This document shows, piece after piece, positions 1 to 64,000 of a stretch of DNA of 64,000 bases. Numbering within the stretch: the first letter of the stretch is position 1; the number at the start of each line of letters is the position of its first letter. The DNA lies in contig NW_026250410.1 in NCBI RefSeq assembly GCF_024521635.1, positions 1,054,001 to 1,118,000 of the forward strand, read 5' to 3'. Position numbers and translations under genes: made by a program. The notes under the pieces were generated by a model, which did not search any database, was not told where the DNA came from, and saw nothing but the letters and a program-made list of their open reading frames with translations. The stretch is from Tricharina praecox. Its lineage: Eukaryota.

Positions 1-315
1 AGTGATTTGTTTGTCGAGATGAGTGAGCACGTTTTCGAGCTCGTGATTGGGGCTACCCGGATTAATGATGATCTTTTCATGGTCTACAATGAGTATGGAA
101 GGAGGTTGCGGCTTATTCGCTTGGTGTAGTTAGGCCTCGTCCAACCGGGGGATTGGGGGGGTTGTCATCGGGAATTTGGGTTTAAACTGAGCGTAAAACA
201 TTTGCAGTAATTCTAGGATATGTACCAAGATATATATACAGAAAAAATAGACTCAAAAGACCGGTCATACATAGCACTCATCACGCACCTTCCATGCTCC
301 GCCAACTATCTACCA

Positions 316-3065
316 TTACACCGTGGTCTTCTTACTGAGCGGCAAGTTCCTGGAAGAATCACCGACATGAACGGTATATCCACCAGCCCCAGCACCCGGA
401 ATAACCCAATTCTGCAGCACGACGTCCCAGACACTCAGATCCTTCCTAGTGAGCTCGAAGGTGACCTGCTTCGCCTCGGTAGGTGCGAGCTCGATCTTCT
501 TGAAGCCGCGCAACTGGCGGATCGGTGTGTCGTACTTTATCCCGCTGGGGAACTCGAGGTACAGTTGCGGCACGGCCTTGCCCGTGACCTCGCCAGTGTT
601 CTGGACGCATATGGTCACCCGGTAGATCACGTCGCGGAGCGCGGGGTTGCCGCCTTGTGCGCCGCCGGCGGCAGGTGCGGGCGCGGGAGTCGTGGTGTAG
701 CCCGTTGGGTATGGGTATGCCCCCGTGGTGATCGTGGAGGGGTTGTCGAGGTAGGGGTAGATGTATTTGCTGATCCGCGTGGTGATATCTGAAGGCCATG
801 CGACCTCGAAGGCGGGCGGGATCGTGGTGGGGTAGACGGGGGTGGCGCCCTTTGCGGCGCGGGCGGGCGGGAGCTCGGAGGGCGCCGTGACGGTCTCGAT
901 CGAGATGTCGCTGTAGGTGAAGTCGGTGTAGGAGAGTCCGAAGCCGAAGGGGAAGCGTGGGGCGATACCCTGCTTGTCGAACCAGCGGTAGTCGATGTAG
1001 GCCTTTTCGGTGTATTCATTGTCCATCTTTCCGGAGCCTTGGGTGACGAGAGCAACGGAGGAGCCCCAGTCGGAAACCGCCTTACCCATGGTGTAGGGAA
1101 GGTGACCGGAGGGGGAGACATCACCAAAGAGGATCTCGGTGAGGGATGAGCCGGCTTCGCGGCCGGGAAGGTGAGCGTTAACGACGGCTTTGACGTTCGG
1201 ATGGTCGATCCACTTCTCGACGATGATGGGACCGACGGTGTGCATGATCACGATAGTGTTGGGACAGGCGTCCGCGACGGCGGTGACCAGCTCGTCACCG
1301 CTGTGCCAGGCGTACAAGCTGTTGCGGTCACCTTCGTTGCCGTCTACGGTGATGTAACGCTCGCCGGCATCAGCGCTGATGAACACGAGGCATTTGGAGT
1401 TCGCGGTGCCGGCCATCTGCTTGACCGCCGTGGTGACGTCGTCCTTAAGGATGGACTGGACGTTGGCAGCACGGGCACTGATGGCGGCGATGGGGGTTGA
1501 GATGTCGGGGTAGTAATCCGCGGTTCCGGATCCCCAGCCCATCCCCAAGACACCGCTGTTGCAGCCACGGTCGACGCAAGAATTACCACCGTTGGGGTTG
1601 GGACCAGCGTCGGAGCCGAATACGCGAATGGTGTCGGACTCCGCGATGGGCAGAGCGTTATCAACGTTCTTCAGGAGGGTGATACCATCCCTGGCAACAG
1701 CCTTAGCGATCTCAGCGTGATTGCCCCGAACATCGATGTGCTTGTTGACTGTGACGATGGGTCCGGTGTTGGCACCCTTGTAGAGGACATCAGTGTCGCT
1801 GGTGGTCCAGCTGGAGAAGGAAACGGGAGGGTAGTTCACGTCCTGGCCGAGTTGGTACCAAGCAGCGACGATACGGGTGACGGCGTCGTTCAAGCGGTCC
1901 ACGGGGACGCTGCTGTTCAGAACGGAGCGTGAAAGGGAGTCTCCCCACAGAGACTTGCCGTTGGCCCAAGATTCACCGTCTCCGGGTTGGGTCTGGTCGA
2001 GACCAGCGAGCATGTCCTCGACGCCCGAGCGTTGGGCAAGCCAATCAGCCATAACGTAGCCCTGGAAGCCGAGCTCGTCCTTCAACACGCCGTTGAGAAG
2101 CTTGCTGTTGGAGCAGGCGTAGGAACCGTTGACCATGTTATAGGAGCACATGACCGATGCCACACCGGCTCGCACCGCCTCGCTGAAGGGCCAAAGGTAC
2201 AGCTCGTGGAGGGTTCTGTCATCGATGTTCGACGAGACCGTGTTGTGGGCCCATCCATCACCACGGAAGTGTTCCTGCTCTGGTCATTGCGGAGTCCCCG
2301 TCAGTTTTCAAGTCCCACACACGATCCAAGGAGTTCAAAATATACATACCGTTGGCAATGTAGTGCTTAACGGTAGCCTGGACACCGGCGCCCTGAATAC
2401 CGCGAACGGACTCGAAAGCGCCGACTCCCTGGAGGTACGGGTCGGAACCGAATCCTTCCCAGTTCCTGCCACCGTCGGGGGACCTTCCGATGGGTCCAAC
2501 GGAAGGTCCCAGGAGGACATGGACTCCCTTCGCCTTGGCCTCGGCGCCCATGGCGGCAGCACGAGCGTACATGAGTTCTTCGTCCTGCTTGCGGTCAGAC
2601 CATGTACCATCCAAATCCACACGGTGCTATATCATACCCAAGTAGCACCCGTAGTGATTCCAGGGGGGAAGGCGGTGATCAGGTCGGCAAACCGTATCCC
2701 CAGAGGTCCATCCTGTGCGCAGATCGAGGGGAACCCGAGACGGTCAACGGGGCCGGTATTGCCAACACAGAGTCCTTGGGACCATCCTACATGAAAACCG
2801 TCAGAACCACCACCACCGAGCAAGGACCAAGAACTCAATGGCACAAACCGATCGTCGTAGTGATGTTGACCTTCTCGGCCAGTGTCATCTGGCCAACCAT
2901 CTGGGCGGCCTTCGCATAGGCAACGCTCCAGTCAGCGATCCAACCGCCCTTAGGCGACGGGTAGTAAGGCGGACTGTCGAAAGCACCGTTCTGTCGTCCA
3001 ACTAGAGGGCCAGCGTTCACGCCGGAAGCAGCCAATGCTGCGAATAGTAGCTGTTGAACCTTCAT
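316..3065 (-). CDS. Secreted GH3 beta-glucosidase (BglA/BglF-like), 4 exons: 3065-2849, 2786-2638, 2584-2350, 2279-316
   Basis: Signal peptide [20 protein letters not shown]3 motifs: [65 protein letters not shown] (nucleophile Asp). C-terminal FnIII-like QLRGFKK...[12 protein letters not shown] introns 2787-2848, 2585-2637 and 2280-2349 restore the frame. Confidence 0.95.
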
Positions 3066-6000
3066 CGTGATGCTCAAGTCGAAAGTGATTGATTGACCTA
3101 GGTATGCGTGCCGTAAAAACCATGGGAAAGCCCCCCATATACAGTATTTATATCTTTCACCGAACTATTTACTTTTCTCCCTGTCACAGTACGAGAGATG
3201 GCGGGTCGGAGTATCACTCCCGTAAAAGACATCCACCCCAGGAAGACAGCTAGAGTGCTAGAGTAGGTAGTTACCACCGGGCTTGCATGCATGCCTACGA
3301 TGCATCCGCTTGGAGATCCTAGGAAATTCTCCAGCGCAGCTTAGAAAAGCGAACGGCCGATGCCCAATGCGCTCACATCATAACCATCCAGCTGGCTCAG
3401 GCTCCGACCGATCTGCACTCATCCCAGCAGCCGCACAGGGAAGCTGTTGCGATAGAGTAACTGTAACATGCCCGACCACCGCCATGGACCGTGGAGAATC
3501 CATGATGTACCGACCTACACATGCATTAACTATCATGAGCAGCCTAAACATGCATAATAAAGCACAAAGTTCAAACTAATCGCAATATCGTCGGTTCTGC
3601 GGCCCGTGAATTCCTCACATCATACCTCCGTCTGCGGATAGGGATGTCTTGGAAGCGGAGTTGCGCGAGAGAGTGCCCGGTTTCCAAGGTTAACTGTTGG
3701 CAAAGACGCCTCCTTCCGGCCATCGCCTCCCACCTTGGCGGCCTTTGCAGTTTGAAGTTTCGCCGGCATTCGCTCCGTTCCGTGGGGTTCGTCATGTTCA
3801 TGTCTGCGAAAGGGGCGGCGCAAATGGTAGAGTATGTAGAGAACGGTATGCAGACGGAAGAGAGGCGCACATGTGGGAAGCAGCAACTCTGTTGGCGGTG
3901 TTTCAGGCGTCAGCTGTCTTTGAATCTCGATCGGTCCGTGCCGACGACGACGCCCGTCGCCGGAGGCGGCGGCAAGGCGTCAAGCAATCTCCGACGAAGA
4001 CCAACCGAGGAATATTCCCGAGACTTTATTTTTTATTTTTATGTTTATTTTTTGCGTATTTCGGAAGTTGGCTCATTGAGGGATGACCACCATTCGTGTC
4101 TCACAGACACAGCTCATACCGGTGCTCTGCATACAGTCTCCATCTCCGTTGGTGATAAGTCCTCAGCTGCCCGGCCATGTCCCGACGTTGACAGTTGAAC
4201 GGCATGTGGCACAGTCTAAGCGCGAACCGAACAGCCGCTCCGCACCGCCAGCCCCGTTTGACATCTCCATGTGGCGCAACATGCAGTAGCCATTCATGTG
4301 TGTATGTATGACGGCACAAAATGTATCTTGGAACGTCTACTTACTCTACATACTCTCTCCCCGTCCAAGCGACCAAGTGTTTGGTAGACTACGGTACCAA
4401 TGCCGTAGTACATACTGCATTCCCATCCCCTGCCTACCCGCCTCTCGTATTCCGCCTTTCATGCTCCAGCACGGGCGTCGTTCAACTCCGCAGATCTATC
4501 CGTTACTTCGGTCCTGCCCGTCTCGAGCACCCCCATCCATACATAACGCCCAGGAACCATCGAGAAATCCCCCGCAAAATTTCCCCACAACCAGGCCTAG
4601 TCCCCTGTATGTCGGTTGCACTGGTTAGTTAGCGGCAACGTGGCAGCGGCCGCACGATTGCCGGCCGGCGTGTCGTACCGGTTTTCCCCTCCTGACCTGG
4701 GTGGTGGTAATATATTGTAGGTAACTCCTGTTCCTCCCAACAATCGTGCAGAACGTGGCTTCTGACACTACCGGTATCATGACGCCTTTTCGAGCATCGT
4801 CCCTTCCTAGACCCCACAAGCTGCGATGGTGAATGCCGGTTAGTTGCGCAATGAACACCGAGGAGGAACGAATCGTTTTCTCGTAATAGGTACACTACCT
4901 ATGTTCCTACATAGCGGACACAACGCCGGGTTTTCTATGCATGCATGCTTCCGCTCCTCGTGGTCTTTGTATGCATGTGTATGCCTCGCGTGGAGGAGGA
5001 GGAGGAGGAGGACGAGGAACTCCACCGTCGATCCTCGTATTGCGTCCAAGAACCTAATCGCACCACGACCGAATACAGCAAGAGGAAAGCATCCCCCCTC
5101 CTCCCGGTGTCAAAGCCCGCTCGCTTCGAGTGGAGATCTGGGGCGCCGCAGGCCGGAGATCTGTCCGGCGTATATAGAGCAAAGCGAAGCACATGCTCCA
5201 ACTCCAGTTCTAGTTTTCGGCCACCATACTATACCGTATGTATTCATCCTCTGGGCAATCCCACGCCAGAAGTTCTTGGACCGGAGCATCCACTCTTTCC
5301 GCCGGCCGCCCAGAGCCGTGAGAGATCCTGGGACTGCGTTGTGAAGAGACTCCAGACTCGAGAGTGGTCGGATATCATACCGGCACTCTATTGAGCGCTT
5401 CGGCGGCCGGATAGACGGACCGTACCGTACCGTAGAGGAAGTAGAGTGCTCGGCGCCGGCGCCGGGCGGTGGCAGTCTTGGTCGTCTTGGTCGTGTTGAT
5501 CTCTTCTTCTGGCCGGCCCTGTGGAAGCGTAAAGTACCAGGTAAGTACCTATCCAGGTGGGCACTCAATGGGTAGATTGCGTTTATACCGTATCCTTGCT
5601 CGGAATCAATTTGTTGTTTTTCTTATTGTATGACAGCTGTTCCTTCATCGACCGCAACCTAGGTTCGGTATATAGTAGGCTATGGCAAGTGCAAGGGGAC
5701 CATACTAGTGACTACAAAGAGTCACCACGCGAGAGGTTCGGACTGCGGAGCAAGAATCCATGATGAACGCTGAGAAGTACTGAACCACTACACCGCACTC
5801 GACCGTACAGTATTAAATCATGGCCAGTTACCGTACTCTATATGAGCAGTTGTTTCCGTCTCCTTCTCCTCGGCAAATTCGTACCCGCAATTCCCTTCTA
5901 TCATGAATCGTGAGTGGACAACAAGCCCGAGTGCTGATACTGTATGAGGAACTTCCAATGACGACCTGTGGAAGACCTGTGGTACACGGCAAAGTCCAAA

Positions 6001-6154
6001 ATCTCCTCTAAACCCCCTCATGTATTCATGTATGGTTCTGCGCAACGATAGCGTACAGTCTACACAACCCTCTACACAACCCTATAACCATCCCTATATC
6101 CACCCCCTCCCCCTCCCCCTCCCCTCCCCCCGCCCCCCTCCGCCGCCCTGGAGT

Positions 6155-7873
6155 TCAAATCTTCAATCCTCCATGGTAATTGCTCGCGACAGCCTGCAGC
6201 AGCTGCGTGGCAATCGCCGTTCCAGGCGGCAACCTTATATCACCCTGTTGATCACCCGTTAACACCACCATTTGTTTCCCTCCGTCGCGTCCCCATACTC
6301 ACCTCCTGGAACCCCTCCGGCAGTGCCGCATCCAATCCCGCCGCCGGCCGCGTGAGCATGTCCTTGACGAAGGAGATGGGAAACCATTTCGCCTCTGGTG
6401 ATTCGTCGTCAGTAGTGTTACTTGAGGGGATAGGTATCTAGGGTGGTGGTGGGGGAGGGGGGAATACGTTGTAGCTCGGGGTCATGTTCCAAGTGGATCT
6501 CCTCGCCACCGGGGAGCGCCTCGCCGATGCAGCCGAGCATGAGCGAGTTCGGGTAGGGCCAAGGCTGTGAGGAGTGTACCACTACGCGGCCTACGCGCAC
6601 GCCGGCCTCTTCCCAGGTCTCGCGGCGAACGGCTTCTTCCACGCTCTCGGCCGGCTCGACGAAGCCTGCGAGGCAGGAGTAGAAGCTAGTCTTGTCAGCG
6701 GAGTGAGAGGAAACGTGGGAGGAGACACACTGTTCCGGCCAGCGGCGTTGGCGCCCGAGCAGGACTTTGTCGCCGGCCATGTTGACGATCGCCATGATTA
6801 CTGTGGGGTCGGTCCGCGGGAACTGCAGGCCGTCAATACCCCTCTCTCCACCACTACCGCCATCACCACAGTAGCCGGGAGAAAACGAACAGCAATGTTG
6901 TGTACTCCCTTCCGGCTGACACACGGCGTTCTCTCCACCGGCGTTTTATCGCCGTCTTTCTGCAGCGCCTTATCAAAGCCCGGGCAAACCCTCTTCGTGC
7001 CAGCATGGACCGCAATCGTTGCGCCACCGCAGGCGGAGCAAAACTATCCAGCCCAATTAGTATACCCTCACCCCACCGCCGTATCCCCAGCGCATACCCT
7101 ATTCCTATTATTCCAATCCATGACAGCCCTGGCCTGTCCCAGAATCGCGGCATGTTCCCTCTCCAACTTAAGATCGAGCCTGGTCTTCCTCCACTCGCCC
7201 TCGACGCCCTCGGGGGTCCAATCACCCACCGCAACCGCAAAATACGGGCGGCCCTTGTAAACGCTCCCGCCCTCCCTCTTGGCCCACTCGAACCCGGCGT
7301 CGCCATCGCTCTCGTCCAAGCCTAGGAACAGCAGCGTTGGCGGCGCCGCGAGCCGCGAGTCGTACGATGCGATGAGATCGTCTTCGTCCTGCGCGTACGG
7401 CGCGCCGATGAAGGACTCTACCACGGAGAAGGGGACGAACGCGAGGTGCGTGTTCGACGTTGACAGTGGGTCCAAGTCACCGTTGAGGAGCAGGAAGTGC
7501 GCTTGCGGGAGCGCGGCGCTGAGGAAGGCGGTCGAGCCTCGAAGGAAGGAGACACGGTTGAGCGGGGAACCTGAGGGGTGTTAACGGCTTGGACTACCTA
7601 CATGTGCGGGGGAGCAGGGGCATGCTACGCACCAGAGAAGTAGTTGATCACCTCGGGGCCGAACTTGCTGCTGATATTGCCGTCTGCGAACTCGGTGCGG
7701 ACGGCGGCGGCGTTGCCGGCGTTGTAGGTTGCGTTGGCGACACTCATGGTACTGGTAAAGTTGCTTGGGAGTATGTACGAGTAATTTCTTCTTCCTGTGA
7801 TAATCCCTGTTCTGAGGTTGAAGCTGGTGGTCGTTATTCTTATACTCGATATAATCCGGACGATGTTGCGCAT
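6155..7873 (-). CDS. NPY1: NADH diphosphatase (Nudix, NPY1/NUDT12-NudC family), multi-exon; starts at ATG 7873 (long form) or ATG 7747 (short form)
   Basis: NYFSGSPLNRVSFLR; ARAVMDWNNRNRFCSACG; FPRTDPTVIMAI; Nudix box AGFVEPAESVEEAVRRETWEEAG; SQPWPYPNSLMLGC. The spliced last exon reads GDIRLPPGTAIATQLLQAVASNYHGGLKI* (TGA 6157-6155). Confidence 0.93.
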
Positions 7874-8237
7874 CCTACGAAATCCATCTATGACGAAATA
7901 TCCCCAGAGCCCTGCTTTATACTCTATGTGGTGCGGTAGGTACCCCGCAGGAGCTGGACGCCAGGAACAAACAAGCGCGCCCCCGGAGATAAACAGCCAT
8001 TGGAGGATTATTAATTCGGCTTTTGCGGTTGTATTTCCTGTGCTAAAAGCATCTAGGACAGTGCATCCCAATCCGGCCCGCTTACGATTACTCTAAAGTT
8101 CACGGATCTCCGTGGTGCAGCGCGGGTGATAACCCGTGAATATCAGCTACTCTACATAGATTCTATCTACACGCACTCACTTCACGGATTCTCCGTACAG
8201 AAGCGAATTCCCCTCTCCCCCCCTTCTGAGTCCCGCA

Positions 8238-8444
8238 TCAACGCCTCTCAAACAAATCATACCCATCCGGCGGTCTCCTCGGAGTAGGAGCCTCGACTCC
8301 ATATCCCACGCCGGGAATCCAACCACGTAACTGCGGGCTGCCCCACTCTCCCCACTCCCACTGGAAGCCCTGTGGTGGCCGCCACGGCGGCGGCGGCGCT
8401 GTTTGCCGGGGTTGTCGGGGTTTGGGGCGACGGCTAAGGCACAT
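8238..8444 (-). CDS. Possible small orphan protein (68 aa, Pro/Trp/Gly-rich)
   Basis: ATG ORF preceded by a C/A-rich leader like the 5' UTRs of neighbouring genes, with a TATA-like element near 8693-8699. No recognisable family. Confidence 0.35.
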   Translation of the reverse strand: MCLSRRPKPRQPRQTAPPPPWRPPQGFQWEWGEWGSPQLRGWIPGVGYGVEAPTPRRPPDGYDLFERR

Positions 8445-9816
8445 GCTGGGTGGATGCGTGCGTGCGCTGGGAGGGGCGGTGGGTTGTTGCTGGTGTTGTT
8501 GTGAGGTGGGTTGGGCGGTGGGCGGTGAGTGATGGCTTATGGTTTATGCTCTAGCGGCGGTGAGTTAAGTGATTATGCTGGTGAGTGTTTCTCTGAATTG
8601 GTATGGCAATGGCAGCAGCAGTGGTGGACAGTGGTGGATCTCTGCAAGGGTGAATGATAACTCCCCGTCTCCCCAGCGAGGAGCAGCGGGGCTTATATCT
8701 ATCTGCATAGCCTTCGTCTAGTTGCCCATTGCGTAGAAATATCCCTCTATCTACTTGCTTCCTATACTTGGTACTTTCAAGTAGATATGTTTACATCTCT
8801 CCTCGTCATCCAATGTACCTAGGCCATTTCCCCCACACAATAGAAGTACCAATTGTCGACGCTGCCATCCGATCTTCCACACTTCTACACTCCTTCATTG
8901 AAGCTCACTCACTCAGATCGGAAATTCGACGATTAAATGACTTCAAGTGCTACCTGTCATACTTGAAGGTAGATCGCATCCAATCGATAACCAAACAAAG
9001 AAACAAAACCTAAGTAGGAATTATCATGCGTGATCTAAACCATAGTGGAGTGGAATCTGCCACGATCACCAGTACTCCAATAAGGTCAAATTCAACAACG
9101 AAACAACAAAACAACAAAACCCGATCCACCGAAGTAGTCTCGACACTCGACGAGCACAGAAGGTAATTCCCTGGATCAATAATCTCCAGCAAGTAAGATG
9201 CAAGTAAGAAGTATCTTTCACATAGACGGATCTTTAAGTGGTAGTTAATATGTTTTACGCCCTCTCCCTCTCCCTTCCCCTACTCCTCCATCTCATCCCC
9301 TCCTCCCATCCCCTCCCCTCCTCTCCCATCCCATCCCTTCCTATCCTCCTCTCTTCCCAATCCACCAAAGAATACAAATGGAAAAAAATAAACGAAAACA
9401 TACAGAACAGGAACAGGCGGACCAAGACAAAGCAGGACAAAGACAAAGCAACGCATTCGCGGCCCCAAAACACCGCACACAAAGGAACGTTTTGAGAATA
9501 GCAGCATACGTAGTAAGAAGCAGTAGTAGCAGTAGTAGCAGTAGTAAGGTTGGTGAGAAAGACAACGGAAAAAAAAAGCAGGCTCAACTAGCAGGAATGC
9601 AACACCGCTCTAGGTAAGTGAATCGAGTCCCGTCCCTTTCCACCCGTTACTTTATCCCTTTCTACCCCACCTCCACCCCCATATCCACCCCATCCCGCCA
9701 GCCTATCCCATCCCCTTCCACCAGGCACAAGACTTATTATAAGCATCCTCCATCCACCGGTCCCGTCCATCGATCCGCCATTACACACGCACACACACAC
9801 AGCGCCGGCGATCGGA

Positions 9817-11037
9817 TTAGAAGAAGAACCACGCGAGGAGGAACGTGGCCAGGCATAGAGCGGCGCAGATCTGGACGGGGATACCCTCCGGAGGATGGGT
9901 CATCACGCCCATACCAGCAGCGCCCTCTGTGACGCGGCCCTTCGCATCGGCTGCAGCACCCGCGGTCCTACGCAGTCGCGAACCCACACTGTTGAGTTCC
10001 GAGTCCAGACGCGCAGTGGCGTTGTTGAGCTCTACTTCTAGACGTGCGATGGTCGCCCGCGCAGCTGCCAGCTCTGATGAGGTGTTACCGTCGTTGGCAG
10101 TGGTGGGCCGGCCGTTGTCGCCCGCGGGAGTGGCATAAGGTGGCGGCGAGGACATGAACTATCTCGATATTAGTAATCTTGCCATCGAGGGAGGGAGGGG
10201 TTGTAAGGTACCGAAGCCTCGCGGTTGGCGTTATCGCTGATGCTGGCGCCATCATGGACACTTCCAGTGCTCTCGCCCGCCGGCAGGTACACGACGCGAA
10301 TTTTGCGTTCGCGAATCGCCGACTTCTCAGTTTTCTCGACGTGTGACCACTATCGGTGAGAGAATTAGCGCGTTCACGAAGCGGGAAGGATGGGGGACAG
10401 CTAGAATGGAATGGCACGCACTATCTCCTGCACGTTGGTAGCCTCGCGGTCGGCAGTGATGCTGATCGACTGCACCAGGAATTTGTCGCGACACTTGTAG
10501 TCGGCCGGGGGGTCACTCTTCATCGTCTGCAGGAGCACTATCGTTTCGTCGTCACCGTCAGAATTACATCACATCACAGGGGCGAGTGAGAGTGAGAGTG
10601 AGAATGGGAGTGAGAGCGTACCCTGAACCTCGACCTCCTTTCCCGACTCGATGCGGCCAGAGTTGGGACGGACACAGTATCTGCCGAGGCACAGTCAGTA
10701 GACGTCACCCCATGGGCTCGGGAATGGGGAGGGGGGCACGTACTGCTTCGGGGCGGTCGTCTTGACCTGTGGTGCTCGGGGTGTCGCATGTCAGTGGGAG
10801 TTCTCCGTTGCACTTGCAGCTCTGCGCTCAGAGGAGTTGGAGGAGTGGGAGGAGGTGTGCGCAGCAGTACCTTGAAGACGACGGGCTCGAAGTTGGGATT
10901 CCTGATGTGCAGCGTCTGTGTGACTTCGGAAGTGAAGGGACCTGTGGAGCCAGTCGAGTAAGGATATGTTGTCCCGACGAAAGGAGGGAATACTGACGCT
11001 GAAAAGTTAGCTCGGATGGATCAAGCTCGATACTCAT
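9817..11037 (-). CDS. SCS2: VAMP-associated protein (MSP domain, coiled coil, C-terminal TM anchor)
   Basis: Spliced MSIELDPSELTFQRPFTSEV...VFKVKTTAPKQYCVRPNSGRIE...DYKCRDKFLVQS...EERKIRVVYL. The tail GIPVQICAALCLATFLLAWFFF is typical of fungal VAPs. Confidence 0.93.
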
Positions 11038-11809
11038 GATGGCTGCGGGAGCTGTTGTGGTGGTGGTTTCGGTGGTGGGGGGCGGGTGTTGTGAGTGAGA
11101 AAGTCGCGGGTTGGACGTAGTGGGTGTGGGTTGTGTTTTGGTGTTGGGTTGGTAGGTGGATGTGTTGCGATCGAGGGGGTGGTGTTGTAATAGGCCGGGT
11201 TGGGGGGTGTTGTCTAAGCGGATTGCGTCGAAGATGAGACGGGACTGTAAGTGTCTCTTTTTCTTGGAGGTATCCACCCAGCAGTGAGGACTTATGTAAG
11301 GAAGCAAGTGAGTTTGGTCGGCTCTGAATGGGGATTATTTTTTCGATGATATGGAGAAGAGCAGTAGATCTGGGGACGGATGGGGTTTTGCGATGGCGAA
11401 CTTTTTGTGTGCCGTCAGCTCTGTTTTTCTTCCCGCTCGTGCTCTCTCGTGTTGACAAATATCCGGGAACAACGATCTGTCGACAAGCAAGAGAGCAGAT
11501 CAGAGCAAGCAAGCGCCGCATGCGGCTCGGCAGGCTGACGTGGCTGTGCACCAGCCCGTAGAATTGGGAGCGTGGCAATATGCACGCAAGCCACACATTG
11601 CGGGGAACTGCTGGCATAAGTACATAGCGGGCGGGAGCATGCAGCACCACCAGCAGCAGCAGCAGCTTCTAGACAAAAGAACAAGCTTCTCGCCAGCTTC
11701 TCAACGACCCGTTAACTAAACCCATCTCTGCCCCTCCTCAACCACATAGACCATCATCCATCGAAGCAGCGAAGCAGCAAAACAACCAATCCTCCCAGCA
11801 CCAGCGACA

Positions 11810-13027
11810 ATGGTTCAAACCGACTACGACGCCCTCCTCGAGATGGGTTTCGACCCCGAGCGCACGCGGCTAGCCGTGGACAGGACCAAGGGTCGTGAGT
11901 TATCTCCGCTCCTTTATGCATTTATTGTTGTTAAACCGTCCCTTCATCACAGTCCAGGATGCCATCGACTGGCTCGACAAGAACTCCTCTAAGTCTCTCG
12001 ACGAGCTCACCAGCAGCAAGCCCGCGCAAGCTCTCGGCACCGCCACCGCTTCGTCCTCATCCTCGGGAGACCTCGATGCCGACGGCGACCGCGCCGAGGC
12101 TAGCGGCACCGCGGCCAGTCTCAAGTGCTCCGACTGCGGAAAACTTTTCTCGTCGGCGGACCGCGCGCAGTTCCATGCAAGCAGGACGTTCGTCTCCCCT
12201 CTTGTGACGGGTGGATAGTGGTGGTGGCGAAGGGATGGCTGACGGATGGGACGGAGGATAGTGATCACCAGAACTTTGAGGAGTCGACGGAGGCTATCGT
12301 GCCGTTGACGGAGGAGGAGAAGAAGGCGAAGCTTGTGGAGCTGCGCGAGAGGTAGATACCACGCACCGTCCATTCTGCGATGCCCCATCTAAAAGCACCA
12401 GACTCGCGGCCAAGCGCGCCGCGCAATCCACCATCGACCTAGCCGAAACCAAGCGGAACGAGGCGATCCGGCGCAAGAAGACGCAAGAGACCGAGCAGCT
12501 GAAGGAAGACATGCGGCGCAAGGAGCAGATGAAGGCTGTCGAGGCCAACAAGCGCGAGAAGCTCGAGGACGCCAAGGCCAAGGAGCGCGTCAAGCAGAAG
12601 ATCCGCGAGCAGCAGGAGATGAAGCGTGCCGCCGCCGAGAGGGAGAAGGCGCAGAGGGAGGGCAGAGCCGTTCCTGAGGCTGCTGCCTCCGCTGCCCCCG
12701 CTGCCCCCGTCGAACAGCCAAAGAGGGTCATCGCCAGTCACTCGGAAGCGAGGCTGCAGCTTAGGCTTCCCGCTGGTCAACAGCCGCTCATCAAGACTTT
12801 CCCTGCTGAGACTACGCTTTTCGAGGTGGCCAGCGCGGTGCAGGAGGAGAGAGGTATGTGTGCACTCGGGCGGGATCGTATGTGATTATTTGCTGATGTG
12901 GTTAGGATTCGCTCCGACTTCGTTCACCATGACTTTCCCACGCAAGGTTTTCCAGCAAGGAATCGACTTTGGCCTGACATTGAAGGAGGCTGGCATGGTT
13001 CCTTCCTGTGCTCTGATAGTCAGCTGA
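11810..13027 (+). CDS. UBA - C2H2 zinc finger - UBX protein (UBXN1/SAKS1-like p97/Cdc48 cofactor), 5 exons
   Basis: UBA: LLEMGFDPER...LQDAIDWL. Zinc finger: CSDCGKLF...AQFHASRTDHQNFEES. Charged coiled coil. UBX: ARLQLRLP...FPAETTLFEV...FPRKVF...LKEAGMVPSCALIV. Confidence 0.9.
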
Positions 13028-13294
13028 TCGATCGGTATGGCTAGAACTGGACGGGACTCTATATTAGTTGCATGGTAGCATAAGTTTTCTGTCACTGGGA
13101 ACAGAATGCTCAGTTCTCGAAGTCATCGTAATGCAAACAAACTGATATTGAAAAACAAAGCCATCTACATGACAAAATAAGAGTAAACAAAAATACAGGC
13201 CAGAGCAATGCTATACCATGCCATTCTCATGCTAATAGAACAAATATACACGCTACTCCACTACGCATCTTACATTACAAGACCCACCACCGCG

Positions 13295-14678
13295 TCAGTT
13301 GGGCTCATCGGTATCCTGCTGCAGTGTCCGTTTAAAATACGACACTAAAAAGCGGCCAGTCAGCACGAATCACCAGACAGTGAAATGAAGAAAGAACGTA
13401 CCAGTTTCCCTCAGCCCATCGACAACATTAAACTGCGGCTGCCAACCAAACCTCTCGCCCGCCCTGCTGATATCTGGGCGTCTCCTTTGCGGATCATCCT
13501 CTACGGCGGGGAGATATACGACGCCGCTTTTCGTATCCGGCTCGACCTCCTTAACCAAATCCGTGATCATGACCGCGAAGCTATCGATGCTGAACTCATC
13601 CGGGTTTCCGAGGTTGACCGGTTCGGTGCACTCGCTCTCCATGAGGCCGATGAGGCCATCCACGAGGTCATGGACATACATGAACGACCTCGTCGCCTTT
13701 CCATCACCATACACGGTGATATCGTCGCCCCTGAGCGCCTGCAGGATGAAGTTCGATACCACCCGCCCGTCGTTCCAATTCATGCGGGGGCCAAAAGTGT
13801 TAAAGATGCGCGCGACGCGGACGTCGACGCCTTCCTGCCGCGCATAGCTGTACGTCAGCGCCTCGGCCACACGCTTCCCCTCGTCGTAGCAGGCCCGTGG
13901 CCCGATCGGATTCACGTGCCCCCAGTAGGATTCTTGCTGCGGGTGCTCGGCGGGGGAACCGTAGATCTCACTGGTGCTCGCGAGGAGGAAGCGGGCCTTG
14001 ACACGCTTCGATAGTCCGAGCATGTTGTACGTCCCGAAGAAACCGGTCTTGAGTGTCTTCACCGGGTTGGATTGGTAGTGCACGGGTGATGCCGGACACG
14101 CCAGGTGGTACACTTGGTCCACTTCGAGGAGGATCGGGTCGACTACATCGTGGCTTTCGGGGAGTTAGCTGGCTGACCGGAGGGCAGAGGGTGGCATAGC
14201 TACCGGATCAACTCGAAATTGCTGTGACCAATCCACTGGCTGACGTTCGACTTCGTCCCGGTAAAGAAGTTATCGACACAGATGACATCGTGGCCCATGA
14301 GCATGAGCCGGTCGACGAGATGCGAGCCGACGAAGCCCGCGCCCTGTAGTTACACCACCTCCATCAGCCTCGTCTCCCCGTCACCACCACCACCACCACC
14401 ACCACCACCACCACCACTCCCCGCCCGGGCAACTGGGGGACACTAACACCAGTAACGAGAATCCGCTTCTTCCTCAGCGGACTAAGCTTCTTGACTTGCG
14501 GGAACTCATCGGTGGCCGCGTGCGTCGTCGCTGAGGCGGTGTCCAATGTGCGGTCGAGGTAGAGGTCGCGTAGCGTCGCGATCGGGATCTTGCCCGCTAC
14601 TACTGTCTGTGGCGGCGGCGCTGGTGGCGGAGGCAGCGGTTGGTCTGTGGCGGCGGCGGCGAAGGCTGGCGACGACAT
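13295..14678 (-). CDS. UXS1: UDP-glucuronate decarboxylase (UDP-xylose synthase), 4 exons
   Basis: RKKRILVTGGAGFVGSHLVDRLM (spliced); IEVDQVYHLACPASP-like segment; ASTSEIYG; YWGHVNPIGPRACYDEGKRVAE; ARIFNTFGPRM; PVNLGNPDEF; DDPQRRRPDI. Last exon VSYFKRTLQQDTDEPN*. Confidence 0.93.
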
Positions 14679-17600
14679 GATAGGTAGAAAGGTACGTGGG
14701 CGGGCTGGTTTATGCGATGCGATGCGAAAGTGCGTGTATGTATGCTATGTATGCTGGGGAGTATTTATGTTCGTGCAGGGCTGGACGCCGACGGGGGTTG
14801 CAGCCGATGGGTCGGTGGATGGCACTTTCTATGATGCGGTTTACCAGTAGTGGCTAGTCCCAGGCCCCTGTACAGCTGTGCTAAGCCATGAGAGCTATTG
14901 CGAAGTAAACGGATGTGGGGCAAGGTGTAAGATGGTATGGTGGTATGGTATGGTACTCTACCGTACACATGGACTCATGGAGGTCCTGAGTTTCGTGGGC
15001 TTGCACCGTTGCACGTGCTGAGCCCGGTCGAATGCCCGCACGACCACACGACCTTCTCTTCGTATATACAGCGCGCCTCCTAACTACCAGGACCTACGCC
15101 CTATGTACTATGATACTAGTACATACACACAATTCATCCGCCAATCCGCGAGCCAACTCTCCGACCGGCACGACACTGGCTGCTTCCCAAACCCCCCCAA
15201 CCCCCGCTCCATGGTTGTGCGGAGTGTGCGTGGAGTGTGCGTGTGCGTGTGTGATCCGATTGATTACCTACCTATATACCTTACCTCTCCCCTCACCGCA
15301 GACCACTCTATCGGGCCGTCGTCCGTCTCCGAAAACCCAGGAAACCGCAGGATTCGCCCGGTGAGTAGTCGGGCGGATGTCTGGGGCGAGGGGAGGGCGA
15401 AGGGGGGGCGAGGGGAGGGCGAAGGGAGGGCGATGTTCCTTGCGTCGAGGTACACGTCGGTGTTTTATACTTGGTTGGCTATGTATGAAGTATGTATATA
15501 TGGGATGGGTCGACTTGCGGCGAGTGCTTTTTGGATGGATGGATGGATGGATGGATGGGGCCGGCCGGGCGGATTAGTGGTGGTGCATGGATTGGTGATG
15601 GTGGTGGTGATGGTGGTGGTGGTGGTGGTGGACGAATTGGTGGTGGTGGTGGACGGACACATGCAGGAACCTGGAAAACTTGTGTTGTGAACCGGTCCGC
15701 CAGTGGACGCGTAAAGTACTTGGGGTATGCACTGGGGGCTGAAATTTTCCGGGTGGGCGCGGCGGGGCGGGGTTTCCCATGGCGGCGGCAAGATTGGTGG
15801 TATGTATTGTACCAGGAGCTGCCAATAAGTGGTGCCTCACCACCATCACGAGTTATAAGAGCTAGTCTGTATTCAGAGTGCACTAAGCCAGATACAATTA
15901 AATGAGTGAGTGGTTGTGACTAAGTTGTATTGGGGAAAGACGCTAAGTTGTAGGGGGGAAAAACTGGTGAGGCAGCACTTACCCTTCCACCCGAGTACAT
16001 ATACAAAGTAATCAGCCAGCTGTATGTATGTCTCGGACTCAACCCCGCTCAACGGCGATTTAAATACGGTACGGTAGGTACTCCATCGGATTTACATAGG
16101 AAGTCTCCTCCAAGTTCAGGTGGAGACAGATCCAGTGCGCCCTGCACCTAGACGGAAGGGCGTCGAATCTCGATCGTCAAAGGAACAGGAACAGGCTTCG
16201 CGACGAGCTCCGAGCCGATTGGGAGGCCCGCCCGGCCGCACACGTTTCTTTCGGGAACGGTTGGCTCAGAAAAACAAGCAATCAGGCAATTGCCTCGTAC
16301 ATAGAGTCGTCACTCCGGCTGACCATCGGAACGGCTGGGGACTTTCACCGGGTAGGGGCCGTCGAGATACGGGCGGTGGGCGGTGGGCGGGATTCGTCGT
16401 CGTCACCACGCACTGCCATATGTTCATAGGATATCGGGCAACCCGCCGCCTGGTGCTTCGGCTCGGACGAGTAGTCGTCGAGACGGCCCAATCACCGCTG
16501 GCGTCGGGAGATACGGTCCGCGTATTCGGCAAGTGTCCGAATCGGAGTGGCAGTGGGGGAAACTACCGGAGCATGACGGTTCTGAGGATGCCGCTGAGAG
16601 ATGTCACGGCGGAAACAAGTCCGACACGTTTCGCTCTGGATTATGTAATGCCCGAAGCTGAGCTTTGGGTTCTGTGATCTATGTACTAGTAGTTTGTTAC
16701 TCGAAGCATCATCTGTCCGTGCGATGCCACTGTCGTGCGGAGAACTCGGCTCGGCGTCTCGACTGACGGGTGCGAATCTCGGAACCCATGGCGCAAGATT
16801 CCTCACGGAGCGACTGGAGAGACACTAGGGATTCCGTCGGCGACGGTCGGAATCGACAGATTCTTCCTCGGTCGGCAGCATTCCAGCAACTCCGGCGCCA
16901 CGACAAGGCTGGCTGTAGTAATGGCGGGGTCCAACGCTTCAATTAGCGGCTCCGTCAACGCCAAGCTTTAACTTGGCTGCAATCATACTCGCATTGAATC
17001 GCATTCGCTCGCTGCTGTGGCTTTTCCGGTCTCTTTCCAGTGGCAGCGGGCAAACAGCTGTGGCTTTTTCAATCTCGTTCCAGTGGCCGCGATTCAAAAA
17101 GTCGTCACCACAGTACATGCGTGTACCTTCCCGTTCCCTTCCCTCCGACGACTTCAATCCTGGGTCGAGATATATATCCAATGATCGTCGAGTGCTGGCC
17201 AACTGGCTGGCCGGTCTTGGGCTTTCCTTTTGTCATGTTTTCTTTCTTCCTTCCGCAACAAGCAGCGTCAGCAGCACACGGAAAAAAGGGCGTAGCCACT
17301 CAGATTGATGCCGATGCGCCGGCCACCGCAAGTGCTGCGAGAAGAGAGTGGGCGGACGTGCAGAAATGTGTAGGTCCTTTCTCCTTCGCATTCTTTCACT
17401 TGCACTAAGCCCAAAATTAATCAGCAAGCAAGCAACTGCCCCCTCCCCAGTAAACCTCCCACGGTCCCACCCCCAGAGACAACAACAACCGCTGCTACCT
17501 CGATCCGCCGCCACCACCACCACCACTTCCACCACCACTTCCACCGACTCTCAAACATCCCTCCCTCCCTCTCCTCGTGTCCACCCCCTTCTCCTCCCAC

Positions 17601-17848
17601 CCCTCTCCTCCCTTCTCTCTACAAAAGTTTACCTGCCCCGTCACTAGTCTCTTCTACTCGTCTTTTCTATCCAACTTCTTTATTTCTCGTTTCTTCGCGC
17701 TTCGTCATCGTTCCTGCATCGTCGTCGGCGTCTCCATCCGTCTCATCCCTTTGTCGTCCCCACCCCCCACCCACAAGTTTAAAAGGAACCCACCTCGCCT
17801 CTCCACGCCGCTTTCTGCCACTACATCAACATTCACAACCGCAACACC

Positions 17849-18808
17849 ATGAGCGCGCTCATGAATCCTCAACCACTTCCCCTCCACAACCAGTCTATGC
17901 ACCCGACGAGACACTCCCCTGCTCGTCTCGGTAAGTTTGTTTGCTTTTTCTCCGCGGTCGCCGAAACTGTCGAGTAGTCAACTGACGTTTGTTGTTTGGT
18001 TCCCACAGGCGGCAGGAAGCGAAAGGCCGATGAAGACCACGAACCTCGAACCAGCTATTTGGACAATGATATGGACCTCCAGATGGGTGCCTCGCCCCAC
18101 GTCGCTCCTCGTATGCTCAAGAAGCCCCGCAGCAATGTGGTCCAGGGTCGTCCTCTGCCTCTGCCTCGGCTCCTCGAATCGGTCGATCAGCAAACGCTCA
18201 AGAACATCATCCAGGCCATGTGCGATCGACACCCCGAACTTGTCAAAGAAGTGACGGAACTCGCCCCGCGGCCTACTGTGTCCTCTGCGCTGGATACTCT
18301 GAGGAACTACGAGTCGACGTACCGCCAAGCGTTCCCCTACGGTGGAAATTCAACCGGTGACTACGCCCACAATCGGGTTCGACCTGCCCTAATGGAACTG
18401 CTTGATGCGTTGTCGGACTACACTCCCCATTTCCTGCCACCGAACGAGAGTCAGACGGCCGTTAGCCTCTCGTTTTTGGACGGTGCCACCGATTTCATTC
18501 ACCGATTGCCCGAATGGGAGAACCCTCTTCACAACTACCCCAAGCAGACGGCGTACGAGGAAATCACGAAGGCATGGATACTGGTCATCCAGGAGGCGGC
18601 AAAACGGGGAGCTGGAATCAGTCTTCAGTACGGAGGATGGGAATCGAAACTGTCGAGGCACAACGAGCACTCAGGTGGAAGGATGCAACAGGCTGTCGTC
18701 CAGATCAGACAGACACTCGGTTTGGACGAGGGAGCGAACGGCCGAAGTCAGCGTTCGCCCGCAGGCTTTGGTGTCGGTATGCAGTCTGTCTCCGTTCGCA
18801 CTTGGTGA
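17849..18808 (+). CDS. STS1: Nuclear proteasome tethering factor Sts1/Cut8; exons 17849-17930 and 18009-18808
   Basis: Bipartite NLS GRKRKA...KKPR; GRPLPLPRLLE; AFPYGGNSTGDYAHNRVR; DYTPHFLPPNE; IHRLPEWE; EAAKRGAGI. Canonical GTAAGT...CTGAC...CAG intron at 17931-18008. Confidence 0.93.
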
Positions 18809-19619
18809 AGGGGGTAAATATTGGTTGTGATGGACGGACTGATGGGGTTGGGCGACAGGTGGGGTGGACGGACGGACGGGGGGACGATAAATGATGGATA
18901 GTTCGATTGGTGTTACTGTGTTTGTATTTTCTTCTTGCGGGTGGCTATCTTTGGGTTGCATACTGTTGAGCCTGGTGTCGTATAGCATGATTGCCTACAC
19001 CGTTTGCTCGCCTTGGGGTCTTCGTTGTTTCATAGCATATTTTTTTTGCAGTGCCCCTCCCCCCCTCCCCTTTACTCTCTTTTTTCTTTTGTCTTTTTCC
19101 GTCCGTGTCTCTTCCTGGCCAGGTTTAGGGATAACTCATTTGCTGGTCTCGCATTTCATTGTTTATTTACCCCACCCGCTCTGTACATTCTCATGCCGTG
19201 CTTCGGTTGTCTTTTTTTTCTTCTTTCTTCTTCTTTTCTTTCTCTTTCGTTTTTCTTCTTCTTCTCCAAATATACAAATCTTTTTTTTTACATCCTTAGG
19301 AACATACCATACCGAGTGGCGTTAATAATTTACTCTGGAAGGTGGGCGTCATTGGCAAGTACATAGAGTGGCCACTGTCAACACAAGTCAACACACACCA
19401 AACAAAACAAAATAGTGTGGTTTCGTCGAAACGGGAGGTTCGAGGCGATGCCCGCATAGACACCCAGACAATGAATGTCCAAGTAAGTCGGATCCTGCCA
19501 TGCCCATCCATCCATACAATTTATCCTTCATACTTTTCTAACTCTCGAACACCCTCGAAATTGTAATCATCTAAGGTCCCCACAATTCTACACCTTGGTT
19601 ATCCTCGCGCGTATGGTAT

Positions 19620-19740
19620 AGTGATAGACTGATATGCTGATAGACTGCTAGACTGATAGACTTATAGACTTCTACTATAGTCTTCTAGACTTCCAGACTT
19701 CTAGACTTCAAGACTTTAAAACTTCAAGACTTAAGAATAC
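19620..19740. repeat. Degenerate TpA-rich tandem repeat (~8-bp unit, AGACTT-based)
   Basis: ...ctagactt ccagactt ctagactt caagactt taaaactt caagactt..., preceded by repeated gatagact. Confidence 0.6.
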
Positions 19741-20310
19741 CCTAATAGAATGGAAACGTGATCTTTCCCGACTAGAGTATCCTCGGCCCCAGAGGAAATC
19801 ATTAAACTCCAAGCTTTGCAGCTTGGGCAGCTCGCGCAGAGGTAGTTGTCAAACGCCGGCCCGTCGTTGTATGTACCGCGGCCCACCCCTCCCATACCCT
19901 AAACGTGATAATAGTCTACTATAATGTCCTCGGTCATAGATACGCCGCTCTATACTACTAACCAGGAGAAGCATTCCTGAAGATGGCACGAGGGATCACT
20001 CGAATACCAGATCTGACCGAGTAGAGTACTTGGTCGGCTGAGGCCCTGAGGGATAACTGCGTTGCAGATTTGCAGTAGGTATCTAAACCAGCTATCCACA
20101 CAGCTATGCACACAGCTATGCATCCGCTCGCAATGGTGGCTCTACATACCCAAGTGGAAAACATCAAAAGCGATAGATACCGGTAGGTACTCTATGGAGG
20201 CCATGCCATCGACTTTCTTCCAAGTTCTCATGCCCTCCAAACTCTAAATTCGAAATTCCAAGCTTCAAGCTCGTATGTACCGGTACTAGTACATACTAGT
20301 ACTCACGATG

Positions 20311-20416
20311 CCTCCAGAACTCTCCGGAACCCTTCAGAACCCTCAAGAACCCTCAAGAACCCTCAAGAACCCTCAAGAACCCTCAAGAACCCTCAAGAAC
20401 CCTCAAGAACCCTCCA
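20311..20416. repeat. Minisatellite (CCTCAAGAAC)n
   Basis: 7 perfect 10-bp copies at 20341-20410, with 3 degenerate copies immediately upstream (cctccagaac, tctccggaac, ccttcagaac). Confidence 0.95.
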
Positions 20417-20546
20417 ACTACCAAGGTAGGTAGCAGACGAACGAAGTGCCCGATATCGAGATCGAGGTCCACGATTCCAATCCTTGAGGTAGGGAGGGAG
20501 GGAGGGAGGGAGAGGGTGATTTCCAAATCCAAATGCCCTCGGCTAC

Positions 20547-20578
<32 letters not shown>

Positions 20579-20940
20579 TATTTTACAGACACCCAGGTTG
20601 ACTGTTGGTTGGAATTCGGCTCGTATCCACCAACAGATAGTTCGTGCTTTCCGGCGAGGTAGACCCTACCAAAGGGCTGAGATAGCGGAGTCGTGAGAGA
20701 TGTCTGACTGCCTGTCGGCGCTCGGATGGAACTTCACGGATCCAACTGTTTTGCGAAGGCGGACTGCAGCTTGTATCCAAAATTGTGTTTCTTACGAATG
20801 TGCACCTGCCACCGAGTGCATACCGTATGGTAGTGTCGTTGATTAAAAAGTAGCCGTCATCATCATCATCATCAAAAAAAAGCAGGTGTGTAGAATACAG
20901 TCCCCACACCCCCCAGTCGGCCGTCGGTGCAGCGGTAACC

Positions 20941-21827
20941 TCAAAACAGCACATTACTCGCAATACTAAACAACCAGGCGGGGTCCTGCCATCCATCATC
21001 CATATCCCTCCTGCGTCTCTGCTCCTCCCTGAGCCTCTCCTCCTCCGGCCCCGCAATCCTGAGCCGTTCGCGCTCTTTCACCCGCTCCTTCTCCTTCTCC
21101 TTCTCCCCCCGCTTCTCCTCCTCGTCCTCAGTGTCGCTATCATCCTCGCCAAAAACAGACCACCCAATGAGCCGATCAATAATCTGCCCGAGCCTGTACA
21201 CGCCCCCCACAGCTTCATCCTCCTCCTCCCACTCCCCCTGTTCCACCCCCACCTCCACCCCCACCCCCTCGCCCACACCACCCCGCGCATACCCAGCGGC
21301 CATATAATCCTCCTCCTCCGCAGCCCCCCACATGGGCGAGAGCGCCCTTTCATTTGCCCTCTCCCTCTCCCTGTCCCCCTGTGCATCATGATCGTCATCG
21401 TCCTCAGCAACAAGCGAAGTGGAAGATGCCCGCGTCGTCAACCACGCCTGTCCCTTCGCCTCGCGCGCGCCGGAGGTCAGCGCGTCCGCTGTGCGGTGTA
21501 GCCATTCCGCGCTACTGTTCAGTCGCGGCACGGAGCGGGATTTAGGGATTGGTGGGGTCGTCGCCGTCCGTGACGGTGTCGGGGTGAGCACCGTCGCGGA
21601 AGGTGTCTGTGGCGCTGGTTAGTACCTGCGGCTGGAGGGGGGGGGGGAAGTACAGAGGGCGACTGGATATACGACGCCGAACGACGGGTGTGCGGCCGTT
21701 GGCGCTGCGTGGAGAAGTCGGAGGGCGTGAGTGTCGCGCTCGTTAGCGGGCTGAATGACATCGACGAGAAGTTTATCGACCCTCCTGTCGAGCGGCGGGA
21801 GTGGCGGCGTGAGGGGGGGGCGGACAT
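20941..21827 (-). CDS. Conserved fungal DUF3984-like protein; intron 21607-21653
   Basis: SFSPLTS; EWLHRTADALTSGAREAKGQAWLTTRASSTSLV; IDRLIGWSVF; C-terminal GWQDPAWLFSIASNVLF. These match my recollection of the DUF3984 family. A 47-nt GT...CTAAC...CAG intron joins the two ORFs in frame. Confidence 0.8.
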
Positions 21828-22239
21828 TGCTTGCTACTTTCTGCTGCTACTGTTGCGAGTGTGGGATGTTGGGTGTGAATGGGGGAGAGGGTGAATGGGT
21901 GGTGAGAGCCTGAGAGGGTATCGATATATGTATGTGGATGTGGATGTGTTGATGGATTCTCGGATTGGCATGTGATCAGTGGTAGATACCGTACTAGACA
22001 CGCACGAACCAAGACCATAGCCGGCAGGCAAGCAGGCAAGCAGGCAGGCAACACGATACGAGCGACGCGACTTAAAGTACCGCAGTTAAGGGCGCACAGA
22101 CACGGAGGATTCCGATACTCCGATTCTCCACTACTTCCGGGCACCATCCATTCATAAACCATAAACCATTCACATTTCATAAACCATAAACCATATATAC
22201 ATATTCTCCAGTACATCACCACCTCCGCCACTACTGCCA

Positions 22240-22723
22240 CTACTTATGAACCCCAACACCCCCCTCCGTAGCAGCCTTCGCATGATCGGCGCCGACCCAC
22301 CTACGGAAAGCGCTCTCAACAAAGCCCGCCTTGGGCTTCATGTCCTCGTAGCCGTCGTACATATGCCTCGACTTCGAAGCGTGCAGGTTACTGAACAGCG
22401 GGGTGCCGTGGCCATCGTTGCCGCCGCCGAAGCTCTAGTCACATTAACGCCTCTCCATTAACGCCTCTCCCTTAACTAGGGGGGAGAAGGGAAGAAGTAT
22501 ATACCAAACGCTTCCCGCGACTAGCCCGCGGCGGGGCATCGAGCTCCACAGAGGTGCGCCGCACGTCGGCCTCATTGGCCGGAACGTTGTGCAGGTCCTT
22601 TGCGGTGAGCGGGGAGATCTCGGGGGCCGGGGCACTGGCGGTGGCGCTGAAGGGGGCGCCGCTCTCCGACGAGATCGAAGAGCTGCGCTCGGAGGAGATG
22701 GAGGAGTGGCGGGAGTCGGTCAT
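22240..22723 (-). CDS. Small spliced protein (~137 aa), resembling CON-8-like conidiation-associated proteins; intron 22435-22504
   Basis: Exon 1 MTDSRHSSISS...RASRGKRL, then a GTATAT...ACTAG intron. Exon 2 SFGGGNDGHGTPLFSNLHASKSRHMYDGYEDMKPKAGFVESAFRRWVG...VHK*. Good start context (acacaATG). Family assignment is tentative. Confidence 0.7.
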
Positions 22724-23675
22724 TGTGTTATCGTTTTGGATAATTTTGTTGTTACTGTGAGTGTTGTGGGTTGTGGGTTGTGTTTGTTTGTGTTTTGTGT
22801 GTGTTTATTGCAAAGAAAAATTTGGATATTTGACGAAGGGGGACGGGCCATTATATGCCCTCCATTCTCCATTCTCCATTCTCCACGCAAGAGATACAGG
22901 CCGGTACTGCAGTACTGCAGTGAGGTCATCTTTACCCGCCAGATCGTGAGATGGCTAGCGGAGGTGGTTGTATGTCATTACTCGGATGGGGGATCGAAGT
23001 ATTCAGATAGTAGTGGCAGTAGGCGGTGGTAGGTAGTGAGGATGGCCGGCAACCCGACCTGTTTCCTGTGAGTGGCGGGGCGGGGGGGGGGGGGGGGGGG
23101 CAGATGATGACCGCTACATAGATCTCCGACAGAGTCCACGGGCCTGGCGATCATCTCTTACGGTACGGTAGCCGCCTTCCCTAGTTAACACTCACGCCAC
23201 GGAAGGTGGGGAAAACCTGGGGAAGCCTGCGAATTCCTGGATGTAAACTGGTAGAGTTGTCTGTCTGAGCGAGCAAGCCACAAGCTCGACGGCCCATCAC
23301 GCAGCATCACCACCTCACCCATCCATCGGTACTCTATGCCAGGTTTTCTAACACCCGTCACTATCAGTCAGCTCTACTCTACTCTAGACCCTAGTTGCCG
23401 TGGTTGCTGGTATGGATGGTATGGATGGTAGTTATGTCCGGTATGGTAGCTACCCGGGTACCGTCATCACGGCAATGATCTACACCCGTCTACGTCTTAC
23501 CTCACCAGGCTCACCTAACCTCACCACGCCTTTCCTTGCCCGCACTCCATTCCCTGCCTTGTCCTGCCAACGCCCGCCCCCATCATCCGCCCTCCCGTCC
23601 CCCCATCATCCCCCTCACCTCCCGCCCTCCCCCCATCATCCCCAACCCCCCACCAACCCACGAACCACCACGACG

Positions 23676-23936
23676 ATGTCCGAAAAACCCACCATCCCGC
23701 TCACCACACCCGGCAGCACATTAGGCTTCGACCCAGCGGTGCTCGCGTTCGGCGCGGATGGGAAGATCGTATCGCAGCAGCAGCAGATGGGCGGCGGCGG
23801 GAGCCTCGAGGCGCAGCAGCGACGGCTTGAGGAGCTGCAGAGAGAGGTGGTTGAACGCGAGAGGAGGCTCAGGGTGAGGGAGAAGGAACGGGAGCGCGGG
23901 GTTGGTGTGGCTGGGGTGGAAGGTGGAGAGGAGTGA
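23676..23936 (+). CDS. Small orphan protein (86 aa) with C-terminal charged coiled coil
   Basis: MSEKPTIPLTTPGSTLGFDPAVLAFGADGKIV...LEAQQRRLEELQREVVERERRLR. C-rich leader, GT-rich trailer and GC3-rich codons like neighbouring genes. Confidence 0.6.
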   Translation: MSEKPTIPLTTPGSTLGFDPAVLAFGADGKIVSQQQQMGGGGSLEAQQRRLEELQREVVERERRLRVREKERERGVGVAGVEGGEE

Positions 23937-24980
23937 TGGTGAGAGGGTGATGGGGAGGGGGGAGGGGGAGGGGGGACCTGGAGGGGGTAAGAGCGCTGTT
24001 GTTTTGTTTTGGTTTTGTTTGTTGGGCGGGGAACTGGGGATTGTGGATTGTTGTGTTTCTGTTTTTTTCTTCTTTTCTGCGTTTGTTTGTCAGAACGTTC
24101 ATTCGTTCATCATGGAGGTTTGAGGGATTGCCTGTGGATTGAGTGTCCAAGGGCGTGATTTGGAGGACGGCACCACCTATCTGAAGCCATCTATCTGCCA
24201 TCATCCGCTCACTCTACCAGTAACCATCGGTGATATAAGCGCTCCGCCAGTCCAACGACGAGGATCACGAGCTCAATACCAAGTGTCCTGCCAATAGGTA
24301 TCTACGCCAGAGCAAACATTCATATAGACAATCTTCCCAAACAATCCCACGAATTACGACCTGCCACGTGCCCTGGTGCCCGCCTCCGCTCTACAAGGGG
24401 CACAAGTTGAGCTGTGTTGTCAATTATATCCTCCGGAACCGTTGCGATTGGCAGCAGCAAATGCCAGCCACAGAGGTGCGAACCACAAAACATCACTGCC
24501 GCTCACCTCCCAGGCGGAAAGCGGGGAGACTTTCGTGAGAGGTAGGTATGATACTTGCGAGTACCATGGTATGTAACATTCAACAGCGTAAGTATCATAA
24601 CAGCAGTAAACAGTGACAGAGTAGCAGTAGCAGTACAATAGGTAATGAACCATCAGATCTTCTGTAGAGTAGAGTAGGTATGCAGAGGTAGGATGCCGAG
24701 AGAGGGAAAGGGATAGGTAAGCAAGCAAATGTCACGTACGGACGGACGGAACGACCGCCACCCAAAGCGTCATGAAGTAAAGCCAGATGTGAAGGAGGAA
24801 GATATAAGAACCCGAGAACAGAATAGAACCGCTGTGATACGCCGGAACAACAAAGGAAACCCCCCATCTCACTCTCCCTAAGCCGCACATTACTTATCCA
24901 CGCTCTCTTACTTGAAGCTTCTCCCCAATCCGTCGTGTCTCCCGTGTACTAGATGTGCATGCGTGTATGGAATCGCCCGT

Positions 24981-25728
24981 CTACGGCGTCGGATTCTCCT
25001 GTATCGAGCACAAACACCCCGTCAGTCGCGCTGTTCCTACGCATAAATTGCCAACATCAAACCAGGAAATCACCTACCCTGACAAGATACCGGATCTTCT
25101 TTTCGTATGAAGCCTTATCCTTCTTAAAGAGGCTGAAAGCCTCGGCCTGCGCCGGACTCTCGGGGTTGGGATCGTCTAATAGATCCTGGATGCCCATCAG
25201 GATCTGCTTGATTGTGATCGCGGGCTTCCACGCCTCCTCCTCGTTCAGGATGCTCAAGCACACGGTGCCGGACGGGTACACGTTTGGGTGGAAGAGTGGT
25301 GGCGTGAACTTGCCTATATCCACCAACGCGTCAGCTCGCTGGGTCAGTTGTCAGGAGGGAGGCGGGGGGTGGCGTACACTTGGGCGGCTTAGTAGGGTAC
25401 TCTACGCGTGTCCAAAGCGTCAGCGGATAGGTAGGCAGCGCAGCGATCGTGGTGGTCACCACAAACCTTCTGGAAATATCATGTCGAGCTTGAACAGCCC
25501 GCCCTCCCAGATGGTCTTCTCCTTGCCGGGGATTCCGCAGCTCCACTTCATCAGGTCCAGACCATTGCCGTTCGCGGACTTGGCCGGCTTCGCGTAGAAT
25601 CCGAACGGGTGGTCTTTGCGCCATTGCTTGCTGATTGCGCACTTCAGTCAGTTTGAGGATCGAGGGCTGCAAGAGCGTGAGGGTGCGACAAACCGCTCTT
25701 CTTGCAGCCGGTTGACGCAGAGAGACAT
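24981..25728 (-). CDS. UBC9: SUMO-conjugating enzyme E2, 5 exons
   Basis: [73 protein letters not shown] (catalytic Cys); [11 protein letters not shown]. Last intron 24999-25077 gives the terminus ...LVRENPTP*. Confidence 0.96.
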
Positions 25729-26311
25729 GTTGCAGCTTGTAGTCGAGTCGGATCGTAGGTGCTTGGAACGATGGTGATGGTGGATAGGTGGAGGGAGAAG
25801 TGGTTGTTGTTAAATTGTAGTGATTGTGTTGATGTCTGCATTGCAGAGGAAGAAGAGGAAGAAGCCGCTAGCTCACTGCATGGTACTATGGTAGAGTATG
25901 TAACACCAGGGACAGCCACACGACACGGCCAGCTTCTCGAAGTGCAGAGTGACAACCCATGAGGTGCGCATTCCAGGAAATCAGCGATAATTAATCATCG
26001 TGCACAGTGCCGCCTGCGAGAGTAGCCTGTTCTGTCCGGCTGCTCTAATGGCCTTTGCGACCTTCTCGATAAATCGATCATGGACATCTGTGGGTCGCAG
26101 TTACATTAGGGTAGAGCGGTGCCCAGGTACTTGCCGAGGCATCACCATACGGCCGCCCACCTCCACCCATTCACCACTACAGCCGGCATCTTCGATAAGA
26201 TAAAAAGTCCACGCTTCGAGCATCATCACCTCAGCCTGCAGCTGTCCCTCCAACTGCCCCGCTCTCCTCCTCCCCCCCTCTACCTACAGCTATCGCGAAT
26301 AAACACACAAG

Positions 26312-27466
26312 ATGGAGACAACAGCGCCCGCCGCAGATACGACGCCAGTCGAGCCAGCAATAGCAGCAGCTACCCCACCACAAGCAGCCCCGCCAGCCAC
26401 GAAACCACCCCCCAGCAAGGTCGCCGCAGCCACAGTCGAAGATGGCGACGGCGACGGCGATGACTCGGACGACGACCTAGACGATCTAGATGGTCAGCCC
26501 TTGGCAGCCCGTACTCTTCTCCGCCGACAACATCGCTGACACATGATGGCGGGGTGTTTAGACATGCTAGACGAGTTCGACGACGGATCCGCGGGGGCCA
26601 AGGCAGCAACGGGCAGCGGAAAGGCCGGCGAACCAGTTATCGACGAGGAGTGGGCGCGCATGCTACAGGAGGGCATGGCGGACCTGCTGAGCGACGTCAA
26701 CCAGTCTGTTCGTTACCCCCGCCCCGGTTCCTACTGTGAGGGGTTTCGCTAACACTCGCGCAGCCAGAGATGCAGGGACAGTTCGAGAAACTGGCGAAAG
26801 AGCTGAACGAGGTGATGGCCGGGGACGCTACAAGTACAAGTGCGGCGCCGCCCGCCGTTGCTCCCGCTGCTGCTGCTGCTGCTGCGGCGGCGGACCCGAA
26901 GGCAGCCGATAACTTCCAGGAACGCATAAAGGCCACAATGGACCGGATGAAGTCGTCGAACGCCGAGGTGGACGCGGGACTTGCCGATGCGGATTCGGAC
27001 GACTTCTTGGCCGAGATGCTCAAGACGATGGGCGGAGCTGGCGGCGACGGAGAGGAGGACTTCTCGACGATGCTGGTCACCATGATGGAGCAGTTGACCA
27101 GTAAGGAGATTCTCTACGAGCCCATGAAGGAGCTGTACGAGAAGTACCCCGAGTGGATGCGCAAGAACGAGGCGAAGGAGAGTAAGGACGACATGGCGAG
27201 GTACAGGGCGCAGTTCGCCATCGTCAAGGAAATCGTCAACAAGTTCGATGAGCCCGGCTACAAGGACGAGGACGAGAGCTGTAGAGAATACATCGTGGAG
27301 CGCATGCAGAAGGTGAGATGCCCCGCTACACGCATCTGATTGTGCCCAAGCTGACTGAGGACCGTGATAGATGCAAACCGCTGGTGCCCCGCCGCAAGAG
27401 CTGATGGGCGACGTGGGTCAAGGTCTCGATCCGCCCGATGTTCCTTCCGACTGTGGAGTTCAGTGA
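26312..27466 (+). CDS. PEX19: Peroxisomal membrane protein import receptor Pex19, 4 exons
   Basis: DDDLDDLDDMLDEF (spliced); FQERIKATMDRMK; MMEQLTSKEILYEPMKEL; MQKMQTAGAPPQELMGD; C-terminal CaaX CGVQ*. Confidence 0.95.
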
Positions 27467-27835
27467 TGTCTTGGTGGGTGTAAATAATGCCACAATATTC
27501 TGCTCTGCTTGCTTGCTTGTCACCATGCTTGTTGCTTCATTATATTCTATCGCTACTTTCCACTTGTTTTCCATAAACCCAAAGACCGGCGAGGCAACTG
27601 AAATACCTAGATGATCCAGTCTCATCCTCGCTGTCGGAGTGCGAATCTACAAACCCTCACCGAAATCAACAGAGAAAAACTGCAAAAGACACAAAGAACG
27701 CCACTAATAATACACCCGTGAAATGCACAAACCATTCTTTCAAAAATGAACCAAAAAACCAATCCAATCCATGCATCAATCAGCAGTCGACAATCAGCGA
27801 ACCAGCAATCAGCATCAGCAATTCAGCAATCAGCA

Positions 27836-28474
27836 TCAGCAATCACCCATCTTCTGGTCCAGATCCAAATCCATAGACGAGAGCAGCTTCTCCAGCTCCC
27901 TCCCATCGCGATCGAGGAACTCTTCAAAGTCGTTGTGCCCATCGCCATCATGTTGCGCAACTGCTCCCAATCCGTCAGTCCTATACACCCCAGTCATCCA
28001 GTCGTACATACCGATCTCACTTAACTCCTCCTCCTCCTCAGGTAACTCCTCCCCCCGCTCCCCCTCGTCATCCTCCTCCTCCTCCCTAATAGTCGCAATC
28101 CTCCCCGCCGCTTTCTCCTGACTCGCCCTCCAGCGCTTCTGCTCGGCCACAAAGATCATGCGCATGATCTCGTCCTGTCCGCCGCGCGCCTGCCACGCCG
28201 CCTCCTCGCGCGCGCTCTGTACCTTCTTGAGGAACAGCGTGCGCCGCGACTCCGCTGTCGATGTGGCCGATCGCGGGATCGGCTTGAAGGCGCGTTTAGG
28301 CTGGAGAAGCCGCGGGGTGCGGGGCGGGGAGGGGGGGAGTGCTGATAATGGCGAGGAGAGCGCGGGTGCGAATATGTTGCTGCTGTTGCTACTGCGGTGC
28401 GGCGTGGTAGGCGTGGTAGGCGTGGTGGGTGCGCCACGCGGATTGGGAGGCGGCGCGTTACTGGTCATGAACAT
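27836..28474 (-). CDS. Conserved-looking fungal hypothetical protein; probable in-frame 51-nt intron 27961-28011
   Basis: ATG in aaacaATG context; P/S/T-rich N-terminus; helical core RRTLFLKKVQSAREEAAWQARGGQDEIMRMIF; acidic tail; GTATGT...CTGAC...CAG intron signals. Confidence 0.75.
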   Translation of the reverse strand: MFMTSNAPPPNPRGAPTTPTTPTTPHRSSNSSNIFAPALSSPLSALPPSPPRTPRLLQPKRAFKPIPRSATSTAESRRTLFLKKVQSAREEAAWQARGGQDEIMRMIFVAEQKRWRASQEKAAGRIATIREEEEDDEGERGEELPEEEEELSEIGMYDWMTGVYRTDGLGAVAQHDGDGHNDFEEFLDRDGRELEKLLSSMDLDLDQKMGDC

Positions 28475-31317
28475 TGTTTTCTCTGTCGTTCTGTAGCTCT
28501 GTAGTTCTGTCGGTGTGCGAGCGGTCGTTGTGCGTGCGTGCGTGTGTGTGGAGTGGAGTGGAGTATGTAGGGTGGAGTGGTGGTGATGTGGTGTGGTTGT
28601 GTGGTGTGGTGATGGAGGAGAGTTGCGTAGAGTTCAATCGGTGCAGTTGCAGTGGGGTGTGATAGTTACGCGACTGCTAGTTTGCACTTTTTCGCGTACC
28701 CCTGGCTGGCGACCGTGACAAGGGCCAGAACATTAACATCGACGTCAACATCGACATCAAAAGCGGCACCGAACGAACGAAATGTCATGATCAAGATGTC
28801 GAGTGGGATAGAGATGGAAAGAGAGTGAGTGATAGAAGAAGACGGACTGCAGGTTTGGGATTGGAAGATGGCACTTGGATTGGTTATCTACGATACAGAC
28901 AATAATGGGAAAGAAGCTGTTTGACAGGACGAAACAACGGCAACGTCAACAATAACACCGAATGAAATACCATGATTGAGGACGAGGATAACAAACAAAC
29001 ACTAGGAGCCTGAGTGACAATCGGGGGACTGGGGATTTGAGGAAATTCTTGGGAGGTGAAGATCTGAGGCCGGTTACTTGTTACGTAAGTGAGCCTCAGA
29101 GCGTCCATGCATCAGTCTGCCCTCGAACAAACGAAGTCAGGAATCCACCTGCAGGTATCGCGAGTGAGAATATCGTGTTTGCTGCTCAGCTGGCTACCTA
29201 GACAAGGGAACCGGGCCATCGCGAAGCACTCCGGTTTCTTCCATAGATTAGTCTTGCGTTGGAATCAAAGTAGAGCGCCAGTCCTATTCACAAGACACAG
29301 GGGAGAGAGAAGTCCGTCCATGGACCTGGCTGGACATAGGTAGAGTATGGAAACGTAATAAACACATCGTTCATCAACATCCTGACCTCTCCCCCCGCTT
29401 CCCCGGCTCCCCGGGAGGGAAGGCTGTCACAATTTCCAGCGGGTGATCCTTCACGGTTTGTCAGGGAAGAGGAGGGAGCTGGAAGTCATCTCGTAATGAC
29501 GTCTGGACATCAGCATGCGATCCCAACGAACACCGCAGATTTTTTATTTTCGCAAACTCGATGGCGATGGGTTTTGGTGTATCAGTTTCCGGGCAGCGAG
29601 CACGTCAATGCATCCAACCCCAAATTAGAAGACATGGAGCGGAGCTGAGACTAGGGCGTCAATCACGACATCGGGTACGGCCTGGGTACTCCGATCACCG
29701 GCGGTAATGGCGGCACGTCCAGATACTCCATATGTCCCCACAGCACTTCACTCTGGCCGGCCGACAGAGAGACAGACGGCGGGCACGAGCACCCGTGGAC
29801 GTCCGGACATATGATGGCTGGATGCATATGTCGGCGACTGTATTTCTTCCCATCCAAATCTCGATGGTGGATAGGCATGTCTTAGGAGGGACGTGAGAAG
29901 ATCTCCGCCCGGCGGGGAAAGAAAGGGAATGGAGACGGCGAGTATGGCAGCAGCATCTTCGGCGGGTTGTGCTCCTACCCAAGACATAACCCTCTCCCAC
30001 AGCTACCTACCCCCGCACTGACTGAGCCTTGTAACACAACAGACAATGGGTGACGACAGACGGTAACGGGAAACCCCCACACTGCGAGGTGAAAACTGGG
30101 ATCCATCGAGCAAATGGTCCATCGGAGCTGCAGCTTGGACCAACATTGTCACCAGGAATTGGACTCGGTGCTGGTTTCGCACGGGAAGCAATGGCGATCC
30201 ATCCGTTCCCCGGTCGTTGACTCAAAGCTGAAGAATTCAGTGACAGCTCTGCTCAGCAGAGTTAACCTTCGCCGCCATCGCCATCGCCATCGGAAATCCG
30301 CAAGCTTCTGTGGAAGAAAGGATGGAAGCCCAGAAGAAGGGAAGAGAAAAGAAAGGAGCAGCCTGTCAGATCACATCGCATTGCTGCAGGTAGCCGTTGA
30401 AGAATGAGCTCAGCCAGCATCTCGGCATGGTATCGAGCCTTATGCACCCCGCAAAACAAACCTTTCGCGCGAATTCCGAATCAGCAGGCTGCAGGGATGG
30501 CAATGCACAAGATCGATGATAAAGATGCTCCAATTGAGGTGACGGGACCGAGAAGAGCTCTTCATCCGGATCGGTGAGTGGTGATGCTGGTAGTCGGCGT
30601 TCATCGCAGCCAAGCCGTGTTGGTCGGACATGCTGTGTCCTGGAAGAAGGATCGAAGCTATCTGGATTCTGGATGGTGCCCTTGTGCTCTAGAGCAGATA
30701 GCAGTTGGAGAGCTCGACCGCCTCCCGTGACCGGCGCACTGGTGGTGCGAGTCACGTGGACGAGGCGCCTACTGCACTTAGGCAGAAAGCGCAGATAAGA
30801 GCGGTGGTTCAATCCGGACAACCTACTCTACTGAAGGATACCGTAGAGTGCAGTCCGTACGGGGAGGTACATACCTTGACGTGCTGAGCATACATGCTCT
30901 GCAGCATGTCGTAGGCGATCACTATCTATACCGTCGAACGGGATTTCCGAGGAACGACAGAGCCTGGGTCCGACTCTGCTGCCATGGCGAAGTCCCACAT
31001 GTTTCCCGCGCGGTCTCATGAACGCCGTGGACCTTGTGACTGCAGAGGGGATCTCAAAACCACCATAAGTAATTTTGATCACTAACGGGTCCCACAAAAA
31101 GAAATCATGGGGGGCGCACATACACGTTGCCTCGAAGCGGAAGGGCGGGAGGAGGAGGGAAGCCGCACCGTGAGGTCGATATCGCTGGGACCATGGGTTA
31201 GGGTGGTGGATTCGAATTTCTCCCCACTTTGATTGGGGCGGAAGTCTATGGTGGGGTGGGGGGGACCGAAGGGAAGGGAAGGGGAGAGGGACAATCGGCC
31301 TTCACCCAGCCTAGACC

Positions 31318-31324
31318 TGAGTCA
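31318..31324. promoter_or_regulatory. Gcn4/CpcA (cross-pathway control) consensus site TGAGTCA upstream of asparagine synthetase
   Basis: Perfect 7-mer ~230 bp upstream of the ATG and ~60 bp upstream of TATATAA (31382-31388). Confidence 0.55.
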
Positions 31325-31551
31325 CCAAGCGAGCCAAAATTTTGGGGCCAGGGCTTGTTCTCTTCCTCTCGTGCAAGTCCGTATATAACCAGCTCGAAGG
31401 CTCGCCTTTTCCACCCCGTCATCCGCCTCACACTCCCGTCCACTCGCCGTCCGTCCACTCGCCGCCGTCGTTTACGCATCTCTATATACCCCTCTGACAA
31501 CACCAGGGCCGAAGACTTCTCTCCATCCACAGCGAGTCAATTGCAGCAAAT

Positions 31552-33824
31552 ATGTGTGGTATGTCGTGTGGCTTGGTTTCGGCCCTTGCCCCCCTAGTAT
31601 TTACCCCGCCAGAATCGCAGTTTGCTGATAGTGGGGCGCTGAAGGAATCTTTGCCTGCCACAAGCACCCCGAAGTGCGGAAGTTCAAGCCTCAAGCTCTG
31701 CAGCTGGCAAAGGCGTAAGTGACGCCGCCCTTTGGTGTTTTCTGTTTGTCTTCGCGCATTGACTGACTGGCCGTTCCTGAAGCATCCGTCACCGTGGCCC
31801 GGACTGGAGTGAGTCCCTGATACCTTATCTCGCCGATGAAAACTCATTCTGACCACAATTGATGATCACCAGGTGGAAACATCATCGCCAATGATACCAG
31901 TTTGTCCCCCTTCTCCCCCCTCCTGTACACTGATAAATGTGGACAATGGTGAACTGACGTCCTGACCAGTTTTGACACACGAGCGTCTGTCTATTGTCGG
32001 AATTGGTACTGCAATCGAACCACCCCACTTCGTCCTTATCTAACCTGCTGGCTACAGACTCCGGTGCACAACCTTTGGTCAACGAGGCGGGTACCGTTTT
32101 CCTTGCCGTCAATGGCGAGATCTACAACCACAGGATACTGCGCAAGAAGCTGAAGGGCACCCCCACTTTCAAGACTAACTCTGACTGCGAAGTCATCCTG
32201 CACTTGGTACCACCAGCCAGATCGTATCTACCGGAGAATAGAACAGAGGGGGCTAACGATTTGCACAGTATGAGGAACATGACATCGACACTCCCAAGCT
32301 CCTCGACGGAATGTTCTCCTTTGTCCTCTACGACAAGGAGAAGGACCGCACGATCGCTGCCCGTGATCCCATCGGAATCACTAGTTTTTACCAGGGCTTC
32401 TCGTCCAAGACCCCCGGCGCCGTCTACTTCGCGTCCGAGTTGAAGTGTCTGCACCCGGTGTGCGACAAGATCATCTCCTTTCCTCCCGGCCACATTTACG
32501 ACTCCGCCACTGGCAAGACGACAAGATACTTCGAGCCGACGTGGTGGGAGCCTAGCCGCGTCCCCACCAGCCCGGTCGACTACAAGAAGATCCGCACCAC
32601 CCTCGAGAAGGCTGTCCGCAAGCGTCTCATGGCCGAAGTGCCCTACGGTGTCCTCCTCTCCGGCGGTCTCGACTCGAGCTTGATCGCTTCCATCGCCGCA
32701 CGGGAAACGGCCAGGGCCCGCGCCAGCGGCACCCTCGCCACCAACGGAAGTGCTAACGGCCACCTCGGTCTGGCACTCCAGCACGATCTCGTCGGCATCG
32801 ACGACAGCGACGATGATCTCACCACCATCACCGCTCTCCCCGAGCTCCACTCCTTCTCCATCGGTTTGGTCAACTCCCCCGACACCGTCGCCGCCCGCAA
32901 GGTAGCCAAGTACCTCGGCACCGTCCACCACGAGTTCAACTTCACTCTCCAGGAGGGTCTCGACGCTCTGCGCGACGTTATCTACCATCTCGAGACCTAC
33001 GACGTGACCACCATCCGCGCATCCACTCCCATGTACCTCCTCTCGCGGAAGATCAAGGCTCAGGGCGTAAAGATGGTTCTCTCGGGCGAAGGCTCCGACG
33101 AGGTCTACGGAGGCTACCTCTACTTCGTCAACGCCCCCTCCAAGGAGGACTTCCACGCCGAGACCATTGACCGCGTCAAGAACCTGCACTTGGCGGACTG
33201 CCTTCGCGCCAACAAGTCGACATCCGCCTGGGGTGTTGAGGCCCGTGTGCCCTTCCTTGACAAGGAGTTCCTCGAGGTCTCCATGAACATCGACCCGGAG
33301 GAGAAGCTCATCAAGCGCGATCAGGGCCGCATCGAGAAATACATTCTCCGCAAGGCCTTTGACACCACTGACGAGCCGGACGTGACCCCCTACCTCCCCG
33401 ACGAGATCCTGTGGCGCCAGAAGGAGCAGTTCTCCGATGGTGTTGGATACGGATGGATCGATATCCTCAAGGTACCCCTCCCCCTCCTCCCAACTAACCC
33501 CCCCCCCCCTCCCCCTCCTCCCAACTAACCCCCCCCCCCCCCCCCCCCCCCACCACCACCACTAACCCGCTCTCCCAGGACACTGCCGCGGCGCAAATCA
33601 CAGACGAGCAGATGGCCCACCCCAAGGCCGAGTGGGGCAGCGACATCCCGGACACGAAGGAGGCATACTGGTACCGCTTGATGTTCGACGAGCAGTTCCC
33701 GCAGCAGTGCGCCGAGACGGTGATGAGGTGGACTCCGAAGTGGTCCAACCAGACGGATCCGTCTGGCCGTGCCATCGCCACCCACGTCGCCCGGTACGAC
33801 GATGCTGCTACCGTTGCCGCTTAG
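31552..33824 (+). CDS. ASN1: Glutamine-dependent asparagine synthetase, 8 exons
   Basis: Spliced N-terminus [11 protein letters not shown]...[11 protein letters not shown]...[88 protein letters not shown]. Confidence 0.97.
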
Positions 33825-34394
33825 TTAGAGAGCGCGGGAGAAGAAAAAAGGGTTGGGGAGTTTTTTTTTTTTTTTGGTTGGTTGGTTGGTTGGTGCTGGC
33901 TGGTGCTGGTTCGCAGATTTTGTATCAAATTGTACCGTTATGTAGTATGGGATGGGATAGGGCGGGTTGGATCGGGTTGGGTCGGGTTGGGGTTTTGTCG
34001 ATATATGTATGAAACGTCTGCTATGTTTGAGGTGGAAATGGTTGGGGTTTCTTGGTTCAAATTAGAAGTTTTTGCTCCTGACTTGCTTGAAGTAGAGTAC
34101 TTGGTGATCGTGAGTGTGCGGAATCGTTCTTGCCGTGGGGATCATGATTGTTCAGAATCGTTCTTGCTGTAATGAGAATGGGGTACCTATGGAAAGTAGG
34201 TAGGGCAAGCAGACATGTCCGTCATCATTATCACCATAAAGTATTTACAATTTGTCAAGAGTACTCCCGCCAACCAATGACAAAAGGAATCGTAGTGCCC
34301 ATCACTCATCTCAGCATCGTATGCCTTTATTCTCCCGAAAAAATAGTAAGTGTAAAGCAGCGAACAATCCCAACGAAAAAACCACAGCCCCAAT

Positions 34395-35799
34395 CTACAA
34401 CTTTTGGTACTCTAGCTTTCCCTCCAGCTTCTTCATCTCCGCCACCTTACGCACGGCCTTCATCATATCGTCCTGATTGATGGCCTCACGCTCGTCACGG
34501 ATCGCAAAGAATCCCGCCTCAGTCACCACATTACGCAGATCGGCACCGTTGAGCTGGTCGCTCATCTTGACGACACTCTCGTAGTCAATCTCGCCCTCCT
34601 TCGCCACACCGGCCGCATGGATCTTGAGAATCTCCATGCGACCCACCTCGTTGGGAAGCGGGATTTCGATTTTCCGGTCGAGACGACCGGCTCGTAGCAG
34701 CGCGGGGTCCAGGGTGTCGGGTCGGTTGGTGGCCATGATGATCTTGGTCTTGCCGAGGTAGTCGAAGCCGTCGAGTTGGTTCAGCAGCTCCATCAGTGTA
34801 CGTTGGATCTCACGGTCAGCAGAAGTGCCCTCGCTGAAACGTCGCCCTCCAATAGCGTCGATTTCGTCCATGAAGATGATACATGGCTCGTGCTCCTTGG
34901 CGTACCCGAACATCTCGCGGATCAGCCGTGCGCTCTCACCGATGTATTTGTCGACGATGGCCGAGGAGACAACTATGTATGCTTCGTCAGCGTGCCGATC
35001 CTCGGCTGATGGCACTCGTAGCGGACGAACCTTTGAGGAAGTTGGTTTCCAGTCCACTTGCGACAGCTCTTGCCAACAGGGTCTTTCCGGTTCCTGGGGG
35101 ACCGTACAGCAACACTCCCTTCGGCGGCTTAATTCCGATTCGCATGAACAGTTCCGGATTCTTGAGCGGCAGCTCGATGACTTCTCGCAGCTCACGGATC
35201 TGATCGTTGAGACCACCGATACCGCCGAACGACACCTGGCCCGGGTCCTCGAGCGACATGTTGTAGACAAGCGGGTCAACCTCGCGCGGCAGCATCCGCA
35301 TGATGGTCAGTGTCGTCATATCTAGCGCCACTCGTACACCCTGCTTCAACTTCGCTTTGTCGACCTTGGAACGGCAACCGACCACATAGCGGGGACCGGA
35401 GGAGGCTGTAATGGGGGTGGATGTTAGCTAACTGCGGGCAGTGGGGGTGCGCGGGCGCGGGCGCGTGTACCTTTCACGATGACTATAGAGGTCAGCAGAG
35501 ATTCGATATGAATGGGGATGCTGGGAAACACGCACACCGCTCGTCGTCTAGCTGTTTCAGCACCTCGCCGATGATCTGACCCACACTCTGCAGTGCTTTG
35601 ATGTTGTCCTCGGTGTGATCAAACTCCTTGGTGAACTCTTTGATCTCCATTCGTAAACCCTTGAGCTTTGCGTCCCATTCTCTGTGTTCTAGTAGCTGTG
35701 GGGCTGGTGTTAGAAGCGCCAGAGATGCAGGCGGGGTTCAAATGCTACCTTCTGCTTGTAGTCGGACAGCGCCGACGTGCGCTCCGGATCCTGGGCCAT
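34395..35799 (-). CDS. RPT4: 26S proteasome regulatory AAA ATPase Rpt4 (PSMC6)
   Basis: [37 protein letters not shown] (spliced through a 12-nt exon at 35471-35482); Walker A GPPGTGKT; Walker [22 protein letters not shown]-terminal [11 protein letters not shown]. Confidence 0.97.
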
Positions 35800-36352
35800 G
35801 GCTGTAGGTTGGTGTGGTTGTTCGGCGGGAAGGTTTAGCTGCGGTCTGTGGTAGCGATGGATGACGAGAGTGGATGGATTGAATGATGGGTGGTGATAGC
35901 TTTGGTGATGCTGTTGAGTTGGTGGGATTGTTTTTGGTCGAGGCAAGCTAACATATCCATCATCCATCATTCACGCTTCCCTACCAGTCCCAGATGTGCG
36001 CACCGCGTGGTAGACTGCAGACCAGCACCGCCACAGAGCCACTCTCGGTGCAATACATCCGCTCGGGCCCGTATCTGCACCGCCACGTCTCTGCCCTAAG
36101 CTTAAACGTAGCTGCAGGAACCGGCAAGGTTCAACAGGAGAAGGGTGAATGCAGAAGGAGCAGCGGCCGCCCGGGAAACCTCCTGCTACTCACCCCACAA
36201 CCCGTTCGATCTTTTTTTTCCAGAGGCGACTTCTGGGCAGATCTATTTCTCTACATAATTGAGTGCGTCTGCAGCCCCTTTGCTCGTACCCACCATCTTC
36301 TCCCTCGTTCTTCCCTCATCTTCACCTTCGCTACATACCCCTTTTGTCCATC

Positions 36353-37686
36353 ATGGGAGTGTCCGCTACGAAATCCAACGGCAAAACAGCTGCGGCTGCG
36401 AACAAGCCCTTTGAGCTTCCTACGGATGCAGCTGGAAACGAGAAAACCTCAGATTGGCTCTGGGTACAGTGCCTCCCCTGGCTTTTGCGTTATCTCTGCT
36501 GACTTGTTGCATAGACCTACCAAGAAGAGCCTCACCGGACACGAAGACACCAGATCATCAAGGCGCACCCAGAAGTCCGCACCCCCCGTCGTGATCTCTC
36601 GCGCCCTAGCTAACCTTCATCAACAGGTAACCAAGCTCTGCGGACCAGAGCCATTGACGAAATGGACTGTCCTCCTCGTAGTATCGATTCAAGTCACCTG
36701 CGCGATCCTGCTGCGAAACACGTCAATCCTCAGCTGGCAGTTCTTGTTGACCGCGTACTTCATCGGTGCAACTTCCAACCAAAACCTGTTCCTTGCTATC
36801 CATGAGATCTCCCACAACTTGGCCTTCCGGAAGCCAATTTACAACCGGCTGCTGGCCATCTTCGCGAACCTCCCCATCGGCATACCCTACAGCGCCGCTT
36901 TCCGGGTTAGTCACTTCGTCCGATATCCACAGTATACAGCTAATAATGTGTGCAGCCCTACCACCTGATCCACCACAAGTCCCTCGGTGTCGAAGGACTC
37001 GACACTGATCTTCCTACCCGGCTCGAGGCCGTATTCCTGGACAGCATCGCAGGAAAGGCCTTCTTCTGCACTTTCCAGATCCTCTTCTACGCCCTGCGGC
37101 CGATGGCAGTGTTCCAGCTTCCTTTCACGCACATCCATGGGCTCAACCTGGCCACGCAAATCGCCTTTGACTGCCTGATCGTAAATTACTTTGGCTGGCA
37201 CTCAATGATCTACTTCCTGGCCAGTAGCTTCCTCGCTGGCAGTCTGCACCCCACCGCCGGCCACTTCATCAGCGAACATGTTTGTCCCACACCCTTCCCC
37301 TGGGTAACCCCACTAACACCCCCCAGTACGTCTTTGACCAACAAACATCCTCTCCCCAATCCTCACCCTCTGCTGTCGCCGCCCCGGAGACGTACAGCTA
37401 CTACGGCGCATTGAACTTCTTCACCTACAACGTGGGCCTCCACAATGAGCACCACGACTTCCCTGCCATCCCATGGACCCGTCTCCACAAGCTCCGCGAT
37501 ATCGCCGCGGAATTCTACGAGCCCCTGCCGACACACAAGAGCTGGTCCTACGTTATCTTCCAGTTCATTACCGATCCCAATGTTAGCCTGTGGTCACGTG
37601 TCAAGAGGGATCAGCAGCGGAAGGTGGAGGCCCAGTGGACGGAGGGAGAGCTGGAGGGAATGGTCGAGGTTTCCAAGAGGGATTGA
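36353..37686 (+). CDS. DES1: Sphingolipid (dihydroceramide) delta-4 desaturase, 5 exons
   Basis: WLWTYQEEPHRTRRHQIIKAHPEVTKLCGPEPLTK (spliced); three His boxes HEISH, HLIHH and HNEHH; GSLHPTAGHFISEHY; PETYSYYG. Confidence 0.95.
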
Positions 37687-38235
37687 TTTGTCTGGTTGAT
37701 GCGGCGATGTCGTTTATGGATGTTTGATTTTTTTGGACATGTGATACCCACCGTGCGCCATCTGTATATGCACCGCTGGCTGGGGGAAGTATGGGTTGTA
37801 ATTCTGATTCTTAGAGCTTCTTTTGAGGATATGATTGATACTTGTTTAGAGTGAGCATGAATACACGCGTTTGAGAGATTAGGTGGAGGCTGTTATGCCT
37901 TCCGGATACTAGAGTCTGGGGGCTGGAAGTGGGACGGAGGTAGTGAGAGTAGGTAGCTGCGTAGGTATCCTGCAGAAACATCGCTATCTCACCCCGTCTT
38001 ATCACCACTACATCACGCCTCGTATCACTCGTCCGATCATTCACGTGCGCGATATCGATATCGATATCGAATCACATGTAGGTAGTCGTGTGCGTGATAT
38101 CGATATCTATCTGCACGTAGTCGTATGTACGTGTCCTCCGCACATCCAACCCCCGCTACATATCACCTCACCTCACCTCACCTTCACCTCCGCCCAGCTT
38201 CCCTCCAGCTCGTCAGCGACATAGCGACAGAAACC

Positions 38236-38605
38236 ATGCCATCACAAACTGCGGCCAAATCCGTAAACCTCCAGCTCCCGCTCTCGACCCTTCCGCCCCT
38301 CCAGACTACAACAAATATCGACGCGACTGTCAACTCGACTACTAAAGTCCGTTCCCCCTTCCTTCCCCTACTGTCACTAGCTACCATACCCCCTCTATAA
38401 TATAATAGAGCTTATAGCTGAGCGCTGGCTAACACCTCGTACATAGAGCCTGAATGCGCTCCTCCTAGCGAGCAACACGCTGCGGCAGCGCGCCGAAGTG
38501 GCGGCAGACAAGTTATCTTTCATGCCGCGCACGAGCGCGGTCAGCCATGCGCTATCGCATCTTACCGCTGCTGCTGTGGCCAGTGATGGACGGGAGTGGA
38601 GGTAG
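38236..38605 (+). CDS. Small spliced orphan protein (89 aa); exons 38236-38346 and 38447-38605
   Basis: gaaaccATG start; phase-0 intron GTCCGT...GCTAAC...ATAG; exon 2 is open in the same frame to TAG 38603-38605. Confidence 0.65.
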
Positions 38606-38833
38606 TGGTAGTGGATGTAGTGGTAGTGGTTGGAGGACGATGTTTATTTAATTTTCTACAATTATGGTTTTTGGACAACGGCGCTCCATTGGGCGAGAGC
38701 GAGAGAGAAAGAGAGAGAGAAAGAGTACAAAATGAAAATGGAATTGGAATTGGAATTAACAGGGAGAAGACATAGAAGTTCCACCGCTCCCGATTGCCAG
38801 AAACGAAAACACTGCATGATACACTAATGATAC

Positions 38834-41022
38834 TCACATTCCGGGTGGCCGGCTGATGCCATACTGGGTTCCGGGAGGTCCGGCAGCGGTGCCTGGGGCG
38901 GCGCCGGGCGGGCCGGGCTGCTGGGCTTGCGCGTAGTATGCTTGGTCTATAGCTCGGTCAGTATATGCGCAAGATGAACATGTGAAGAACACTCACAGTA
39001 CTGCATGTATGCGGCGTATCCACCGTACGCAGCATACGGATCCACTCCACCAGCATTGGCATAGTACGCAGCGTAAGGATTGTATGCGGCCGCGGCGGCA
39101 GCAGGGTCGACTCCTGTGGGAGAGGCAGAAGGCGGAGGGGGAGGGGGCGCCGCAGAAGACGGTCCGGTTGGAGGCGGGGGAGGGGGCGGGGGTGATCCAC
39201 CGGTTGGCTGCTGTTGTTGCTGGTTGGGGACGTAACCCGAGCCGCCGCCGCCGCCGCCGCCACCACCACCAGCACCGTAGCCGGGGAAGCGCGTTGGCTG
39301 CGGCTGAGACTTGTGCTCCTCATACTGCAGCCGAACCGAACCTACTAGATCCTCACAAAGCTCCTTGGCGCGTTGAACCTCGCCGGGATCAGGACCGCTG
39401 TAACACGTCAGTAATGTCCCTCGCTGCAGAAAGGCGGGTGCACGTACGTTACGTGAAGGTACAACGGGTCATCGCTCTCCTCAGTACCGTGCTCTCTGAA
39501 CCCGGAACCACGGCCTTTGATCTGAACACGACAGCGAGTCTCCTGCTGGATGTGCTTGACGTACTGACCACCGTGGCCCACAACAGACGCGCGTAGGTTG
39601 AATCCGGGGATAGGCTCCAAACCAACTGGTATCCTCTCCTCGGGCCACTTGCGCTGTAACACAATTCCGTCAGCGCTGTGCCGTGGCCACCTCCACTAGG
39701 GATATACCAACCCTGCCGTATTCATCTCGCTCCACCGGCTCTGGTGGCTCCCGTCTCCGGAAGCGACGCTCATCCACAAGGTTGGGAAGCTCTTGTTTCA
39801 TGAGGTCCTCAATCTTCGCGACTGCCTTTTCGAGACCCTCCTTCGTGGTGCTGGTGATATGTAGGTAAAGCGGGGGATTCTGTATCCATCAATCAGCAAC
39901 CAACCATAGTAAGCAGGACGGGTGATCCCATACCGCAGGCGTCGCCATAGACTTGTCAGGATAGTAGGCTCCTCGGGTCGTCACATCTTGAAATCAAACT
40001 GCATGAGCAAAACATAGTCCTAAAAGGTATTGAGAAGGTGAGAAGGAGCGTACCCGCGCCAGTTTCTTCTTTGATCTAAGTAGGCACGGATGGAAGTCAG
40101 CGGCAAGACACGTAAGGGTTTTGTGCCATCTGTAATTGCACAGATGACATTTTAGTTCTATCATCACTACAGAAAGGTAAAAAGCTGGATGTCACATGAG
40201 TGCAACAACCAGTACCACCACCGAACAATAGGGAGGGAGGGGAGGATGAGAGGTGAGGTGAGGAGTAAGATGATGTATAGTCCAGGACTCGGAGGAGCTT
40301 TACCATTTTCTGAGTAGCACCCTTGGTCAGCGTATACCGGTTCCTAAGATCATTGACTTCGATGTCCTTGATGTAGTCGCCATCCGCGATGTACATCTCA
40401 CTGCTGAACGTGTTGGTAGCCGGGGGACTCGATGACTTGCCGATGCTCTATTGAACCGTCCAGTCAGCCTCCGCCCAAGTAGAGTATCACCAACATGAGG
40501 GGTCCAAACGCACCGAACGAATGGGGGGAACATCGACGTGTTGAACACCACGCTTCGCCTGGATCTGCGCATTGATCCTGGCAGCGGCCGCAGCTGTTGC
40601 GAGTTAGTTATACCCAGAATACGCGGTAGCTGTGGTGGTAGAAGCAGTGGTGGGTGGTACGAACCCGCAGCGGCAGCAGGATCCACAGCCTTCTTGACTA
40701 CAGGCTCGGCCGAGGGAGTAGCGGACGAGCGAGCAGTGACGGTGGTAGGACTCTTGCTACGGCGACGCGAGGAGCTTGCCGGTGAGCGAGAGCGGCGGTC
40801 TTCGCGTGGGTGGTCACGCTCACGTTCACGTTCACGATGTCCATGTCCAGTTTCACCGCGGCGATCGTCCCAGCGCGAGCGGCCAGAAGAACGTTCGCGA
40901 TCGCCACCATCCTCTCCTCCTCCACGGTGAGAATGTTGGTCTCGATCACGGTCGAGTCGTGGGTCCCTGGGTGCATCGTCCCATTTACTGCGCTTCCGGC
41001 GGTCGGGAGAGCCGTCCGTCAT
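38834..41022 (-). CDS. KH-domain RNA-binding/splicing protein (KHDC4/BLOM7-like), multi-exon
   Basis: RS/RD-rich N-terminus with RSKWD/RSRWD motifs; DGDYIKDIEVNDLRNRYTLTKGATQKMIKEETGADVTTRGAYYPDK; PPLYLHITST; FNLRASVVGHGGQYVKHIQQETRCRVQIKGRGSGF; Y/P/G-rich tail ending PPGM*. Confidence 0.9.
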
Positions 41023-41336
41023 TCCTGTTTGTGCAAGGTGGTGGATTGTTCGGACGATGTGTGGTTGAAGGTGGGATGTCAGGTTTGGTGGAAGAGTTGT
41101 CGTTGGGTTACGGTTTCGTGAGGGATCGGTTAACTCCCTAGATAACTGGAGAGGAGTTTGACGATCTCGAATTCACAGCACAGAGAAGAAGAAGTGTGGA
41201 AGTGAAGGCACGCCAGCAGCAAGCAAGCATGGTTACCCTAGCGTGCCAAGACACAGAACCTTTAACGTCCTTTTCCCTTTAAATTGACGATTTTGCACAA
41301 GCGGCGGAAGATGTGGTGGGGGAGAGAACGAGTGAG

Positions 41337-41343
41337 TGAGTCA
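41337..41343. promoter_or_regulatory. Gcn4/CpcA consensus site TGAGTCA upstream of ILV6
   Basis: Perfect 7-mer ~335 bp upstream of the ILV6 ATG, in the divergent promoter shared with the KH gene. Confidence 0.5.
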
Positions 41344-41676
41344 ACCATGAACTCTGGGGTATCTCGATGGTATCTTTGCGGAGAAGGGACCATTGCATAT
41401 GGGAATTGTCTGCGGATGAAAATAGCCAATGACCTCGGCAACTGTACATTAAAGAAATTGTCACATCCCCCGCGGCCCACTAGATATTCGGATTGCCGTT
41501 CGCCGCTGTAGACGGCGAAAGAAAAGTGGTTGTGGTGGGTGGTGCTAGGGTTTTTTTCTCTGATTCACCTCTGACCAACCTATTCCAACTTCTACATATC
41601 CCACCCTCACTCCCGCCCAATCCAACCCCACCCCTCAATCGTCCGTGTTCGTGGAGCTCTCCCCCCTCCAACAACC

Positions 41677-42686
41677 ATGGCCGCCCCTCGCACCCTCCTC
41701 CGCCTCGCCGCCCCGCGCCTCGCGCGTGCAAGCAGCAGCTCGTCCACCTCGGCACTGGCCTACAAAGCGCTTCACCGCCGCGTGAAGCCTCTCCCCACAT
41801 CCGACACGCCCGCGTGGTCGGCGTCGGCGGCAGTTTCCAGCATCCTCTACGAGACGCCCCTCCCCTCGTCCGCCCCGCCGAAGCGCCACGTGCTCAACTG
41901 CCTCGTCCAGAACGAGCCGGGAGTGCTTTCCCGCGTCTCTGGAATTCTGGCGGCCCGAGGCTTCAACATCGACTCGCTCGTCGTCTGCAACACCGAGGTC
42001 CCCGACCTCTCGCGCATGACCATCGTGCTGTCGGGCCTCGACGGCGTGGTGGAACAGGCGCGGCGACAGCTCGAGGACCTCGTCCCCGTCTGGGCTGTGC
42101 TGGACTACTCGACCACCCCGTTGATCCAGCGGGAGCTGCTGCTTGCCAAGATCTCGATACTGGGCCCGGAGTACTTCGAGGAGTTGCTAGCGCACCACCG
42201 CGAGATCACTGCGGATGGCGAGCACCACGACGTAGCCATTGCCGAGAAGGACTTCCATCCTAGCCAGCTGGCTGCCTCGGAGGCGCTAAGACACAAACAT
42301 CAGCACTTGCGCGCCGTCACGGACTTGACTCATCAGTTCGGCGGAAAAATTACGGATATCTCGGAAAACAACTGCATCGTTGAGCTGTGCGTACCGGTTC
42401 CACACTAATGACCGGGTGAATGGCGAGTGCTGATAGGATAAATAGCTCCGCGAAGCCCTCCCGTATCGACGCATTCCTGAAGCTGGTTTCTCCCTTTGGA
42501 ATTCTGGAGTCCGCCAGGACTGGTATGCAACCCTCCACTCTCATCCCGCTCTTGCCAGCGTATATTCTGACTCGATCCCTAGGTCTGATGGCCCTCCCCC
42601 GTACTCCCCTCGCCAAGAGCGGCGAAGAGCTCGAGACCAAGGAAGCCGAAGACGTCGTCGATGCCAGTGCTCTTCCCCCTGGTTAG
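41677..42686 (+). CDS. ILV6: Acetolactate synthase regulatory (small) subunit, mitochondrial, 3 exons
   Basis: Arg/Ala/Ser-rich presequence; HVLNCLVQNEPGVLSRVSGILAARGFNIDSLVVCNTEV; EQARRQLEDLVPVWAVLDY; LSAKPSRIDAF; ESARTGLMALPR; ends LPPG*. Confidence 0.96.
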
Positions 42687-43031
42687 ACGCCTTGACGCTC
42701 CGTTTTTCTTGCATTCCTGGGTTCGTTTGGTTCGATGGATTGGATTGCAGCATGGCGTGCGTGGTGACGGGATGTGATACCCTTAAGAAGAAGCAACACA
42801 TACACACAATGCACAAGCCATGTGGTAAATTCATGACCGTCATATCAGTACCGGTACATCTTTCCATATGCCGTATCATTCCAATCCATCCAACGACATC
42901 AAACAAGCAAACAAAACAAACAAAACAAACGCAAACGCCATTTCCAATGCCACCAAAGACCAAAAAATCAAGCACCCAAAACTCGTAAATGTACATGACT
43001 CATACGCAACCATGATCGCAATCCCCCACGT

Positions 43032-45876
43032 CTATAACCGTATATGCGCTTCGACCGGGTCACTGGCGTTGTAAAACACCTCCATGACCATATTGCCAAT
43101 ACTGATCTTTGTCATAGCCTGCGCATGAATCTTGAGCTGACCCCCGAGCGCCTTCTTCATCGCCTCATAGCCCACACTGTCCAGACTCCATTCGACAGGC
43201 AGCCTCGGCGACATCGTCCCGCCCCTATTACCAGGATTGATCAAAAACCTGTTTCTATAATCGATAGTGCCGAGCGTGCTGCCATTGTACAAAGCCGAGC
43301 CGTTTAACACATGCATTACGATCCCGTTGTACGGAAGCGGATTGCGGATGTAAAAGTCGGCGGTGGAGGAGAAGATGTGCATCTACGATGCGAGTTAGTT
43401 GCGAGGTCCGCGAGAGATGGTGGGGATGCTACTTTAGGCGCTTACAGTGGCGGATTCTATGAAGTGCTTCGACGGCTCAGAGGGGTCGCTCTGGCCGATG
43501 CGCGGCATTGGAATGGTGATTTTGAGGGAGGAGAGGGCTTTGCCGAGCTCGGGGAGGTGCGGGAAGGAGCCCTCGTGGGTGCTTAAGGTGAGAGTTGCGT
43601 TGTGGCCTATGGATGGTACATATTAGAGGATGCAATAGTAGTCATATGGAAAGAGGGACAACGGACCTGAGATGTAATTCCCCAGCAACTCCTCACCAGC
43701 CTTAACTCCCCTCTCACCACCGTACCTCTTCGGATCCCAAGACGCACTGACCACGATGCTATTCTTCCCCGGAACAACGTGCATATTCTTAATAGTTCCG
43801 TTTCCGATGATGAATCCATCGTGGCTCATGACGATATTGGAGTACGGAATGAACGCCTCCCACGGCATGGGGTTTTCCGCAGACACGCTGATCTTCAGGT
43901 TCATCGAGTCCTCAGTTGTACTTTCGATGACGATATCATTCAGCGTCGGAAACGGGAGCGCCGTGAAATCCGGCAGCCCGTCGAGGGTGATATTCCCGGA
44001 CGCGGGAAGCTTGCGCACGATGAACTCCCCGAGACTGGTGTTGATGTCCGCGTCCGCGGTTCCATTGATTCCCAGATTGATAGCCTTGCCACCTCCAAAC
44101 AGGATCTTGCGGACGACTTCTCCGAACGTGTCGTAGTCAGTCACGTCCAGCGGGGCGTCGGTCACTACGCCGCTGACGCGGAGAAGATTGTCCTTCCCAG
44201 GGATACGCTCCGAGGTGGCGGGGATCCACTCCTTGATGTTGAGTGTGCCGAACGCGTGCTGCTCGTAGGAAACGTCTGCCAATGCTCTGAGCTGCGTGAT
44301 GTTGATGGGCAGGGTCATCTCCTTCGGGAGTGCAATCACGGCCTCAACTGTTGCGCTGAGAAGCGGCGCAACGTTGCCGGATTCGCCTGGTAGCTTGATA
44401 CTGACGTGCGAGAGTCCGAAGGATTGAACGACGTTATCGAACGTATTTCCGGGAACAGGAATCGGCACTGTGACGCTGCGGAGTAGCTCGACCAACCACG
44501 CCGGGGCCCGCCCACCATAGTTGACTCCATCTCCGCCCACGTAGACAACGGCTTCCTGCCCGTGGAGATAATTGCCGAGGAACTGATCCATGGGGGAAAG
44601 GTTGTTGTTGGGACAGACGGCTGTTAGGCCGGCTGGAAGCGAGCGAATGAGGCCTGCTACGTCGACTACGATATCGGTCTTCGGTTTGATGCTGATTTGA
44701 GAAGATGTGGCGCTGGCCGTCTTGATGTGAGAATCACTCTTGCAGCCGGGAAGAGAGACCTCGAATCCCAATGGAGACACATCGAAGGCGAAAGGGTATG
44801 GGTTCTCAATCACTACGGATACGTTGGCAAGGATCGCCCTCTTGTTATCGATCTCGACCTCTTGAACGTGGAGTCTGGTCAGTTCGTACGTGGGAAGTTC
44901 GGGAAGGTCTGAAGATATTGTCAGCTGCCATGACTCCGTGTACCTAACTGTTGGAAGAAATATTACCTGTCAGGATCAATTCCCGAATCATCCTGCCAGG
45001 ATTCACAGACACAAACCATTTCCTTATCCTCAGGTCCACCTCGCCCAAGACTTTGACAGAATTCAAGTTCCCGGACAGATAATCGTTCGCCAGCAAACGG
45101 ATAGTATCGACGGAGCCCGGTTGCGTGTCCGTTACGAAGTAGAGATTCGTCGTGTGTCCATTCCTTATATCAATAGTCATTCCCGGGACCCTCGCCGTCC
45201 CCACGAGGGCATTATCGTAGTCGGGCAGATGTACGCGCACGTCAAACTCCTTCACGCTGACATGTCCCACAACAAAAGTCCCGATCCTTCCCAGCGTGCG
45301 CACGCCCCAGCCCTTCACCCGGCGCGCGTCGACATTGACTTTGGCCTGCACAGCCACCTTGACACCCTTGTCGGTGAACGAGTCGACACCGACGCTGTCG
45401 ATGTCCAGCGCCACCGCATCCTGCGCATATCGCTCTGCTGCAGCAGGAACGAAGAAGCCCAGCGAGAGAATCGCAAGTATCAGGCCGCACAGAGCGGCGA
45501 GCGCCACTACACTCCAGTTCCGTCGGCGGCGAGCTTTGTGCTGCGGTGTTTGCGGCTGTGAATGCGAGGGCGTCGACCGATAGGACCGAGGTTCCAGTGT
45601 TGTCAGGAGTGGCGAGTGCTCGGACGGATCTTGACGGGATTCTATGTTCGTGAGGAGAGCCGAGAGCGTCGCAGGCGTGGGTGCGTCGTATGAGAGTAGA
45701 GGCGTGCGCTCGGAGGAATGGTCTTCCTCTCCATCGTGATCATACTTTGAGTGCTTGGACCGCACACTTGACGCCTTTCCGTTCTGCGACTTCACACTGG
45801 GCGCCTTTCCGTTCTGCGACTTCACACTGGGCGCCTTGACGCTGACGGCTCGGATACTCGGCGTCCGCGAAAACAT
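43032..45876 (-). CDS. Single-pass membrane protein with repeated beta-rich (LEA2/DUF3712-type) domains; Tag1-like
   Basis: Cytosolic N-terminus with dileucine signals SERTPLL and SEHSPLL; RRRRNW followed by a TM helix and GFFVPAAAERYA; long luminal beta-rich region; typical C-terminal HIFSSTADF...SPRLPVEWSLDSVGYEAMKKALGG...AHIRL. Joined from ORFs 44944-45876, 43623-44813 and 43032-43382 by short introns. Confidence 0.8.
45772..45835. repeat. 30-bp tandem duplication in the Tag1-like CDS (APSVKSQNGK x2)
   Basis: cgcctttccgttctgcgacttcacactggg occurs twice in tandem. Confidence 0.9.
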
Positions 45877-47671
45877 GGCGACTTTGCGACGAACGAAGGG
45901 TATGGCCCGGAGGCGCGAAGGCTTGCTTTATTCTCTGGTGCTTGTCGCAATAGCCGGCTCCGAAGAAGAGATTCGCTGTCGTGAATGCCGAAGGTTTGTT
46001 CCGGGGTATCAGTACTGTGTGTACATGTAGCTGTCGAGCTTACAATTAGCGATATGTCGAGCTTGTGCGATAGCTGTGAGGTGCGCATACCTTCAATGCT
46101 GTATATAATCGAGGTGGCAATATATCGGAGGGGTTCTGCAGGTATCGCCCGTTGTTATCTTTCGACGGTTGTTCGTGCAGTCGTTACAGCAGAGCGATAA
46201 GGTAGTAGTTATGATGGTGGCTCTGTCTTGGGGGGAAGGGTTCCGCTGATGTAGGCTCAAAGTGGTGACGACAACGACAGCCACGTCGGTCGTGCCTGGC
46301 TTTGGGCCATCAAGCTGTGCCACCCACCTTCAGCCAGACTCCCGGTCCCGGGCATGGCGCTTATGGTTGAAACGATCGCCAACATCGAGTGGGATTAGTT
46401 ACTAGTAGATAACATACCCAGCCAGAGTACGTATGCACATACTGGGGCGGGGTACAGAATTCGTATCCTCGTCCATCCTTCTGTCGCTGACGAGAGGATA
46501 GGTCTTCTACTATTACAGCGCTTCAAGCTCTCGGATTCGCCTGATTGTGAATATCAATATGGGCTGAGCAATGAGCATTAGACGTGGCTGCCTTGAGTGC
46601 ATAGAGCGAATGGGTGCTAAATAGCGCTCATTCCCCGAGGATTTGGTATTCGGTTGCGAAGGCTAGAAAGAGAGGTCGGGATCCTCATCTCGAGTTCGCG
46701 ATGCGTTGCACGTCAAACGAAGGCAGTCTCTGTCGCGTGCGCAAATGTCAGGTGATTTGACAGGTTCGGAGTCGAGACATCTTCTTCACCTTTCACTCCA
46801 CTTCGAAAGGTCTGGCCGCCACGACTCATCATCGTTCCTTCCAACGCATCTCTCACTCGGAACCGAAAACCCGAACATTCCCCACAGTCCGTGCGGAGAG
46901 CGTGACTCACAGACATATCTACCGTATTCGCAGTGCCGATCAAGCGGCTCTCAACATCCGCGGGTATGATAGTATCTGCGCACCTCGCCGGATCTTTTCC
47001 CGACGGGATGAGCCATTCAAAAGTCCAATCGAATTGCTGCTGGACTCTTACCAACAGAATCGCTCTTCCAGACGAGAAGTTTGAACGGCGGCTTTCTAGT
47101 GGGGCGATAACCCAAATGTCGGGCGAGAGTGAATGAACCCTGAGTGACAACGACGTGGCTGTAACTCTAAACTCGTATGAGATTCCACTATTGCTTCGTC
47201 ACTGGATACCTATTGGTGTTCCACCGTGGTCGTTTCTCCACCAGGCCAGCGTGCTAGGTATCTATTCGATGGGCACACTCGGTGAGAGTGGAGCTCGACA
47301 AGGAGTATAATAGTAGAGACACATACAGGGCTGTTGAAGAATCCAACCTCTGATACGGCACGCTACATACAATCTTAATCTACCTATTGCTATGCTTAAT
47401 TCACGTGAGGTTTTGCGCGGGACAAGCAACTCCCATTTCACGATACCTGGTCCATATCGGTTTGGATAGATAGACGCGGTACCTCTTCGGCGAGGCGCTA
47501 AAGACGGCTGCCTAGCGGTCTCCGGCGCCTTTTACTCTGGAAAAATGTCCGCTATGTTCACCATCAAAGAGCACGAGGAACCACCCTGAGCAAAGTGTGA
47601 CCTAGAGCTGTTGATAGTGGAATACTGGCACATGTGTAGAGTACTCGGACCTTCTCCCTTCATGCGGGGTG

Positions 47672-47678
47672 GAGTCAT
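47672..47678. promoter_or_regulatory. Gcn4/CpcA-like site (ATGACTC on the minus strand) upstream of ARG3
   Basis: GAGTCAT ~200 bp upstream of the ATG; a perfect TGACTCA also occurs at 46903-46909. Confidence 0.45.
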
Positions 47679-47877
47679 AGCCCCAGTTAGAACGCCGTTT
47701 AAAAAATTAGAGTGCGTTGCACTAGATCTGCCCCGCGAATCGCGGAGCTCGCAAATAATCGGAGCGTAGTCGAAACGACAGGCTCACCATAAACCGCGAA
47801 CATCGCGACATCCAACCCCACCATCACCGACCCCACACCACCACCACCACCAGCGCCCCGCACTCAATCCAGAAGAA

Positions 47878-49005
47878 ATGTCTTTCTGCAAGTCAACTCT
47901 CCGTGCGGCCTCGAAGACAGCAGCGACTCGGCCATTGATATCGACCCGATCGGTATCGACCGCCGGGCCCGCCGCAAACCTTTCGACCTCGCCATTCGCG
48001 CCGCGACACTTCCTCTCCATTGCCGACCTCACACCCAAGGAGCTCTCCACGCTGGTCCGCCAGGCATCCAGGGCGAAACATGCAATCAAGTCGGGAAACA
48101 TCCCGTCGTCGCTGCAGGGCACGCTGGCCGGAAAGACCGTCGCTCTGATGTTCGCAAAGCGCTCCACCCGGACTCGAGTGTCGACCGAAGCCGCGGTAGT
48201 GTACATGGGAGGCCACCCAATGTTCCTCGGACGTGACGATATCCAGCTCGGGGTATGCCCCCCCTCCCCACCGTTTATCCCGCCACACTGACCTCCATCC
48301 CAGGTCAACGAGTCCCTCCACGACACCTCGCGGGTGATCTCCTCGATGGTCTCCTGCATCGTCGCCCGCGTAGGCCCGCACTCCGACATCGCCGAGCTCG
48401 CCAAGACATCTTCGGTGCCGATCATCAACGCGCTGTGCGACTCGTACCACCCATTGCAAGCCGTAACGGACATCCTGACGATGTCGGAAGCGTTCCCGAA
48501 GCTCGCGGGTCTCAAAGTCGCCTGGGTCGGCGACGCCAACAACGTTCTATACGACCTGATGATCGCGTGCGGCAAGCTGGGGATCAGCGTATCGGTGGCG
48601 ACACCGTCGGGCTACCCCGTCGACGCGGGCATGCTCGCCCTCGCGCGCGAAGCCGCGTCCACCTCCGGCGCCACAATCGAGACCTGCGGCGTCCCCGAGG
48701 AGGCCGTCAAGAACGCCAACGTCATCGTCACCGACACGTGGGTGTCCATGGGCCAGGAATCGCAGAAGGCGCAGAAGCTGAGGGAGTTCGCGGGCTTCCA
48801 GGTGTCGATGGATCTGGCTGCCCGCGGCGGCGCACACAAGGACTGGAAGTTCATGCATTGCCTCCCGAGAAAGCCCGAGGAGGTCACTGATGAGGTTTTC
48901 TACTCCCCTAAGAGTCTGGTGTTCACCGAGGCCGAGAATAGGCTCTACGCGGCTCTGGCGGCCCTCGAGGCGTTTGTCGTCAAGAAGGGGAAGTTTGAGG
49001 AGTAG
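47878..49005 (+). CDS. ARG3: Ornithine carbamoyltransferase, mitochondrial; intron 48253-48303
   Basis: Presequence; PRHFLSIADL; FAKRSTRTR; DIQLGVNESLHDT; PIINALCDSYHPLQ; WVGDANNV; TDTWVSMGQE; FMHCLPR; EAENR. Confidence 0.97.
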
Positions 49006-50380
49006 ATAGAGCGGCGGAGATGGAAATGAGGCTTTCGTGCTGACACACTCACACACCCTGTTCCCCGTCCGGGTGATGATCAGTGATATGCGTGATATGA
49101 CTACGAGAATTCGCCCCCATCTTATGCGCACCATGTCAATCTTGCCTGTGACTCAATCCCGGATTGACAACCCATCCATCCATCTTCATATCCCTCCATC
49201 GTACATACATAACCCATCCTGGGGCGCGCAGGAAGAACCGCAGGAAGAACTACAGTAAGATACACACTGCCGTACCGTAGATAACCGAAGTCGTTCCGTT
49301 GCGCGCGTGATCGTATGTAGGTAGAGTAGAGTACATACGAGGGATTTTGGGATGGATGTGGTCCATTGGTAATGGTATCACTCGCCACCCAGGTAGGAAA
49401 GTAGTATCGCAGACGGGTTGAGGTCAAGATATTTGAGCCCGTTTGGAACGCTGACGTTCTTAAGCGCTCATTGACCATCTTTGAAGTTTGAGCATTCCAA
49501 GCCCTCGTTCTTTCCACTCCAGAGTTGAATAACCAGTCGGAGACGGTATGTACCCAAGTATGCACGGCACATGTGCCTCACGAGTCACCATGAATCCCCA
49601 CCACCAACTCACCGGCTGACAGCTGCAGCCTGGGAGAACATCCACCAGCCACTTCTGCACCAGCCACTTCTGCACCAGCCACCCACCAAGATCCACTCCG
49701 AGTATGCACTCAAGCAAGTACCGGGTATGCAGCGACGACTTCCTTATGCTGCGCAGTCACCAACCTGCACTGCAGCCAATCTCTCACCAATCTGCAGCCA
49801 ACAGCCCCCATCCCCTGTGGCAGGCACCCAAAGCCAAAAACCAAATGCCAAAACGATCGATCGATCTGTCGGTGCCAAAAAAAAGAAGAAAAAAAAGAGG
49901 AGTAGCACACTTTAAGGATGAGTTCTGAATGCGGATGGACGAGATCGCCGTATCGCGGTTCTTCGTCGATCACTCTAGAGGACTATATTCGCCAGTCTGG
50001 ATGGACGCCGGATGGAGGGCTTCTATGGGCTTCTATGGGCTTCTGTACAGCTGGCGGTACCGTATTCCTTCGTTCTACTGGAGTATATCCATCCATCGTG
50101 GGTTATTACTGGCAGGTTTTCTGCGATGGCCCTACTCCCGGGGAGCTGTACCTAGGTTGTTTACGATAGCTGTAGCTGTGAATTCTCGTTTCGCCTTCTT
50201 GGGCTTGCCACAGAGTACTTCTTCATAGGCACTTATATTCGCCCAGAACATTGCACATACCAATAGCTCGAATTGATACTTCCCCAAGTTGTTCTGGATA
50301 AGTATCATGACAAAAATCCTGTGGAAGGAAGGAAGGATATGCACTGGAGTATCAAAGACTGCGAGTATGCACCTACCTAC

Positions 50381-53208
50381 CTACCTTTCCTCGTTCGTAG
50401 TATCCTCCTGGAGTACGTCGTCCACCGGTACTGGTATGTCACCCTCCTCTTCCTCTTCCTCGCCGGGTTCGTTACTATCCTCTCTGGCCAGGTCTTCCTC
50501 CTCCTCCTCCTCAATCCCTTCAACTATATCGGTATTCCCACCAGCCCCCCCACCACGACGCTCCTGTTTCCAATACAGCTCTACCACTACGTCAGCGCAG
50601 TCCAGTCCACCAGCCCAGCACCCCCCTCCCTCCATCCCAGCGTACTCACCAGCCAACCCCTCCCCAGTACTCGCCTCCTCTATCCCCTTATCCCCCCTCC
50701 TCCTCACAAACCTCGGAAACCTGAGACTCAACCCCCTCTCGCCATCCACCAGCCCTTGTCCGGCCGTATACACCGGACTAAGCGACACCTGCGCAAAGGC
50801 GATTTCCCAGACCTCGCTTGGCTCGAACCACACATTGGGCTTGATCGCGCTTGGTGCGTCGTAATACGCCTTCCTTTTCGCACTCGTATTCCCCGTCTCG
50901 CTACCACCGTCGCCGTCGAGGTCGGGGGCGTAGAACGCCGTGATCTCAGCGTACATCTTGTCCGTGAAGCCGGACATGCATTTACACACTGCCTCGAGCG
51001 CGCCGGTAGAGGGGTTCCGAACCGCCAGCAGGATCGGAGACCACCACGCAGCCTTGCGCCCCTGCCCGTGCCAGCCGCCGATGGGGATTAGGTCCAGTGT
51101 GTCCGAGGAGCGGGAGTAGTCGGCTTTTACTTTCAGCCAGGACTCGAGACGTTGGGAGGGGGTGTAGGTCGCGAGCAGAGGTTTGTGGCGGGGGCGCGCT
51201 GTGGAGGGGACAGTGTCGGCGGCGGTGGAGGGGACGGAGGGGTTGTCCAGGACTTTGACCATCAGGCCTTCGCAACGGGAGGAGAGGGCTGCGGTGAAAA
51301 AGCTGCGCACGCGGTCGGAATCGCTGTATACGGCGTCGAGGGATTGCACCAGCGCGAATTTGTGCGGGACCGGCGTGAACATTGTCCGCAGCAGCTCGCG
51401 GCGCTCGCGGAGGGAGGTGGAGAGGAGCTCCTGCGCGGGAAGGTAAGTATCTGGTCAGCGCTTCTGGATCAAACGTGTATGAAACCCACTGGGGGACGGA
51501 CCTGGCCATTCAAGTACATCAGGTCGAAAGCGAAGAGGCAGACCGTGACGGTGACGTTCCCAATGTCGACATTCTTCCTCTCCCTGCCAGCGAGGGTCTG
51601 GAACTTCCCCAGCTCGCCCGTGTTGGCATCCACAGCGACCACCTCACCCTCCAGAATAAAGCTCTTCACGCCCTCCCCCCGCACACGCGGAACCAGCGCG
51701 ACCAGGTCCGGATACTTCCCCGTCATCAGTTCCAGATGTCTACTGAAGATCTCTACCCTTCCGCTCTCGTCGCAGTGGATCTGTGCCCGCTGCCCATCGT
51801 ACTTATACTCGCACGTGAACTCCCGTCCCCGCAGCTTCACCAGCATCTCGTCCAGGTCCCGCGTGATGCTCCCGAGCATCGGTATGAGCGGCACGTGCAG
51901 CGCCATCCCGCACACCCGCGGCAGCGCGTCCACGCCGCCCGAAAGCAGCGCCGGTACAAGGTCGTTGTAGTTCGGCCGCCGCGCAAAACAGCGCTTCAGC
52001 GTGTCCTCGGCGCGGGCAAACACTTCGAGCCGCTTCTCCTTCTCCGTCGGGAGCGGGTGCGTATTTGTATCCCGCAGCACGAACGCCCGCGCAAGCGCGA
52101 TCAGCATCGTTGTCCTCACGGCGCCGATCCGCAGGTGCTGCAGCAGCGTGCGCACGAGGTAGCGGAGCTCCTCGCCGCGGGCGGCCACGAGGAGGCGTTT
52201 AACGTGCGTTTCTTTGGCGGCTTGCGAGCCCTTGCCCGATACGGCGGCGAGCTTGACGAGCGTGCTGTATACGCCCGTGATCGTGAGTGGTGCGGGCTGC
52301 CCCATGGCCAATGTGCGCTGCGTGGATTTGGCGGAGAAGGCGACGTCGCCTGTGGTTGGGTTAATGGGGTTAGAAAGGGGGGGGGGGAGATGAGACTTGC
52401 CTGGGTCCCCGTATTTGTGGTATAGCTTCTTGACGGCTGCGGGTGTGATCCCGCTCGTTTTGATGATCGCCTTGGCGATGGTCGAGCTGCCGATCCCGAG
52501 CTCGGTATTTTCGTACGGCGGGCCGATGTCGTTCGTGGTCAGCCATACGGCTGGCAGCAGGGACTCGGGATCCAGCACCATTAGTAGCCGCAAAAGGTTC
52601 ACCAGTGTGTCTACTATCTTGATGCGGGACCGTGTGGCATTCACCAGTACGAAGGCGTGTGTTAGAAGGCTGTAGGGCGTTCGGCCGTGAGGCCATTCCG
52701 TCGTGAGGTGTTGGTAGTCGTTCGGGTTGAAGGTCAGAGGATCATTGTCCAGTGGGATGGCTTCTGTGGTTTTGGAGCTGTTCCCTTCCGTGAGGACCAA
52801 GATTCCTACGGCCTTTTTGGACTGTGGTGTTGTCGTTGAAGTCTGTTGATCTCCCTCCTGATCCTCCTCCGATTCTTTGGCAGCTACCTGGCTTGCGGGC
52901 TCGGAATTCCTTCTCTCTTGCGAACTACTCCTCTGCCGCTTCGATCCCGCATGGCTACTCAAGCCCCCATTTACCGCCATAGCCTGGTCCTCTTCTCCCC
53001 ATTCCCAGGCCAATCTTCGAGCAAACTCTTCATCCGTCAACGTCGACGCATCAGCCTCTTCCGAGTGACTGGCCGGTGCTGCGGGCTGTGATGGTAGCGG
53101 GACTGATGGTTTCTTCGCAAAAAAGTGGTCCAGAGTTTTCCCCTTGTATGGCGAGCTGGAGCTGGGCGGGTTCTTCTTTCGCTTTTTCGCAGGACTGCTA
53201 GATGCCAT
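50381..53208 (-). CDS. ATP-dependent DNA ligase of the ligase I family (fungal second paralog, S. pombe Adl1-like); introns 52350-52400 (GC-AG), 51431-51501 and 50581-50649
   Basis: NLS PAKKRKK; PIP-like TLDHFF; TRSRIKIVDTLVN; YGDPGDVAF; PMLGSITRDL; adenylation motif EYKYDGQRAQIH; FILEGEVV; FAFDLMYLNG; CEGLMVK; WLKVKADY; DLIPIGGWHGQGRK; SLRFPRF. Confidence 0.93.
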
Positions 53209-54818
53209 TGCAAGTGATGTGTTGAGTTGAATGAACGTTGCGAGGTGGAAGCTGTTGTCGTCATGAGTTCCATCAACTAGCTGGGAGCTCAACTGCGGTA
53301 GCACCTGCTAGTCAGTAGCTCTGGTCCGGGATCTTCGTCATCGATCGGCCGCATGGTCCGTGGATCGGGACGCTGGTGCCAAATGCTCGAGTTCCCGCCG
53401 GACTCCGCGCAACATCCGTGCCCGAGTGCAATTCCGTCCGGATTGCCATCGCGCCGTGTCGTCGATACTGGTTTGTGCCCGCTGTGCCCCGCGGGATCGG
53501 CGTCGCTGCCAGGGAAGTGTCGGTTTGTTCGGTTCTTCATACCGTACCGTATTGCATGCGGCCTATCAAGATCATGTAGGTACGAATGCGCGATAGAAGT
53601 CTCTATGTAGATAGATACCGCCCGCAGCCAGTGGCGTCGTCGTCCGAGGGACAGCGATTCTCCGTCATCCTCTGGAGCCACTCCGAGCCTAATTGAGCCT
53701 AGTAGAGTCCTTGGTCACGTGGTGCAGCAATAGCCGCATTGGTTTATTAATGTGTGAATTAAAAATCGATTTATTTATTCCTTGCCGATTTTCGTTGGCG
53801 ACTCCGCTTCCGTGTCTGTCTGCCTGTGAGTCGCTATTCTCGTCGTTGCCCCCCTCGCCCCGGCCATCCATTCCATCTCACCCCCCCCCCCCCCCCCCCA
53901 ACACCCGCCTTGCCTGTTGTCGCCCACTTCCACCATCACCACCCCCCCAAAGCCAAAGACGGCTTGTGGTTGGCTCGTGGGGATAGTGCTGTTCCTACAA
54001 CGTCACCACCCACCCTCTCCGCCCGCCGCCCGATCGAAACAGCCCTTCTTCCCACCCACCCTCCCACCACCACCACAACCACCACCTCCCGCCAACTGCT
54101 GGATGCTACCACCACCTTCCAGCAACTAAAACGTCCGAACGACGCCAACGAAACCCGACATCCCGAACATCTCTTACTCGTTCGAATCGACGCACGCTTG
54201 CTTTTCCCGCCCACCTGCCTGCTTGCCTGGCTTTCGCCTTGGCTGTTTTTAACTCTAACGCAACCGTAACGAACGTCCAACCAACTCTATCTCACACCTT
54301 CACCTTACTCCCATACTCACCCGTTCATTCACCCAACTCCGGAAGTATTCCCACTCCCCGTATACTGTCCGAGCCCGCCGCTGCCCGCCGCCCGCACACC
54401 CCCCCCATCCGCCCCATCTCTGTATTCATACCTCCTCCTCCCCTCCCCTAACATCAGCTGTCTTGTTCCCCTCCCCCCAAAACCCCCTCAAAAACCCCGT
54501 ACCGAAAAAGCTCTCCTTCAGGCGTGTCGGGTGCGTGCGGAGTGTGAGGGTGAGAGACACCCGCGGAAACAGAGAGAAGAGAGGGATCGAGGGTGACCTC
54601 CGCCTCGATTCAGTGCCCCACTATCCCACACCAACTCTCCCCCCAACCCTCCACCCACACAACGCAACCAGCAACCGGAAAAATCCTATCCTTCATACCA
54701 CCACCACCACTGCCGAAAATATACCCCACAACCACGAATCGAGCCAGCTGCCCAAATCTACCCCCCCCAGAAGCTCCCTTGTTTCTTAGTCACTGTGTAG
54801 CCGATACAAACAGCCGTC

Positions 54819-57800
54819 ATGTCGCACCAACAGCAGCAGCACTACGGCTACTGGCAACCTCCCCCTCCGTTCCCTCCTACCCCGGCTGAATATCACCAGT
54901 ACGCCTTCGCGGACGTGCGTCCACAGCATAACCAGCCCGATTATCCTCCAACTTCCCCCGCCTATTCGCAACAGCCACATCCACAGTACTACCCATATTC
55001 GTCGCCACCCGCCCAGCCGCCGCTATCGGTGTCGCAGTCCCAGAATGCCTATCCCGATCCTCGATCTCCCATGCAGGCGAACTTCAGTCCGAACGACATG
55101 TACACGCCGATGCCCGGTGCATTTGACTATCAGATCCCCGACATGGCCGGCCTGAATCTCGAGGATCGGCCTCCGTCGCCGCAGTATGTGGGGCGCAGGA
55201 GCAAGAGTAAACCTAGGAGCAGGGCGTCGAGCAAGGCATCGAATTCCACGAGGCCGACTTCGAGGGTGGAGCACCGGAGCATGCGTGGAAGGAAGCGGGC
55301 AATCGCTCCCCCACCTCCTCCGCCGCCGGGATATAAGCCGCCATCCATCGAGACCGTGGCGAACTCGCCCGTCCTGCTGCCGAGCTTGCCGTCGGAATCG
55401 CAGTCGTTGCTGGAAGAGGATGAGCAGTATATGGAGGATTATTTGAGGAGCATCGCTAAGGCAGCTGCTTTTGCCAATGCTAATGCTCAAACGGCGGAAC
55501 CTCCAAAGTCCAAGAGGGGAAAGTCTAAGAAACGGCCTCAGGTGCCTTTGTTCGCCGTGCCGGAGCAGGACCAGCTCCCGCAGCTGGAGCGCGATCGCAC
55601 CCCGTATGCTAGCTCTTCGGCTACCACTAGTACGGCTGCGTCATCGCCTCCTCCGGAAAAGTTGCCGCTTGAGCGTGAAAGGAGACAGTACGGGGGAGCC
55701 GCTGCGAAACGGGGATCGGATGCGGAGAGCGAGTTACGTGGTAGGAATGGAGGTGGAGGTGGAGGAGGAGGTGGTGGAGGTGGAGGAGGAGGTGGTGGTG
55801 GTGGAGGAGGAGGTGGTGGTGATGGTGGATATGCAGGAAGTGATGGACGCCATTCGCCAATTGTGGAATTGGAGCGTGAGAGGCGGCAATACGGTGGTTC
55901 TAGCGCTTATACAAATCACCACGAGGACACAGAGCGAGATGGCAGGCAGTATTCTGTTGGCGGCAATGACGCGGATCCAATGCCGCCGGAAGCTGCGCCC
56001 CGCAAGCCTCAGCCTTACTCCTTACATCCGGAGGCGGGCTCCCGTCAATCGCAGCATTATTCCGTGCAACCCGAGCCGTCTATGCCCCAGCAGCAGCCGC
56101 AGCCGCAGCAGTATTCGGCGCCACCAGAACCGGCTCCTGTGCCGCGTCAATCGCGACCATACGCTATGCCTGCGGAAGTCAACAAGCGCAAATCTCAGCA
56201 TTTTTCCACACAGCCTGAGGATTACTTAATACCCAAAGAAGCTGCACCGCCGCGTCAATCCCAGCCATATTCCATGCAGCCTGATGCTACTTACTCGATG
56301 CCTCCAGAAGCCGCGTCTCGTCAGTCGCAGCCATATTCCATGCATTCGGAACCGGAATATCACTCGCCGCCTCCTCCGGAAGCCGCACCCCGTCAACCGC
56401 AGCCGTACTCGATGCACCGGGAGCCAAGCTATGATATGCCCCCGGAAGCCGCATCTCGCCAGTCGCAATCGTATTCCATGCACCCGGAACCGGCATACTC
56501 GCCTCCGCCACCAGAAGCTGCTCCTCGCCAATCTCAGCCTTATTCCATGCATTCGGAGCCGGCGTACAGTATGCCCCAGGAAGCTGCACCGTCGCGTCAA
56601 TCTCAGCCGTATTCGATGCAGCCGGACCCGGCGTATAGTATCCCCGTGGAGACTACGCCCCGTCAGTCGCAACCTTACTCGATGCATAAGGAACCGACCT
56701 ACGATAAGCCGCAGGAAGCTGCTCGCCAGCCGCTGCCTTACTCCATGCATCAGGAACGTGAGTACTCGCCCCCTCCTCCGGAAGCTGCACCCCGGCAATC
56801 GCAACCGTATTCCATGCACCGGGAGCCGAGTTATGACAAGCCGCCGGAGGCTGCTACTCGTCAACCGCAGCCGTACTCCATGCATCAGGAACCGGAATAT
56901 TCGTCGCCTCCTCTGGAAGCCGCTCCCCGTCAATCTCAGCCGTATTCTATGCAGCCGGACTCGGCGTATAGTATCCCCGTAGAGACTACGCCCCGTCAGT
57001 CACAGCCTTACTCGATGCAACCGGACCCAGTGTATTCCAAATCCTCGGAACCTGCGCTCCGTCAGCCGCAGCCTTATGTCGTGCGTTCAGACTCTTACTC
57101 GTCGCAGCAATCGTACTCGAAGGCCCCAGAGACTACACCCCGTCAATCGCAGACATATTCAAGCCCGACATCAACGGCATCTAGGCGTGCTAACCAATTC
57201 GCCTACTCTTCTGACCGGCCACACTCCCGGGATGATCTGCGGCCGTCGAAGTCACCTGGTGTCACTCAGTCCCCGCGACAGCCTCCTCCACCTCCACCCC
57301 CGGAGTCGCCGCATTACACGCACTCACACTCCAGTAGAGTTCCGGAATCGCCGCAATACGCGCAGTCGCAGTCCAGTAGCACTAAATCACAGCACTCGGT
57401 GCCTGCAACTTCTCGGTTTGACGCACCGGCTCCAAGCGAACCTGCGCCGCCCTCCCCAACTCAAGACGGTTTTGCGCAGCAGAGTTTGGTTCATCGTCCA
57501 ACCACTCCATCATCCGAGTATCTGTCCGATCTGATCCCCGCTTGCCCGAAACGTCGGCCAGTTGCTAAAGGTGTTTGGTACGGAGTACCTGGCATTACAA
57601 ACTTCCACGTTTGCGAGAGGTGCTACGAGCTTCACGTCTACGACACGGCCTTCATAAAGTACTTTTCCGAAATCAAGCTGGCTGATGGTCAGAAGACATT
57701 CTGCGCGTTCAATACACCCCGCGTCTTGAACTATGTTTGGCCAAAGACCATCGAGGAAAATGTGTTTGAGATTTTCAAAAGCTACGCCGCGGGCCGATCG

Positions 57801-59081
57801 TCGATTGGCACCTGTACAGGCATGGATGCCTCGGCCAAGAAGGGTGTGTGGTACACGATCAAGAACAGTCCTCGGGGCGGGTTCATCGCCTGCCAGGCTT
57901 GTTATCAGGATGTGATCTTGGCGACTCCGTTTCACGGCTACTTTGGTCCGCTCGAAGCCACCGTTTCCGAAAACACCATCTCATGCCATGTTACTTGGCC
58001 CTTCATCGAGGCGCGTTTGCTGAACACGCCGACATCGAGTTGGGACGAGATCCAGCGTGACATTGAGTATAGGCTGCTCAAAGTTCCCGCGTGTCCGGGG
58101 GACAAGCTGATCAAGGATACGGGCCGTCGGTGGTGGAAGCCGAAGGGGACAGTGATGCCGCTGTACATCTGCGACTGCTGTTACTGGGACGGCATTTACC
58201 CGACGGTTTTCAGTGGCGAGTTCGATCTGGTGGTGCAGAGCCGCAAGCAGGCCTGGTGTTGTGCCATGAGTGGTTACCAACTCAGCACCGTCTGGCAGCA
58301 TGCTGCGGAGAAGAAGGAATTCAATAACTGGCTGGAAGCCGCCAACGCTGCACTCTCACCGATGTGCCGCTTCGAAGGATCCTCAGGTCAGATCTGGAAC
58401 GTCTTCAAGGACCCCACCCTGGATGGCTTCGACTTCTGTGAGCGCTGCACGGACGTATTCATCCGTCCCCTGGGCTTCGGCAACCGTCTCGAGAAGCGTC
58501 GCTACTCGGCAGAGGAAATCATCAAGTGCGATCTCAACCCCGCGAACGAATACCAGTCCGCGCTCCTCCGTGAACTCGGCGAAGCCGCCGCCTGGCGCGA
58601 CTTTGGAATCGTCAAGAAGTACCTCAGCCAGCTCGCTCCACAGGTGTACAAGCCGCCGGCGTGCCCGGGTGAGCTCGTCGTCAGCAGGTCCAGGTGGTGG
58701 GGCTGTCAGGGCTTCAACGTCTGCGAGGAGTGCTGGCTCGAGCGCGTCAAGTCCAGTCCATTCGCACCCTTCGTCAAAGAATTCGACCTCCAGGGCGAGC
58801 CCGAGGAGCTCTCGTGCGATCTCGGAACTCCCGATTGGCGCTACATCTGGCAGAAGCGGTGCGAGCGTAGGGATTTCGATAGCTTCATCGAAGCTATCAC
58901 CCTCAAGAATAAACTCGACGATGTACGGTTGCAGCGTGTGGAGACGATGGAGGAGATGCGCGAGAAGAGCCGCCGTGGCCTGTTTCCTGACGAGAGGAGG
59001 CGCCTTCAGGGCCTGCTCAATATGCTCCAGGAGGAGGAGAGAGATACGACCAATATGCTGGCGGTTTTGACGAGGGTGTAG
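54819..59081 (+). CDS. 1420-aa protein: P/Q/Y-rich disordered N-terminus, poly-Gly, ~22-aa tandem repeats, C-terminal repeated Cys-rich modules
   Basis: Uninterrupted 4.2-kb ORF with GC3-biased C-terminal half; five CxxC modules (VCERCY, ACQACY, ICDCCY, FCERCT, VCEECW). Confidence 0.9.
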   Translation: MSHQQQQHYGYWQPPPPFPPTPAEYHQYAFADVRPQHNQPDYPPTSPAYSQQPHPQYYPYSSPPAQPPLSVSQSQNAYPDPRSPMQANFSPNDMYTPMPGAFDYQIPDMAGLNLEDRPPSPQYVGRRSKSKPRSRASSKASNSTRPTSRVEHRSMRGRKRAIAPPPPPPPGYKPPSIETVANSPVLLPSLPSESQSLLEEDEQYMEDYLRSIAKAAAFANANAQTAEPPKSKRGKSKKRPQVPLFAVPEQDQLPQLERDRTPYASSSATTSTAASSPPPEKLPLERERRQYGGAAAKRGSDAESELRGRNGGGGGGGGGGGGGGGGGGGGGGGGDGGYAGSDGRHSPIVELERERRQYGGSSAYTNHHEDTERDGRQYSVGGNDADPMPPEAAPRKPQPYSLHPEAGSRQSQHYSVQPEPSMPQQQPQPQQYSAPPEPAPVPRQSRPYAMPAEVNKRKSQHFSTQPEDYLIPKEAAPPRQSQPYSMQPDATYSMPPEAASRQSQPYSMHSEPEYHSPPPPEAAPRQPQPYSMHREPSYDMPPEAASRQSQSYSMHPEPAYSPPPPEAAPRQSQPYSMHSEPAYSMPQEAAPSRQSQPYSMQPDPAYSIPVETTPRQSQPYSMHKEPTYDKPQEAARQPLPYSMHQEREYSPPPPEAAPRQSQPYSMHREPSYDKPPEAATRQPQPYSMHQEPEYSSPPLEAAPRQSQPYSMQPDSAYSIPVETTPRQSQPYSMQPDPVYSKSSEPALRQPQPYVVRSDSYSSQQSYSKAPETTPRQSQTYSSPTSTASRRANQFAYSSDRPHSRDDLRPSKSPGVTQSPRQPPPPPPPESPHYTHSHSSRVPESPQYAQSQSSSTKSQHSVPATSRFDAPAPSEPAPPSPTQDGFAQQSLVHRPTTPSSEYLSDLIPACPKRRPVAKGVWYGVPGITNFHVCERCYELHVYDTAFIKYFSEIKLADGQKTFCAFNTPRVLNYVWPKTIEENVFEIFKSYAAGRSSIGTCTGMDASAKKGVWYTIKNSPRGGFIACQACYQDVILATPFHGYFGPLEATVSENTISCHVTWPFIEARLLNTPTSSWDEIQRDIEYRLLKVPACPGDKLIKDTGRRWWKPKGTVMPLYICDCCYWDGIYPTVFSGEFDLVVQSRKQAWCCAMSGYQLSTVWQHAAEKKEFNNWLEAANAALSPMCRFEGSSGQIWNVFKDPTLDGFDFCERCTDVFIRPLGFGNRLEKRRYSAEEIIKCDLNPANEYQSALLRELGEAAAWRDFGIVKKYLSQLAPQVYKPPACPGELVVSRSRWWGCQGFNVCEECWLERVKSSPFAPFVKEFDLQGEPEELSCDLGTPDWRYIWQKRCERRDFDSFIEAITLKNKLDDVRLQRVETMEEMREKSRRGLFPDERRRLQGLLNMLQEEERDTTNMLAVLTRV
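56238..57160 (+). repeat. Coding minisatellite: ~12 well-formed plus ~2 degenerate 63-72-bp units encoding EAA(P/S)RQSQPYSM(H/Q)x(E/D)PxY
   Basis: Seen directly in the translation and in the DNA (cgtcaatcgcagccgtattccatgca variants). Confidence 0.92.
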
Positions 59082-59560
59082 TTTACTATGGCTTTGTGCT
59101 TGTGCTTGTGCTTATGGTGTTTCTTTTCAATTTTATGCTGTTCTTTTTTGTTTATTATTTTACTTTGGGGGGGGGGTCCGGCGTGGCTTTTAAAATATGG
59201 ATTTGGTTTCTTGTCTTGTCTTGTCTTGTTCTTGTTATTTCGGTGGTGGCGGATGTGCTTTTTTCCGTTGCTTTGCTTGCTTGCTTGTCTATTTGCTTGC
59301 TTGCGCGCTTGTGCTTGTATTTTGGGCGTCTGCAGTGTCGTTCCCTTCCTTACTTATTTATGCTTTACTTTATGCTTTATGCTTTACGATTGATGGGATA
59401 GGATGGGATTGATGGGATGAGATGGGATTGGTGGGATGGGATGGGATTGGTGTGGGGGTGCTGTGGTGATACCTATTTCTTTTGTGTGTGTGTTGTGCAG
59501 TTTGATTTATCTTGTGGAGAGAAACGTGTGTGGTATAGGTGGTATAGGTATGTGGTATTT

Positions 59561-60395
59561 TTAGATAAACGAGAGATCTATGCACACTGAACACTGGACC
59601 GAGCTGCCTATTTGACCGTGAGCCGTGAGACTTGAGGTGTCTTGCGTGATGGATTATGACTGCGACTGGCTAGGTAGGTGGACGAAGCCCATGGCTTTAC
59701 TGTCTCTGGGTCCGGAGCTGAGGGAGAGTGGGGGAGAGTGAGGGAGAGTGTGAATAGCAGCCCGAAGAACGACAAGTCAGGCCCCCCTCGAAATCAGAAC
59801 CACATCAGAGCCACACCAGAATCCAGAACCACACTGTACACTGCCACTAGCATAACAATCAAAGGGATAAGCATAACAGTCAAAGGGATACGCCGTGCAG
59901 ATACGCCGTGCAGATACGCCGTGCAGATACTCCGTGCAGATATACTTAGATAAACGAGAGATCTACGTATATATACTGAACGGAGCTATTCATCCATGAG
60001 CCTTGAGGTGCCTTGAGGGGTGAATACGACTGACGATGTACGACGGACTACCTAGGTAGGTAGGTACCTGGTAGGTACTTGGATAGACGAAACTCAGAGC
60101 TTTTGACGTCTCTTGGGCGGAGTAGAGGCGGGGGTGAGGGAGAGTGGGGGAGAGTGTGAATGGAGGCTGGAAGGCTGGAGGACTGGGACGGGACGGGATA
60201 CAAGGCTTGGACTTGGAGCTTGGAAGGGTTGGAATATCCTACTCCACCAGCAGCAAGTATGAATAGCAGCAAGTGTGAATAGCAGCAAGTGAGTGTGAAT
60301 AGCAGCTCGAAGAACCGTAAATTAGTCTCGTCCTCGACATCAGAACCACACTCCACAACGCCGCTGGCAGATGGGTATCATACGCCGTGCAAATG
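59561..60395. repeat. Diverged tandem duplication (~385-450-bp units)
   Basis: Anchors recur in the same order in both copies: TTAGATAAACGAGAGATCTA (59561 and 59946), CTTGAGGTG, CTAGGTAGGT, GGGAGAGTGTGAAT, GAATAGCAGC.CGAAGAAC, TCGA.ATCAGAACCACA, ATACGCCGTGCA. Confidence 0.85.
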
Positions 60396-60687
60396 CATGA
60401 CAACCATTGATTAGGCAGGTAGAAGTATCTACAGTACAACCAAACCATACCAGAAAACAGTGTCATCCACGATCCACCATGTCCGAACGCAGTAGAAAAT
60501 CAGAAGAAAACTAGTATAGCACCACCACAACAACAAAGTTCAAACAGTCATTAAGAAAGAGCCATCAAAGAACAACCATCAAGCAACAATCAGAGATAAC
60601 GATAAGAAACAACCACAACAACCACAACAATTAACACCCTCAGAACTAAGGACGGCAGCCCAAGATTCCGTACCGCAGGCGAGTGTA

Positions 60688-61311
60688 CTAATTCGGCCGG
60701 GCAAGCTTGTAGGTTCCGTTCGGCTGACGGTAGATGTGGGACCAGCCATCGGGGGCTCTAGAATCGGCAGCTCTAGTATAGGCAGCTCTAGCATCGAAGG
60801 CTCTAGCATTGGCAGCATCGAAGGCTCTAGCATTGGCAGCTCTAGTTTCGGCAGCAATGGCATCATTGAAAGCTTTGGAAGCAGCGGCAGCTCTAGCATT
60901 GACAGCACTGGCATTGGCCCTCTGATTTTCTTTCTGTATTTCATTCGTCAGCGCTCCCATCCTCCTTTCTCCTTTACACGCCCAAGCACAAGCACAAGCA
61001 CAAGCAAAAATGGGATATCATACTTTCTTCTCGGCCTCCCTCTCGGCCTCCCTCACGACGGCATCAGCCCACCTATCCGCCGCCATATTGGCTTCCTTCC
61101 TAGCATTTTCGGCGATGATCTTGGCCTTGGCGGCCTCAAAGACCGCCTTGGTGAACCGCTCGATTGCGGCGGGTGGGCTGGGGGGCGCAGCAATGTACTG
61201 GTTGTTGTAGAGCATCGGACGCACACTGCCGTCGGAGTACGTCAGCCAGAAGATGTTGCCGGGGACGGGGCGGGCGGGCGCGGGCGGGACGGGGGGGTAG
61301 TTGTAGGCCAT
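60688..61311 (-). CDS. Spliced orphan protein (~177 aa), Ala/Arg-rich helical with internal repeats; intron 60934-61023
   Basis: actacaATG start MAYNYPPVPP...; a phase-0 GTATGA...GCTGAC...ACAG intron joins ORF 61018-61515 to ORF 60688-60960 in frame. Confidence 0.7.
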
Positions 61312-62374
61312 TGTAGTTATTTTGCGGAAGTCGGAAGTAGATAGAAATGGTTGCGGGTGATGGAAGTGAAGTGTGGGAAGTGTGAGAACTTGTTGAGGTC
61401 GTGATAGTGAATGGTCGGAAGATGGGAAGATGGGAAGATGGGAAGATGGGAAGGAAGAAGGAATGAAAGGCGGAAGCTTGAGCATTTTTATGCGAAATCT
61501 TTCGAGCACAGCCATTCAAGGCCATGGATGCGAGGTCATGGATGTGAGACCTTTCAATTCGGGCCTGGGCTGTGAGGAAGATCTTTCAAGGGCCTGAATG
61601 TGAAGCCTTTCAATTCGGGCCTGGGGTGTTAAAGAGTATTTCGTGCTGTTAGCCTTTGAATGTCCGCCAAATGGCCACAAGGGAATGGTGGCCATAAATT
61701 CCAGGTCAAGCCCCGCTTCTTCGTCGGTCATCGAAGTTGTGATTTCCGAGGTTGATGGAAGCGGTATGTCTTTGTGCGAGAACAATTGTTGCTTAAGTTG
61801 ACCGAACAGCACATTATCTGAGGAATTTACAAACAGAAAAGTCCCTTGACTCGGACTCGGTGTAAGCGGTGTTCTTTCATCATCTCATCGTTCCACCTGC
61901 ATACCGTAACCCTTTACTTCACCCTGGACGATCCAGCGGGAACTGCACCGTCCGACATGGAACGTTCAGCTTTCCGGGACCGACAGGGCAGGGAAGGATG
62001 ACGAAAGGATAGAAGGGTTCATAGCGATCACTCGGATCGCATGGGATAAGGGACCAGAGTCTTCTATATAGACGATGCGGGCTGGTCGCCATAGTCTGGT
62101 AAATGCCGCATTCGCTAATAGATTGATGTTCTCTCTAGACGATCCGGGCTAGCACTGTATATAGCCCCGAGTCGACGAGGCGAATAGACCATCGCCTTCT
62201 CATTGACCTTGTTCCTGTGGGTAACACATACTCTACCATCTACCAGGATGATGGACCCAGTTCCACGGTAGACAACAAAGGCTCACATCACCGCAAAAGA
62301 CTTGAGATCAAGGGATGCGAATCAGATGGAATCCGCAAGAGCCACCACACTTTGCTATCCTCATCTATTCCTCT

Positions 62375-64000
62375 CTAGCGTATACCAACGATCACAAAGT
62401 TCCTCGGACTCTCCGCATGATCGAACGCCGCCTCCACCCAAGCCTGCTTGCATCCCATCTCTCGGAGAAACAACCACCTATCGGCAACAATGATACTCTC
62501 GCATATCCCCGCCGAGTACGCCATCAAGCTCCATACCACGCTCAGTTCCTTCTTCCTATGTTCAAATTTCCGCATGTATTCCGTCGCCTCCTCTTCAGTA
62601 ACAGTGATTCGATCCTCCCAGCCAAGCTTCTTCACCGCCGCGGCGATGTATGCCGGGAAGGAATCAAAACTCCCCTTCTTGAGCGAGCCGATGACGATGG
62701 GTTCGTTCTCGGTGCTGAGTGGGTCTATTAGGCCCCGGTCGATAAAGATGCGCTGCAGCAGGGCACGATAGAAGTGGCGTTCGAAGAAATCGGCACATGT
62801 TGCTGCGGTCCAGTTGGCGGGTGCCTGGCAGGCCATCGACCGTGCGGTGATGTTGAGCTTGGTATCTCTCTCCGTGAGTGTGGCGGAGACGGGAAAGCCC
62901 TGGGGATCGCCGGCGGTGGCGGTTGCGACCAGCCGTGGATGGGGGTTGCGGAGGTAGGGAGGCTTGAAGGAGGCGCCGCGTTTCTCTGTCAACAGGTTGT
63001 AGCAGCACCCAATCAGGGCGACGGCGCGGACCGAAGGGGTGTTGCGAAAAGCGGAGAGGGCGTGGTGGACGAGGTTTCCGCAGGAGTGGAGCGAGGTTAG
63101 GAGAAGGGACTTCGGCGTCGAGGAGCCAGAGTCGCCGGGGATATCGGGGATGGCATCGACTACCACGTCGATATTGCCGTCCGATATGAAGGTCTGCACA
63201 TACTGCAAGCTTCCAACCTTGTGATCATCCACGCATTCGCCGTCTGCACATTCGTGCGCCTGCTTCTTCAGCTTCCTCTGCACGATCCGGTCATACAGTG
63301 TATCCAGCGATTTCGCGCCGTCGATATTGACCGTCCTCGACTCGATGCCAACGACATTGTGTCCGTACTTCTTGGCCACCGTTCGGGAGAGATACGCCTG
63401 TCCAGAGCCATAATCAATGACATGGCTGATCGCGTATTCTCCGGCATCGGTATCCGTCTCCACATCTCGCACCAAGTCATCCAAGTACGCCGCAAAGTTC
63501 TCAACCTACAAACCGGTAACCTCAAGAATAAGAAACCCCTCCGTCCCGATCCGGGTGTGCGAACACACCTCATGTATCTTCTTTGGTTTCATCCCAGCGT
63601 TGAGTGCGCGCTCAGTTCCACGCCCAATAGCTCTGATCGTCTGCTCGCTCTTCTCCCTGCGCACGAACCCGCGCTGCAACATGTGCTCGCGCACTTCCCG
63701 AATATACGTCTTCAACGTTTCCGGAACATCAGTCGTGAACTCGTCGATCGGCGTGCGCAGGAATAAGTCGAGGACTGTGTCCAGGGACTGTGCGGCGAAC
63801 CATGAGATCCAATCTGCAGGAAACACAGTATGGTAAATGTCCTTAGGACCGTCCGTTGACTCGGAGTCGCGCGTGAAGAAGTCGAGGATATGGATGCCGC
63901 CGCAGAGCGTTTGGAGGAGAGGAGATGTTGTCCAGAAGGCGAGGAGAGAGTCGATGTATTCTTCCGGTGTGCTGGTGGAAAACCGCGGTGAAACCGGGAG
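62375..64000 (-). CDS. METTL25-like class I SAM-dependent methyltransferase (5' end outside the window); intron 63506-63568
   Basis: LQTLCGGIHILDFFTR; LNAGMKPKKIHEVENFAAY (spliced); HVIDYGSGQAYLSR; SLHSCGNLVHH; IGCCYNLLTE; NITARSMACQAPANW; HFYRALLQ; ESIIVADRWLFL; SPRNFVIVG. Confidence 0.88.

Follow-up and report, generated by a model that had tools for sequence, protein, structure and literature searches.

The KH-domain gene on the minus strand of the 64,000-nt stretch of the Tricharina praecox genome analysed here (hereafter the window) has eight introns, of 50, 50, 58, 54, 67, 228, 66, and 71 nt, and raises the question of what its single long intron, which stands directly before a microexon of 22 nt, is for. 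A sequence-only reading had answered that this intron is a switch toward unproductive splicing, operated by an internal acceptor. The idea holds up, as an internal AG is conserved among relatives and its homologues are used in three of six spliced contigs, but the site differs, being AG 40131-40130 and not AG 40168-40167. We consider it probable (roughly 60%) that the intron, here called intron 1, ends in tandem 3' splice-site modules, the upstream of which is conserved across Pezizomycotina and, when used, gives an unproductive transcript that is a plausible substrate for NMD.

The identification of the host as a KHDC4/BLOM7-like KH protein is borne out by Pfam. With the database protein P0001 as query, PF22675 (KH-I_KHDC4-BBP) is matched with an E value of 1.1e-40 (137.8 bits against a cut-off of 30) and PF23469 (KH_12) with an E value of 2.6e-33 (114.5 bits against a cut-off of 27). 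P0001 is a public protein with the source name Tricharina praecox and 100% identity over the query exon, reading ...TQKMIKEETGADVTTRG..., and relatives are named in their sources "KH domain containing protein RIK/BLOM7" and "Pre-mRNA splicing factor khdc4." The joint 40075|40304, which skips 228 nt, is carried by RNA-type contigs in all four own-species runs (X3, X4, X5, and X7, from four studies), and the joint 39986|40054, which skips 67 nt, in three of them (X3, X4, and X5). These two joints confirm both the 228-nt intron and the 22-nt microexon that the sequence-only reading had reconstructed.

The upstream coding exon (40304..40447, minus strand, as are all features below), supported by RNA contig pieces from X3, X4, X5, and X7 and by P0001, ends in ...LTKGATQKM in phase 0. 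The microexon (40054..40075), with joints on both sides, reads ATCAAAGAAGAAACTGGCGCGG and encodes IKEETGA plus one G. It is followed by intron 2 (39987..40053, 67 nt; donor GTACGC, branch motif GCTCAT at 40008-40003), which is defined by the joint 39986|40054 and whose donor GTACG is invariant in 35 of 35 aligned rows, and then by the next coding exon (39934..39986), (D)VTTRGAYYPDKSMATPA, supported by P0001 and RNA contigs. Public gene models often mishandle this place, so that the microexon and any alternative form are easily missed in annotation: among 177 predicted proteins in which ...TQKM occurs, the productive form accounts for 94, reading on into unspliced sequence for 73, and other models for 10, and none of the 177 carries an internal-acceptor tail.

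Intron 1 occupies 40076..40303 (228 nt, by the joint found in all four runs), with the donor GTAAAG at 40303-40298, its GT (40303-40302) standing after ...ACT CAG AAA ATG, and the final acceptor TAG at 40078-40076. All sequence features that had been described in it are present at the positions given for them. The variable middle of the intron holds a C/U-rich tract (40230..40270, read from the sequence). A CAG at 40185..40187 is a possible lineage-specific extra acceptor; 2 of 35 rows have an AG in the matching columns, and splicing to this CAG would bring TAG 40169-40167 into frame as the stop. Farther downstream lies the conserved internal acceptor, CAG 40130..40132 (AG1), and the 54-nt segment kept if AG1 is used (40076..40129) has the reading ATG GCA CAA AAC CCT TAC GTG TCT TGC CGC TGA. 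This TGA (40099-40097) lies inside the final branch-point motif, GCTGAC 40096..40101 (BP2, identified as a conserved motif in the alignment), and is the in-frame stop both for the AG1 form and for full retention, in which the frame is open over 40097..40447.

Conservation was assessed in a related set of 80 metagenome loci, 6 of which are spliced, cDNA-like, and intron-less in the region. Both flanking peptide motifs, at a gap of 232-395 nt, are found in 59 loci comprising 46 distinct sequences, and in all 46 a GTAA (GTAT in L019 and L020) stands directly after ...TQKM and the microexon is followed by GTACG. Every genomic-type relative covering the place has an intron at the intron 1 position except L034 and L065, which have none, and L008, in which intron 1 is short and the exon that follows has absorbed the microexon. 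For the loci of the 35-row alignment described next, class was assigned by proxy from the closest named protein (54-85% identity), and six Pezizomycotina classes are represented: Pezizomycetes, Dothideomycetes, Lecanoromycetes, Leotiomycetes, Eurotiomycetes, and Geoglossomycetes.

In a MAFFT alignment of 35 orthologous introns (A2), the AG at window positions 40131-40130 is kept in 31 rows, and the remaining four have an AG at most 14 nt away. Within intron 1, the conserved columns (at least 90% of rows, or 31 of 35 for the internal AG) are a T and an A of a donor-near branch-like motif, the C-T-x-A of an internal branch motif (CTTAC in 22 rows, CTCAC in 5), the internal AG, GCTGAC, a single T at window position 40086, and the final TAG. 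BP2 reads GCTGAC in 31 rows, ACTGAC in 2, and GCTAAC in 2. Spacing is similarly constrained, with 24-32 nt from AG1 to BP2, 14-22 nt from BP2 to the final AG, and a segment of 45-56 nt retained by AG1 use in all 35 introns. Taken whole, the retained segment fares no better than intron 2 (median pairwise identity 0.66 compared with 0.65, and 0.55-0.57 for shuffled controls), which speaks against the tandem-module reading; the middle of intron 1 has a median identity of 0.45. The alternative acceptor is conserved beyond neutral expectation, and the conservation sits in splice-signal-like motifs and their spacing, without a long ultraconserved block.

The donor-near branch-like motif is a third such element, present in all 30 introns from beyond the Pezizomycete-like group and 0 of 5 within it, and in 28 of those 30 introns an AG follows it within 60 nt of the donor. 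A consensus structure over the 35 introns consists only of a 4-pair hairpin at the boundary of the microexon and donor 2, without compensatory change, and local folding around the internal AG shows no general stability in the 35 sequences (median z +0.48, with 1/35 below -2). By eye, CCAC, just 5' of the donor-near branch motif, might pair in several sequences with GTGG in the TTGTGTGG block.

The AG1 homologue is used as an acceptor in three other lineages, as seen in three of the six spliced, metatranscriptome-type contigs, which come from other Pezizomycotina. L001, L002, and L004 read TQKM|IKEE and are productive. L003, L005, and L014 have intron 2 removed and keep 51, 53, and 55 nt of intron 1, respectively; the kept pieces start exactly after an AG of the nearest genomic relatives (L024, L076, and L075), and all three meet a stop in frame. 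The alternative form is based on three assembled contigs from environmental samples. Own-species contigs from the four runs show no alternative joint at any internal AG, and do not cover 40109-40262; since assembled contigs drop rare forms, they are silent on a rare isoform or small RNA. In the window, the AG1 route keeps 54 nt and meets the stop at 40099-40097, with five exon junctions downstream, and across the alignment 32 of 35 introns reach a stop before the microexon ends, the other three being frame-shifted. The alternative form carries a premature stop 5' of later exon junctions, and its product is consequently unproductive and a plausible NMD substrate.

We propose the following roles for the two modules. 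The downstream module (GCTGAC 40101-40096 and TAG 40078-40076) joins the upstream exon to the 22-nt microexon and leads to the full protein. Use of the upstream module, comprising a branch point near 40155-40144 and CAG 40132-40130, would leave the last 54 nt of the intron in the transcript, translation would stop at TGA 40099-40097, and the stop-containing product would be degraded by NMD. The upstream module is conserved across the aligned relatives and serves as an acceptor in three other lineages; by extension we infer that T. praecox also uses it and predict that its AG1 form is subject to decay. The ratio of the two forms may be regulated, possibly by the KH protein itself.

The features singled out by the sequence-only reading stand immediately upstream of AG1. 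The acceptor CTTTTTACCTTTCTGTAG (40167..40184, AG at 40168-40167) is followed by TGA TGA TAG AAC TAA (40152..40166), four stops in five codons, and by a hairpin at 40124..40149. The hairpin is confirmed in the sequence as first described (arms 40149-40140 and 40133-40124, loop 40139-40134), and ViennaRNA predicts 11 bp (40149-40139 with 40134-40124) around the loop 40138-40135. At -13.8 kcal/mol it is the best 30-nt hairpin, equalled in stability by 2/300 dinucleotide shuffles of the intron, and the stop stack is matched by 2/3000 shuffles; both features were picked post hoc from a 64-kb window, so that these figures are uncorrected probabilities. The conserved internal AG is buried in the hairpin, with a predicted pairing probability of 1.00. 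The stack, being upstream of AG1, would be spliced out upon AG1 use. Part of it coincides with a candidate internal branch point: CTAAA 40155-40151 is kept in L028, and CTAAT or CTGAA occurs at a comparable distance in L063, L012, and L080. MAFFT instead places GTCAT 40148-40144, which is off-consensus, at the CTTAC column, and the internal branch point of the window is therefore ambiguous. With this off-consensus motif and with AG1 hidden inside the 11-bp stem, AG1 may be little used in the window's species.

How these upstream features, the silence of the own-species contigs, and the conserved motifs are best accounted for can be weighed among several readings. Were the switch of the window's species formed by the acceptor at 40167 with its four stacked stops, and the hairpin a regulatory structure, the low shuffle counts for stack and hairpin would be explained, as would the polypyrimidine tract and YAG that persist, as CAG, in the relatives L028 and L032. 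Conservation points elsewhere: the matching columns hold an AG in 4 of 35 introns, as against 31 of 35 for 40131-40130, and the close relatives L012 and L063 read TAG and TGG, respectively. The commonest dinucleotide there is GG (12/35), within a TGTGG motif of other classes. The stop stack is found in the window only (1/35), its exact TGATGA in 2 of 35 rows, aligning to G.GAT(G/C)A, a motif that other classes carry 5' of their internal branch point; a single stop suffices for NMD in any case, and no role is known for a stack. In the nearest relative, L028/L032, different sequence takes the place of the hairpin's 5' arm, leaving 4 of 10 pairs by eye, although L028 is, also by eye, otherwise nearly identical to the window in both introns, and the consensus structure around the internal AG has 0 pairs over the five Pezizomycete-like sequences. 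Among own-species contigs of the four runs, which drop rare forms, none has a junction at 40167. This reading is accordingly very improbable, and the acceptor at 40167, the stop stack, and the hairpin appear to be lineage-specific features just 5' of the conserved acceptor.

The burial of AG1 in a stable stem, the exclusively productive joints of the four runs, and the loss of the donor-near branch module in the Pezizomycete-like group (0/5 against 30/30) would also suit an intron that is merely long in the window's species, with internal AGs left as unused cryptic sites from ancestors in which they mattered. Rare isoforms are, however, invisible in contigs, and the window, L028, L012, and L080-type sequences all preserve the internal AG, 54-nt spacing, and in-frame stop, which makes such inertness improbable. 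The internal branch point and AG might alternatively be conserved because they aid productive splicing of an unusually long intron before a 22-nt microexon, for example by recruiting U2-type factors near the true acceptor, with occasional acceptor use as a tolerated by-product. The conserved columns are, after all, splice-signal motifs at fixed spacing to the microexon, the donor-near third motif outside the Pezizomycete-like group suggests that signal multiplicity matters, and only the productive form was assembled in own-species contigs. Codon identity is moreover 0.79 in the microexon compared with 0.59 and 0.56 in the flanking exons, and such extra synonymous constraint fits a need for splicing enhancers. 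Against this, three unproductive contigs out of six are many for a by-product that NMD should clear, and the gene can manage without the arrangement, as L008 demonstrates with its short intron 1 and fused microexon. We regard an aid to productive splicing as unlikely.

Two other kinds of element were considered for the same segment. Like intron-encoded box C/D snoRNAs, intron 1 has RUGAUGA and CUGA motifs 60 nt apart (GTGATGA as box C and CTGA 40100-40097 as box D, over 40171-40092), a snoRNA-like spacing; the host is a housekeeping gene, and the intron far exceeds its neighbours in length. In L028/L032 and L063, TGATGA and CTGA lie about 69 nt apart, and Rfam partially and weakly matches the box-C end to snoU30, its best hit on the correct strand (16.3 bits, E = 4). 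That score falls well short of the 45 bits needed, and over 39900-40450 Rfam gives sub-threshold matches only, with no family at gathering score in the window. The putative box D is the final branch-point motif, present in 35 of 35 introns with or without TGATGA, and box C is not conserved, the closely related L012 and L063 differing there (TGGTGA and TGATGA, respectively), and L080 having TGATGT about 40 nt from CTGA. A terminal stem is absent, as CTTTCTGTAG and CTTCCATCC, the two flanks, lack complementarity and do not pair with each other in the MFE fold. The longest Watson-Crick matches to 18S, 5.8S, and 28S rRNA are 9 nt (window), 10 nt (L028), and 9 nt (L063), and are equalled or beaten in 39/60, 20/60, and 41/60 shuffles, respectively; the comparison used a complete eukaryotic rDNA unit (L131, not the host's own) recovered by a primer motif from prokaryote assemblies and identified with Rfam. 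The unconserved box C and the lack of a terminal stem, of an rRNA guide of at least 10 nt, and of a family rule against a box C/D snoRNA, which we find scarcely credible.

A stwintron requires one intron nested within a splice signal of another, and recursive splicing requires that the first junction recreate a donor. As in the stwintrons and recursive splicing described for Pezizomycotina (PMC6616335), more than one set of splice signals is present in a single fungal intron. Unlike recursive splicing, intron 1 has no GT after the internal AG (0/35), and the three AG1-spliced contigs keep the segment with intron 2 gone, so this kind of splicing is rejected.

The tandem-module reading admits an extension in which the arrangement is an ancient sensor common to the subphylum. 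The KH factor, itself branch-point-binding-like, would read branch-point-like modules in its own pre-mRNA and thereby set the ratio of the productive acceptor before the microexon to the unproductive acceptor 45-56 nt upstream. Most classes would have three modules, one 25-36 nt from the donor, one internal, and one final, and feedback would operate by branch-site competition and not through a poison cassette exon. The lineage of the window would have remodelled the upstream half, losing the donor-near module and gaining extra AGs, stacked stops, and a stem that hides AG1. We offer this extension tentatively, as possible though doubtful.

In animals and plants, the unproductive splicing of splicing factors has been studied in depth. 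The closest fungal parallel is srp2 of Neurospora crassa, the SRSF5 orthologue, for which NMD-coupled retention of a whole intron and NMD sensitivity have been shown (Lareau and Brenner 2015, PMC4379411). The earlier suggestion that nothing like the present case had been described in fungi is thus too broad. Like srp2 as described in that account, the KH gene is a fungal splicing-factor gene with an unusually long intron at a conserved position and an alternative form with an in-frame stop, the assumed purpose being control of the level of the splicing factor. Unlike srp2, whose intron sequence is described there as not notably conserved among Aspergillus species, the KH gene has an alternative 3' splice site with its own discrete internal branch point and AG, both showing conservation from class to class. 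For the KH gene family itself, our literature search, which left aside the supplementary tables of fungal NMD-target studies, found no description of the event.

Poison exons and unproductive splicing are reported for SR, hnRNP, and SMNDC1/SPF30 genes of animals and plants (PMC11357089; see also PMC12632421). Like these, the KH gene offers in the pre-mRNA of a splicing regulator a conserved route to a stop-containing mRNA. The reported cases are mostly cassette exons in long introns with long, highly conserved blocks, whereas the KH gene has neither cassette exon nor long block but two, and in most classes three, tandem 3' modules before the microexon. Feedback by the encoded protein has been shown for several of those genes and would be by analogy only in the KH gene.

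Such feedback is nonetheless plausible, given the human relative Blom7alpha (KHDC4), which belongs to the same family by Pfam. Overexpression of Blom7alpha is described as changing 3' and 5' splice-site choice, the former in a minigene (PMC2781463), and its SELEX motif is given as C-rich, (U/A)C2-6(U/A) (PMC3483155); CCC occurs between AG1 and BP2 in 24 of 35 introns. Self-regulation or an unproductive isoform of human KHDC4 is not reported among the matches listed. The C/U-rich tract of intron 1 may be linked by analogy to the same motif. C-runs of at least 3 number 2.00 per 100 nt in the middles of intron 1, compared with 0.64 in intron 2 and 1.10 in whole loci; this enrichment is modest, and introns are expected to be pyrimidine-rich anyway.

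What is new relative to srp2 is a discrete alternative acceptor with fixed geometry at loci whose nearest proteins come from six classes of filamentous ascomycetes, and one that is also seen in use in environmental transcripts. Being compact (∼230 nt) and genetically tractable, the intron could serve as a model for tandem 3' splice-site choice in fungi, which splice by intron definition, for the inclusion of a 22-nt microexon in fungi, and for the question of whether a KHDC4/BLOM7-type factor controls its own level. By its pattern of conservation, the internal acceptor in intron 1 of the KH gene looks like a built-in throttle on the gene's own output.

On the minus strand the KH gene starts with an ATG near 41020 and ends at a stop near 38835. 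The query exon product is 100% identical to a database protein that its source names Tricharina praecox (Pezizomycetes), and the protein carries the Pfam domains KH-I_KHDC4-BBP and KH_12, which upholds the sequence-only reading in its identification of a KHDC4/BLOM7-like KH splicing-factor gene. All sequence features described in that reading were found in place when the minus strand was inspected. Intron 1 opens with a donor GT (40303-40302) after ...CAG AAA ATG and contains a candidate acceptor CTTTTTACCTTTCTGTAG (AG at 40168-40167), a stack of stops TGA TGA TAG AAC TAA (40166-40152), hairpin arms UGUCAUCUGU (40149-40140) and ACAGAUGGCA (40133-40124), a GCTGAC branch motif (40101-40096) and the final acceptor TAG (40078-40076), beyond which lies the 22-nt microexon (40054-40075). 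In assembled RNA contigs, the joint 40075/40304 is present in four runs from as many studies, and 39986/40054 in three of these runs as well; because both joints stand in RNA contigs, the 228-nt intron and the microexon are real. The eight introns of this gene measure 50, 50, 58, 54, 67, 228, 66, and 71 nt.

The public model of the T. praecox protein (P0001) conflicts with the RNA contigs at two introns, window 40594-40664 and 38947-38996. It lacks ...SSATPSAEPVVKKAVDPAAAAAAAAAR..., a stretch brought back by the joint 40593/40665, and ends in ...MQYCECSSHTKHTT..., where the joint 38946/38997 yields ...MQYYQAYYAQAQQ...RPPGM, matching orthologues. A GGC/GGT repeat at 39231-39284 encodes a glycine run that orthologues P0002-P0004 lack. 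One contig of a single RNA run (X5) matches the window over only about 38 nt (40299-40336), with 255 unlike letters on both sides, and probably represents the conserved exon end from a different organism.

Scanning JGI metagenome contigs with an alignment of 20 orthologues gave 277 stretches encoding a relative, the best 80 of which were taken. Among these 80, both ...LTKGxTQKM and VTTRG occur in 59 loci (46 distinct sequences), separated by 232-395 nt. All 46 have GTAA directly after ...TQKM, with GTAT instead in L019/L020, and all have ATCAAAGAAGAAACTGGCGC.G followed by GTACG. Eleven further loci are cut-off genomic pieces or fall outside the motif pattern; nine show the same arrangement in part or whole, and two (L011, L068) start within intron 2. 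The exceptions are three: L034 and L065 have no intron at the place of intron 1, and L008 (2872-3225), whose closest proteins reach just 54-55% identity, follows ...ATQKQ with a short intron and carries IKEETGADITTRG in a single exon, the microexon being fused to the next exon; a separate microexon, intron 2 and the tandem acceptor are all missing. L052 has no sequence for this region and is outside the count. Nearest named proteins, a proxy at 54-85% identity, place these loci close to Pezizomycetes, Dothideomycetes, Lecanoromycetes, Leotiomycetes, Eurotiomycetes, and Geoglossomycetes. Public gene models (P0006-P0218) are often wrong at this place: 73 of 177 proteins with the ...TQKM motif continue into the intron (V-N-T/I..., that is, GTAAAT...), and ten have other models, six of these passing from TQKM to NPPLY with the microexon and next exon skipped. 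Colletotrichum models reading TQKM-VNTPVLTLQ-DVTTRG hint at the same intron start in Sordariomycetes.

In an alignment of 35 representative introns, the columns reaching at least 90% inside intron 1 are the donor, the T and A within a CTGAT that lies about 25-36 nt away from it, C-T-x-A in an internal motif resembling a branch point (CTTAC 22, CTCAC 5, CTAAT 2, CTGAT 2), an internal AG, the final branch motif, a lone T between GCTGAC and the final acceptor (window 40086) and the final TAG, with AG in 35/35. The final branch motif is GCTGAC in 31/35, ACTGAC in two and GCTAAC in two. The internal AG, corresponding to window 40131-40130 (CAG 40132-40130), is present in 31 rows, and the other four have an AG at most 14 nt away. 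Spacing is tightly kept in all 35 introns: 45-56 nt from the internal AG to the intron end, 24-32 nt from the internal AG to the final branch motif and 14-22 nt from there to the final AG, with the intron upstream of the internal module varying from about 100 to 240 nt. Over its whole length, the segment retained when the internal AG is used shows conservation no higher than that of intron 2 (median pairwise identity 0.66 versus 0.65; shuffled controls 0.55-0.57), and it does not amount to an ultraconserved block like those of vertebrates; what is kept is signal-like motifs and their spacing. Codon identity is higher in the microexon (0.79) than in the neighbouring exons (0.59 and 0.56), which fits a purine-rich enhancer.

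A third splice-site-like module lies directly behind the donor, in the first 33-49 nt of intron 1. All 30 representative introns outside the Pezizomycete-like group (L006-L078) have CTGAT, CTGAC or CTAAC with the branch A at +19 to +36. In 28 of them an AG comes next, as a rule after 8-9 nt and no farther than 60 nt from the donor. The five Pezizomycete-like sequences, including the window (40244-40303), lack this module. None of the available transcripts uses it, and it could serve as a decoy, as a binding site or as a third acceptor.

In six of the best 80 loci intron 2 is already gone, which marks them as copies of spliced RNA. Three (L001, L002, L004) read ...TQKM/IKEETGAD. In the other three (L003, L005, L014), from three different organisms by nearest proteins, the upstream exon is spliced to 51, 53 and 55 nt of intron sequence ahead of the microexon and next exon. 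The retained pieces begin at the first base exactly after ...CTACAG, ...GATAG and ...GATAG of the nearest genomic relatives L024, L076 and L075; this junction AG is the conserved internal one and has CTTAC-type branch motifs ahead of it. All three pieces meet an in-frame stop within 11-16 codons. L005 also carries, at about 100-115, TGA for the GGA/GGC of relatives in ...LTK-G-STQKM, a stop in the upstream exon of this single contig that could come from misassembly or from a dead allele. GT follows the internal AG in none of the 35 sequences; the retained piece therefore cannot be taken out by a second, recursive splice. Judged from the aligned column, use of the internal AG gives a stop before the microexon end in 32/35 introns and shifts the frame in the other three. 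The window's route reads ATG GCA CAA AAC CCT TAC GTG TCT TGC CGC TGA, ending at the TGA inside GCTGAC, the triplet that also ends the fully retained frame.

An internal acceptor, as proposed in the sequence-only reading, does exist and is conserved, and is used in relatives, but that reading placed it at 40168-40167, columns at which AG occurs in only 4/35 rows and the commonest letters are GG, within a TGTGG motif. The window's TGTAGTGATGA aligns with TGTGGTGATCA or TGTTTGGAGATGA in other classes, and on our reading of the alignment that acceptor and the stop stack appear to be the form taken in this lineage by a motif lying upstream of the internal branch point, and not the conserved acceptor. 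Hairpin and stop stack were chosen after the fact, and both are rare in shuffles: the hairpin is the intron's most stable 30-nt window (-13.8 kcal/mol; matched by 2/300 shuffles) and four stops in five codons arise in 2/3000. The stack occurs in 1/35 introns. In the nearest relative, L028/L032 (protein 73% identical to P0001 over the summed blastx matches), both introns are by eye nearly identical to the window's except for the hairpin 5' arm, which is replaced (CTTCACCCGC facing ACAGATTGCA; by our reading 4/10 pairs left). For the five Pezizomycete-like sequences RNAalifold predicted no consensus pairing, and local folding of the stretch surrounding the internal AG gave a median z of +0.48 over 35 sequences. 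Over all 35 rows the sole RNAalifold stem has four pairs at the microexon/donor boundary, without compensatory change; this predicted hairpin lies in ACUGGCGCxGGU (columns 396-407; window about 40047-40058) and includes the donor 2 GU. The window's hairpin and stop stack are real and unusual, and confined to its lineage, and a switch built on them as originally proposed is improbable. The hairpin encloses the conserved internal AG (pairing probability 1.00) and would, as modelled, hide the unproductive acceptor. Only the productive form is found among the assembled RNA contigs of the window's species (four runs), where the internal acceptor may be little used or used only when the stem opens; that the module has no function there is somewhat less improbable than the original switch.

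The main rival, unlikely in our estimation though ahead of the others, is that the internal module is kept because it aids the productive removal of a long intron that precedes a microexon, the stop-containing form being a by-product. The window's GTGATGA and a CTGA 60 nt on also recall an intron-encoded box C/D snoRNA, a candidate that we rejected as very improbable. Rfam gave no match at gathering score within the window, the best being a partial one of 16 bits between snoU30 and the box-C end. No terminal stem can be built from the flanks, the CTGA belongs to the branch motif common to all 35 aligned introns, and only 2/35 rows have the exact TGATGA at the corresponding columns, with TGGTGA in one of two close relatives and TGATGA in the other. 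Against eukaryotic rDNA units taken from prokaryote assemblies (by primer motif, Rfam-confirmed) rather than the organism's own, the longest Watson-Crick antisense stretches were 9 nt (window), 10 (L028) and 9 (L063), lengths reached by 39, 20 and 41 of 60 shuffles. Four of these bacterial-assembly contigs (L131, L123, L121, L130) hold complete or partial eukaryotic rDNA units, likely bin contamination; L131 (LSU) and L121 (SSU) contain group I introns, and L131 and L137 come from one 24-kb contig with the primer site twice, about 10 kb apart.

Unproductive splicing of splicing factors is textbook knowledge in animals and plants. A published fungal case is srp2, where retention of a long intron is coupled to NMD and the intron sequence is described as not conserved (PMC4379411); the KH gene differs in having tandem acceptors before a microexon, conserved across classes. 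The kind of event is therefore known and its anatomy unusual. Supplements aside, literature searches on KHDC4/BLOM7/KIAA0907 and on conserved alternative splicing with NMD in Pezizomycotina or filamentous fungi found no description of it.

Most likely, intron 1 works through two 3' splice-site modules about 50 nt apart, of which the downstream one gives protein and the upstream one a stop-containing mRNA. With five junctions beyond the stop, this mRNA is likely an NMD substrate under the established exon-junction rule. The upstream AG is 24-32 nt away from the downstream branch point, roughly the length covered by U2 snRNP on the upstream side of a branch point, and the two modules may therefore exclude each other. 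CCC occurs between the internal AG and final branch point in 24/35 introns, and C-runs are modestly enriched in intron 1 (1.6-2.0 per 100 nt versus 0.64 in intron 2). Human Blom7alpha selects (U/A)C2-6(U/A) motifs (PMC3483155), and its overexpression shifts 3' site choice (PMC2781463). Together with the KHDC4/BBP-like Pfam family, these observations suggest that the encoded KH protein may itself set the ratio of the two forms.
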